43,546 nt of DNA, taken from positions 1-43,546 of the IMG/VR virus record IMGVR_UViG_3300037462_000196; one strand, written 5' to 3'. The position numbers and the translations under genes were made by a program. Below, one piece after another: positions 1 to 43,546 of the stretch; positions within the stretch are counted from its first letter, which is position 1; each line of letters opens with the position of its first letter. The stretch is from a virus. Its lineage: Duplodnaviria > Caudoviricetes. The notes under the pieces were generated by a model. It searched no databases and was not told the DNA's origin. It saw only the letters and a program-made list of their open reading frames with translations.

Positions 1-443
1 AGCGCCGTCAGCCCGGTCAGCCCGGCGAGCGGCGACACGTCGCTGATCTGGTTGCCCCCGAGGTAGAGCTCCGTCAGCCCGGTCAGCCCGGCGAGCGGCG
101 ACACGTCGCTGATCTGGTTGCCCCCGAGGTGGAGCGCCGTCAGTCCGGTCAGCCCGGCGAGCGGCGACACGTCGCTGATCTGGTTGCCCCCGAGGTAGAG
201 CACCGTCAGCCCGGTCAGCCCGGCGAGCGGCGACACGTCGCTGATCTGGTTGCCCCCGAGGTGGAGCACCGTCAGCCCGGTCAGCCCGGCGAGCGGCGAC
301 ACGTCGCTGATCTGGTTGCCTCCGAGGTAGAGCTCCGTCAGCCCGGTCAGCCCGGCGAGCGGCGACACGTCGCTGATCTGGTTGCCCCAGAGGTCGAGCG
401 AGCCGTCCACGATCATCGCCTGGTATTCTGCAGTCGTTCTCAT
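1..443 (-). CDS. Internalin-type LRR protein, N-terminal part (runs off the contig end)
   Basis: Read manually: ATG at 443 after AGAGAGG RBS; MRTTAEYQAMIVDGSLDLWGNQISDVSP, then LAGLTGLTxLxLGGNQISDVSP repeats (ELY, VLH, VLY, ALH, ELY, AL-); no stop before base 1. Confidence 0.9.
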   Translation of the reverse strand, partial: MRTTAEYQAMIVDGSLDLWGNQISDVSPLAGLTGLTELYLGGNQISDVSPLAGLTGLTVLHLGGNQISDVSPLAGLTGLTVLYLGGNQISDVSPLAGLTGLTALHLGGNQISDVSPLAGLTGLTELYLGGNQISDVSPLAGLTGLTA

Positions 444-502
444 TTGATTTCCTCTCTGGCGTTCGGGATGCCGGCCCCGCAGGGCCGGGCACCGGAGCGT
501 CA
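444..502 (-). repeat. Intergenic repeat family B, copy 1 (stop, hairpin, RBS)
   Basis: Identical to 1019-1077; partial copies at 2813-2837 and 42991-43044; on the minus strand TGA-CGCTCCGGTGCCCGGCCCTGCGGGGCCGGCATCCCGAACGCCAGAGAGGAAATCAA-ATG. Confidence 0.92.
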
Positions 503-1018
503 CGCAAAGATTTCCGCGCTCGGCAGCGCTCGCCGCAGAGACGAAACGTCGCTGATCTGGTTGCGCCCGAGGTCAAGCATCGTCAGCTTGGTCAGCCCGG
601 CGAGCGGCGACACGTCGCTGATCTGGTTGCCCCCGAGGTCGAGCGTCGTCAGCTCGGTCAGCCCGACGAGCGGCGACACGTCGCTGATCTGGTTGCCCCA
701 GAGGTCGAGCGCCGTCAGCCCGGTCAGCCCGGCGAGCGGCGACACGTCGCTGATCTGGTTGCGCCCGAGGTAGAGCTCCGTCAGCCCGGTCAGCCCGGCG
801 AGCGGCGACACGTCGCTGATCTGGTTGCCCCCGAGGTAGAGCACCGTCAGCCCGGTCAGCCCGGCGAGCGGCGACACGTCGCTGATCTGGTTGCCCCCGA
901 GGTAGAGCTCCGTCAGCCCGGTCAGCCCGGCGAGCGGCGACACGTCGCCGATCTGGTTGTCCCAGAGGTCGAGCGAGCCGTCCACGATCATCGCCTGGTA
1001 TTCTGCAGTCGTTCTCAT
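500..1018 (-). CDS. Internalin-type LRR protein (172 aa: N-cap, 6 LRRs, C-cap)
   Basis: ATG at 1018 with the same RBS and N-cap as the gene at 443; LxxLxxLxxLxLxxNxIxDVxP repeats; ends LRRALPSAEIFA. Confidence 0.93.
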   Translation of the reverse strand: MRTTAEYQAMIVDGSLDLWDNQIGDVSPLAGLTGLTELYLGGNQISDVSPLAGLTGLTVLYLGGNQISDVSPLAGLTGLTELYLGRNQISDVSPLAGLTGLTALDLWGNQISDVSPLVGLTELTTLDLGGNQISDVSPLAGLTKLTMLDLGRNQISDVSSLRRALPSAEIFA

Positions 1019-1077
1019 TTGATTTCCTCTCTGGCGTTCGGGATGCCGGCCCCGCAGGGCCGGGCACCGGAGCGTCA
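1019..1077 (-). repeat. Intergenic repeat family B, copy 2
   Basis: 59-bp exact match to 444-502. Confidence 0.92.
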
Positions 1078-1380
1078 GTGACTCTTCGGCGTCTCGGGCT
1101 CGTCGTCCTTCGGCGGGCAGTCTTTCGGATCGTCGCCAGGGTCTTCGCCGTCGTCGTCGTCGTCCGGGTCTTCGTCGTCGTCCGGCACCTCGCGAGCGGC
1201 GCGGGGGCCACTGCTGGGCATCCACCGGCCGCAGTTCGGGTCGATCTTCTGCCAGGCAGTGCCGGCCGTTCCGGCGATGGGGATGACGACGCAGCCGTCG
1301 ATCACGGCGGTCTCCATGGTGGCGCTCGCGGCGCTGGCGGTGCCGAGCAACAGCGCGGCGGTCAGGGTCAGGCGTTTCAT
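1075..1380 (-). CDS. Small secreted protein with Cys pair and acidic tail (101 aa)
   Basis: AGGAG RBS; MKRLTLTAALLLGTASAASA signal peptide; D/E-rich C-terminus; paralogous architecture to 2893-3198. Confidence 0.8.
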   Translation of the reverse strand: MKRLTLTAALLLGTASAASATMETAVIDGCVVIPIAGTAGTAWQKIDPNCGRWMPSSGPRAAREVPDDDEDPDDDDDGEDPGDDPKDCPPKDDEPETPKSH

Positions 1381-1430
1381 TCTGTCAGTCTCCTGTGAGT
1401 GGTGGTTGGTGGGCGCCCCCGCCCAGGTCA
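1381..1430 (-). repeat. Intergenic repeat family A, copy 1
   Basis: 1388-1427 matches 2120-2159 at 38/40; related to 3199-3259; contains GGGCGGGGGCGCCC hairpin and AGGAGAC RBS. Confidence 0.9.
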
Positions 1431-2114
1431 GTAACTTGTCGGGGTGTCCGCGAACGCCTCCCCAACGCGCCGGTCGAAGTCGGCCCACGCGGCGGCCGTC
1501 GTGGCGGCCCACGCCGCGTCCATCGCGGCCCTCGCGGAGGCCCGCGAGGCGGCCCACGTGGCGGCCCCCGTGGCGCTCGTCGCGGCCCACGTGGCGTCCA
1601 TCGCGGCGGCCCTCGCGGCGGCCCTCGCGGCGTCCCGCGCGGCGTCCATCGCGGAGGCCCGCGCGGCGTCCATCGTGGCGTCCATCGCGGCGATCACGCT
1701 GGCGTCCATCGCGGAGGCCCGCGCGGCGTCCCGCAAGCCGTCGTCCAGTGTGGTCAGGTACTCCCGCACCACGTCCGGCATCGGCGCTTGCCAAAGGTGT
1801 TCAACGGTAAGCGCCTGGCTGGCCGCGAACCGGCGGAGCAATTGCGTCGCGTCGATGCTGGCCAGGATGGTGCGGCGGCGGCAGACGAGCTTGTCGGCTT
1901 CCTCGTCCACGATTTCCTCGCAACGGACGCGGTGCAGGATTGGTCCCGGCGCGTGAACCAGGGCGTCCGCCGGTCGGATGCTCGCGTGCAGACCCGCCTT
2001 GCAGATCACCACCCTCCCATCGTGCACCAGCGTTTCGCCGATGGGAGGGATCGGGCGGCCGTCGCGCAGGGTGTTGCCGGTGAAGTGCCAGGCGGTCAGG
2101 GTCAGGTGCTTCAT
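1428..2114 (-). CDS. Phage protein with GLHAS-type N-domain (DUF7666-like) and AARDA/AAWA Ala-rich repeats
   Basis: ATG at 2114 after AGGAG; CKAGLHAS...DAL...DKLVCRRRTIL motif; 12-bp repeats ~1490-1730. Confidence 0.8.
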   Translation of the reverse strand: MKHLTLTAWHFTGNTLRDGRPIPPIGETLVHDGRVVICKAGLHASIRPADALVHAPGPILHRVRCEEIVDEEADKLVCRRRTILASIDATQLLRRFAASQALTVEHLWQAPMPDVVREYLTTLDDGLRDAARASAMDASVIAAMDATMDAARASAMDAARDAARAAARAAAMDATWAATSATGAATWAASRASARAAMDAAWAATTAAAWADFDRRVGEAFADTPTSY

Positions 2115-2163
2115 CGGTGGTCTCCTGTGAGTGGTGGTTGATGGGAGCCCCCGCCCAGGGTCA
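2115..2163 (-). repeat. Intergenic repeat family A, copy 2
   Basis: 38/40 identity to 1388-1427. Confidence 0.9.
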
Positions 2164-2439
2164 GCCATAGCCGTCGCCGGAGCCGTAGCCGGAGCCGTCG
2201 CCGGAGCCATAGCCGGAGCCGTAGCCGGAGCCGTCGCCGAAGCCGTCGCCGGAGCCGGAGCCGTAGCCGGAGCCGTCGCCGAAGCCGTCGCCGGAGCCGG
2301 AGCCGTAGCCGGAGCCGTCGCCGGAGCCATCGCCGGAGCCATCGCCGTAGCCGTCGCCGTGACCGGAGCCGGAGCCGTAGCCGTAGCCGGAGCCGTCGCC
2401 GGAGCCGGAGCCGTCGCTTTCGTAGCCCTCGAACATCAC
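2161..2439 (-). CDS. Gly-Ser-Asp-Tyr repeat protein (GSGDG/GSGYG)n
   Basis: Start overlaps the upstream stop; 6/12-bp tandem repeats; this type of gene typically follows DUF6948-like genes in phages. Confidence 0.75.
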   Translation of the reverse strand: MMFEGYESDGSGSGDGSGYGYGSGSGHGDGYGDGSGDGSGDGSGYGSGSGDGFGDGSGYGSGSGDGFGDGSGYGSGYGSGDGSGYGSGDGYG

Positions 2440-2720
2440 GCGACCTCGATGCTGGAAATTGCGGCAGCCGAAGCCGGTATGATCTCAAGCGCGTCCAGCA
2501 GGACGATCTCAGGGAGGACGGGTTCGATCACGCTGCGCTTCGCGTCGATGCCGGTCAGCGCCACGGCGCTCAGGCTCACGCCCCTGTCCGTGCCACCAGT
2601 GTGCCAGCGCCACAGGCGACGGCTGTCCGCCAGCGTGACTTGGCGCCCGTCGTGCGCCGTCACCGTCCCGTAATGGACCCCGCTCGCGTAGCAGCGAACG
2701 ATACATTTCTTGCCAATCAT
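2436..2720 (-). CDS. DUF6948-like phage protein
   Basis: IGKKCIVRCYASGVHYG...RRLWRW...SLSAVA motif; AAGGAG RBS. Confidence 0.8.
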   Translation of the reverse strand: MIGKKCIVRCYASGVHYGTVTAHDGRQVTLADSRRLWRWHTGGTDRGVSLSAVALTGIDAKRSVIEPVLPEIVLLDALEIIPASAAAISSIEVA

Positions 2721-2744
2721 GGTGTCAGTCTCCTTTGTGAATCG

Positions 2745-2813
2745 TCAGAAAATCAGAGCGGCGAGCAGGACGGCGCCCATCAGTCAGCCCATAGCGGCGC
2801 CGATAATGAGGGC
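2745..2813 (-). pseudogene. Remnant of a small membrane-protein gene
   Basis: Reads ALIIGAAMG*LMGAVLLAALIF*; no start or RBS; abuts a truncated family-B repeat. Confidence 0.45.
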
Positions 2814-2892
2814 GCAGGGCCGGGCACCGGAACGTCAGTGCATCGCGAGCTTGGGGCCTCCACCTTGCGCCTCGCGATGCCTGCCCCGCGGC

Positions 2893-3198
2893 TCAGCAGC
2901 CGCGAGCGGTCTTGCACGAGGGCGGCGGCTCGTCGCCGTGGTCTTCTTCCTCGCCGCCCTCTTCGTCGCCCTCATCCTCATCCTCCGGCTCTTCGGCGAC
3001 CGGGCGCGGGCCGTTGCCAGCGTGCGCATTCAGGAACTGGCACTGCGGCAGGGTCACATCGCTCCGGAAGAAGGCGTTGCTGCCGTCGATCTGCGTAAGC
3101 GGGCAGTCGCGCAGCAGGACCGTCTCGGTGGCGTCGCCCGCGGCGAACGCTGAGGTCGTGGCCATCAGCAGGGCGGCAAGAGTCGTCAGGGTCTTCAT
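2893..3198 (-). CDS. Small secreted protein with Cys residues and acidic tail (101 aa)
   Basis: AAGGAG RBS; MKTLTTLAALLMATTSAFA signal peptide; EEPEDEDEGDEEGGEEED tail. Confidence 0.8.
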   Translation of the reverse strand: MKTLTTLAALLMATTSAFAAGDATETVLLRDCPLTQIDGSNAFFRSDVTLPQCQFLNAHAGNGPRPVAEEPEDEDEGDEEGGEEEDHGDEPPPSCKTARGC

Positions 3199-3259
3199 GT
3201 CTCAGTCTCCTTGGGTTTGGTTGGTGGGTTGAGTGGTGGGCGCCCCCGCCCGGTGGTCA
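3199..3259 (-). repeat. Intergenic repeat family A, copy 3 (diverged)
   Basis: Shares TCAGTCTCCT, TGAGTGGTGG and GGTGGGCGCCCCCGCCC (plus strand) with copy 1. Confidence 0.8.
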
Positions 3260-3442
3260 GAAGGGTCCTTGGAGTGCGCAGCTCGCGGCGAGGGCGAGCG
3301 TGACGGCGAAGCCGGCGCCGACCGTCAGAAGCCAGGGCAGCCGGAAGTCGAGCCGCCGGCCCCTGTCGATCTCGTCCTGCGGGCGCAGCGGCGGGAACTG
3401 GTGGTAGGTGCGGCCGGGCGGCGGATCGTCGGGGCGGGTCAT
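3257..3442 (-). CDS. Small membrane protein
   Basis: 61 aa; ATGA overlap with the upstream gene; C-terminal hydrophobic helix. Confidence 0.65.
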   Translation of the reverse strand: MTRPDDPPPGRTYHQFPPLRPQDEIDRGRRLDFRLPWLLTVGAGFAVTLALAASCALQGPF

Positions 3443-3822
3443 TGCCGGCCCTCCCGCACCGCACGCTCGGCCTTGATGGTCATGGCGGCGCGCTCAAGCT
3501 TGGCGCAGAACGCCAGGACGGCATCGGGTTCCTCGGCAATCCGCGGGCCGATCAGATCCTCGACCCAGCGCAGGCCCGAGATCACCGGGGCGGCGCCGAG
3601 GGCGTCGGCAATCTGGGCCCGCAGGCCGGCCAACGTTTCCCGATGCTGCTGTTCCTCGGCGTCGCGAGACAGGCGTGCCGCGGCAAGTGCCGAAAGGCGC
3701 TGTGCGAAGCGTTCCCGCCGCTCGTTCGCTTCGTGTTCCTCGCGCAGCGCCGCCGGGACGCGATCAAGGCCGAAGATGCGGATCAGGGTGCGATGGTAGA
3801 GGGAAAGAGGCATTGGCGTCAT
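3439..3822 (-). CDS. Hypothetical protein, first gene of the leftward operon (start 3822 or 3813)
   Basis: Directly downstream of the PL-like promoter; helical composition; coupled to the next gene. Confidence 0.65.
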   Translation of the reverse strand: MTPMPLSLYHRTLIRIFGLDRVPAALREEHEANERRERFAQRLSALAAARLSRDAEEQQHRETLAGLRAQIADALGAAPVISGLRWVEDLIGPRIAEEPDAVLAFCAKLERAAMTIKAERAVREGRQ

Positions 3823-3847
3823 CCATCGGGGTTGCGTCGATGAAGCA

Positions 3848-3902
3848 CCAATAGTCCACAAAAAGTGGACTGTCAAGCGGTGTGGTCCAAAAAAAATGGA
3901 CC
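3848..3902 (-). promoter_or_regulatory. PL-like promoter with two repressor operators
   Basis: Minus strand TTGACA(3876-3871)-17 bp-TATTGG; palindromes AGTCCAC-N5-GTGGACT (3853-3871) and GGTCCA-N7-TGGACC (3884-3902). Confidence 0.85.
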
Positions 3903-3918
3903 GCCACAATGGCGGTCC
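3889..3918 (-). terminator. Rho-independent terminator of the repressor-lipoprotein transcript
   Basis: Minus strand GGACCGCCA-TTG-TGGCGGTCC followed by ATTTTTTTT. Confidence 0.8.
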
Positions 3919-3944
3919 GCGTCAAAAGGCAGGTATGTCGGCGG

Positions 3945-4298
3945 TCAGGCCGGGCAGTTCACGGCGGCCGTGCTGTAGCCGTAGGGATTGTGACTGATCG
4001 ATAGAGGATCTGCGGGGCAACCCGCAACCTGTTCGATCGCGCGAATGTGACGGGCGCTCGCCGCCGCATCCGTGGACCCAACGCCTTGGCCTGAGAGGTG
4101 GCGGGCGAAGTAGGAGTTCCTCCCTGCAACCTTCTCGACTGACACAAGGTAGCCGTCGAGTCGGACAGTCTGACTGGGCTCGGTCTCGAACGAGTCGCAG
4201 GACGCTATGCAAGTCAAAGTGAAAACTGTCGCCGCGATGCGCCGGCGTCGAAGCCGCCTTCGGTCTTCGCGGGATACCACAAGGTTGTTGTCACACAT
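3945..4298 (-). CDS. Putative lipoprotein in the immunity operon
   Basis: AAGGAG RBS; basic N-region, hydrophobic stretch, lipobox-like IASC; downstream of the repressor. Confidence 0.7.
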   Translation of the reverse strand: MCDNNLVVSREDRRRLRRRRIAATVFTLTCIASCDSFETEPSQTVRLDGYLVSVEKVAGRNSYFARHLSGQGVGSTDAAASARHIRAIEQVAGCPADPLSISHNPYGYSTAAVNCPA

Positions 4299-4407
4299 CG
4301 ACTTCTCCTTATTCTTGTGGTGCTGGATGGGGAGTCGTAACGGGAGTCACGGATGCGTCGCCTCATGTTTCAGATCGCGCGACTTTTGCGTCGCGCTGGC
4401 GTTGACC

Positions 4408-4740
4408 TTAACCTTGTCTTCGATCCCATTCACTGCTTGCGGCTGCGAGCGCAGAGAAAAGCCGCTCTTGAACGTCGCCAGGGAGTTGCGCGAAGTCCCC
4501 GTGAATGAGGAAGTTGAAGTCAATCCGATGCAGCCTGTAGAACCAGCGCATCACGTCGCGTGACGGGAAAGACCGTCCGACCTCCATGTTGGAGTATGCG
4601 GTCTTCCTGATGCCGACGGCCGCCGCTATGTCCTTCTGCGACGCCCCCGCCACGATGCGCGCAGCGCTAAGGCGGATCGCGCAAGCCTTGAGGCTGATAT
4701 CGCCGGTTCTAGCCAGGTGGTGGCGAGCGTCGATGTCCAT
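4408..4740 (-). CDS. XRE-family HTH repressor (CI-like, 110 aa, probably leaderless)
   Basis: RLSAARIVAGASQKDIAAAVGIRKTAYSNMEVGRSFP HTH; TATAAC 6 nt before the ATG; divergent from the Cro-like gene. Confidence 0.88.
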   Translation of the reverse strand: MDIDARHHLARTGDISLKACAIRLSAARIVAGASQKDIAAAVGIRKTAYSNMEVGRSFPSRDVMRWFYRLHRIDFNFLIHGDFAQLPGDVQERLFSALAAASSEWDRRQG

Positions 4741-4746
4741 GCCCGC

Positions 4747-4820
4747 GTTATAGCGCAGGTCCATTTTTCGTGGTTGCCTATCACATGGACCTTGCAAGTC
4801 CACAAATCGTGGACTATGAC
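4747..4820. promoter_or_regulatory. Divergent PRM/PR-like promoters and operators
   Basis: PR: TTGCAA(4792)-17 bp-TATGAC(4815); operator AGTCCAC-AAATC-GTGGACT 4797-4815; degenerate sites ~4758-4791; minus-strand TATAAC at 4752-4747. Confidence 0.82.
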
Positions 4821-4828
4821 TTCCGTCT

Positions 4829-5104
4829 ATGAGCACGGAAACCCTAGTAACCGCGTCGGGCATCTGCGACCTCCTGGGTCGCGGCGAGATGGCCGCAGCT
4901 CTCGGTGTGCGCAAGACAGCGATCTCCAATGCCGCAGTCGCGGGTCGCTTTCCGGCGAAGTGGTACGCTGTGATTGCCGATCTTTGCGCTGCAAAGGGCG
5001 CGAGTTGCCCGCGGGAACTGTTCGCATTCGTTTCGCCTGCGCCCTCGGATCCGGCGTTGGTCGGGGATGAAACCGTGGTGCCCGCCGAGGGTGACGCAGC
5101 GTGA
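4829..5104 (+). CDS. Cro-like HTH regulator
   Basis: ICDLLGRGEMAAALGVRKTAISNA...GRFPAKWY; position opposite the repressor. Confidence 0.85.
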   Translation: MSTETLVTASGICDLLGRGEMAAALGVRKTAISNAAVAGRFPAKWYAVIADLCAAKGASCPRELFAFVSPAPSDPALVGDETVVPAEGDAA

Positions 5105-5579
5105 TCGGTTGTGGCGCATCGCTTGTCCCTCGCTGCCCCGGTCTTCTGCCGGTGGACCGCTGCGAATGTGGCTTGCCTGGCGACAAAGGTGCGCTGGGCG
5201 GCGGATCGTTTCAATTCGGGAATTCCATACCCGCAGCATCGGGCCGGAGCCTGCTGCGGGTCGGTGGCGCGGTCAGGCGGCGCCACCCGGCGGGCGGCAG
5301 CGCGCAGCGCGCCGCCCGCCGCAACGAGTTGACCGGCGGCTATACCTCGGGCGGGGCGCAGGACCTGTCCGCAACCAAGCCGGGCCTGACGTCGGGAGCC
5401 GCCGGTGGCGCTTGCCATGGGAACGCCCGAAAGGCCCGGAACCTGCGCCCTGCCCGGGCGAGAGCGGGGGCCGCCCCGCAGGGTATCGGTTCTGCCTCGG
5501 CGGCGCGTCCTGTCCTGCGCCGCCGCACCTTCGCCCGTCCGCTGCCTGTGGCGCGGACGGGCGGCTTTCGGAATGCCCT

Positions 5580-5710
5580 GCGGGGATCGGCCACCTCCTC
5601 CCGGCCGGTCTGGCAGCGCGACGCCGGGCCGCGCCCGCACGGGATGCCCGGCACATCCTCCCTGTTGGACTGCCCGCCCGGGTCGCGCATGGCGCCCGGG
5701 CGGGGTTTTC
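5580..5710 (+). ncRNA. Putative cuckoo/alpha-r14/CcsR-like small RNA with anti-Shine-Dalgarno loops
   Basis: GATCGGCC-ACCTCCTCCC-GGCCGGTC stem-loop (5585-5610); second TCCTCCC loop (~5656); terminator-like hairpin 5673-5704 plus TTTT. Confidence 0.6.
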
Positions 5711-5723
5711 GTGGGGTCATGGC

Positions 5724-6704
5724 ATGAGCTTTGACGCAGAGACGGGCATCAGCGCGGCCCGCAACCTGAGGGTCACCGGCGCGATGCTGCGCGAGGCCGC
5801 CGCGGCCGGACGCAGCCTGTCGGACGCCGCCCGGGGCTGGGGGGTGCACGTGCAGACGGTGCGCGACGCCGAGGTGCGGTTTGGCGTGACGCTGGCGCGT
5901 CGGCGCGGCGGCCGTGACCCGATGGACGTGGACCGCGTGCGCGCGTTGTTCGAGGCGGGTGCCAGCGACGTTGCGATTGCGGCCGATCAGGGCGTGGCGC
6001 GGCAGTCGGTGGGGCGACTGCGGCGCGAACTGGGCTTGCGCCGCCCCGCCGCCGAGCCGGCCGGCGCGAAGACCTCCGAGGTCCTGCGACTGGCCGCCGA
6101 GGGGGTTCCGAACGCCGAGATTGCCCGGCGCGTCGGCCTGACGCTGAACTCTGTCAAGATGCGCCTGGCGGTGCGCGGCGGCCTGACGCGCGAGGTTCTG
6201 TTGGACGCCGCGGCGCGGGGGCTGACGCAGGCCGATCTGGCGCGCGAGCGGTGCGTCTCGCCCGCCTCGGTCAGCCAGGCCGTCCGGCGGCACGAGGTCA
6301 CGCTGGCGCGCCCGGGCAAGCTCTGCGACGTGTCGGATCGCGAGATCCTGCGGTTGCTGGATTCCGGCCTGTCGCTGCGTGCGATCGGGGGCCAATTGGG
6401 CGTTCACCACGAGTCGGTCAGGAACAGGATCGAGCGGATTCCGGTTCGGCAGCGTGAGGCGATCCTTCGGGAGCTCCGGGCCGGGCGGGGCAGCGTTCTG
6501 CGCGGCCGGCCGGGTGCGGGCGCCGCGCAGGGCGAGGCCGCCGCGCCGGAGGCAGGGCCCGCGCACCCGTTCTGGACGGCCGAGCGCGACGCGCTGGTGC
6601 TGAAATCGGCCGGCAGCTACGCCGGGCTGCGCAGCGTGGCCGAACTGCTGGGCCAGCCGTTCCCGCGCGTGCAGCAGCGCTGGCATCGGCTGAGGGCGGG
6701 CTGA
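5724..6704 (+). CDS. Multi-HTH DNA-binding protein (326 aa)
   Basis: About five tandem HTH-like units (GRSLSDAAR, GASDVAIAA, GVPNAEIAR, GLTQADLAR, GLSLRAIG). Confidence 0.8.
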   Translation: MSFDAETGISAARNLRVTGAMLREAAAAGRSLSDAARGWGVHVQTVRDAEVRFGVTLARRRGGRDPMDVDRVRALFEAGASDVAIAADQGVARQSVGRLRRELGLRRPAAEPAGAKTSEVLRLAAEGVPNAEIARRVGLTLNSVKMRLAVRGGLTREVLLDAAARGLTQADLARERCVSPASVSQAVRRHEVTLARPGKLCDVSDREILRLLDSGLSLRAIGGQLGVHHESVRNRIERIPVRQREAILRELRAGRGSVLRGRPGAGAAQGEAAAPEAGPAHPFWTAERDALVLKSAGSYAGLRSVAELLGQPFPRVQQRWHRLRAG

Positions 6705-7186
6705 TGGGCGGCATCCGTTCCGACTGGGGGAAACTGCTGGCCCTGCGCCCGTCGCACCTGATCCTGGGCGCGGACCCCGGGCACGTAGCCCGCCGGGTCG
6801 GCGGCCAGGTCTATCTGGCGACGCCCTACACCCGCCGCGTGGTCGATGTGGCCGGCGCCTACGACCCCGACCTGAACCTGTCGCTTATGTTCGAGGCGGC
6901 ATGGGAGGCGCGGCGCCTGGCCCAGCTGGGCGTGACCGCGATTTCGCCGATCGTTCAGGCCGCAGGCATGGTTGCGCTGCACCGCCCGCGCCACGGCGCC
7001 CGGCCTCTGGACCCGCTGGACGCGGAGTTCTGGACGCGCTGGTGTGCGCCGGTTCTGGCGGCGTCGGAGGCCGTCGTCGTGCCCGACCTGCCGGGCTGGG
7101 CCGACAGTGCGGGCGTGCTGCACGAAGTCAAGACGGCCCTGGGCCGCAACAAGCCCGTGTATCTCTACGCGGAGGCGGCGCCATGA
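6704..7186 (+). CDS. DUF1937-like (nucleoside deoxyribosyltransferase-fold) protein
   Basis: VYLATPYT...SPI...GWADSAGVLHE...NKPVY motifs. Confidence 0.8.
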   Translation: MGGIRSDWGKLLALRPSHLILGADPGHVARRVGGQVYLATPYTRRVVDVAGAYDPDLNLSLMFEAAWEARRLAQLGVTAISPIVQAAGMVALHRPRHGARPLDPLDAEFWTRWCAPVLAASEAVVVPDLPGWADSAGVLHEVKTALGRNKPVYLYAEAAP

Positions 7187-7554
7187 ATTCCGTCGGGGCG
7201 GCATTCTGCCGGAATAGCGGCGTGCCGCGCGCCGCGGTTCTGCGCCTGGCGATTGCCGCCGGGCTCGACCCGGTCGTCGATGCGCCGGCGCTGGCGCTTG
7301 TGGCCGCGCTGCCGCGGTTCACGTTCTGGCGCGCCGCGCGGCGCGACTGGTCGCCGGCTGAGGATGCCGCGCTGTTCCAAGCCTGGATGTCGCTGGGCAG
7401 CGTGACAGAGGCCGCGGTGGCGATCGGTATCCCGCGAGGTCATGTCCTGCGCCGCTGGCAGCAGATCGCCGGCCCGCGCGACCGGGCGTTCCTGCGCCGC
7501 GAGGGCGAGACGCTTATGGCAGCGCTGGGCGCCCGGGCGAGGGTGCGCGCATGA
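7183..7554 (+). CDS. Hypothetical protein with Myb/HTH-like segment
   Basis: ATGA overlaps at both ends; WSPAEDAAL motif. Confidence 0.65.
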   Translation: MNSVGAAFCRNSGVPRAAVLRLAIAAGLDPVVDAPALALVAALPRFTFWRAARRDWSPAEDAALFQAWMSLGSVTEAAVAIGIPRGHVLRRWQQIAGPRDRAFLRREGETLMAALGARARVRA

Positions 7555-8288
7555 GCGCGCCGTCCGCAAAGCCGCTGTTCCGTGCGATCAGCGGACCTGC
7601 CCTGCCGGCGCAGCCGGTCGGCTTGGCTGGTCTCGATGCCCCGCCTGCAGCCGCGCCACGTTCTGCTGACGGCGACACGGCGCGCCGCGCCCTCGACTTC
7701 TACCCGACAGCGCAGCCTGAGGCGATCCGCGCTCTGTTCGCGCGCGACGGCGCGCGGATCGCGGAGTGCGGCGCGGTGTGGGAACCGGCGGTTGGGGACG
7801 GAGCCTTGGCCCGCGAGATCGTGGCGATGGGGCTGCCATGCGTGGGGTCGGACGTGGTCGATCGGGGTTGGCCTGGAGTCGAGGTCCGGAGCTACTACGA
7901 GTACGCTGCGGCGCCCGCCCGGGCGATTGTCACGAACCCGCCGTTTTGCGAAATCAACGCCAGAGACGGGCGCGGCAGGTGGTTGCGGCACACCCTGAAT
8001 ATGCCGGGGTGGGAATACTGCGCGCTGCTGCTGTCTTGGGACTGGCCTGCGGCGGTGGCGAACGGCCTCGGCGCGATGCTCGACGCGGAGCCATTCAGCT
8101 GGTGCTACCTTCTGCGGTGGAAGTTGGATTTCACCGGCGCGGGCAGCCCGCCGCAGCGCAATGCCTGGTTCGTTTGGGACCGCCGCGACCCGCGCGGCAC
8201 CGACGGGTTGCTGCCGGCGCCCGATTTCCGATGGATGAACCGTTCCGACGCGAGGCAGGGCGACCTTTTCGAGGCGGTGCCGCAATGA
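7551..8288 (+). CDS. Putative amino (N6-adenine/N4-cytosine) DNA methyltransferase
   Basis: DFYPT, WEPAVGDG SAM motif, IVTNPPF catalytic motif, AWFVWD. Confidence 0.85.
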   Translation: MSAPSAKPLFRAISGPALPAQPVGLAGLDAPPAAAPRSADGDTARRALDFYPTAQPEAIRALFARDGARIAECGAVWEPAVGDGALAREIVAMGLPCVGSDVVDRGWPGVEVRSYYEYAAAPARAIVTNPPFCEINARDGRGRWLRHTLNMPGWEYCALLLSWDWPAAVANGLGAMLDAEPFSWCYLLRWKLDFTGAGSPPQRNAWFVWDRRDPRGTDGLLPAPDFRWMNRSDARQGDLFEAVPQ

Positions 8289-8536
8289 CCCTCATCGCAA
8301 CCTATTCGTTCCGCTATGGGCGCCAGGGGCCGCGCGATGCCGGGGCGCCGCTGGTCGAGCGGGGCGAGGAATTCGACGCGCAGCCGACGGCGCAGGCCTC
8401 GGCGATCGAGGTCGAGCGCCACCTGATCGCGGCCGGCGTCGCGGTTACGCCAGAGGTCTGGGCAAAGCGGCGCCGCGCGTACCTCCCGAGCTTCGGTGAG
8501 GGCGGGCGCCTGGACTGGTTCTGCGAAAGGGGATGA
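8285..8536 (+). CDS. Hypothetical protein
   Basis: MTLIATYSFRYG...; ATGA-coupled on both sides. Confidence 0.6.
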   Translation: MTLIATYSFRYGRQGPRDAGAPLVERGEEFDAQPTAQASAIEVERHLIAAGVAVTPEVWAKRRRAYLPSFGEGGRLDWFCERG

Positions 8537-8886
8537 CGATGCCGAAGGACGCCGGAAGGGTCGATGGCGCGATGCTGCGGGCCGCGGTCGAGGGTGACCG
8601 GCCTGGCAAGCGGATGAAGGCCGATCCTGACTTCGACGGCGCCGCCGACAAGGCCTATGGCGTCGCGGCGGTCGAGCTGCGCCAGTACGTCGACAAGATA
8701 CGCCGGCTGAACCAGAGCAAGTCCGAGATCGCGGACGACCTGAAGGTCGTGGTCGCCGAGGCGAAGTCGCGCGGCTACGACACCAAGGCGCTGAAATACG
8801 TGGTCAAGTGGATCGACGCAGACCGCGCCGCGCACGCCGAATTCGAGTCGGTGGTCGAGATGTACAAGGCCGCGCTGGGGCTCTGA
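8533..8886 (+). CDS. DUF2312/GapR-like DNA-binding protein
   Basis: ELRQYVDKIRRL...ADDLKVVVAEAKSRGYDTKAL...EMYKAALGL. Confidence 0.88.
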   Translation: MTMPKDAGRVDGAMLRAAVEGDRPGKRMKADPDFDGAADKAYGVAAVELRQYVDKIRRLNQSKSEIADDLKVVVAEAKSRGYDTKALKYVVKWIDADRAAHAEFESVVEMYKAALGL

Positions 8887-9515
8887 TGACCCGCCGGCCT
8901 TCCCTCACGCTGATCGGCGATGCCGACGACCTGCCGGACTATCCGCTGCCGAAGGGGCTGCGGCTGGCCGGGCACTACTATCTGGGGTTCGAGTTCAACG
9001 CCTATCTGAACAGCAGGTTCCGGCTGCGCGCAGATGCGATGTCGCGGGCCGTGGCGCTGGACCTCTGGTGCCACGCGCAGAACCAGGACCCGATCGGCAC
9101 GCTGCCGGACGATGACGAACAGCTGGCCAAGCTGACCGGCATGTCGGTCGAGCGCTGGCGCGAGTTGCGCGGGGCCGAGTTCGGGCCGTTGTTCAAATGG
9201 GAACGCTGCCGCGCCTCGGATGGCGAGATCCGGCTGATGCACCCCAAGGTGCTGGGCAAGATCGAGGAAGCGATGGATTCGCGCGCTCGGCGCGAGATGC
9301 GGCGCGGCGAGAGGGCGGCCGAAAAGCGGCTGTCCGACCTGGCCGATCGTGTCGTCAAGGCCGGCGGCAGCCGGGGCATGGCTTCCGATCAGGACCTGTT
9401 GCGGCGGCTGGCGGCATGGCTCGACCGGCACTGCGAGGGTCGCTACTGGACGGTCGAGTGGGTGCGCCGCGCGATGGAAGTCGATGCAACCAAGGATGTG
9501 GGCGTAATGCGGTAA
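8886..9515 (+). CDS. DUF1376/YdaU-like replication initiator domain protein
   Basis: LWCHAQNQDPIGTLPDDDEQLAKL motif; followed by an iteron-like AT-rich region. Confidence 0.75.
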   Translation: MTRRPSLTLIGDADDLPDYPLPKGLRLAGHYYLGFEFNAYLNSRFRLRADAMSRAVALDLWCHAQNQDPIGTLPDDDEQLAKLTGMSVERWRELRGAEFGPLFKWERCRASDGEIRLMHPKVLGKIEEAMDSRARREMRRGERAAEKRLSDLADRVVKAGGSRGMASDQDLLRRLAAWLDRHCEGRYWTVEWVRRAMEVDATKDVGVMR

Positions 9516-9535
9516 GGCGTTGCAATCATTGGCCG

Positions 9536-9655
9536 AAATTAGTGGCAATCACGGATTTTCACGAAAAGTCCACTGATTTGCCACCGATTTCCACCGATGA
9601 AATCAGTGCCGTCTAAAAGAAAAGACAGAGAAATAAGAAGAAAGTCTTCCGAAAT
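9536..9655. other. Putative replication origin (iterons plus A-rich tract)
   Basis: YCACNGATTT-like units at 9549, 9570, 9581 and 9591; inverted copies at 9536 and 9600; A-rich 9615-9643. Confidence 0.6.
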
Positions 9656-9711
9656 TCCCGAATGGGCGCGCCAGCGGCTCGGGCATCGGGCTGAGAGAGG
9701 GGCAAGAGGCG

Positions 9712-10320
9712 ATGACGGCGACAGAGACGGAAACCGAAGCGCCCGTGGCGGGCGAGGTCGAAAGCGGACGTGCCCGGGTGCGGCGCTGCCTGATCGAGCC
9801 GATGGCCGAGATGGGCTTCCAGCGGCGCAAGGGGTCCACGGTGGCCGACCACGATGCGATGATGGCGAAGATCGAGGGCCGGCTTGGCTATATGACCGAA
9901 CGCGGTCTGGCCGGGCTGCGCGAGTTCTGTGTCAGGCTCGCCGCGGGCGGCCAGGTGCCGTACTGGCCTCCCATTGCGTCGGTCTTGGGCTGGGCGTGGT
10001 CGATCGAGGCGCCGCCGCCGCGCGACAACGCCTATGTGCAGTCGCTGATCCGGTCGGCTCTTGGTGCCGAGGCCGAGGATGGAGGGTGGCTGGTCGAGCT
10101 TTACCGAACGGCGCGCCGCTTCGGGCCGCCGCCCAACCGCTACAGCCGGGTCGAGATGCAGCGCGATGCCGAGGAAAGCGCGCGGCGCCGGGCGCGGGTG
10201 CGCCAGAAGATCGAGGAAGGCAGCGCGTCAGGTGACGACCGCGCATGGCTTGCCGCCTGGCATCGGGATCTTCAGGACGCGCTGGCGATGCGGCGTCAGG
10301 ATGAGGGGGCTGGGGAATGA
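9712..10320 (+). CDS. Hypothetical protein, replication region
   Basis: AGAGG RBS; 202 aa; coupled to the next gene. Confidence 0.75.
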   Translation: MTATETETEAPVAGEVESGRARVRRCLIEPMAEMGFQRRKGSTVADHDAMMAKIEGRLGYMTERGLAGLREFCVRLAAGGQVPYWPPIASVLGWAWSIEAPPPRDNAYVQSLIRSALGAEAEDGGWLVELYRTARRFGPPPNRYSRVEMQRDAEESARRRARVRQKIEEGSASGDDRAWLAAWHRDLQDALAMRRQDEGAGE

Positions 10321-11093
10321 GCCGGAAATCGCAGATCGAGGCAGCGGTCTTTCACCCGACTGGCAAGCGGGCGGCCGCTTCGGCTTCGGTCTTTTCGGCC
10401 GCCATGGAGCGTGCGGCCGTAGCCGAGTTGAAGGCGGCCGCCGCGATCCCTGCGCGGTGCGGCCCGGCCATTGTGCCGGCGCCGGCGCGCGGCGCGTTCG
10501 CCGTGTTCTCGCCGCGCGAAATGGTGCCGGGCTCGGCCGAGCGCAGCCGTCATGCCGGGTTCGACGGGCGGGATGCCGTGCGGCAGGCCGATGCGTTCGA
10601 CCGGATGGAGGCAAGGGTGCGCGCGCGATGGTCGTCTCTGCCGGAGAGATTCCGGCCGCCATTTGTGCCGCCGTTCACCCCCGGGCAGGTGGCGGTGGGT
10701 CGGCGCTACCTCGCGCTGGTCGAGCGGTGTGAGGCGGGCGGCATCAAGTGCGCGTCGCTAGAGGCTGGCAGGTCGGGCGGAACCGGCGGCGGATTCAGCG
10801 AGGCGATTGCTGCCGATCGTGCCGAGCTCAACAGGATGCGGGCAAGGATCGGAGATCGGGCAGCGATGACGGTGCGGCGCGTCCGGCCTTCGGATCGCGG
10901 CGTAGAGCAACGCGGGATCATCAGCGACCTTGCGCTTGTCAACCACGTCTGCCTTGAGGGGCGCACGATCAAGGAGGTGCTCGTGCGATACAAGTGGGTC
11001 GGCCCAAAGGGGTGGCCAAAGGCCGACCACGTCAAGCTCTTGCGCCAGGCTCTTTGCTTGGCACTCGATCGGATGCAGGGCTACAGCGGGTAG
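10317..11093 (+). CDS. Hypothetical protein, probable late-transcription regulator
   Basis: Last gene before the late promoter; C-terminal VCLEGRTIKEV...LCLALDRM resembles Q-position alphaproteobacterial phage proteins. Confidence 0.6.
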   Translation: MSRKSQIEAAVFHPTGKRAAASASVFSAAMERAAVAELKAAAAIPARCGPAIVPAPARGAFAVFSPREMVPGSAERSRHAGFDGRDAVRQADAFDRMEARVRARWSSLPERFRPPFVPPFTPGQVAVGRRYLALVERCEAGGIKCASLEAGRSGGTGGGFSEAIAADRAELNRMRARIGDRAAMTVRRVRPSDRGVEQRGIISDLALVNHVCLEGRTIKEVLVRYKWVGPKGWPKADHVKLLRQALCLALDRMQGYSG

Positions 11094-11096
11094 GGG

Positions 11097-11176
11097 TTGA
11101 CGACTACGGTCAACAGGATGTAGCTTGAGAGCCATCATCCAGAATAGCGCCCGCCGGGAACCCTCGCGCGGGCGCT
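11097..11176 (+). promoter_or_regulatory. Putative late promoter followed by an attenuator-like hairpin
   Basis: TTGACG-18 bp-TAGCTT; stem AGCGCCCGC(11146)...GCGGGCGCT(11176). Confidence 0.55.
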
Positions 11177-11198
11177 TGGCGTTCCGGGGTGGGGGCTC

Positions 11199-11317
11199 GG
11201 GTCCTTCCTGGCCGGTCGGTGTACGGTGCGGCGGAGCGCTTAAGTTTTTCCGTTGCCGGGTTTCGCGAGGGTGCAACCCGTGCAACTTTTCCGGCCTTTT
11301 GGCCTGCAACCTGCAAC
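11199..11317 (+). other. Lambda-like cos region
   Basis: cosQ-like GGGTCCT (11199-11205), then TACG-GTGCGGCGGAGC similar to lambda TACG-GGGCGGCGACCT; four TGCAAC repeats before terS. Confidence 0.6.
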
Positions 11318-11326
11318 GGCGGAGAC

Positions 11327-11872
11327 ATGGCCAGGATCACGCGCGCGGAAGCTGCGCGACAGCTCGGAATCAACAAGTCGACGGTGACGCGCTGGGTGGC
11401 AAAGCACCCGGCGCTCGCTGACGAGCGCGGGCTGGTGCTGGTCGATGAGATTCGCGCGCATCGCGACGCGATGATCAATCCGAAATTGCAGACTCGTGGC
11501 CCGACTGGCGCGCAAGAGCAGGATGGCGCAGCGCCACAACGGCAGGAGACGGCGGACAAGAGGCCGAGCATCAACGACCACCGCTCGCGGACCGAAGCGG
11601 CGAAGGCGATCGAGGCGGAACTCGATCTGGCCGAGCGCTTGGGCCTCACGGTTCGGCGCGATGATGTGGAGAGGGCCGTCGCATCAGCTGGCGAGACGAT
11701 TCGTCAGAAGGCCGCGCAGATCGTCCGGGACCGCGCCGAGCGCCTCGCTAGGATCGACGATCCAAGAGCGATGGAGCGCGCGCTGGACGATTTGATGCGC
11801 GACCTGATGTCGGAGGCCGCCGCAGCACTTTCCGCCGCAGCGCAATCTGTCGAGGAACGCAGTGCAGCTTGA
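11327..11872 (+). CDS. terS: Terminase small subunit
   Basis: GGAG RBS; N-terminal HTH (ITRAEAARQLGINKSTVTRW); coiled coil; precedes terL. Confidence 0.8.
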   Translation: MARITRAEAARQLGINKSTVTRWVAKHPALADERGLVLVDEIRAHRDAMINPKLQTRGPTGAQEQDGAAPQRQETADKRPSINDHRSRTEAAKAIEAELDLAERLGLTVRRDDVERAVASAGETIRQKAAQIVRDRAERLARIDDPRAMERALDDLMRDLMSEAAAALSAAAQSVEERSAA

Positions 11873-13925
11873 GGCTCTTGCCGGGTGTGCGCCAGCCGGC
11901 CCGGTCGTCATGGATGCACTGGCGAATGCGCTGCGCCCGCGCGAGAATCTGTCCGTTGCAGCGTGGGCAGATCGTCATCGCGTCCTGTCAGCCGAGAGTG
12001 GATCGCGCTATCCAGGCCCATGGCGCAACGTCAGGGCCCCGCACCTGGTCGAGATCATGGATGCGCTGGGGCCAGACGATCCATGCGAGGACGTGGTCTT
12101 CGTGGCCTCGGCACAGGTCGGGAAGTCGGAGGTCGGGATCAACTTCTTCGGGTTCGTCGTCGATCAGGACCCTGGGCCGATGATCCTTGTGCTGCCGAGT
12201 CACGAAGAGGCGACGAAGTACGTCAGGACGAAGCTGCAGCCGTCGATCGACGTGACGCCGAACCTTCGGCGGCAGGTGCTGGAACTGACCACGAGGACAG
12301 AGCGGGGAAGTACCGCGAGTTACAAGCGCTTCCGCGGCGGCTTCGCGCAGGTCACGTTTGCCGGGTCGTCCAAGGGCCTGCAGATGCTGTCGGCGCGCTA
12401 CACCATCGCCGACGAAGTCAGCGAATGGCCTGCCACCGCCGGCGAACGCGGCGACCCGGTCGCCCAGCTCAAGAAACGGACCGAGACGTACGAGCGGGAC
12501 CGGAAGCGCTTCTGGGTTTCGACACCGTCGATTGTCGGCATGTGCAGGATCACCGCGGACTACGAGCGGTCGGACATGCGCCGGCGGTACGTGCCATGCC
12601 CGCATTGCGGATCTTACCAGATCCTCGCCTTCGACGGGCTGAAGTGGGAAAGCGAGGAATGGCCGCACCGGGCGTGGTTCGAATGCCAAGCCTCGGGTTG
12701 CGTGATCCTGCCAGACGCCAAGGCCGACATGATGGCGGCCGGTGTCTGGATCCCGACCGCAGGCGAGGATGGGCCGCCGCCCGTGATCGAGCCTTGCGAG
12801 ATAGAGCGCTGGCGGACGCGCGAGGTTCCGACGCGGGTGCGAGGCTTTCACATCTGGAAGGCCTACAGCCTTTTCTCGTCATGGGACTCGATCGTGGCGG
12901 AATTCATCGAGGCGTCCACCGGACACGAACGGATGCGGGTCTTCACGCAGCAGGTTCTGGGAGAGCCATGGGAAGACAAGGGCGATGCGCCCGACGCGGA
13001 ACAGCTGCTGGCGCGCCGGGTCATCGAGTACCGCCGGGGCGAACCTCCGGTCGGTCCCGTGGTGTTCACCGGCGCGACGGACGTACAGGGTAACAGGCTT
13101 GAGTGGGCGGTCTGGGGTTGGTCGGAGGGGATGACACGCTGGCTCGTCGACTGGGGTGTGATCGAGGGCGACCCGAACGATCGGGCGACCTGGGCTGCGC
13201 ACGACCGCGTGATGGAGGCTGCCAAGTATGCACCGGGAGGAAGCGGAACCGTCGAGGTCGAGGCCTGGGCTGTCGATTCCGGATACGTCAGTCAGGCGGT
13301 CTATGACTATGCCCGTCGCAACCCGCGGGTGTTCGCGGTAGACGGCCGCGACACGCGCCGCACCGACCCGTTCATCGGCGCGGCCAAGAAGGTCGACGTC
13401 AAGTGGAACGGCAAGCGGGTGCCGCGTGGCGCAGTGATCTGGCCAGTAGGCACCTTCGCGCTTAAGTCGGACCTCTATTCGGCGATCCGGAGAACCATCC
13501 GCGGGAGAAACGAGCAAGGCGAATGGGAGTCCGGCGCGATGATCCTGCCGGGTGACGTGAGTCTTGCCTATACCGAACAGCTGACCGCCGAGCATCTGGT
13601 CGAGGCCGAGACGAGGTCCGGTGTGCTTACCCGTCGCTGGGAGAAGCTGGCCGGTCGCCCGAACGAAGCGCTCGACATCGCCTGCTACGCGCGCGCGATG
13701 GCCTATCACCTGCGGCTCGACCGGCTGACGCCAGACCAATGGGCCGCACTGCGCGCCGAGCGGTGCCCGGCCATCGACAACAGCCGGCAAGGTGATCTTT
13801 TCGCTGTTCCGGTCGCGCCTGTGGCGCCGACTAGGCCGCCAGAGGCAGGCCGTCAGGCGCCTGCACCAAAGAAGGCAACGCCCGGGTCAGCCGGTTGGGT
13901 GCCAGATCGCGAGGATTGGGTATGA
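11862..13925 (+). CDS. terL: Terminase large subunit, lambda GpA family
   Basis: SAQVGKSE Walker A, IADEV Walker B, VSTP, YVPCPHCG, DVQ, AVDSG, NEALD. Confidence 0.97.
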   Translation: MQLEALAGCAPAGPVVMDALANALRPRENLSVAAWADRHRVLSAESGSRYPGPWRNVRAPHLVEIMDALGPDDPCEDVVFVASAQVGKSEVGINFFGFVVDQDPGPMILVLPSHEEATKYVRTKLQPSIDVTPNLRRQVLELTTRTERGSTASYKRFRGGFAQVTFAGSSKGLQMLSARYTIADEVSEWPATAGERGDPVAQLKKRTETYERDRKRFWVSTPSIVGMCRITADYERSDMRRRYVPCPHCGSYQILAFDGLKWESEEWPHRAWFECQASGCVILPDAKADMMAAGVWIPTAGEDGPPPVIEPCEIERWRTREVPTRVRGFHIWKAYSLFSSWDSIVAEFIEASTGHERMRVFTQQVLGEPWEDKGDAPDAEQLLARRVIEYRRGEPPVGPVVFTGATDVQGNRLEWAVWGWSEGMTRWLVDWGVIEGDPNDRATWAAHDRVMEAAKYAPGGSGTVEVEAWAVDSGYVSQAVYDYARRNPRVFAVDGRDTRRTDPFIGAAKKVDVKWNGKRVPRGAVIWPVGTFALKSDLYSAIRRTIRGRNEQGEWESGAMILPGDVSLAYTEQLTAEHLVEAETRSGVLTRRWEKLAGRPNEALDIACYARAMAYHLRLDRLTPDQWAALRAERCPAIDNSRQGDLFAVPVAPVAPTRPPEAGRQAPAPKKATPGSAGWVPDREDWV

Positions 13926-14128
13926 GCTACACGCAGGCGCAACTCGATGCGCTCGACGCCGCGATCGCCTCGGGCGTCCTGTCCGCCGAGTACGATGGCA
14001 AGCGCCTGACCTATCGCTCCATGGCCGAGCTGATCTCGGCCCGGAACACGGTGGCCAAGGGGCTTGCCGCCCAGGCTGGTAGCCTCGTGACGCGGCACGT
14101 CAACCCGGTCTTCGATCGCGGGGTCTGA
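13922..14128 (+). CDS. Head-tail joining protein gpW-like
   Basis: MSYTQAQLDALDAAIASG...YRSMAEL. Confidence 0.9.
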   Translation: MSYTQAQLDALDAAIASGVLSAEYDGKRLTYRSMAELISARNTVAKGLAAQAGSLVTRHVNPVFDRGV

Positions 14129-14132
14129 TCAC

Positions 14133-15653
14133 ATGAACGTGCTGGACCGCCTTATCGGGATCGCCGCGCCAGAGGCCGCACTGCGGCGGGCCCGCGCCCG
14201 CGCGGCGCTTCGCGTGGTCGAGGCTCACTACGCGGCCGGCACAAAAACGCAGCGGGCCTCTTCCTGGCGCGCTTCTGGCGCCGATGCCGATGGCGCCAGC
14301 CAGAGGCGCGACCGCCTGCGCTTCATTGCGCGCGACATGGTGCGAAACACGCCGCTTGCCCTGCGCGGGCAGATGGTCATCGCCAACAACGTGATCGGCG
14401 ACGGGATCATTCCGAAGGTCAAGGCGCCGCAGGTCACGATCGAAAGGCAGCTGCGCGCGCTGGCCCTGGCGCATCTGGACACCACCGCAATCGATGCGGA
14501 TGGGCGTTCCAATCTCTACGGGCTGCAGCGCCTTGTCGTGAATGCGGTGGTTGACGCAGGCGAGGTGCTGGTGCGCCGCCGCCGGCGGCGCCGCACCGAC
14601 GGGCTGCCGCTGCCGTTTCAGGTGCAGGTGATCGAGGCCGACTTCATCGACACCAGCCGCGAGGGAACGCTGGCGAACGGAGGCTACATTCGCGAGGGAA
14701 TCGAATTCGACGCGATCGGTCGGCGCGCCGCGTACTGGCTGTTCGACGAGCATCCCGGTTCGACCTTCCGGCCGCTTCGGGGATTGATGTCGCGCCGGGT
14801 TCCGGCTTCCGAAGTGCTGCACGTCTATCGGCAGGATCGCCCGGGCCAGATGCGGGGCGTCACCTGGTTCGCGCCTGTGGCCATGAACCTGCAGGACCTG
14901 GCAGATGGTCAAGACGCCCATCTGATGCGCCAGAAGATCGCCGCGTGCTTTGCGGGGTTCGTGACGGACACCGACTCGGTCGGGATGCCGCAGACGGCGG
15001 CCGATGCGGAGAAGAGGGATCCCCTGGGTTCCATCGTTCCGGGCCGGCTGCAGCGGCTGAGCCCTGGTGAAAGCATCGAGTTTCCTACGCCGCCCGGTGT
15101 CGATGGATTCGATCAGTTCACGGCCGTCATCTTGCGCAGCGTGGCCGCGGGCCTTGGAATCACCTACGAGGCCCTGGTCGGGGACCTGAGCCAGGTCAAT
15201 TTCTCGTCCGCCCGGATGGGCCGGATGGAAATGAACCGCAATGTCTCAAGCTGGCAATGGCTGATGGTGGTGCCGCAGCTGCTGCAGCCATTGGCGGAGT
15301 GGTTCCTGGAAGCGGCCGAGCTGCAGATGGGACGGCTCTTGCCCGCCGGGACGTCGATCGACTGGACGCCGCCGGCTGTGATCATGGTCGATCCGACGAG
15401 AGAGGTCGCCGCAATGCGGGACGCCGTGCGCGCTGGCTTTGCCAGCCGGCGAATGCAGGTGCGCGCGCTTGGCTACGATCCGGAAGAGATCGAGGCAGAG
15501 ATTGCCGAGGAGCGCGCGGCGGCCTTGGAGGCAGGGCTTGTCTTCGACACGGACGCGGTGGTCCCCAAATCGGGCGGCGTTCCAGGGCGGGTGCCGGATG
15601 TCGACGAGAACGACGAAAACGATCAGAGCGGAGGGCCGAACGATGGCCGATAA
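14133..15653 (+). CDS. Portal protein, lambda family
   Basis: RPGQMRGV, GDLSQVNFSSARMG, VDPTRE motifs. Confidence 0.96.
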   Translation: MNVLDRLIGIAAPEAALRRARARAALRVVEAHYAAGTKTQRASSWRASGADADGASQRRDRLRFIARDMVRNTPLALRGQMVIANNVIGDGIIPKVKAPQVTIERQLRALALAHLDTTAIDADGRSNLYGLQRLVVNAVVDAGEVLVRRRRRRRTDGLPLPFQVQVIEADFIDTSREGTLANGGYIREGIEFDAIGRRAAYWLFDEHPGSTFRPLRGLMSRRVPASEVLHVYRQDRPGQMRGVTWFAPVAMNLQDLADGQDAHLMRQKIAACFAGFVTDTDSVGMPQTAADAEKRDPLGSIVPGRLQRLSPGESIEFPTPPGVDGFDQFTAVILRSVAAGLGITYEALVGDLSQVNFSSARMGRMEMNRNVSSWQWLMVVPQLLQPLAEWFLEAAELQMGRLLPAGTSIDWTPPAVIMVDPTREVAAMRDAVRAGFASRRMQVRALGYDPEEIEAEIAEERAAALEAGLVFDTDAVVPKSGGVPGRVPDVDENDENDQSGGPNDGR

Positions 15654-17682
15654 CGAGATCCACCTCTACGGCACGGTTGGTGCCTCGTTCTGGGACGAGG
15701 ACTATTTCACGGCCAAGCAAGTCCGCGATCAGCTTGCGGCGATGACCGGCGACCTGACGGTCCGCATCAATTCCGGCGGCGGCATCGCGACCGAGGGCCA
15801 GGCCATCTACACCATGCTGAAGGACTATCCCGGGCGCGTGACGGTCGTGGTGGATGGCGTCGCGGCCAGCGCGGCGAGCCTGATCGCGATGGCGGGCGAC
15901 ACCATTCGGATGCGGCTTGGCGCCTGGATGCTGGTTCACGATCCCGCGCAATGGCTGATCGACGGCCGCGGCACGGAAGCCGACCACCTCAAGGTCGCGG
16001 AAATCCTGTCGGTGGTCGGCGACGCCTACGCCGAGATCTACGCGGACCGCAGCGGCATGACCCGGGCGCTTGCCCGCGAGATCATGCGCGCGGAAACCGT
16101 CATGGATGGGGAAAAGGCAATCGAACTCGGCTTCGCGGATGAGCGCGAAGAAGCCGAGTCGCAGGCCGCCGCATCCTTCGACTACCGCATCTATTCCAAC
16201 GCGCCGAGCAACCTTCGCGCGGCATCGAATCGTCCCGGCGGGGTGCCGGGGAGGGAGGCCGTTCTGGCCATGGTCGCCGGAGTGCCCGGCAAGCAGAGGA
16301 AGGAGCCTTCGATGGCTGAGAAGTCCACGCCGGCTGCGGAGGCGAAACCCGCAGCAACCCCTGTCGCCGAACAGCCCGCGGCAGTCGCTGCGGCTGCTGC
16401 CTCCAGCGACGTCCTGATGACCGCGGCGCAAGCTTCGCGCCTTCACACGATCGCGGACAGGGCGGGTATTCCGTCCGCCGAGGTGACGAAGCTGATCGAC
16501 GGAGGGTCTTCGTTCGACGCCGTTCTGGATCAGATCACGGCGAAGTGGCAGGCGTCGCCGGCTGCCGGGGACGATCTGCCCCGGGCGGGTCGCGAGACCG
16601 CCAAGATCACCCGCGACGAGCGCGAGACGCTGCGCGCCGGGATGACGTCCGCGCTGGTCGCGCAGCTCGGGCGGAAGGATCCGGACCACGAGGCCGGGCG
16701 GCAATACATGCAGTCGTCAATCCTCGACATGGCGGTTGCCTGCACGGGTTACCGCGGCCCGACTCGGACGGCGGCTGACCGTCTTGACGCCATCACGATG
16801 GCGTTCCATACGACGTCGGACTTCCCGGCCATCTTCGAGAGCGCGCTCAACAAGCGCCTTCTGGACCGCTATGCGGACGCCCCCGTGGTCTATCCGCAGA
16901 TCTCGCGCCGCCGCGACTTCACCGACTTCCGCCCGCACCCGATGACCCGGGCCGGCGACTTCCCGCTGCTGCGCGAGGTCAACGAGGCCGGGGAAATCCA
17001 GTTCGGCACGTTCGGAGAGTCGAAGGAGACGGCCGTCCTCAAGGCCTACGCGATCGCGCTGGCGGTCACCCGCCAGATGATGATCAACGACGACCTGGGC
17101 GCGATCGAGGACGTCATCCGCGACGCCGGAATGGCCGTCGCGCGGACGGAGGAGGCGGTCTTCTTCGCGATGATGCTTTCCGGCGCCAACGCCGACGGGC
17201 CCACGCTGGCTTCGACCACGCGTCAGGTGTTCAACATCACCGACGGGTCGAAGGCGGGCACGGCCGCGGCGATCACGACCGCCGCGGTGGGTCTGGGGCG
17301 CGCCGCCATCCGCAAGCACAAGAGCGTCGACAACTCTGACCTCGGCCTTGCGCCGGCGATCCTGCTTACCGGCCCGGACAAGGAGCTCGAAGCGGATCAG
17401 CTGACCGTCGCGATCACCGCGAACGAGACGGTGAAGGTCAACCCGTTCTCGGGCCGCCTGACGCCGATCTCGACGCCGAAGATCACCGGCAACGCCTGGT
17501 ACCTTCTGCCTTCGCCGGACGTGCAGTCGCTGTTCGTGCACGGCTTCCTTCAGGGTGATCAGGGTCCGCGTGTGCGCATGGAAGAGCCCTTCGGGACGCA
17601 GGGCATCCGCTACAGCATCGAGCGCGACTTTGGCGTCGCTGCGGTCGACTACCGCGGCGGCTACAAGAACGCCGGCGCCTGA
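15643..17682 (+). CDS. ClpP-like prohead protease-major capsid protein fusion
   Basis: RINSGGG, DGVAASAASLI, MLVHDP protease motifs; Ala-rich scaffold-like linker; HTTSDFP...DFGVAAVDYRG capsid domain. Confidence 0.93.
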   Translation: MADNEIHLYGTVGASFWDEDYFTAKQVRDQLAAMTGDLTVRINSGGGIATEGQAIYTMLKDYPGRVTVVVDGVAASAASLIAMAGDTIRMRLGAWMLVHDPAQWLIDGRGTEADHLKVAEILSVVGDAYAEIYADRSGMTRALAREIMRAETVMDGEKAIELGFADEREEAESQAAASFDYRIYSNAPSNLRAASNRPGGVPGREAVLAMVAGVPGKQRKEPSMAEKSTPAAEAKPAATPVAEQPAAVAAAAASSDVLMTAAQASRLHTIADRAGIPSAEVTKLIDGGSSFDAVLDQITAKWQASPAAGDDLPRAGRETAKITRDERETLRAGMTSALVAQLGRKDPDHEAGRQYMQSSILDMAVACTGYRGPTRTAADRLDAITMAFHTTSDFPAIFESALNKRLLDRYADAPVVYPQISRRRDFTDFRPHPMTRAGDFPLLREVNEAGEIQFGTFGESKETAVLKAYAIALAVTRQMMINDDLGAIEDVIRDAGMAVARTEEAVFFAMMLSGANADGPTLASTTRQVFNITDGSKAGTAAAITTAAVGLGRAAIRKHKSVDNSDLGLAPAILLTGPDKELEADQLTVAITANETVKVNPFSGRLTPISTPKITGNAWYLLPSPDVQSLFVHGFLQGDQGPRVRMEEPFGTQGIRYSIERDFGVAAVDYRGGYKNAGA

Positions 17683-17758
17683 CCCGGGCCCGCAAGGCTA
17701 ACGCTCCGGCGGCGCGATCGCCGGAGCCAACCCCCAGATTCCCGAAGGAGGGATACCG

Positions 17759-18100
17759 ATGAAGAACTTCGTACAACCCGGGGATGCGATCACCGTCGCT
17801 GCCCCCGCGAACGTGAATGCCGGTGCCGGCGTCCTGATCGGCAGTCTGTTCGGCGTCGCGCTGACCACGGCGCTTTCCGGCGCCAGCGTCGAGATCCAGA
17901 CTACCGGCGTGGTCGACATCACCAAGGCGCCGTCGCAGGCGTGGACTGTCGGCGCCCTGATCTACTGGGACGCGGCCAACAACCGCGCGACCAACGTGGC
18001 GTCGACCAACAAGCTGATCGGCCTGGCGGTCGCTGCCGTCGCTGGCGGTGCTGGCGACACGATCGGCCGGGTGCGTCTCAACGGTGCCGGGGTCAACTGA
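17759..18100 (+). CDS. DUF2190-like capsid cement/decoration protein
   Basis: MKNFVQPGDAIT...GSLFGVA...IYWD...VRLNG. Confidence 0.9.
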   Translation: MKNFVQPGDAITVAAPANVNAGAGVLIGSLFGVALTTALSGASVEIQTTGVVDITKAPSQAWTVGALIYWDAANNRATNVASTNKLIGLAVAAVAGGAGDTIGRVRLNGAGVN

Positions 18101-18411
18101 TGACCGCATTTGCGGCGGCGATCAATGCGCTGTTCGCAGACCCGAATCTGGCCGTCGCCGCGACCCTGCATCGCGGCGACGGTTCTTCTGCGGAGGTGTC
18201 GATCATCCTCCGAAGGCCCGATGTCGTGAGCGAGTTCAATGCCGGACGCTTCCGGTCGGAGACGCTTCTGATCGACGTCCGGGTTTCCGATGTGCCGATT
18301 CTCGCCGAGGGCGATCAGTTCGTCATCGACGCCGAGGTCTTTCGCGTCGCCGGTGCGCCCGTTCGAGATCGGGAAAGGCTGGTCTGGGCGGCAGAGGCGC
18401 GGCGGGCCTGA
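18100..18411 (+). CDS. Head-tail joining protein
   Basis: MTAFAAAINALFADPNLA...RDRERLVW; position. Confidence 0.8.
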   Translation: MTAFAAAINALFADPNLAVAATLHRGDGSSAEVSIILRRPDVVSEFNAGRFRSETLLIDVRVSDVPILAEGDQFVIDAEVFRVAGAPVRDRERLVWAAEARRA

Positions 18412-19046
18412 TGTTTCGACTTGAGGTGCGGGAGAACCTGAAGGCAGACATGGCCGCGGAGACGCTGCGCGGCGAGATCGCGGTCACCCGAGCCATGACT
18501 TCCGCTGGCCGGGCTGTGCAACGGGCCTGGAGGGATCAGGTCCGTGGCGCTGGACTTGGCGCGCGGCTTGCCAATAGCGTGCGGCAGCGTGTCTATCCCG
18601 CCGGCGAGCCATCGATGAAAGCCGCCGCCCTGATCTGGACCAAGGCGCCGAAGATCATCGGCGCATTCGACAGGGGAGCGCTGATCCGGTCCAGCAACGG
18701 GTTCTGGCTTGCCATACCGACCGCTGCGGCCGGCCGGGGAGGGCGCGGGCGGATCACGCCTGGCCAATGGGAGAATAGGACGGGCCGCCGCCTGCGCTTC
18801 GTCTATCGCAAGGGGCGCAGCGCGCTGCTTGTGGACGATGGCAACCGGCGGATCGAGGGTGGCAGCCTGCGCCGCGGACAGTTCGGGCCCCGCGCGCCGC
18901 GCGCGTTCCGCAACCGAACCGTGCCGATCTTCGTGCTGGTGCGGCAGGTGCGCTTACCCAAGAAGCTTTCGCTGGACGCTGCAACCGCGCGCGGCGCGGC
19001 AGGAATTTCCGGCCTGATCGTGGCCGGCTGGCGCGACGAGGGATAG
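18411..19046 (+). CDS. DUF6441-like tail completion/neck protein
   Basis: WRDQVRGAGLGARLANS...GFWLAIPT...VPIFVLV. Confidence 0.75.
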   Translation: MFRLEVRENLKADMAAETLRGEIAVTRAMTSAGRAVQRAWRDQVRGAGLGARLANSVRQRVYPAGEPSMKAAALIWTKAPKIIGAFDRGALIRSSNGFWLAIPTAAAGRGGRGRITPGQWENRTGRRLRFVYRKGRSALLVDDGNRRIEGGSLRRGQFGPRAPRAFRNRTVPIFVLVRQVRLPKKLSLDAATARGAAGISGLIVAGWRDEG

Positions 19047-19048
19047 CA

Positions 19049-19477
19049 ATGCCAAGCAAATCGGAATCCGTCCTGGCCGCGCTTGGGGCGGCGATTGCGG
19101 CCGGGCTTCCCGCCGGCGCTGACTACGAGCGAAACGGAGTGCTTCCGGCCGTGCTGCCACGCGGCGGCCTGGTGATCCTGCGCGATGGTGACCCCGGAGA
19201 GCCGGAGTTTCTGCTGTCGCCGCTGACCTACATCTACGAGCATCGCGCCGAGGTCGACATTGTCGTCGAGGGTTCTTGCCGTGACGAGCTGTTCGACGCC
19301 CTGAAAGTGGCGATCGGGACGGCGCTGGCGGCGGACCGCACGCTTGGTGGCCTGTGCGACTGGGTCGAGCCCGAGGCGCCAGCGCCCGTCGAGCTGCCGG
19401 TCGATGGTGGCGAAGAGATCAAGGCCGCCACCATCGGCGTCCTTCTGACCTACGAGACTTCAAACCCGCTTACCTGA
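19049..19477 (+). CDS. Tail terminator-like protein
   Basis: LRDGDPGEPE...ADRTLGGLCDWVE; precedes the tail tube gene. Confidence 0.75.
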   Translation: MPSKSESVLAALGAAIAAGLPAGADYERNGVLPAVLPRGGLVILRDGDPGEPEFLLSPLTYIYEHRAEVDIVVEGSCRDELFDALKVAIGTALAADRTLGGLCDWVEPEAPAPVELPVDGGEEIKAATIGVLLTYETSNPLT

Positions 19478-19492
19478 CGAAAGGATCTTGCG

Positions 19493-20437
19493 ATGGCCCG
19501 CGAACAAGGCGCCAACGCCCGGCTGGCCGTGGCGTTCGAGTCCACCTACGGAACTGCGCCCGCCAGCGGGTTCCGGTCCATGCCCTTTGCGTCGACGACG
19601 CTCGGGCAGGAGCAACCGCTTCTGGCGAACGATCTTCTTGGCAACGGCCGCGACCCGGTCGCGCCGACGCGCGATGCCATCACCGCCGACGGCAACGTGA
19701 TCGTGCCGGTCGATGCCGAGAACCTTGGCGTCTGGCTGCGGGGCGCGTTCGGTGCGCCCGTCACGACCGGCGCCGGCCCCTATGACCACGAGTTCCGGTC
19801 TGGCGCGGCAACGCTGCCCAGCCTGTCGATCGAGAAATGGCTGCCCGGCGTTCCCATGTCGGAGATGTTCACGGGCTGTGTCGTCGACACGCTGAGCTGG
19901 ACGATGCAGCGGGCGGGCCTGCTGACCATGACGGTCGGACTGGTGGCCCAAGGCAGAACCAAATCCGCGAGCGCCCAGAGCGGGACGCTTGCCTCCGCCT
20001 ACAACCTGGTTCGCTTCGGCCATTTCAACGGGTCGATCGCGCGCGACGGGTCGGCGCTTGGCAATGTCGAGTCGGCCAGCATCACCTATTCCAACAACCT
20101 CGACCGGATCGAGACGATCCGGTCGGACGGCCGGATCGACGGCGCGGATCCCACCGTGGCGGCGCTGAGCGGAGAAATCACCGTCCGGTTCGCCAACACC
20201 ACGCTTCTCGATCAGGCCATCGACGGCGAGCCTTGCGAACTGGTGTTCACCCATGCGCTTGCCGGCGGGGAGGAGTTCGTCTTCACCGCCCATGCGGTCT
20301 ATCTTCCAACGCCGCGTATTCCGATCGAGGGGCCAGGCGGCATCCGCGCGACGTTCGCCTGGCAGGCGGCAAAGCACACGAGCCCGGCGCGCATGTGCAC
20401 GGCCGTCCTGACCAACGACGTCGCGAGCTACGCATGA
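19493..20437 (+). CDS. Tail tube protein
   Basis: MAREQGANARL...FESTYG...YSNNLDRIETIRSDG. Confidence 0.9.
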   Translation: MAREQGANARLAVAFESTYGTAPASGFRSMPFASTTLGQEQPLLANDLLGNGRDPVAPTRDAITADGNVIVPVDAENLGVWLRGAFGAPVTTGAGPYDHEFRSGAATLPSLSIEKWLPGVPMSEMFTGCVVDTLSWTMQRAGLLTMTVGLVAQGRTKSASAQSGTLASAYNLVRFGHFNGSIARDGSALGNVESASITYSNNLDRIETIRSDGRIDGADPTVAALSGEITVRFANTTLLDQAIDGEPCELVFTHALAGGEEFVFTAHAVYLPTPRIPIEGPGGIRATFAWQAAKHTSPARMCTAVLTNDVASYA

Positions 20438-20937
20438 TCCGCCTGAAGATCGGCCGCGAGGCCGAGTGGCACGACCTTGGCCATGGCGTCGAGGTGCTGT
20501 GCGAGCCGATGACGACGGCCGTACTGCTGTCGGCGCGGTCGGACGCGCGCTTTGCGGCGCTGGCTGCGGACGGCGGCCGCGCAGAGCCGCCGGACGCCAT
20601 GCTGGTCTTGTTCGAACTCAACCGGGCCATTGCCTCGCGCCTGATCGTCGACTGGCGCGGTGTTGAGGGCGAGGACGGGGCAGCCGTGACACCGACGCCA
20701 GAGGCGGTCGCAGCGCTGTTCGACCTGCATCGGAGCTTCTTCGAGGCCTTTAACGAGAAAGTTCTCTTCGCCTGGCAGCAGGTGGTGCAGGAAAAAAACG
20801 GATCGTCGCCCTTGCCGAGTGGCACTTCGGCGGGGGCGGGCGGAGCTACTGCGCGGGCTGCGAAGGAGCCTGTGCGGCGTGCCCCTACGTCGAAAATGCC
20901 CCGCAAAGCCGCGAAGGCGCGGCTGTCTGGGCGCTGA
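20434..20937 (+). CDS. Tail assembly chaperone (G-like)
   Basis: IVDWRGV...TPEAVAAL...EKN; lies between the tube and tape measure genes. Confidence 0.85.
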   Translation: MIRLKIGREAEWHDLGHGVEVLCEPMTTAVLLSARSDARFAALAADGGRAEPPDAMLVLFELNRAIASRLIVDWRGVEGEDGAAVTPTPEAVAALFDLHRSFFEAFNEKVLFAWQQVVQEKNGSSPLPSGTSAGAGGATARAAKEPVRRAPTSKMPRKAAKARLSGR

Positions 20938-21128
20938 TCGAAAGTCTAAACGGTCAGGTGCGTGTGGGTCCGATGGGCAACGTCATCGGCTGGGACATGA
21001 CCGCCGCGCTGGCCTTGGGCCGGGCAATGGGGATCGACGGGCGGGTTCTGGCGGAGTTCCTGCCGCCGGCCGAGGCGGCAATGGTGAGCAAGTTGCGCGA
21101 GCAACAGGAGGCGGATCGGCATGACTGA
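20799..21128 (+). CDS. Tail assembly chaperone -1 frameshift extension (GT-like)
   Basis: Slippery A-AAA-AAC at 20793-20799; -1 frame open RIVALAEWHFGGG...CAGC..CAACP...IGWDMTAALA to TGA 21128. Confidence 0.82.
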   Translation, partial: RIVALAEWHFGGGGRSYCAGCEGACAACPYVENAPQSREGAAVWALIESLNGQVRVGPMGNVIGWDMTAALALGRAMGIDGRVLAEFLPPAEAAMVSKLREQQEADRHD

Positions 21129-23112
21129 AAAGCGCGTTTCCGTCCGCCTGGTGGCCGAGGGCGACCGGCAGGTCAAGGCGATGTTCGCCGACCTTGGCCG
21201 GCAGGGCCCTGCTGCCTTCAATCAGGTCGGCACGGCGGCGCGGAACATGGCGCCGCAGATCCAGAACGCTGCGTTTCAGGTCGGCGACTTCGCGGTGCAG
21301 GTCGCCGGCGGCACGTCGGCCACCCGAGCCCTTGCGCAGCAGCTGCCGCAGCTTCTGGGCGGCTTCGGCGTGCTTGGCGCGGTGGTGGGCGCCGCCGTCG
21401 CAGTCCTGGTACCGCTGGCCGGCCGTCTCTTCGAGACCGAGGATGCGGCGGAACGTGCCAAGGAACAGATCGACAGTTTGGGAGAGGCGACGGAGGCCTA
21501 TTCCCGCGCGGCCGCGCTTGCCGTGTCGCCGATCGACGAGCTGATCAAGAAATACGGCGATCTGGCCGACGAGGTCCGCGCAGCGCAGGTTGCCGAGGCA
21601 GAGCTCGCCCGGGCGCGTGCACTCCGCGCGGTGACGGATACGCTCGACAATCTCTCCACCGGCTTTGCGACGGACGAGTTTTCTTCGGCACAGCTGTCGT
21701 CACAGCTGGCGGAGCGCGAGCGGATCCTGCAGCGACTGCGAGAGGCCGAAGCTGAGTATGCGGCCGCTTCGGCACAAGGGGATCGAGAAAGGCAGATTGC
21801 GCTCGCCAATGAGGAACGCCAGCTGCGCGCGCAACTGCGAACGCTCGTGGACATTCGGGAAGGCCTGCAAAACGTTTCGTTGGAATACGGCGTCACTGCA
21901 GAGCAGTCGCAGGCTCTGGCCGTCGCGATTGCGGGGGTGCGAGAGGCGACGAGCGGAACGGCCGCCGAACAGGTCGCGGCGGCGACCGAACTCAGGGACC
22001 TTCTTCTGGAAGCCTACGGGTCGATCGAAGAAGCCGACGCGGCGACGGACGGCCTTGCCTCGAACCTCAACAAGGCGGTGATTGAAGCGGCGAACATCGC
22101 AGCGACCGACATCGCGTCGCCGATCGGCACGGCGGCAAACGAGGCCGCGCGGTTGGCGTCGAACCTGGCGGCCGCGGGCGGGGCTTACAACGCCGAGCTC
22201 GCCCGTACCGGGCAAAGCTCGGGTCCGGATTCGGTGCGCAGCCAGCAGTTCGGTGGGGGCGTGTTCGCGCCGCGCGTCTTCGGGTCGCTGCTGGCCGCAC
22301 CGCCCATCCGGACCGGCCGCCGCGGCGGCGGGGGCGGCGGGGGCGCCGGCGGAGGCCGCGACCCGATGGCCGAGATGATGCGGGAGGCCGAGCGCATCTA
22401 CCGCGATACGCGGACCGAGGCCGAGAAGCTGGCGATCGAGGAGGAGCGGCTTGGCGAGCTGCGTCGCGCGGGCGCGCTGGATGCGGACACCTACAACCGC
22501 GCGCTGGCCAAGCTTGGCGACGAGTACGCCGATCAAGGCAGCCTGCTGCGCGATGTCGGAAGCACGGTCAAGGGCGCATTGGGTGACGTCTTCGGGGCAA
22601 TCTTCGATGGCGGCGGCAAGGCGATCGACGTGGTCAAGAACCTTGCCCAGGAACTGGCCACCATGGCGCTGCAGAGCTACGCGTTTCAGGCCCTTGCCGG
22701 GCTGTTCCCGCGGGTCTTCGGCGCCGGCGGATCGATTCCGCTGATCGGTAGCGCGATGGGGAATGCCTTCGATGGCGGCCGGATCGTTCCCTTCGCCATG
22801 GGCGGCGTCGTGACCGGCCCCACCCTGTTCCCGATGCGGGGGGGCACCGGCCTCATGGGTGAGGCCGGCCCGGAGGCGATCCTTCCTCTGACGCGCATCG
22901 GCGGGCGCCTTGGCGTGGCCTCGCAGGGGTCTGGCGGCACCGTGGTGCAGATCAACAACTACACCGGGGCCCCTGTGCGCGAGGAGCGCCAGCGGGGTCC
23001 GAATGGCGAGGATCTGGTGCAGGTGATCGTTGGTGAACAGATGGCGCGTGGCCAATTCGATCGGGCGCAGCGGAGCCGGTACGGCCTGAGGCCGCAGGCG
23101 GTGGCGCGATGA
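21121..23112 (+). CDS. Tail tape measure protein
   Basis: VSVRL, QVGDFAVQ...QQLPQLL, FAMGGVVTGPT...GEAGPEAILPL; Ala-rich. Confidence 0.93.
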   Translation: MTEKRVSVRLVAEGDRQVKAMFADLGRQGPAAFNQVGTAARNMAPQIQNAAFQVGDFAVQVAGGTSATRALAQQLPQLLGGFGVLGAVVGAAVAVLVPLAGRLFETEDAAERAKEQIDSLGEATEAYSRAAALAVSPIDELIKKYGDLADEVRAAQVAEAELARARALRAVTDTLDNLSTGFATDEFSSAQLSSQLAERERILQRLREAEAEYAAASAQGDRERQIALANEERQLRAQLRTLVDIREGLQNVSLEYGVTAEQSQALAVAIAGVREATSGTAAEQVAAATELRDLLLEAYGSIEEADAATDGLASNLNKAVIEAANIAATDIASPIGTAANEAARLASNLAAAGGAYNAELARTGQSSGPDSVRSQQFGGGVFAPRVFGSLLAAPPIRTGRRGGGGGGGAGGGRDPMAEMMREAERIYRDTRTEAEKLAIEEERLGELRRAGALDADTYNRALAKLGDEYADQGSLLRDVGSTVKGALGDVFGAIFDGGGKAIDVVKNLAQELATMALQSYAFQALAGLFPRVFGAGGSIPLIGSAMGNAFDGGRIVPFAMGGVVTGPTLFPMRGGTGLMGEAGPEAILPLTRIGGRLGVASQGSGGTVVQINNYTGAPVREERQRGPNGEDLVQVIVGEQMARGQFDRAQRSRYGLRPQAVAR

Positions 23113-23735
23113 TTCCGCACTGGCCGACCGCGATGAGGCAGGCGCCCCGCCGCCAGTCGTGGACTGGCGGCCCGCAAGAAGTGCGCGCGACGTTCCGGCC
23201 GGAAGTCGGCCCAGACATGACGCGGCGCCGGATCACCGGGACGCCAAGAATTTACCAGGCGGTCTTTCAGAACCTGTCGAATGTCCAGCGTACCCTCTTC
23301 GACGGATTCTTCGATGAGGATCTGGCGGGCGGCACGCTGGCCTTCGCGTGGCGGGATCCCATCGATGGCGATCTGGCCCTCTGGCGCATTCGTGGGGATG
23401 GCGACACGCCCTATAGCATGACGTCCAAGGGTGCGGCCCTGCACGATCTTTCGCTGACACTTCTGCGGCTTCCCGGCGTGCCATGGTGGGCGCCCTATGG
23501 CCTCGCCGGGGACAACCGGGCGCCCTATGTCGTTGCCGACTACCAGGGCGGGGTCTACGGGGTGGCCGGACAGCGTACCGCCGCTGCGGCTGTTGCGCTG
23601 GTCGCAGGCACGTTCGACCTGTTCACCACCGATGGCGCGACCACTGCAGAGCTCGCCCATGTCGTCGCGGCAGGCGACATTCCGGCGACTGCGCCAGGAA
23701 CGGTCACCAAGATTGTCGGGTTCGTGCCGGAATGA
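23109..23735 (+). CDS. Distal tail protein-like with C-terminal extension
   Basis: Follows the tape measure gene; VGPDMTRRR...F..FFDEDLAGGTLAFAWRDP. Confidence 0.7.
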   Translation: MIPHWPTAMRQAPRRQSWTGGPQEVRATFRPEVGPDMTRRRITGTPRIYQAVFQNLSNVQRTLFDGFFDEDLAGGTLAFAWRDPIDGDLALWRIRGDGDTPYSMTSKGAALHDLSLTLLRLPGVPWWAPYGLAGDNRAPYVVADYQGGVYGVAGQRTAAAAVALVAGTFDLFTTDGATTAELAHVVAAGDIPATAPGTVTKIVGFVPE

Positions 23736-24238
23736 GTCGCGCCGGTGCCGTCGCCCGCCGCGCGGAGCTTGAGGCCGAGGCCAACCCGCACGCGCAGTTG
23801 CCGTTTCTCGAAATCACGCATTCGGGGCTGACCCGCCCGATCCGCGTGGTGAGCGATGTCTTCGACTACGTGTGGCGCGGTCATACGTGGCTGGGCCTTC
23901 CGTTCGAGATCGACCTGCTGACAGACGGCGACGCGCCGCCTGAGGCCCGGGTCAGGGTGCAGAACACGGACCGCCGCATCGGCGAGGCGTTGCGCACGAT
24001 GCCGGATCGCGCCCAGCTGGCGCTGAGCCTTCTGTCCAGTGCCGATTTCGACCTGTCGGTCAATCCGCGAGTCGAGGTCGGGACGGCTGCGGTCATCTAT
24101 GGCTATGCGCATTTCGAGCTTGTGGACGTCGATGCTGACGCAACGCAGCTTGTCGGCCGCATCTTCCTGCGGGATCTCGCGCAAGAGATCTACGGCTTTG
24201 CCGCCACTGAGGCGCGAGCGCCGGGGCTGTTCGCGTGA
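23732..24238 (+). CDS. DUF1833-like minor tail protein
   Basis: LEITHSGLTRPIRVV...PFEIDL; position. Confidence 0.75.
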   Translation: MSRAGAVARRAELEAEANPHAQLPFLEITHSGLTRPIRVVSDVFDYVWRGHTWLGLPFEIDLLTDGDAPPEARVRVQNTDRRIGEALRTMPDRAQLALSLLSSADFDLSVNPRVEVGTAAVIYGYAHFELVDVDADATQLVGRIFLRDLAQEIYGFAATEARAPGLFA

Positions 24239-24642
24239 CAACGGCTTGGTGGGCGCCCTATGTCGGCATCCCGTTCCTGGACGGCGGTCGTGACCGTCTT
24301 GGTGCCGACTGCTGGGGTCTTGTCCGGCTTGTCTACGCCCAGGAAATCGGCATAGCGCTGCCGTCCTATGGCGAGATCGGCGCTTCGGATCTGCTTCGCA
24401 TCGCGCGGACCATGCGCGATGGAAGTGCCGAAGATTGCTGGCGGGCCGTCACGGTTCCGGCGACGTTCGATGTCGTGCTGATGCGCGACGGCCGTGGCGG
24501 GCGATCTGTGGTTCATGTCGGCGTCATGATCGATCCGCGCCGGCTTCTGCACGTCGAGCCCAAGACGGACGCGCTGATCGTTCCTGTGGCGCACACCTAC
24601 GTCAGGGGGCGCGTCGCAGGCTTCCGGAGGTATGTCGCATGA
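24235..24642 (+). CDS. NlpC/P60 tail-assembly peptidase
   Basis: YVGIPF..GGRD..GADCWGLV, HVGV, LLH. Confidence 0.92.
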   Translation: MTTAWWAPYVGIPFLDGGRDRLGADCWGLVRLVYAQEIGIALPSYGEIGASDLLRIARTMRDGSAEDCWRAVTVPATFDVVLMRDGRGGRSVVHVGVMIDPRRLLHVEPKTDALIVPVAHTYVRGRVAGFRRYVA

Positions 24643-27311
24643 GCGTCCTTGCGGTCTACCGGGAGCCGTTCGGGTTCGCCCCGCGGGTGTTCCGACTGCC
24701 TGAGGGTGAAACGCTGGCGCAGATGGCTGCCCGTGTCAGGGCCTTGCCACCTGACTTCGCGGCGCGCGGCGTGATCTGCATCAACGGCAGGCAGGTCGAA
24801 AGGCGAGCCTGGTCCCTGATCAAGCCGAAGCCGCAGGCAAACGGCATTCCGGTGGAGGTGACCTTTCACTGCGCGCCAAGGGGCGGCGGCGAGGACGGCG
24901 GCAAGTCGGTCCTTGCGCTGGTGGCCTCGATCGCGCTGACCGTGGCCTCAGGCTTCGTGGCGGGCGGTGGCCTTGCCGGTCTGCTGGGCCCGAAGTTCGC
25001 TGCCGGTACGCTTGGGGCGACCGTCCTTGCCGCTGGCGTCGGCCTGGCCGGGTCTTTGCTGGTTTCGGCGCTGATCCCGCCGCCGGCGCTTCAACGAGGC
25101 GCGGACGCGAAGCGGATCACGAACCTAGGTGCGGCGAGCGCCGAGGGTAACCTTCTTGAGCCGAACGCGGCGATTCCGCGCGTGGCCGGAGTGCGAAAGG
25201 TGTTCCCGCCGCTGCTGGCCGAGCCTCTGACGTACTTCGATGGCCCGGACGAGGTTGTCGAGGCGGTCTACGCCCTGAGCGGGCCGCACATGATCAGCGA
25301 CGTCCGGATCGGGGCGGCGAAGGCCGACGACATGACCGACGTGGAGGTCGAGACGCGCGAGGGGTGGCCGGGTAGCGACTTGCTGACGATCGTCAGCCGG
25401 TTCGGGCGGACGGAGCCGCTGCAGAGCGAGCTTCGCGGCCACACGGTCAGCGACAGCGACGGCCGGACGCTGGACTCGACCACCGGAGACATCACAAGCG
25501 CGCTGCCGCAGGCGCAGATCCTCGCGACCCGCGAGGGCCCGGATGAACAGCTTCTGCACCTGACTTTCCCGCAGGGGCTGCACAAGAATGCCAGCGAGAC
25601 AGACCGTGTGCGCGTGCCGATCCGGCTGCGGCTTCGCCCGGTCGGATCGTCGACATGGACGGAGCTTCCCGAGCTGCACTTTCAGGCTGCCAACCTGCGC
25701 CAGCTGCGCGCCACCATTCGCCTGATATGGGCGGACGATGCATCGACGACACCCGGCGCCGCGACGACGGAAGGCTGGGTCGAGGCGCGGCGCTTTGCGC
25801 CCGGACAGACGAATGCGCCTGCGCAGGCGGATTGGGAGGCGGACGCTTACTTCTCGACAGGCTCGGGCGACGTTTTCCTGACCGCAAGCAACCTGGGCAC
25901 GACCGGCGTCGATCATGTCATCCTTGATCGCTTCACGGCGGCGATCTACCTGGACACGGCAACCTTCCCGCGTGGCCGGTACGAGATCGAGATCCGTCGG
26001 GGGGCGCCGTTCCTGGCGTCCGCCTGGTCGGCGTCCGCCTACACGATCTCCGGAACGGTCTGGGACCTGTTCTTCTATCAGGGTACGCCGCAGCGCATTC
26101 CGATCACAAAGGACGGCATCGCGGATACGCTTTACCTTCTGCGGTCGGTCAGCGTTTGGAACCGGCATCCGGCTCCGTCGCGGGATCTGGCGCTGATCGC
26201 CGTCCGGGCCCGGAATCGCGCGCTTGACCGTGTGAGCGCGGTTGTTGGCGGCTATGTCCGCGACTGGGACGGCGCGGCCTGGGCGGACTGGGCGGTGACG
26301 TCGAACCCGGCGCCGCACCTGCGCGACATCTGGACCGGCGCGCAGAACCTGCGGCCGATCCCGGTCAGCCTGATCGATGACGACGGCCTGGTGGCCTGGC
26401 GCACGGCCTGCGCGACGGCGGGCTATGAGGTCAACGCGCTGTTCGAGGGCCAGACCGTCGCGGACGCCGCGCAGATCGCAGCCTCATGCGGATACGCCAG
26501 GCCCATGATGTCGGAGGTCTGGGGCGTGGCACGCGACTATGATCGCAGCGCAGAGGCGCCGGTGCAGATATTCACGCCGAGGAACTCGGCAAACTTCGGC
26601 TGGAAACGCGCCTTCCCGATCGTGCCGGACGCATTCCGCGTGACCTTTCGCGACGCATCCCGCGACTATGAGGCGCGCCAGATCACCGTCGCTAGGACCG
26701 GATCGGACGCGCTGAGCGAGGATACCGAGCAAGTCACCTACGAGGGGCTTGTCACCGAGGCGGAGGTGCGCGCCAAGGCCGTCTATGACCAGCTTCAACC
26801 CGTCTATCGCGGCACGTTCTACAGCCTCGATGCGCCGGCCGAAGCGCTGGTCTGCCGAAAGGGCGACCTCGTCGGCGTGCAGCACGACATGCTGACGCAG
26901 CACGCCGGATATGGCCGGATCATCGACCTCGATCGCGACGGTTCCGGCGATGTGGTTTCGGTCACGCTGGACGGCCCGGTGCCGATCACGAACGAGCCCT
27001 ACATGGACGAAGTGGCCGACCTGTCGGTGGTGCCGGATCTTTCACTTCTCGGCGTCAGCAGCTCGGCCGCCGTACGGCGAACGGTCGGCGGAGTCACGGT
27101 GCACGCCCTGAGCAACGCGACGGGCGAGCATTCCGTCCTCGTCTTCGCCGCCCCGGTCGCGGCCGCAGGGATGATCGAGGGTGTGCTCGTCGCCGTCGGA
27201 CGGTCTGGGCGCGAGTACTTGCGCCTGATTGTTTTCGACGTGCAGGCCCGCCCCAACTTCGAGGCGAGCCTCACGCTGGTCGACGAGGCGCCGGAGCTTT
27301 GGGCGGCCTGA
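24639..27311 (+). CDS. Central tail tip / host-specificity protein (TipJ-like)
   Basis: 890 aa; IPRVAG...PP, TSNPA, PVQIFTPRNS, KGDLV motifs. Confidence 0.85.
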   Translation: MSVLAVYREPFGFAPRVFRLPEGETLAQMAARVRALPPDFAARGVICINGRQVERRAWSLIKPKPQANGIPVEVTFHCAPRGGGEDGGKSVLALVASIALTVASGFVAGGGLAGLLGPKFAAGTLGATVLAAGVGLAGSLLVSALIPPPALQRGADAKRITNLGAASAEGNLLEPNAAIPRVAGVRKVFPPLLAEPLTYFDGPDEVVEAVYALSGPHMISDVRIGAAKADDMTDVEVETREGWPGSDLLTIVSRFGRTEPLQSELRGHTVSDSDGRTLDSTTGDITSALPQAQILATREGPDEQLLHLTFPQGLHKNASETDRVRVPIRLRLRPVGSSTWTELPELHFQAANLRQLRATIRLIWADDASTTPGAATTEGWVEARRFAPGQTNAPAQADWEADAYFSTGSGDVFLTASNLGTTGVDHVILDRFTAAIYLDTATFPRGRYEIEIRRGAPFLASAWSASAYTISGTVWDLFFYQGTPQRIPITKDGIADTLYLLRSVSVWNRHPAPSRDLALIAVRARNRALDRVSAVVGGYVRDWDGAAWADWAVTSNPAPHLRDIWTGAQNLRPIPVSLIDDDGLVAWRTACATAGYEVNALFEGQTVADAAQIAASCGYARPMMSEVWGVARDYDRSAEAPVQIFTPRNSANFGWKRAFPIVPDAFRVTFRDASRDYEARQITVARTGSDALSEDTEQVTYEGLVTEAEVRAKAVYDQLQPVYRGTFYSLDAPAEALVCRKGDLVGVQHDMLTQHAGYGRIIDLDRDGSGDVVSVTLDGPVPITNEPYMDEVADLSVVPDLSLLGVSSSAAVRRTVGGVTVHALSNATGEHSVLVFAAPVAAAGMIEGVLVAVGRSGREYLRLIVFDVQARPNFEASLTLVDEAPELWAA

Positions 27312-27333
27312 TCTTGAATATGGGGAGTTTTGC

Positions 27334-28476
27334 ATGAACCGCGGCGTTTATTCCGGTGCGTCGACCGGCGTTCCATGGCCTGATGATGGCGCGACCGAGG
27401 GCTTCGGGAACGAGTACGCCCGCCTGCGCGACGTTCTTATGGACAACGCGGTCCTGCCGCTGACGGGCATCGGTGGAACCGGCGATGCGGTCACGGCAAC
27501 TGTGGATCCGGAGCTTCCCGTCGGCGGCATCGCCGAGCGCATGAAGTTCACGATCGCCTGGGCCGATGCAAATACCGGAGCCGTCACGCTTTCGGTCAAC
27601 GGCGAGGCGGCGGCGGCTGTCGTCGACAGTTCCGGCAACGCGCTGACCGCGGGGTCGCTTGACGTGGGGCTGGTTTCCGTTCTGGAAGTGATCGGTGGCG
27701 CCTTCCATATCCTGTCGCCGCTGCTGTCTGGTGGCGGCAGTAGCGCAACCCGCTACTACCAGGCCTTCACATCGTCCGGCACCTGGAACAAGCCGGTAGG
27801 CCTTGATCCCGACGCCATGGTCACGGTCGAGGCGTGGGGTGGCGGTGGAGGCGGCGGGCGCAATGGATTGGGCGGCGGCGGCGGCGGCGGCGGCTACGCG
27901 CTGCGCCGCTTTCGGCTGGGCGACCTTCCTGGTTCGGTTTCCGTCACTGTCGGCGCGGGCGGCGCAGGAAGGACGGGCAGCAATGGCAACGGCACGGCGG
28001 GTGGCAACACGACGTTCGGCGCGCTGCTGACCGCCTATGGGGGTGGTGGTGGTGGAAACGGCAATACGCTTGGCACTTCGGCGGGCGGCGGTGGCGGCGG
28101 CGAGTTGGGTGCTGGAGGAAGCGGCGCGGGCGCGACAGAGGGCCTTGCCGGTGCGCCGGGCGGCGGGTCGCATCTCTATCCAAGCGCAGACGCGAGACCT
28201 GACGCGAGAACTGTCTGCGGTGGTGGTGGCGGCGGCGGCGGCGCCGGCGCTTCGCGTGGTGGTGGCTGGGCTGTGCATGGCGGCGGCGGCGGCGGCGTCG
28301 GTGGCGCCACCGCGCTTTTGAGGGCGGGCGGACTGAGCCTGCACGGCGGAAATGGCGGGGATGGCGGCAGCAGTTCCGCCGGTTCGCCAGGGTCGGCGCC
28401 GGGTGGCGGCGGCGGTGGCGGCAATTCGGCTGATGGCGGCGACGGCGCCCGCGGCGAGGTGCGCATCTGGATATGA
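27334..28476 (+). CDS. Glycine-rich tail fibre/receptor-binding protein
   Basis: FTSSGTWNKP...WGGGGGGG...GARGEVRIW glycine-rich domain. Confidence 0.8.
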   Translation: MNRGVYSGASTGVPWPDDGATEGFGNEYARLRDVLMDNAVLPLTGIGGTGDAVTATVDPELPVGGIAERMKFTIAWADANTGAVTLSVNGEAAAAVVDSSGNALTAGSLDVGLVSVLEVIGGAFHILSPLLSGGGSSATRYYQAFTSSGTWNKPVGLDPDAMVTVEAWGGGGGGGRNGLGGGGGGGGYALRRFRLGDLPGSVSVTVGAGGAGRTGSNGNGTAGGNTTFGALLTAYGGGGGGNGNTLGTSAGGGGGGELGAGGSGAGATEGLAGAPGGGSHLYPSADARPDARTVCGGGGGGGGAGASRGGGWAVHGGGGGGVGGATALLRAGGLSLHGGNGGDGGSSSAGSPGSAPGGGGGGGNSADGGDGARGEVRIWI

Positions 28477-28577
28477 CGCCGGCGTGATGCCGGGTCCGCC
28501 CGGCGGCGATCAATCCGGCCGTCTTTGCCTTGGGGCAAGCGGTCGGTGGACTTCAACTTCGAACAAGCGAGGCGACA

Positions 28578-28961
28578 ATGAGCAGCTTCTCCGACTTCCT
28601 GGAAAACGAACTTCTGGACCACGTTTTCCGAAACTCGGCCTATTCTTCGCCGGCGGCGGTCTACCTGGCGCTCTACACCGCGGCCCCGACCGACGCCGGT
28701 GGCGGTACGCAGGTCAGCGGCGCCGGATATGCCCGGCAGGCCATCACGTTCGGCGCCGCGAGCGGCGGCGCTATCTCGAACACCAGCGCGGTCAGCTTCA
28801 CCGCGTCTGGCGGCAGCTTCGGCACCGTGGTTGCCGTTGGCATCTTCGATGCTGCGTCGGGCGGCAACCTGCTGGCATGGGATGACATCGACGCGGCGAC
28901 GGTGGGTGACGGCGATACGATCACGTTCGCGATCGGCGATCTCGACGTTTCGCTTAGCTGA
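28578..28961 (+). CDS. Small fibre-associated structural protein
   Basis: MSSFSDFLENELLDHVF...YLALYTAAP...GYARQ...IFDAASGGNLL family. Confidence 0.8.
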   Translation: MSSFSDFLENELLDHVFRNSAYSSPAAVYLALYTAAPTDAGGGTQVSGAGYARQAITFGAASGGAISNTSAVSFTASGGSFGTVVAVGIFDAASGGNLLAWDDIDAATVGDGDTITFAIGDLDVSLS

Positions 28962-28971
28962 AGAGGCGCAG

Positions 28972-29916
28972 ATGCCTATAACGCACAGCGTCACGGCCAC
29001 GGGCACCAACGACGGAACGAAGCAGGTTTCTGTCGACGCCTGGAACGACGAGCACGCCATCACTGGTCGGGTAGATTTCCCGCTCGTGTCGGCGCCCACC
29101 GCGCCGCCCGCCGATACTGTCGGGATCTTTGGGCGGCGCATCGCCAACCGGATGCTGCCGGCTTTCGTCGGGCCTTCTGGTCTTGACAGTGCGCTACAAG
29201 CGCTGATCGCCCGTAACAAGGTCGGCATCTGGGTTCCGCCTGGCAACGCGACCACGGTTCCCGGCGTGTTCGGTCTGGCGGCGATGTCGGCGGTTGGCAC
29301 GGCCACGGCCCGCAACGTCGCGACGACGAACCTGTTCGCGCGACTGCGCCGGCTTGGCTACGTCAGCGCGGCGACTGCCGGATCGCTGGGCGGGGCGCGG
29401 CAGGGGGCGCTTCAATACACCACTGGCGATGGCGCGGGGCTCGGCGGTTTCTTCATGGTGGTCCGGTTCGGGGTTGCGGCCTTCACTTCGGACATGCGGA
29501 TGTTTGTCGGAATGCGGCCGATCACCAGCGCCCCGACCAACGCCGAGCCCTCGGGGTTCGTGAACTCGGTCGGCGTGGGCTGTGGCGCGGCGGACAGCAA
29601 CCTCTCCATCTTCTATGGGGGCACGTCGGCACAGACGCCAATCGCTCTGGGCGCGAACTTCCCGGCCAAGACGGCGAACACGGACGTGTACGAGATGGCC
29701 CTCTTCTCCCCGCCGACCTCTACCGGGACGATCCACTACGAGGTTACGCGCCTCAACACGGGCGACGTGGCGACCGGAACCCTGTCGGGCGGGGCGGCTG
29801 TCGTTCCCGACAGCAGCGTGCTTCTCGCCGCTCTGATCGCGTGGGTGTCGAACAATGCCACGGCCTCGGCAGTCGGCTTGGACATCGCGTCCTTCTACAT
29901 CGAGACGGACTATTGA
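28972..29916 (+). CDS. Putative fibre/lectin-like structural protein
   Basis: 314 aa, beta-rich; N-terminal DAWNDEH motif; AGAGG RBS. Confidence 0.7.
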   Translation: MPITHSVTATGTNDGTKQVSVDAWNDEHAITGRVDFPLVSAPTAPPADTVGIFGRRIANRMLPAFVGPSGLDSALQALIARNKVGIWVPPGNATTVPGVFGLAAMSAVGTATARNVATTNLFARLRRLGYVSAATAGSLGGARQGALQYTTGDGAGLGGFFMVVRFGVAAFTSDMRMFVGMRPITSAPTNAEPSGFVNSVGVGCGAADSNLSIFYGGTSAQTPIALGANFPAKTANTDVYEMALFSPPTSTGTIHYEVTRLNTGDVATGTLSGGAAVVPDSSVLLAALIAWVSNNATASAVGLDIASFYIETDY

Positions 29917-29919
29917 GCG

Positions 29920-31422
29920 ATGGCGTGGCTTGACGGCGGTGTCGCCAGCGGCCCGGGAAACGAAACGACCCAGACCGTATCTGGGCTGGACGTAGGCGCG
30001 GCTGACGCCGACCGCTGGATCATTGCGGCCGTCGCAATCCTGCCGGACTCCGCGACCGGGTTTTCGGGCGTCACCATCGGCGGCGAGACCGCCACGCAGA
30101 TGGGATCGATCCAGAGCGAGGGGTTCACGCGGATCGGGTACTGGAAGGCCAACGTGCCGACCGGAACCACCGCCGCGGTCGCGGTGACGGCGAACGGCAC
30201 GCTCTACGACACGGCTGTTGCGGTGGCGCGCTATGTCGGCGAGCCGACCTTCAGCGACATCGCCATCGACGATACCCATGCCTCTGGCGTCTACTCGCTG
30301 ACCATCGACGTGCCGGAGGATGGTGAGCTTCTGGCCGTGCTCGTCTACCAGTACGACACGACCACCGCAGACTGGACCGGCGCGACCGAGGACTTCGAGG
30401 ACGCCAGCAGTTCGAGCGTGCACTTGCACGGTGCGTCCGCGACGGGCCTGAGCGAAGAGACGGCGCGCGCGATCGCTGTGACGATGGGTCGCACGACGAA
30501 CTTCTTCAACGACGCGCTGACCGCCATCACTTTCACGCTGCCACCTGGCGTCGACGCGGTATTCGATCCGGCTGTCTTCGACAGCCTGATCTTCGATGCT
30601 GGCGCCTCTGGTGGGCCGTTCAACCGCGCCGCCGCAATTGTCGGTGTCGGCACGTTTGGTGCTGCGGCAGTGCGTACGCTCCGAAGGTCGGCGGCCGCGG
30701 GGGCGGTCAGCGGCGTTTCGGCATCCGCAGCAGTAACCTTGCGTCGGCCGGCGGCCGTAGGGGCATCGTCTTCCTTCTCGGCGCTCGGCAGGCTGTTGCG
30801 GTCGAGGTCGGCCCAAGTTGTCTCGGTCGGCGGGTTTGCCGCGCGCGCCATCAGAACCTTGCGCCGCTCGGCGGGGGTCGTAGGGCTGTCGACGTTCGTG
30901 GCCGAGGCGCAAACCGCAGCGGTGATTGCGCGTGCTGCGCAGGTCGTGGCGGCCTCGTCGTTCGGCGCGGCCTATGCGCTTGTCCGGCGTCGCGCTGCGG
31001 CGGTTGCCTCGGGAAGCAGTCTCGCGGCGACTGCGGCCCGCACGCTTCGCAGGTCGGCCAGCGCGGCCGCGACCTCGACGTTCACGGCGGCGGCCGAGGC
31101 TGTTTCGCTCTTCAGCCGTGCCGCGAGCGCCGTGGCGGCATCGACCTTTCTGGCGCTGCCAGGGCTGACGCGCCGCCGCGCTGCGGGGATCGTCGCATCT
31201 TCGGCGTTCGCAGGTTCGCCGGTTCGAGCCTTGCGCCGGTCGGCTGCGATCGCCGCGGCCGCCGTGTTCCGCGCGGAGCGTGAGATCGTCGGGGAATTTA
31301 CCGCCGACGACGAGATCGCCATCGTCTTTGCGGTGCCGGCTGTTGTGGTGGTCGGCGCGGTCGGAATCGTGCCGGTTGCCGCCGCCCGTGGCGCGCTGCC
31401 GTTCAAATGGAGGGGTGCATGA
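29920..31422 (+). CDS. Fibre protein with beta-rich N-domain and about 11 x 20-aa repeats
   Basis: FDPAVFD linker, then R(S/A)AxxxxxSxFxAxxxRxLR repeats. Confidence 0.75.
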   Translation: MAWLDGGVASGPGNETTQTVSGLDVGAADADRWIIAAVAILPDSATGFSGVTIGGETATQMGSIQSEGFTRIGYWKANVPTGTTAAVAVTANGTLYDTAVAVARYVGEPTFSDIAIDDTHASGVYSLTIDVPEDGELLAVLVYQYDTTTADWTGATEDFEDASSSSVHLHGASATGLSEETARAIAVTMGRTTNFFNDALTAITFTLPPGVDAVFDPAVFDSLIFDAGASGGPFNRAAAIVGVGTFGAAAVRTLRRSAAAGAVSGVSASAAVTLRRPAAVGASSSFSALGRLLRSRSAQVVSVGGFAARAIRTLRRSAGVVGLSTFVAEAQTAAVIARAAQVVAASSFGAAYALVRRRAAAVASGSSLAATAARTLRRSASAAATSTFTAAAEAVSLFSRAASAVAASTFLALPGLTRRRAAGIVASSAFAGSPVRALRRSAAIAAAAVFRAEREIVGEFTADDEIAIVFAVPAVVVVGAVGIVPVAAARGALPFKWRGA

Positions 31423-31730
31423 CTGCCGAGTTCGATCTGGTGGCCTTGAAGTCCTGGCAGTTGCGGATCCCGGTCTACGAGGCCGATGGCGTCACGCCCC
31501 GATCGGTGGCGTCTGCGACGTGCGCCGCCTACCTGCGCGTCGCTGGCAGTCTTCTGGCGGCGGACGTGGTCGCGCCGGGAAGCGATGGCGTGTCGTTCGA
31601 GGCCACCTGGAACGAGGAACGCATTCCGCACGGGCGCGGCGTCGGCGAGGTCGCGGTGCGCTACGCGGAGAACGATCACCAAGGGACCGTCTTCAACGTG
31701 ACTGTCGCGCAGAACGTGGTGCCGGCCTGA
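31419..31730 (+). CDS. Hypothetical structural/adaptor protein
   Basis: 103 aa, beta-rich, translationally coupled. Confidence 0.65.
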   Translation: MTAEFDLVALKSWQLRIPVYEADGVTPRSVASATCAAYLRVAGSLLAADVVAPGSDGVSFEATWNEERIPHGRGVGEVAVRYAENDHQGTVFNVTVAQNVVPA

Positions 31731-32074
31731 TGTCCCGGCCCGCCGTCCTTCGTCGCGTGATCGCCGAGCTGCTGACGCCTGGAGGCGATCAGACGCCCTA
31801 CATCGCCGGCGTCGTCGGCATGGCGCACGCCCTGGTGGGGGCCGCGCTGATTCAGCACTTCGGCTGGCAGGGCGGCGCAGGCGCGCTGGCCATGGCGGCC
31901 GCCTACTGGGCGGCGAAGGAGTGGGGCGACCTGCGCCGGGGCGGCGCTTGGCGGGACGGCGCGCAGGACGCGGGCTTCGTCCTGTGGGGCGCGCTCTACG
32001 GGCCGGGCTGGTGGCCGGCGTCGGTCCTGGCGCTGGGGCTGATGGTCATGGTGGCACGGGAGGCAAGGCGTTGA
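31730..32074 (+). CDS. Membrane protein A
   Basis: AHALVG...YWAAKEWGD...DGAQDAGF; several hydrophobic helices. Confidence 0.75.
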   Translation: MSRPAVLRRVIAELLTPGGDQTPYIAGVVGMAHALVGAALIQHFGWQGGAGALAMAAAYWAAKEWGDLRRGGAWRDGAQDAGFVLWGALYGPGWWPASVLALGLMVMVAREARR

Positions 32075-32514
32075 CTGTTCTTCGGATCGGGTGCGTGATC
32101 CTCGACGGATGGCTGGAACAGCCGCTTTTGAAGCTGGCGGCGCTGGCGCTTGCCGTGATCGGCTCGCTCTTCTGGATCGAGGCAGGCTTGCAGGGCGAGG
32201 CATTCAGCGCAGAGGTGTTCGGGCGTTTCGCGACGTCCTATCCGGCAGAGATGTGGGCCGCCTTCATGATGGCGGGCGGCGTGCTGCTGTTTGTCGGGCT
32301 ACTGCGGCCCCCGAGGCGAGAAATGGTCACGGTCGGGTCGGCCCTTCTGGGCGTGCTTTGGGAGGCGTGGCATCTGATGATCGGCGGGCGCGGCAAGGAC
32401 AGCAGAAACGACCTGTTCTTCTACGCCTTCGGGCTGGCCTACGCCGGCCCGCTGTGGTGGCCGATCCTCGGGCTGGCGCTGGTGGCGGCGCATGTCTGGT
32501 GGAGGGGTAGGTGA
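32071..32514 (+). CDS. Chimeric membrane protein (N-part like B, C-part like A)
   Basis: TTG start overlapping the upstream stop (alternative GTG 32095); see finding. Confidence 0.65.
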   Translation: MTVLRIGCVILDGWLEQPLLKLAALALAVIGSLFWIEAGLQGEAFSAEVFGRFATSYPAEMWAAFMMAGGVLLFVGLLRPPRREMVTVGSALLGVLWEAWHLMIGGRGKDSRNDLFFYAFGLAYAGPLWWPILGLALVAAHVWWRGR

Positions 32515-32936
32515 ACGTACGGACCATTGTTTCCGACGTCTGGCACGAATGGCTCGGCCAGCCCGTGTTGCGGCTGATTGCCATTCAGTACGTCCTGATC
32601 GGGGCGGCGTTCTGGATCGAATCGTCGCTGCGCGGGGATGCATTCTCGGCCGACGTGTTCGGCAGGTTCGCGACATCGTTCCGCGCCGAGCTATGGGCTG
32701 CGTCCATGATGGCGGGCGGCGGTTTGACCTACATCGGACTCATTCACCCGCCAAACCGGGGCATGGTCGCATTCGGGTCCGCGATCAGCCTCGGCCAGTT
32801 TCTCGCGCTCGCGTACTCGGCGATTCATACGGGTGGCGAGCTCGTCATCGGGCTCTACGCCAGTACCATGCTTGCGCCCCTGTCACTGATTACGCTCTGG
32901 AAGGCGCTTCATGGACCCGACCACCCTTCTTCCTGA
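32511..32936 (+). CDS. Membrane protein B (about 4 TM)
   Basis: GTG start with GGAGG RBS; hydrophobic helices. Confidence 0.75.
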   Translation: MNVRTIVSDVWHEWLGQPVLRLIAIQYVLIGAAFWIESSLRGDAFSADVFGRFATSFRAELWAASMMAGGGLTYIGLIHPPNRGMVAFGSAISLGQFLALAYSAIHTGGELVIGLYASTMLAPLSLITLWKALHGPDHPSS

Positions 32937-33144
32937 TCTGGTCAAGGCGCTCGGGCCGACAGGCGGGGTGATTTACCTTCTGTGGTGGTTGACGACGCGG
33001 GCGCCCAAGCCTCCGCCGCCGCCGGATGCGCACGAGGCGTGGCGCGCCGAGGTGGTCAAGTTGCTGCACGACCTGATCGAGGAACAGCGCGAGGCGAACA
33101 CCACGCTGCAGGTCTTGAAGGACCGCCTGCCGCGCAGGGATTGA
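32911..33144 (+). CDS. Single-TM coiled-coil protein, holin-like
   Basis: One TM plus coiled coil directly before the endolysin. Confidence 0.55.
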   Translation: MDPTTLLPDLVKALGPTGGVIYLLWWLTTRAPKPPPPPDAHEAWRAEVVKLLHDLIEEQREANTTLQVLKDRLPRRD

Positions 33145-33165
33145 CACCAACCGAAAGGATTCCCG

Positions 33166-33870
33166 ATGGATCGGGCTGCAATCTGCATCCCCCGCATTCT
33201 CAAGCATGAGGGCGGGTACGTGAACCATCCCAGCGACCCGGGCGGCCCGACGAACAAGGGAATCACGCTCGCCACGTTCCGGCGATACATCAGCCGCAAC
33301 GGTACGGTGGCAGACCTCAAGGCGCTGACGACTGATCAGGCCGTGCGCGTCTACAAGGCGCAATATTGGGATGCCGTGCGGGCCGACGAACTGCCGGCTG
33401 GCCTTGACTACGCCGTGGCGGACTACGCCGTGAACTCCGGCCCCGGCCGAGCGGTCAAGGCGCTGCAGCGGGTGCTCGGGGTTGCCGTGGATGGCAAGAT
33501 CGGGCCGGTCACATTGAGCGCGGCTAGGGCGGTTTCCGTCGCCGGCGCGATCAACGCACTCTGCGACGAGCGGATGGCATTCCTGCGCCGGCTCAAAACG
33601 TGGCCGACATTCGGCAAGGGATGGACGCGTCGGGTGGCCGACGTGCGGGCCGATGCCCTGCGCGACGCCGTGGCCCCACAGCGCCCCGCAGAGCCGCCTC
33701 TCGTCCTGCAGCCCTCCACGCCCGCCCCGACTTCGCCGCCAGCGGGCAAAAAACAGGGGTCTGGCGCAGCCGCTGGCGGGATCGCCGCGCTGGTGCTGGC
33801 GGGCGGCGCCGCGCTGGCGGCGAAATGGGCCGAGTTCACGGGGTGGATCGCCTCGTGGTGGCCGTTCTGA
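33166..33870 (+). CDS. Endolysin, glycoside hydrolase family 108 with PG-binding domain
   Basis: HEGGYVNHPSDPGGPTNKGIT, D.AVNSG, DGKIGPVT, FGKGWTRR; Pro-rich linker and C-terminal hydrophobic tail. Confidence 0.95.
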   Translation: MDRAAICIPRILKHEGGYVNHPSDPGGPTNKGITLATFRRYISRNGTVADLKALTTDQAVRVYKAQYWDAVRADELPAGLDYAVADYAVNSGPGRAVKALQRVLGVAVDGKIGPVTLSAARAVSVAGAINALCDERMAFLRRLKTWPTFGKGWTRRVADVRADALRDAVAPQRPAEPPLVLQPSTPAPTSPPAGKKQGSGAAAGGIAALVLAGGAALAAKWAEFTGWIASWWPF

Positions 33871-33892
33871 TCCTCAACCGAAGGGAACCGAC

Positions 33893-34105
33893 ATGAAAGA
33901 CGAACTGATCGTCATGGTCCGCATCGGGCTGTACGTGCTGGCCGGCCGGCTTGCGGCCGGCGGGTGGTTGCCGCCCGGCGCCGATGCTCACCTGACCTCG
34001 CCGGAGGCGGTCGAGACCGTCGTCGCGCTGATCGTCGGCGCCGGTGCGCTGCTGTGGTACCTGGGCTCTCGCGCCAGGGCCGCGCTCAAGGGGCTGCGCA
34101 GATGA
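33893..34105 (+). CDS. Two-TM holin-like protein
   Basis: MKDELIVMVRIGLYVLAG...; two hydrophobic helices and a basic C-terminus. Confidence 0.65.
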   Translation: MKDELIVMVRIGLYVLAGRLAAGGWLPPGADAHLTSPEAVETVVALIVGAGALLWYLGSRARAALKGLRR

Positions 34106-34332
34106 TCGGCGATCTGATCGGCGGGCTCTGGCCCTACATCGCTGCCGGCGCCGTCGCCGTCTTCTCGGCGCTTGGGCTGTACCTGAAGGGCCGCCGCGAC
34201 GCCAACCATAGCACCCGCGCCAAGGCCGCCGAGGGGCGGCTGAGCACCATCGAGGAAAGGAACCGCCATGCGCGCGACGCTGACACGCAGGATGACCCGG
34301 CTCTGGTTGATCGTCTCACTCGCCGCGACTAG
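34102..34332 (+). CDS. Inner-membrane spanin (Rz-like)
   Basis: N-terminal TM, then helical periplasmic part; overlaps a lipoprotein gene. Confidence 0.7.
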   Translation: MIGDLIGGLWPYIAAGAVAVFSALGLYLKGRRDANHSTRAKAAEGRLSTIEERNRHARDADTQDDPALVDRLTRRD

Positions 34333-34504
34333 CGCCTGTGCGCCGCAGATCGGGGCCGGGCTGTTCTGCGACGTGGTGCAGGGGCCTATCGAGTTCCCGC
34401 GCCCGGTGGCGGAGGTGGTGGTGCAGGGTGCGCGCGCGGAGGCGGTAGCCATCGACACGCAGAACCGCTACGGCGCGGCGAACTGTCCGGGGTGGCGGCG
34501 GTGA
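34292..34504 (+). CDS. Outer-membrane spanin lipoprotein (Rz1-like)
   Basis: MTRLWLIVSLAATSAC lipobox; overlaps the Rz-like gene in another frame (alternative start 34268). Confidence 0.7.
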   Translation: MTRLWLIVSLAATSACAPQIGAGLFCDVVQGPIEFPRPVAEVVVQGARAEAVAIDTQNRYGAANCPGWRR

Positions 34505-34691
34505 GCGCGGGCCGGACGCTACTCCGGCTCGGGCGCCGTGCGGCGGCCCCGCTTGCTTCCTCATCCCCTGGGCTCGCACTCTGGGGCATCTTGGCTGTGC
34601 GTGTCTGCTTTCCACGCCGCCGCGCTCACTTGGGTCTCCGGCGGGAGCGCCCGGCGGGGAGCATAGCACAACTGGCCGAAAGGGGAAGCCC

Positions 34692-35093
34692 ATGCGCGAC
34701 CTTATACCGAACCGCCTGTCTGCTATAATCTGCCTCGCCGCTTCCAACTTTGCTTGGGTCGCTGCCGCGCAGGACGCCGTGCAGTGGGGGCCTGCATCCT
34801 CGCCGTCAACGCTGCAGATCGGCCCGACGGACGCGCCGGGCGCGCTGGCGCAGGTGACGTTCTGGAACCAGAATCGCCACACCACGCGGCACGAGGGCGA
34901 CGTGACCTGGGCCGACGTGCAAGCGGGCTACCTGATCGAGGTGGACGCCGGCGCGCCCGGCGATCTGGGCCGCGCCGACCGCGTGACAATCACCGTGCCA
35001 GACGGCCTGATCGTCGAGCCGCCCGAGGCCGAGGTGCACGAAGGCGCGACGCAGGTGTTCCTGATCTACCCGCTGGAAGGCGTTGGGATGTAA
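34692..35093 (+). CDS. Secreted hypothetical protein
   Basis: AGGGGA RBS; signal-peptide-like N-terminus ending AAAQD. Confidence 0.7.
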   Translation: MRDLIPNRLSAIICLAASNFAWVAAAQDAVQWGPASSPSTLQIGPTDAPGALAQVTFWNQNRHTTRHEGDVTWADVQAGYLIEVDAGAPGDLGRADRVTITVPDGLIVEPPEAEVHEGATQVFLIYPLEGVGM

Positions 35094-35188
35094 GACGTTT
35101 TCCATCGCGCCTCGCAACCCATTGACGGCCATAGCGGCCCCGGGCGGCGCGTTTTTCGTACAACCCGTTCAAATCGTACGATTTGCGC

Positions 35189-35207
35189 AGTCCTGACGGG
35201 GCCGCCA
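35189..35207 (+). other. Putative attP core (3' end of a tRNA gene)
   Basis: AGTCCTGACGGGGCCGCCA reads as T-loop end, T-stem, acceptor strand and CCA; 40 bp from the integrase stop. Confidence 0.65.
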
Positions 35208-35245
35208 GTAGACGCCGTAACGTCCTGCTTTCATTTGGATTCGGG

Positions 35246-36331
35246 TCATTGTTTTCCCGAACCCTTCCGGCGTTTTCCTGTGTTCCGGTCTTGTTCCGTT
35301 CCCATGACCGCTGCGCGCCGGCTTGCCTTCCTCGTATACCGCTCGATCTCGGCCAGGGTCGCGTGGCCCGTCCATGCGCCGATCTGGTGCGTCGTCGCGC
35401 CCGACTCGGCCAGCGCGATGGCCCGCGCCTTCCTGAGCCCGTGGCCGGTGCGGTCCGTCAGGCCGGCGGCCTGCGCTGCCTGTGACAGGTAGGACGCTGC
35501 GGCCTTCGTCGAGCGGGACTTGCCGTGCGCTGTGCTTAGGAAGGTCATGTGCCGCGGGATCGCCCCCAACGCCGCGTGCATCGCGGCCCGGTCGGCCGCC
35601 ATCCCTGCCGCGTAGGGCGGCAGCGGGCATGTCCAGGGCACGTAGCTCTGCCCGCCGGTCTTCCCCTGTCGGAACGTCAGCACGCCGTCGCCGTCGACCA
35701 TCCCCGGCCCGAGGCGGACGGCGTCGCTGATCCGCGCGCCGGTCCAGTGCATCAGTTCCATCATCGCGCGCTGCTGCGTCCCGACAGGCCAGCGGGCGCG
35801 GAACCGTTCAACCTCGTCGGGCGACCACGGCTCGTGCCCGTCCGTCCGGGGCGGGGCCGGCGGCTTGACGGTGGCGCTTGGGTCTTCCGCGATCAACTGC
35901 GCCTCGATCGCGGCCGCGCAGATCATCCGCCACGCCTTGCGCCGTTTCCGGGCAGCGTGGGGCGCCAGCGGGCGCAGGTCGTCGCGGATGTCGGCAGGGC
36001 GAAGGTCTGCGATCAGCGCGTCGTCAGCTTGTTCCAGGATCGCGTCGAACTCGGCCCGCATCGCGCGCCTGTAGGCTGGTGCCAGCATCTTGAACCTTGC
36101 CGAGCCGGCGGCCAGTGCAGCGGCCGCCGCTATGGTGCCGGCCCCGATGCGCCGCGGTATGACTGCGCCGCTCGTGGCGCGCGCGTAGGCGGCCAGAAAC
36201 TCAGGGTGGTCGAACGGCAGGTCAGGAAGTCGCACCCGCGGTGGCGTGGCGGTGTAGACGTAACGCCGCCCGCGCGCGTGGACGATCTTGACACGCAGAG
36301 TCACCGTGGCCGCCCGAATCTGCCGGCGCAT
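35246..36331 (-). CDS. int: Tyrosine integrase
   Basis: TGARISD, KT, HGLRK, GHATLAEIERY catalytic residues. Confidence 0.95.
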   Translation of the reverse strand: MRRQIRAATVTLRVKIVHARGRRYVYTATPPRVRLPDLPFDHPEFLAAYARATSGAVIPRRIGAGTIAAAAALAAGSARFKMLAPAYRRAMRAEFDAILEQADDALIADLRPADIRDDLRPLAPHAARKRRKAWRMICAAAIEAQLIAEDPSATVKPPAPPRTDGHEPWSPDEVERFRARWPVGTQQRAMMELMHWTGARISDAVRLGPGMVDGDGVLTFRQGKTGGQSYVPWTCPLPPYAAGMAADRAAMHAALGAIPRHMTFLSTAHGKSRSTKAAASYLSQAAQAAGLTDRTGHGLRKARAIALAESGATTHQIGAWTGHATLAEIERYTRKASRRAAVMGTEQDRNTGKRRKGSGKQ

Positions 36332-36531
36332 GTGCTGGGCCTCCCCTCGACCTCATAGGGGAGGCTGTCGGCGTACAGGTCAAGGTCTGCGATGTCGTAG
36401 ACCCGCTTGCCTTCCAGTCGCCGCCGCGGAATGCCGAGGCCGCGCAGCGTCGTTTCGCTCACGCCGAGATAGTGCGCCGCCGCCGGAGCGGGCAGCAGGC
36501 GCGGGACGAAGGCATGGCGCGCGGCGGGCAT
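36301..36531 (-). CDS. Excisionase-like HTH protein
   Basis: PRLLPAPAAAHYLGVSETTL...YDIADLD; overlaps the int start. Confidence 0.8.
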   Translation of the reverse strand: MPAARHAFVPRLLPAPAAAHYLGVSETTLRGLGIPRRRLEGKRVYDIADLDLYADSLPYEVEGRPSTCAGRFGRPR

Positions 36532-36532
36532 G

Positions 36533-36838
36533 TCAGGGGGTCGCGCCGGTGGCGCCAACGTGCAGGCCAAACGGCAGCCCGAGTGGCAGCACCCACATGT
36601 GGAACATGTTGGCGCCGTCAACGACCTCTGCCGCCGGCGGATACACCTCAACCGCGGTGCAGCCGGGCCCGGCGATCTCATTCTTGATCCGCTGCATTGC
36701 TTCACCCGGTACCGCGTAGCAACCCGGCATCAGCCCAACGGGCGGCTGCGGTCTGAGCACCCGCCGCGTCTGGGTCTTCCTGCCGGCCAGTAAGGCGCGC
36801 ACCATCGGCGCGTTGAAAATCATCGGTCGGTCGCTCAT
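36533..36838 (-). CDS. Small fused protein (ASCH-like N-terminal fragment plus unrelated C-terminal fragment)
   Basis: MSDRPMIFNAPMVRALLAGRKTQTRR followed by MQRIKNEIAG...AVEVYP...VDGANMFHMW. Confidence 0.65.
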   Translation of the reverse strand: MSDRPMIFNAPMVRALLAGRKTQTRRVLRPQPPVGLMPGCYAVPGEAMQRIKNEIAGPGCTAVEVYPPAAEVVDGANMFHMWVLPLGLPFGLHVGATGATP

Positions 36839-37653
36839 CTCTCGCACCCCTCATATCTCCCGCCGCTGAAAAGCGCGCCCGCCTCGCGCAGTCTCATCCA
36901 GAGGACTTCCGTGCGTTCTGCGGCCCGGTCGGCGCGCGAGGCGATCTCGACCCGATTCCACCCCGCCAGCGCCTCATCATAGAGCGGCGAGGCATATCCG
37001 CTGAGGATCACGCTGCCACGCAGCCGCAGGATCGCATCGAGCATTGCGATGTGGTCGGCACGGGTCATTTCGTGGGCGTAGTCACGCCCCCTGTCCCGCG
37101 TCTCTGGCAGATAGGGAGGATCGACGTAGTGAAGCGCACCCGCGCTGTCGTGGGCGCGCATGACATCAACCGCAGGGCGTCGCTCGATCACAACGCCGCG
37201 CATTCGTTCAGCGGTCTCTCTGACCGCTGCAGGGAGCGACGCCCACGTGTGCACGGGCAGGACGCCAGCCCGGAGCCCCGCGGCGCGAAACCCCGTCTTG
37301 CGGTGAATTCCAGAGCTGCCGTGTCCGAAGTGCGACCTAATCAGCACCCTGCGCGCGCGTTCCAGATCGTCGGTGCAGTCGCGGTAAGACAGTTCGTGTT
37401 CGGCGCGCGCGAACGGCGTTGCGGCAATGGCTGCGGCGAGTTCGTCGGGCGCATCGCGGATGACCCGGAACAGGTTCACCATGTCGCCGTCGAGATCGTT
37501 GTAAACCTCTAGACGCGCGCGCGATTTCGCCAGAAGAACAGCCGCGCCGCCACCGTAGGGCTCGACGTAAGTTTCGTGCAGAGGCATGGCCGCCACGATC
37601 CGGTACGCCAACCTGACTTTGCCGCCGTGATAACGTAGGATCGCCGGCATCAT
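36835..37653 (-). CDS. Dam-like (D12 class) N6-adenine DNA methyltransferase
   Basis: YHGGK, YVEPYGGGAAV, YND, YVDPPY, LSGY, RTEVLW. Confidence 0.92.
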   Translation of the reverse strand: MMPAILRYHGGKVRLAYRIVAAMPLHETYVEPYGGGAAVLLAKSRARLEVYNDLDGDMVNLFRVIRDAPDELAAAIAATPFARAEHELSYRDCTDDLERARRVLIRSHFGHGSSGIHRKTGFRAAGLRAGVLPVHTWASLPAAVRETAERMRGVVIERRPAVDVMRAHDSAGALHYVDPPYLPETRDRGRDYAHEMTRADHIAMLDAILRLRGSVILSGYASPLYDEALAGWNRVEIASRADRAAERTEVLWMRLREAGALFSGGRYEGCER

Positions 37654-37976
37654 CCGCACCCCTCGTATCTCCCGGCCGAATACCTCGGCCAGTCTGTCGC
37701 CCGGCCCGTCGCCGCCATCGCGCAGGACAGGTCGCGGCCGTCCGGCAGGTCGCAGCGGACCACGGGGCGACCGTAGCGGTCGGTGTCGATCCAATCGCAG
37801 GCGAGCGGCTGACCGGCGATCAGGCCGGCCAGCGCGCGCTTGGCGCCCGGGCCGGCGGGCTCGCGCATTTCGGGGGCGTCGATCCCCCAGAGCCGGTAGC
37901 GCTGGCCGTCCAGGCGCAGCGTGTCGCCGTCAACCGCGAGCGCGCCGACGAGGCAGAGGGCGGCGAGGCAGGTCAC
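37650..37976 (-). CDS. Thermonuclease (SNase-like)
   Basis: VDGDTL, RLWGIDAPE, DRYGR. Confidence 0.92.
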   Translation of the reverse strand: MTCLAALCLVGALAVDGDTLRLDGQRYRLWGIDAPEMREPAGPGAKRALAGLIAGQPLACDWIDTDRYGRPVVRCDLPDGRDLSCAMAATGRATDWPRYSAGRYEGCG

Positions 37977-38611
37977 TGGGCGGGCTCCTGCATGGCAACC
38001 GACCGGGCCATGCCGATCAGCAGGTCGCGGAACTCCGGCGGCGTGCCGATCCGGTGCTTGTTATCCTTGCCGCCGCCCTTGAAGGCCAGTTCCCCGGCGC
38101 GCTTGCATTTGGCCAGCCCGTAGCGATCAAGCGCCCATTTGGGGAACGTCGGTTCGGTCTTGCCCCATCGCAGATCGGGAAGCCGAACGCCGACGGCGTA
38201 AAGCAGCGTGGGCTTCCGGGCATAGTGTCCGTACTGGCCTTGTTCGACACAACAGGTCCATCCGTAGTCGTCGGCGATGATCCACCCGCCGGCTCTTGGT
38301 GGCACCGCGAGGCCGAAGTGTGGCCATGCATGGCTGCCCCACGGGTGTTCCAGCACGCCGCCCCACTCCCGGACTGACGCCAGCGCCGCTGCAAAGCACC
38401 CGCCGTCGTCGCCCTTGCGCTTCCGCTCGCCCGTCCGCGCGATGTGCAGCGGCTGGCCAGCCCAGAACTTGCCCCACCGCTGGCACGGCGGATGCGCCAC
38501 GACTGGCCACGGGCCAGCGTACCGCCGGGCGTCGCGGGCTTCGTCCCACGGGTCAACGCCGTCGAGGTTCCAGTACGAACCCCCGGTCTCGACAAAGAGC
38601 GCGGCGATCAT
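37973..38611 (-). CDS. Cytosine-C5 methyltransferase-like protein
   Basis: IAALFV, VVAHPPC, VLEHP, RKPTLLY, TPPEF. Confidence 0.6.
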   Translation of the reverse strand: MIAALFVETGGSYWNLDGVDPWDEARDARRYAGPWPVVAHPPCQRWGKFWAGQPLHIARTGERKRKGDDGGCFAAALASVREWGGVLEHPWGSHAWPHFGLAVPPRAGGWIIADDYGWTCCVEQGQYGHYARKPTLLYAVGVRLPDLRWGKTEPTFPKWALDRYGLAKCKRAGELAFKGGGKDNKHRIGTPPEFRDLLIGMARSVAMQEPAQ

Positions 38612-38712
38612 CCCCACCACCACGCAGCGGCCTGGACGGCTACCAGCACCGTCCCGGCGGTGAGCGCGATCCACAGGGCCGCGGCGGCGAGAAGATCGGC
38701 GAGGGCGGTCAT
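38608..38712 (-). CDS. 34-aa hydrophobic peptide
   Basis: Read manually: MTALADLLAAAALWIALTAGTVLVAVQAAAWWWG; ATGA overlaps at both ends. Confidence 0.6.
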   Translation of the reverse strand: MTALADLLAAAALWIALTAGTVLVAVQAAAWWWG

Positions 38713-38894
38713 ACTTCGCCCCTCGATACGTTGAGAACAGCCTTCCAGTTCCACCTCACACGCCCCATCGTGGGGGATTTTCCGACGTAGTATTCATCGC
38801 CGCCAGACCAGCAGACTTCGAGAACTACAACCCGCTCGCCCCGCCTCGGACCCCGGCGCAGTTCAATCGTTTCGCCGACGACTGCGTAGCTCAT
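38709..38894 (-). CDS. Hypothetical protein
   Basis: 61 aa, translationally coupled. Confidence 0.6.
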   Translation of the reverse strand: MSYAVVGETIELRRGPRRGERVVVLEVCWSGGDEYYVGKSPTMGRVRWNWKAVLNVSRGEV

Positions 38895-39382
38895 TCCCCT
38901 CTCCCCTCCTTCACTTCCGCGATGATTTCGGCGGGGTCGATGGCGCGGATGGCCTCGCGAATGCTGGCGCTGATCTTCGTTTCGTCAGGATAGAAAAGGC
39001 GGTCGGCCACCTGCACCGCCCGTTCCAGCGCCGCCTTGGCCACCGCGAGGCCGAAGGCCTCGGCGGCGGCAAGCGTGACGTATTCCGGCCAGTCGGCCGG
39101 GGCTATCGAGCGGCCCTGATCGTCGCGGGCTTCCGACGCCCAGCCGACAACCTGGTCGTTCCAGCCGGCGTGGTCGGGGTCGAGGCGGACGCGGTCAGGT
39201 GGCATCGGTCGGCTCCGGGGGAGGCGCTTGCCTTCATCGTCTACAAGGATAGGGCCGCAGACCTCGCATACGACAGGGTAGCCGTAGCCCGGTTGAAGTA
39301 CCTCGCCGTTTCCAAGGTTCGCTAGGTCCCCGAAGTCTTCTCCAAAGATGGCAATCGAGCAGTCTTTGCAGAAATCAGCCAT
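38891..39382 (-). CDS. Hypothetical protein with N-terminal CxxC...CxxC
   Basis: MADFCKDC...CEVCG; AGGAG RBS. Confidence 0.7.
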   Translation of the reverse strand: MADFCKDCSIAIFGEDFGDLANLGNGEVLQPGYGYPVVCEVCGPILVDDEGKRLPRSRPMPPDRVRLDPDHAGWNDQVVGWASEARDDQGRSIAPADWPEYVTLAAAEAFGLAVAKAALERAVQVADRLFYPDETKISASIREAIRAIDPAEIIAEVKEGRGE

Positions 39383-39704
39383 CGGTCGGCTCCTCGTTCA
39401 GCGCTGGATCGACGCCAAAAACACTCGGCCAAATTGGCGCACGGCGCCACCATGGCGACTTCCCGAAATGAGGCGTGAACATGACGCGGTATGACGGTGG
39501 CGGATCACAAGGCGCCACGCCAAGCGCTAGAAGGGCCTCGCCGTAGGGACTGCCTGTGTAGAAGAAAGGCGGCATGTCGAAGGCCGGGTTTTCGCTTCCG
39601 GCACGTCGAACCAAGTCAAAGGCGGCGTCAGCCAAATCAGCGGTCCGAAACCACTTACCAGAGACGCGCATATGTTCGGTATCGGTGCGAATGACATCAG
39701 CCAT
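39375..39704 (-). CDS. Hypothetical protein
   Basis: AAGGAG RBS; flanked by a 21-bp direct repeat. Confidence 0.7.
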   Translation of the reverse strand: MADVIRTDTEHMRVSGKWFRTADLADAAFDLVRRAGSENPAFDMPPFFYTGSPYGEALLALGVAPCDPPPSYRVMFTPHFGKSPWWRRAPIWPSVFGVDPALNEEPTDG

Positions 39705-40368
39705 CGGTCGGCTCCTTGGGGGTGAGGGCGGCGCGGGCGATCTCGCGCACCGCGTCCATCCGATCGTGCGGGGGGATCACCCAATCGCAATCGCGCAGGC
39801 GTTCCAGTGCCGCCCGCAGTCTCTCGATTTCTTCTTCGAGATGCACACATTGCAGCGCCGCCCCCAGCTCAGGGCAGCCCATTGCATCGTCAGATCGGGC
39901 GCATCCCGGAAAACCACTCTTGCATTTCCCCCACTCGTTTGCTGGGAGTGTGCAATAGGCGCAGGGTTGGTCACTGTGGGCGAGCGCCGCACGTAGGCGC
40001 GCGATCTCGGCATTAGCCTCTTCGGCCGCCGCCCAGCCCAATTGCTCCCTCTCCCGCAGGCTGCGGATCACTCCCGCTGCCACCTGAGGCCATTCCTGCG
40101 AGTTGTTCTCGTGCCAGTCCGCGAAGTCGGCCGGCATGACGGCTGAAAGTTCGGCCCGGTAGGCGTCTCGCTCGGCCTCTGCGGCATTAGCCAACGCCCA
40201 GCGCCTCGCAATCTCGTCGGCAAAGGCCCTGTCGACGTCGAACACCTGTCCGACCGCCTGAACTCGGTGGCCCACGTTGCCGACGAACTCACCATTAGCC
40301 CACAGAACAACATCCGAAGGATCGGATGCGTCCACGTCGATATTGATTTCGCCCCATTCGGTGTTCAT
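39697..40368 (-). CDS. Mosaic hypothetical protein with coiled coils and a Cys cluster
   Basis: GGAGG RBS; EIARLRAAL/EIERLRAAL; CAYC...C...C...C. Confidence 0.7.
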   Translation of the reverse strand: MNTEWGEINIDVDASDPSDVVLWANGEFVGNVGHRVQAVGQVFDVDRAFADEIARRWALANAAEAERDAYRAELSAVMPADFADWHENNSQEWPQVAAGVIRSLREREQLGWAAAEEANAEIARLRAALAHSDQPCAYCTLPANEWGKCKSGFPGCARSDDAMGCPELGAALQCVHLEEEIERLRAALERLRDCDWVIPPHDRMDAVREIARAALTPKEPTDG

Positions 40369-40622
40369 TCCCGCCCCTCCATCCGCTTTCTGGACGCGTC
40401 CATTCGGGCCTGCGACTCGGCCTCAAGCCGTGCCATTTCGGCTTCGTCGCCCGCTTCGTACGCAGCGCGATAGGCGGCCTCGTCGGCATCGCTGCCCCAC
40501 GCGGCTTCCGAAACGGCGTAGTTGACTTTCTGCGCGGCGATCATGGCTTCGCGGTCGGCTGGGGATTTGGCTTCCCATTCGCGGCGGGCTCGGGCAATCA
40601 GCAGTTCGAGTTCTTCGGTCAT
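40365..40622 (-). CDS. Hypothetical protein
   Basis: 85 aa, helical, coupled. Confidence 0.7.
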   Translation of the reverse strand: MTEELELLIARARREWEAKSPADREAMIAAQKVNYAVSEAAWGSDADEAAYRAAYEAGDEAEMARLEAESQARMDASRKRMEGRE

Positions 40623-40846
40623 TTCTTGCCACCGTTGCGGCTAATGGTGATTGTTCCGATGGATACGCCTGCTACAAAGAGAATGAACGCTATTACGCAT
40701 CCGGCGATAAAGCCGCTGATTGCACATATCACTACGATTGCGTTGCCGTTCCAATCTGCGCCCCCAAACAGCCATAGGAGCCGGAATGTTGCCAGTATAA
40801 CGAAGGGGAGAACGAACGGGATTGTGACGCGCAAGTCAATTTTCAT
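40619..40846 (-). CDS. Two-TM membrane protein, lower GC
   Basis: Two hydrophobic helices; AT-richer codons than neighbours. Confidence 0.7.
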   Translation of the reverse strand: MKIDLRVTIPFVLPFVILATFRLLWLFGGADWNGNAIVVICAISGFIAGCVIAFILFVAGVSIGTITISRNGGKK

Positions 40847-41031
40847 TCCCGGCCCTCCAATTCATCGGCCAGCTTCTTCATTCTTGCCGCGAACCGCAGA
40901 ACCTCATCGTGGTCTGTGGCTTTGTATTCCTCAATCATCTTCGCGATTTCGTCGAGCACGGCGGACAGCCCGACGCCGCGGACGACCTGGCGCAGGATCT
41001 GGGCGTGGATGGCAGCTTCGGAGGGAGTCAT
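40843..41031 (-). CDS. Hypothetical protein
   Basis: MTPSEAAIHAQ...; TGATG coupling. Confidence 0.65.
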   Translation of the reverse strand: MTPSEAAIHAQILRQVVRGVGLSAVLDEIAKMIEEYKATDHDEVLRFAARMKKLADELEGRE

Positions 41032-41216
41032 CACAGCGCCCACCCGAGCCAGAGGCATCCGAATGCGATGGCGAAGCACCCGGCGGCCGTGCCGGCGGCA
41101 AGGATCGCGGACGGCATGTCGTCCTGGCGCCAGACCGACCAGGAGACGTAGCAGAAGAACGCTCCGGACGTGGTGGCGCCAAGAGCCGCGAGCGTGGCAA
41201 TGAGCGTGAGCATCAC
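41031..41216 (-). CDS. Two-TM small membrane protein
   Basis: Hydrophobic, 61 aa, coupled. Confidence 0.65.
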   Translation of the reverse strand: MMLTLIATLAALGATTSGAFFCYVSWSVWRQDDMPSAILAAGTAAGCFAIAFGCLWLGWAL

Positions 41217-41560
41217 TCCCCCTCCGCCAGTCGCCAGTCCGTGCCGTAGACCCGGCGGGTCGCGTGAGCGCTGCCGGCCTTCTTGATGTCCATGACGACG
41301 GGCTCTGGGTCTGCCCAGTGATACGTAGGGCTCTCAAAGCCCTTGTAGATACCCTCGACCGGCCCATGGGACCAACGGTGCTTGCCGATCACGCGCTTTC
41401 CGGGCGTGATCCCCCGGGAGGCAAACTCGGCCTCGGCGTCCGCGATGAGGCGCGCGTCGAGCCGGTTGCGGGCCTTGGTCTCGCGCCCCTGAGCTCTGAT
41501 GACGTCTCGGAACGCCTCATCGAGTTCGCGACGCAGTTCTTCTACGGTCGGGTCGGCCAT
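41213..41560 (-). CDS. Hypothetical protein
   Basis: AGGAG RBS; 115 aa. Confidence 0.7.
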   Translation of the reverse strand: MADPTVEELRRELDEAFRDVIRAQGRETKARNRLDARLIADAEAEFASRGITPGKRVIGKHRWSHGPVEGIYKGFESPTYHWADPEPVVMDIKKAGSAHATRRVYGTDWRLAEGE

Positions 41561-41561
41561 G

Positions 41562-41726
41562 TCATTCTCTCCTAGGCTTTCCGGCTGCTTCCCACGAGGC
41601 GATGGCTTCGAGCCATTGCTCTTGCTCGGCGATCAGTTCTGCGGCCCGATCTTTTTCCCGCTCGATTTCGGCATCCGAAATGGCGATGAAATCGGCCGCG
41701 TATTCTTTCCATGCATTCGGGTTCAT
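41562..41726 (-). CDS. 54-aa hypothetical protein
   Basis: Read manually: MNPNAWKEYAADFIAISDAEIEREK...GKPRRE; AGGAGACTGACAG leader identical to that at 1382-1394. Confidence 0.7.
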   Translation of the reverse strand: MNPNAWKEYAADFIAISDAEIEREKDRAAELIAEQEQWLEAIASWEAAGKPRRE

Positions 41727-41867
41727 CTGTCAGTCTCCTATCTGCGCCGGGGTTTCGCAGGCACCGACCCCGGCTCCGGTGTTGCAAGCGCGGTAGCTCC
41801 GGCACCCCGCAGCCCCTGCTACCCCGCCGCGTCACCGGGCAATCTGCCCACGTCGGCGGGGGTCTCG

Positions 41868-42983
41868 TCAGTCCAGCAGCATGGGCATGAACACGTGCAG
41901 AAGCCGAGGGTCTTCCGTTGCGACCATGAGCGGGTGATTTGCGTCCTTGCCGCTCAAGCGAGCCGGATCGTGGCGGCCAAGGATGTCGCGGAGGTAGCGG
42001 GCTTTCAGGCTGAACCGTTCGCCTTGCCCGGGCTGGCCGGAGACCTCTGTCAGGTCGCCGTCGGCGGTCTTGACGGTCAGCTTTCCGGTTTCCGGGCTGA
42101 TGGCGATGGGTTCATCAAGATCGCAGAGCGCCGTGACCTGCTGTACCGCCGCGCGCGACACCGCGACCGAGATCGCGTCGCTGGGCGCAGGGATGACGCG
42201 AGTCCAGTCGGGATAGGTGCCGTCGATTATCTTGGTCGTGATCTGCGCGTCTCCGACCGTGAATGTCATCCGGTCTGGCCACGGCTCCGGGTCGGATGAC
42301 TTGTCTTTGCGACGCTCGCTCATGGCGAACTGAGCGCACACTAGGCGATTGCCGTCGCGCCGCAGAAGGCCAAGCAGAAGCTTGGCGGCCTTGGTGGGCA
42401 GGATCGCACCGGCCTGCATCGGCGCGATGCCAATCAGGTCGTATCTGGCAAGACGCCACCCGTCGGTCGCGACCGCGCAGCCCTTCATGGCGTCGAGATA
42501 CACGCCATTCAGGTAGTAGCGGGTTTCCTCGGTCGAGACGCATGGCAGGGTGTTGTGCAGAGCCGCCCAAAGGTCGGCCTCGGCCAGATCGAAGCCGTCA
42601 CCCTCTGCGCGCCGCATCACCGGGAATTCGGTGGACGGAAGGATCGAGCGCACCCGCTGCGTCATATCGGCGGCGGCAATGGTAAGGATTTCTGCTTGCC
42701 CCTCGCGCGACAGCGACAGCCGGACATCCCCCCTGTAGCCCGCGCAGGCCATTGCGAGGCGGCTGGGGGCAACGGCGATGTCTAGGTCGGCCTCGGCCGA
42801 GGCCGGAACCTCGGTTGCGATCTCGATGTCAAGATCGGTGGCGGTCACTGTCGCCACGTCTGCGCCAGCGGCGGCAGTCAGGCGCAGCATCCCGAGGATC
42901 GGAATAGGGTTGCGCCGCTCGATCGCGGCGGCGGCCGTGCGCAGGACGGGGGCGAGGTCGGTCGAGTGAATGGTGACGGTCAT
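41868..42983 (-). CDS. dnaN: DNA polymerase III beta sliding clamp homologue
   Basis: ERRNPIPIL, ATDLDI, STEETRYYLNGVYL, VATDGWRL, IDGTYPDWTRVIP, FMPM. Confidence 0.92.
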   Translation of the reverse strand: MTVTIHSTDLAPVLRTAAAAIERRNPIPILGMLRLTAAAGADVATVTATDLDIEIATEVPASAEADLDIAVAPSRLAMACAGYRGDVRLSLSREGQAEILTIAAADMTQRVRSILPSTEFPVMRRAEGDGFDLAEADLWAALHNTLPCVSTEETRYYLNGVYLDAMKGCAVATDGWRLARYDLIGIAPMQAGAILPTKAAKLLLGLLRRDGNRLVCAQFAMSERRKDKSSDPEPWPDRMTFTVGDAQITTKIIDGTYPDWTRVIPAPSDAISVAVSRAAVQQVTALCDLDEPIAISPETGKLTVKTADGDLTEVSGQPGQGERFSLKARYLRDILGRHDPARLSGKDANHPLMVATEDPRLLHVFMPMLLD

Positions 42984-43044
42984 CTTCGTATCCTCTCTGG
43001 CGTTCGGGAATGGGGCGGCGTATCGCCCCACAGTCGTAGCGTCA
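42984..43044 (-). repeat. Intergenic repeat family B, variant copy
   Basis: TCCTCTCTGGCGTTCGGGA (42991-43009) equals 450-468, and AGCGTCA is retained; the central hairpin has a different sequence. Confidence 0.8.
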
Positions 43045-43546
43045 CGGAAAGATTTGCGCATTCGGCAGCGCTAGCCGCAGCGGCGACACGTCGCTGATCT
43101 GGTTGTCCCCGAGGTAGAGCTCCGTCAGCCCGGTCAGTCCGGCGAGCGGCGACACGTCGCTGATCTGGTTGCCCCAGAGGTCGAGCTCCGTCAGCCCGGT
43201 CAGCCCGGCGAGCGGCGACACGTCGCTGATCTGGTTGCCCCAGAGGTAGAGCACCGTCAGCCCGGTCAGCCCGGCGAGCGGCGACACGTCGCTGATCTGG
43301 TTGCGCCCGAGCTGGAGCTTCGTCAGCCCAGTCAGCCCGACGAGCGGCGACACGTTGCTGATCTGGTTGCCCCCGAGGTCGAGCGTCGTCAGCCCGGTCA
43401 GTCCGGCGAGCGGCGACACGTCGCCGATCTGGTTGCCCCCGAGGTGGAGCGCCGTCAGTCCGGTCAGCCCGGCGAGCGGCGACACGTCGCTGATCTGGTT
43501 GCCCCCGAGGTAGAGCTCCGTCAGCCCGGTCAGCCCGGCGAGCGGC
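43042..43546 (-). CDS. Internalin-type LRR protein, C-terminal part (7 LRRs plus C-cap)
   Basis: Open to the contig end; repeats ELYLGG, ALHLGG, TLDLGG, KLQLGR, VLYLWG, ELDLWG, ELYLGD; ends LRLALPNAQIFP. Confidence 0.92.
   Translation of the reverse strand, partial: PLAGLTGLTELYLGGNQISDVSPLAGLTGLTALHLGGNQIGDVSPLAGLTGLTTLDLGGNQISNVSPLVGLTGLTKLQLGRNQISDVSPLAGLTGLTVLYLWGNQISDVSPLAGLTGLTELDLWGNQISDVSPLAGLTGLTELYLGDNQISDVSPLRLALPNAQIFP

What the first reader, a model, noticed from the sequence alone, without database searches (positions are those of the whole stretch)
1..1077. Tandem variable-LRR genes diversified at the predicted binding face: a candidate phage binder repertoire
Seen: at least two tandem genes (500-1018, and 443-1 apparently continuing at 43546-43042) are built from the same 66-bp module. 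The framework LAGLTGLT.L.L..NQISDVSP is almost invariant, even at synonymous sites. Amino-acid changes concentrate at X1-L-X2-L-X3-X4-N: X1 = E/V/A/T/M/K, X2 = Y/H/D/Q, X3 = G/W, X4 = G/R/D. About 18 complete modules show these residues in many combinations and orders. The genes share the N-cap and upstream 59-bp spacer, have related C-caps, and have no signal peptide. Established: in internalin/SDS22-type LRRs the xLxLxxN residues form the concave ligand-binding beta-sheet, the surface varied in lamprey VLRs. Inference: near-identical modules allow shuffling, expansion and gene conversion, giving a combinatorial set of cytoplasmic binders expressed early in infection, for example against host defence proteins.
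Basis: partly seen in the sequence, partly recalled or inferred. Interest (0 to 1): 0.88.

Follow-up and report, generated by a model that had tools for sequence, protein, structure and literature searches.

The report
Phage repeat proteins, variable binding face
A bacterial virus carries two side-by-side genes built from near-identical 66-base repeats that differ mainly at four predicted binding residues, so they likely encode fast-evolving protein binders, possibly aimed at host defences, but no target and no population of variants has been shown.

Summary
A complete 43.5-kb temperate phage, probably of a Rhodobacteraceae host, carries two tandem, signal-less, internalin/SDS22-type LRR genes in its leftward early arm: A (500-1018) and B/C (443-1, continuing 43546-43042). 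The 18 full modules are 93% identical, more than any of 152 comparison arrays. Amino-acid variation sits at four codons, and all 12 computed InlA/E-cadherin hot spots map to those four positions. Recombination between modules is supported. Diversifying selection is likely but borderline (pN/pS 5.2, above all 129 controls; count test p=0.054). Variation on the concave face is generic to LRR arrays (152 of 152). A second assembly, identical elsewhere, joins B to C but with 9 modules against at least 11, so module order is unresolved and population variants are unproven. No reverse transcriptase, RecT or donor cassettes were found, so this is not VLR- or DGR-like programmed diversification. It works like fungal 'high internal conservation' sensors and the Flavobacterium LRR locus. 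An unrelated phage shows the same design. The scan noted this gene on another assembly, and similar arrays in other phages. The target is unknown.

The parts
500..1018 (-). LRR gene A, complete, 172 aa: short helical N-cap, capped half-repeat, 6 modules (EYGG, VYGG, EYGR, ADWG, TDGG, MDGR), helix-strand C-cap; acidic (pI about 4)
   Evidence: PF12799 E=1e-56; pLDDT 95.3
1..443 (-). LRR gene B, 5' part: same N-cap as A, modules EYGG, VHGG, VYGG, AHGG, EYGG, then runs off the contig
43042..43546 (-). LRR gene B, 3' part (piece C): modules EYGG, AHGG, TDGG, KQGR, VYWG, EDWG, EYGD and C-cap
   Evidence: joined to the B N-cap in the second assembly L158
444..502 (-). 59-nt spacer before gene B (GC-rich hairpin plus purine-rich ribosome site); identical to 1019-1077
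   Evidence: one contig of run X1 spans 359-502 and one spans 473-618 with no differences
1019..1077 (-). 59-nt spacer before gene A; with the N-cap it forms the 117-nt direct repeat that delimits the duplicated gene unit
   Evidence: hairpin z = -2.3 for this copy, -1.1 for the other
42984..43041 (-). Related spacer before the sliding-clamp gene; shares an exact 18-mer with the two LRR spacers
   Evidence: (3 matches, 0.09 expected)
123..125 (-). X3 codon of module AHGG; one contig of run X1 reads a Trp codon here (depth 29.5), a combination absent from both assemblies
   Evidence: weak, single contig
41868..42983 (-). DNA polymerase sliding-clamp-like gene directly downstream of the LRR pair (context)
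   Evidence: phrog_947; PF00712, PF02767
4408..4740 (-). cI-like HTH repressor; a divergent cro-like ORF lies at 4829-5104 (+) (context: genetic switch)
   Evidence: (PF13560); the cro label is my inference from position and sequence
3898..3918 (-). Terminator-like hairpin separating the repressor unit from the leftward early arm (context)
   Evidence: consensus match only
35246..36331 (-). Tyrosine integrase at the end of the leftward arm (context: temperate phage)
   Evidence: 54.6% to Rhodobacter phage RcapNL

Best explanation
These are two tandem phage genes for stand-alone leucine-rich-repeat proteins whose repeats are likely kept near-identical by recombination, while four residues on the predicted binding face are likely kept different by selection, so that the proteins would bind a changing host cytoplasmic protein, possibly a defence component, early in infection. 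Steps: (1) shown: the 18 modules, the four variable codons, the duplicated spacer-plus-N-cap unit, and the place in the leftward arm between repressor and integrase. (2) Predicted: an internalin-type solenoid with its own caps, with X1 and X2 on the concave strand and X3 and X4 on the following loop. (3) Inferred, about 0.85: unequal crossing-over and gene conversion through the roughly 50-nt identical framework homogenise the modules, change their number and move X1-X4 cassettes within and between the two genes; the pair itself arose by duplication of the spacer-plus-gene unit. (4) Inferred, about 0.65: selection preserves variety at X1-X4. (5) Inferred, about 0.4: the ligand is a host defence or sensor protein, bound and blocked without catalysis. 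No dedicated diversifying enzyme is involved; the process is ordinary recombination acting on a repeat.
For: AlphaFold2 model pLDDT 95.3 with strands at X1-L-X2; best folds are InlA and the C. tepidum Roco LRR. All 12 of 12 InlA hot-spot residues listed in PMC3962206 (passages) fall on X1-X4 in the printed alignment (mapped by hand: 4 on X1, 3 on X2, 3 on X3, 2 on X4). Mean module identity is 0.934 against a maximum of 0.88 in 152 comparison arrays. pN at X1-X4 is 0.274 against pS 0.053; the ratio 5.2 exceeds all 129 bacterial control arrays. Exposed non-contact positions that vary freely in controls (mean mismatch 0.36-0.54) are nearly fixed here (pN 0.044; count test p=0.026). X variants occur in 1-5 modules, all other variants in 1-2. 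17 four-gamete failures. The same modules recur in A and B/C. An unrelated phage contig (L141/L126; RecT, ParB and HNH neighbours) has a signal-less LRR with 97% identical modules varying at X2 (Y/H/D) and X3 (G/Y). Five other phage-like records carry two or more LRR genes. The nearest cultured relatives share the layout but gave no LRR hit, so this is accessory cargo.
Against: The count test against synonymous sites is not significant (p=0.054 for four positions; p=0.21 for six a-priori concave positions). Modules are not independent samples, and GC3 of 0.94 in gene A may depress pS. Concave-face excess occurs in 152 of 152 comparison arrays, and pN(concave) exceeds pS in 29 of 32 arrays with identity of 0.78 or more, so this array is the far end of a general trend. 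9 of 129 controls match its X/exposed ratio. Only one run holds the phage, and the second assembly is identical over 42,568 nt, so no independent allele is in hand. There is no expression data, no ligand and no PADLOC match. Short-read assemblies of such arrays can omit or create repeats (bioRxiv 10.1101/2025.01.13.632504, Results section 5), which could inflate the recombination signal.
Confidence: 0.5

Rival explanations
1. Recent, largely neutral expansion of one captured LRR unit. The framework is uniform because the array is young, and X1-X4 differences are older variation or tolerated drift; the protein has a fixed target or none.
For: Count tests against synonymous sites are not significant. 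Concave-face variation is generic (152 of 152 arrays). The X2 residues Y/D/H are one base apart and are common at that position in controls (D 22%, Y 16%, H 5%). Neighbouring early genes also carry repetitive tracts.
Against: Neutral homogenisation should erase X1-X4 differences as it erased those at tolerant exposed positions; instead X variants are at intermediate counts and shared by both genes. The X/S ratio tops all 129 controls. Both frames are intact with complete caps.
Confidence: 0.2
2. The binders serve the lysogen or compete with other viruses: they recognise proteins of superinfecting phages, or act as detached decoy copies of bacterial LRR sensor domains such as those of Roco proteins and mask the ligand such sensors detect.
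For: The top sequence match among solved structures is the LRR domain of the C. tepidum Roco protein. The phage is temperate. [quoted passage not shown]
Against: There is no effector or nucleotide-binding domain in or beside the genes and no PADLOC hit. The genes lie downstream of a terminator-like site that separates them from the repressor unit. The presumed host bin has no other LRR_4 match, although that bin may be incomplete.
Confidence: 0.15
3. The proteins are released at lysis and act on a eukaryote (alga, protist grazer), as proposed for repeat proteins of symbiont phages (recalled: ankyrin phages of sponges, Wolbachia phage WO).
For: Closest folds include eukaryote-binding internalins. 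Prophage genes lasAI/lasAII of Liberibacter have near-identical repeats and act at the host interface (PMC3708911, passages).
Against: No signal peptide, anchor or translocator (inspection). The location among replication and early genes, not in a lysis or moron module, fits action inside the infected cell.
Confidence: 0.07
4. The tandem pair and the module mosaic are short-read assembly products of one shorter gene.
For: Both assemblies break or open at this locus and disagree on gene B from window position 202 onward. The second assembly lacks gene A. Chimeric repeats are documented for such arrays.
Against: An independent contig of run X1 joins A's unique C-cap to B's spacer with no differences at depth 48, against 54-72 for flanking single-copy contigs. 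The second assembly begins and ends inside the spacer repeat (81-nt overlap), which is where A would drop out. Piece C is identical in both assemblies over 502 nt, and B over 241 nt. A and C have distinct modules and caps. The artefact risk is high only for the middle of B/C.
Confidence: 0.05
5. Programmed diversification, as in lamprey VLR assembly or a diversity-generating retroelement.
For: The same surface is varied as in VLRs (PMC11878203, passages). X1, X2 and X4 codons could each derive from an adenine-rich codon.
Against: No RVT_1 or RecT match in the genome; no YxDD-like motif printed; no template repeat or silent cassettes elsewhere. Framework adenines are nearly invariant, and the two assemblies agree exactly on most modules.
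Confidence: 0.03

Closest known systems
Repeats with high internal conservation (HIC) in fungal HNWD NLRs (Podospora het-d, het-e, het-r; bioRxiv 10.1101/2025.01.13.632504, abstract, Introduction part 1 and Results section 5 read)
   Same: Near-identical repeats attributed to concerted evolution, variation at four codons on the interaction surface, and arrays that short reads cannot assemble.
   Different: Here the repeat is an LRR, not WD40; there is no NACHT or effector domain; it is on a phage; length polymorphism and allele-specific recognition are shown in fungi but not here.
Flavobacterium psychrophilum tandem LRR locus (PMC10392669, passages and section 6 read)
   Same: Tandem LRR genes with about 22-residue repeats, hypervariable positions on one face, conserved intergenic spacers, recombination without mobilome genes.
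   Different: That locus is chromosomal, has up to 19 genes with signal peptide and type 9 secretion signal, and contains gene fragments; this one is two signal-less genes in a phage early arm.
Listeria internalin A and B LRR domains (PDB 1o6s, 1d0b) and Chlorobium tepidum Roco LRR (PDB 5il7)
   Same: 22-residue SDS22-like repeat, about 50% identity, rmsd near 1 A; the variable positions coincide with InlA's contact residues.
   Different: No signal peptide, internalin cap, Ig-like or anchor domain, and no Roc-COR; the caps are minimal and the N-cap has no detected relative.
Liberibacter prophage genes lasAI/lasAII (hyvI/hyvII) (PMC3708911, passages read)
   Same: Two prophage-borne paralogues with near-identical tandem repeats described as LRR and variable in number.
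   Different: Those have 44-residue non-canonical repeats and were described as surface autotransporters; variation at defined contact codons is not reported in the passages seen.
Lamprey variable lymphocyte receptors (PMC11878203, passages read)
   Same: Specificity carried by variable residues of the concave LRR sheet.
   Different: VLRs are assembled somatically from germline cassettes; here two fixed genes with no cassette store or assembly enzyme.

Membership tests
SDS22-like / internalin-type LRR domain | 22-residue repeat with LxxLxLxxNxI core | tested here: met
   (PF12799 188 bits, cut-off 27)
SDS22-like / internalin-type LRR domain | Curved solenoid with parallel sheet on the concave side | tested here: met
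   prediction only: (TM 0.84-0.90 to InlA and InlB)
Internalin (Listeria family) | Signal peptide, N-terminal cap, Ig-like inter-repeat domain or wall anchor | tested here: not met
   172 aa, repeats start at residue 12; no such Pfam match; no hydrophobic N-terminal stretch
HIC (high internal conservation) binder | Repeats over 80% identical at DNA level | tested here: met
   93.4% mean; 0 of 152 comparison arrays reach 0.9
HIC (high internal conservation) binder | Few hypervariable codons on the interaction surface | tested here: met
   (12 of 12 InlA hot spots at X1-X4)
HIC (high internal conservation) binder | Diversifying selection at those codons | tested here: inconclusive
   pN/pS 5.2, but count test p=0.054 and p=0.21
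HIC (high internal conservation) binder | Repeat-number or order polymorphism in the population | tested here: inconclusive
   two assemblies differ (9 against at least 11 modules) and one extra module variant at depth 29.5; all may be assembly effects
NLR / Roco-type immune receptor | Nucleotide-binding and effector domains fused or adjacent | tested here: not met
VLR-like programmed assembly | Incomplete germline gene, store of silent cassettes, assembly enzyme | tested here: not met
   all modules lie in open frames with caps; no copies elsewhere
Diversity-generating retroelement | Reverse transcriptase and template repeat; adenine-specific change | tested here: not met
Phage anti-defence protein | Binds or disables a host defence system and rescues phage growth | not testable with these tools
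   needs pull-down and plaque assays
Phage early gene | Transcribed early in lytic growth | not testable with these tools
   position in the leftward arm only; no RNA run holds the stretch

The most novel reading that the evidence does not exclude
Temperate phages from unrelated lineages have repeatedly captured bacterial LRR domains, stripped them to cytoplasmic mini-binders and turned them into recombination-driven contingency loci. The array is then the one fast-changing spot in an otherwise clonal phage population and produces an antibody-like set of inhibitors that track polymorphic host defence proteins.
Probability: 0.2. Interest if true: 0.85.

Novelty: new variant of a known kind. Interest (0 to 1): 0.56.

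Why it matters
Known phage counter-defence proteins are mostly single, fixed sequences (recalled). A self-homogenising LRR array would give a phage a cheap way to change binding specificity by recombination, the viral counterpart of fungal HIC sensors. The proteins are small, fully capped and predicted with high confidence, so the question 'what does a phage LRR bind, and do alleles differ?' is directly testable. They are also natural, cysteine-free, self-capped scaffolds like engineered LRR binders. If the array proves fixed or targetless, it is an unusual accessory gene and no more.

Tried and rejected
No close independent relative was found. The sliding-clamp query gave 38 loci at 25-40% identity, none with an LRR. 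Two DNA patterns from the modules and the N-cap found 0 viral contigs. The DUF7666 neighbour gave 2 distant loci, which I did not examine. The N-cap region search found 3 proteins, which covered only 38-63% of the region. None of the four LRR sequences is in the clustered collection. The only GenBank 'phage' hits for gene A were 17 unannotated Listeria records, which I read as host contigs. L158 was first taken as a possible second allele; at 0 mismatches in 42,568 nt and with an opening in the spacer repeat it cannot count as independent, and it was left out of the controls. Contig depths fit gene A being in 0.4-0.9 of genomes depending on the depth assumed, so they decide nothing. Zero depth in two bins is not a finding. 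In one search, 5 of 33 arrays scored 0.9 or more; by eye 4 were wrong-frame or non-LRR repeats and only L286 (the same contig as L126) was kept. Long plus-strand ORFs over the array (for example 129-773) are antisense shadows of the repeat. No attB was found in the host bin. No Rfam family matched. No complex prediction was run because no partner is proposed.

Full report
What the window is. The window is a whole 43,546-base virus record, rated 100% complete and 'linear'. It has a gpA-type terminase, portal, ClpP-capsid fusion, glycoside-hydrolase-108 lysin, tyrosine integrase and an HTH repressor. The integrase is 54.6% identical to that of Rhodobacter phage RcapNL, and a matching contig was binned with a Rhodobacteraceae genome, so a Rhodobacteraceae host is likely but rests on binning and similarity. 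The best terminase matches (69.7%) are two records labelled as cyanophages. The layout is lambda-like: a repressor and a divergent cro-like gene near 4400-5100, a terminator-like site at 3898-3918, then a leftward run of small genes that passes through the LRR pair and a sliding-clamp gene to the integrase. By analogy with lambda's pL arm (recalled) this is an early lytic unit; no RNA run holds it.

The observation. Gene A (500-1018) is complete. Gene B starts at 443 and leaves the contig; piece 43546-43042 ends it. A and B share 117 identical bases of spacer and N-cap, and an 18-mer of the spacer recurs before the clamp gene (3 matches, 0.09 expected). This suggests duplication of a spacer-plus-gene unit.

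Is the arrangement real? The window's ends are 99% alike over 99 bases but do not overlap exactly. A second assembly, L158 (JALORM010000001.1, 42,821 bases), is identical to the window over 42,568 bases, so it is the same population, not a relative. It joins B's N-cap to C's C-cap in one 237-aa frame with 9 modules, agreeing with B for 241 bases and with C for 502. The window holds VYGG, AHGG and EYGG modules that L158 lacks, so B/C has at least 11 modules here. L158 has no gene A, but it begins and ends inside the spacer repeat (81-base overlap), where A would drop out. In the one public run that holds the phage, separate contigs cover 473-618 (A's C-cap into B's spacer, depth 48) and 359-502 (depth 105.5) without differences, against 54-72 for flanks. 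So two genes are real. One contig at depth 29.5 shows a Trp codon at 125, most simply an AHWG module found in neither assembly; it may fill the gap or be a second allele. Collapse of a two-module near-repeat explains L158 equally well as a short allele, and short reads are known to omit or create repeats in such arrays (bioRxiv 10.1101/2025.01.13.632504, Results section 5). Population variation is therefore neither shown nor excluded.

Structure. AlphaFold2 gives a confident solenoid (pLDDT 95.3) with an N-terminal helix, strands at X1-L-X2 and a helix-strand C-cap. The best structural matches are InlA and the Chlorobium Roco LRR; the best sequence match is the Roco LRR. PMC3962206 (passages) lists 12 computed hot spots on InlA for human E-cadherin. 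In the alignment printed, mapped by hand with the residue identity confirmed at each place, all 12 fall on X1 (R211, Y343, R365, W387), X2 (E170, K301, F367), X3 (F150, N259, Y347) or X4 (R85, F348). The variable codons are thus the ligand-contact positions of this fold. PMC11878203 (passages) states the same for VLRs. The proteins have no hydrophobic N-terminus and are strongly acidic.

Is the variation more than neutral? For: pN at X1-X4 is 0.274 against pS 0.053; the ratio 5.2 is higher than in all 129 arrays of four or more modules drawn from 80 metagenome and 76 genome loci. Exposed non-contact positions, which vary freely in controls, are nearly fixed (p=0.026), and X variants occur in more modules than other variants. 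Against: counting distinct alleles, 9 replacement changes at X against 7 synonymous changes gives p=0.054, and p=0.21 with six a-priori concave positions. Modules are not independent, and GC3 is 0.94. Excess variation on the concave face is seen in 152 of 152 comparison arrays, and the X/S ratio rises steadily with homogenisation (medians 0.99 to 2.46). This array is the extreme of a general trend: no comparison array reaches 0.9 identity (maximum 0.88). Recombination is indicated by 17 of 190 site pairs failing the four-gamete test, some only 5-6 bases apart, which needs short conversion tracts or recurrent mutation. X1-X4 remain partly linked (12 combinations, 14.7 expected, P=0.026). No reverse transcriptase, RecT or cassette store was found.

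Other phages. A pattern scan of IMG/VR gave 36 stretches, many from giant viruses. One unrelated 41-kb, GC-rich phage contig (L141/L126) has a signal-less LRR among RecT, resolvase, ParB and HNH genes. Its modules are 97% identical and vary at X2 (Y/H/D) and X3 (G/Y), and the contig also ends in the array at both ends. Records with two or more LRR genes include L122, L137 and L124/L147 (phage genes confirmed), a 189-kb provirus with four and L300 with five (context not checked); their modules are less uniform (0.5-0.88). The nearest cultured relatives share the layout and gave no LRR hit. These caps and frameworks differ from one another, which points to repeated capture of bacterial LRR genes; most bacterial homologues inspected are secreted or multi-domain.

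Mechanism. Most likely: a captured LRR unit was amplified and duplicated; recombination through the identical framework keeps modules uniform and reshuffles contact cassettes; selection retains different cassettes because the protein binds a variable partner inside the infected cell, possibly a defence protein. The fold and face are predicted with high confidence, recombination is well supported, selection is probable, and the target is a guess from gene position.

Comparison with what is known. It works like the HIC repeats of fungal HNWD sensors (Introduction part 1 read) and the F. psychrophilum LRR locus (PMC10392669, section 6 read). A prophage precedent for paired near-identical-repeat genes is Liberibacter lasAI/lasAII (PMC3708911, passages). 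It is not an internalin, NLR, VLR or DGR by their defining features. Seven searches, of which five were aimed at phage LRRs, listed no paper on stand-alone HIC-type LRRs in phage early regions; the library lacks most subscription journals, and I read no supplements. The scan's own unchecked notes describe this gene on another assembly and similar arrays in several other phages.

Verdict. Real, unusually clean, and repeated in unrelated phages, but a new setting for a known evolutionary design, with no target and no demonstrated repertoire. Interest 0.56.

Noticed in passing
window 1378-1440, 2112-2165, 3195-3260 (minus strand): A second family of intergenic spacers (short GC hairpin, C/A-rich stretch, ribosome site) repeats before three small early genes; part of the LRR spacer also recurs at 2813-2840.
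   Followed up: partly
window 1428-2114 and 2161-2720 (minus strand): Neighbouring early genes also carry tandem tracts: a DUF7666 protein with an Ala-rich 12-bp repeat and a DUF6948 gene followed by a Gly-Ser-Asp-Tyr repeat ORF.
   Followed up: no
window 41868-42983 (minus strand): Phage-encoded sliding-clamp homologue with no close relative among 38 viral loci (best segments 25-40% identity).
   Followed up: partly
window 3945-4298 (minus strand): ORF downstream of the repressor with a lipoprotein-like hydrophobic stretch and cysteine; a candidate superinfection-exclusion gene, no family match.
   Followed up: no
L137:4511-5395: A phage gene fusing a phrog_98 domain to an LRR array, directly after a stand-alone paralogue with the same cap.
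   Followed up: partly
L141:3863-4155 and L126:1-316: Unrelated phage with a 97%-identical 66-bp LRR array that also breaks the assembly; worth its own long-read check.
   Followed up: partly
L394 (PP438413.1): A record labelled Nostoc phage has a terminase 69.7% identical to this phage's and the same layout, which raises the question whether its true host is a heterotrophic alphaproteobacterium.
   Followed up: no
H5-H21 in the phage collection: Seventeen unannotated 'Listeria phage' records carry 1-13 internalin-like matches each and look like host chromosome contigs.
   Followed up: no
window 5340-6704 (plus strand): A protein with several tandem helix-turn-helix motifs lies in the rightward early arm.
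   Followed up: no
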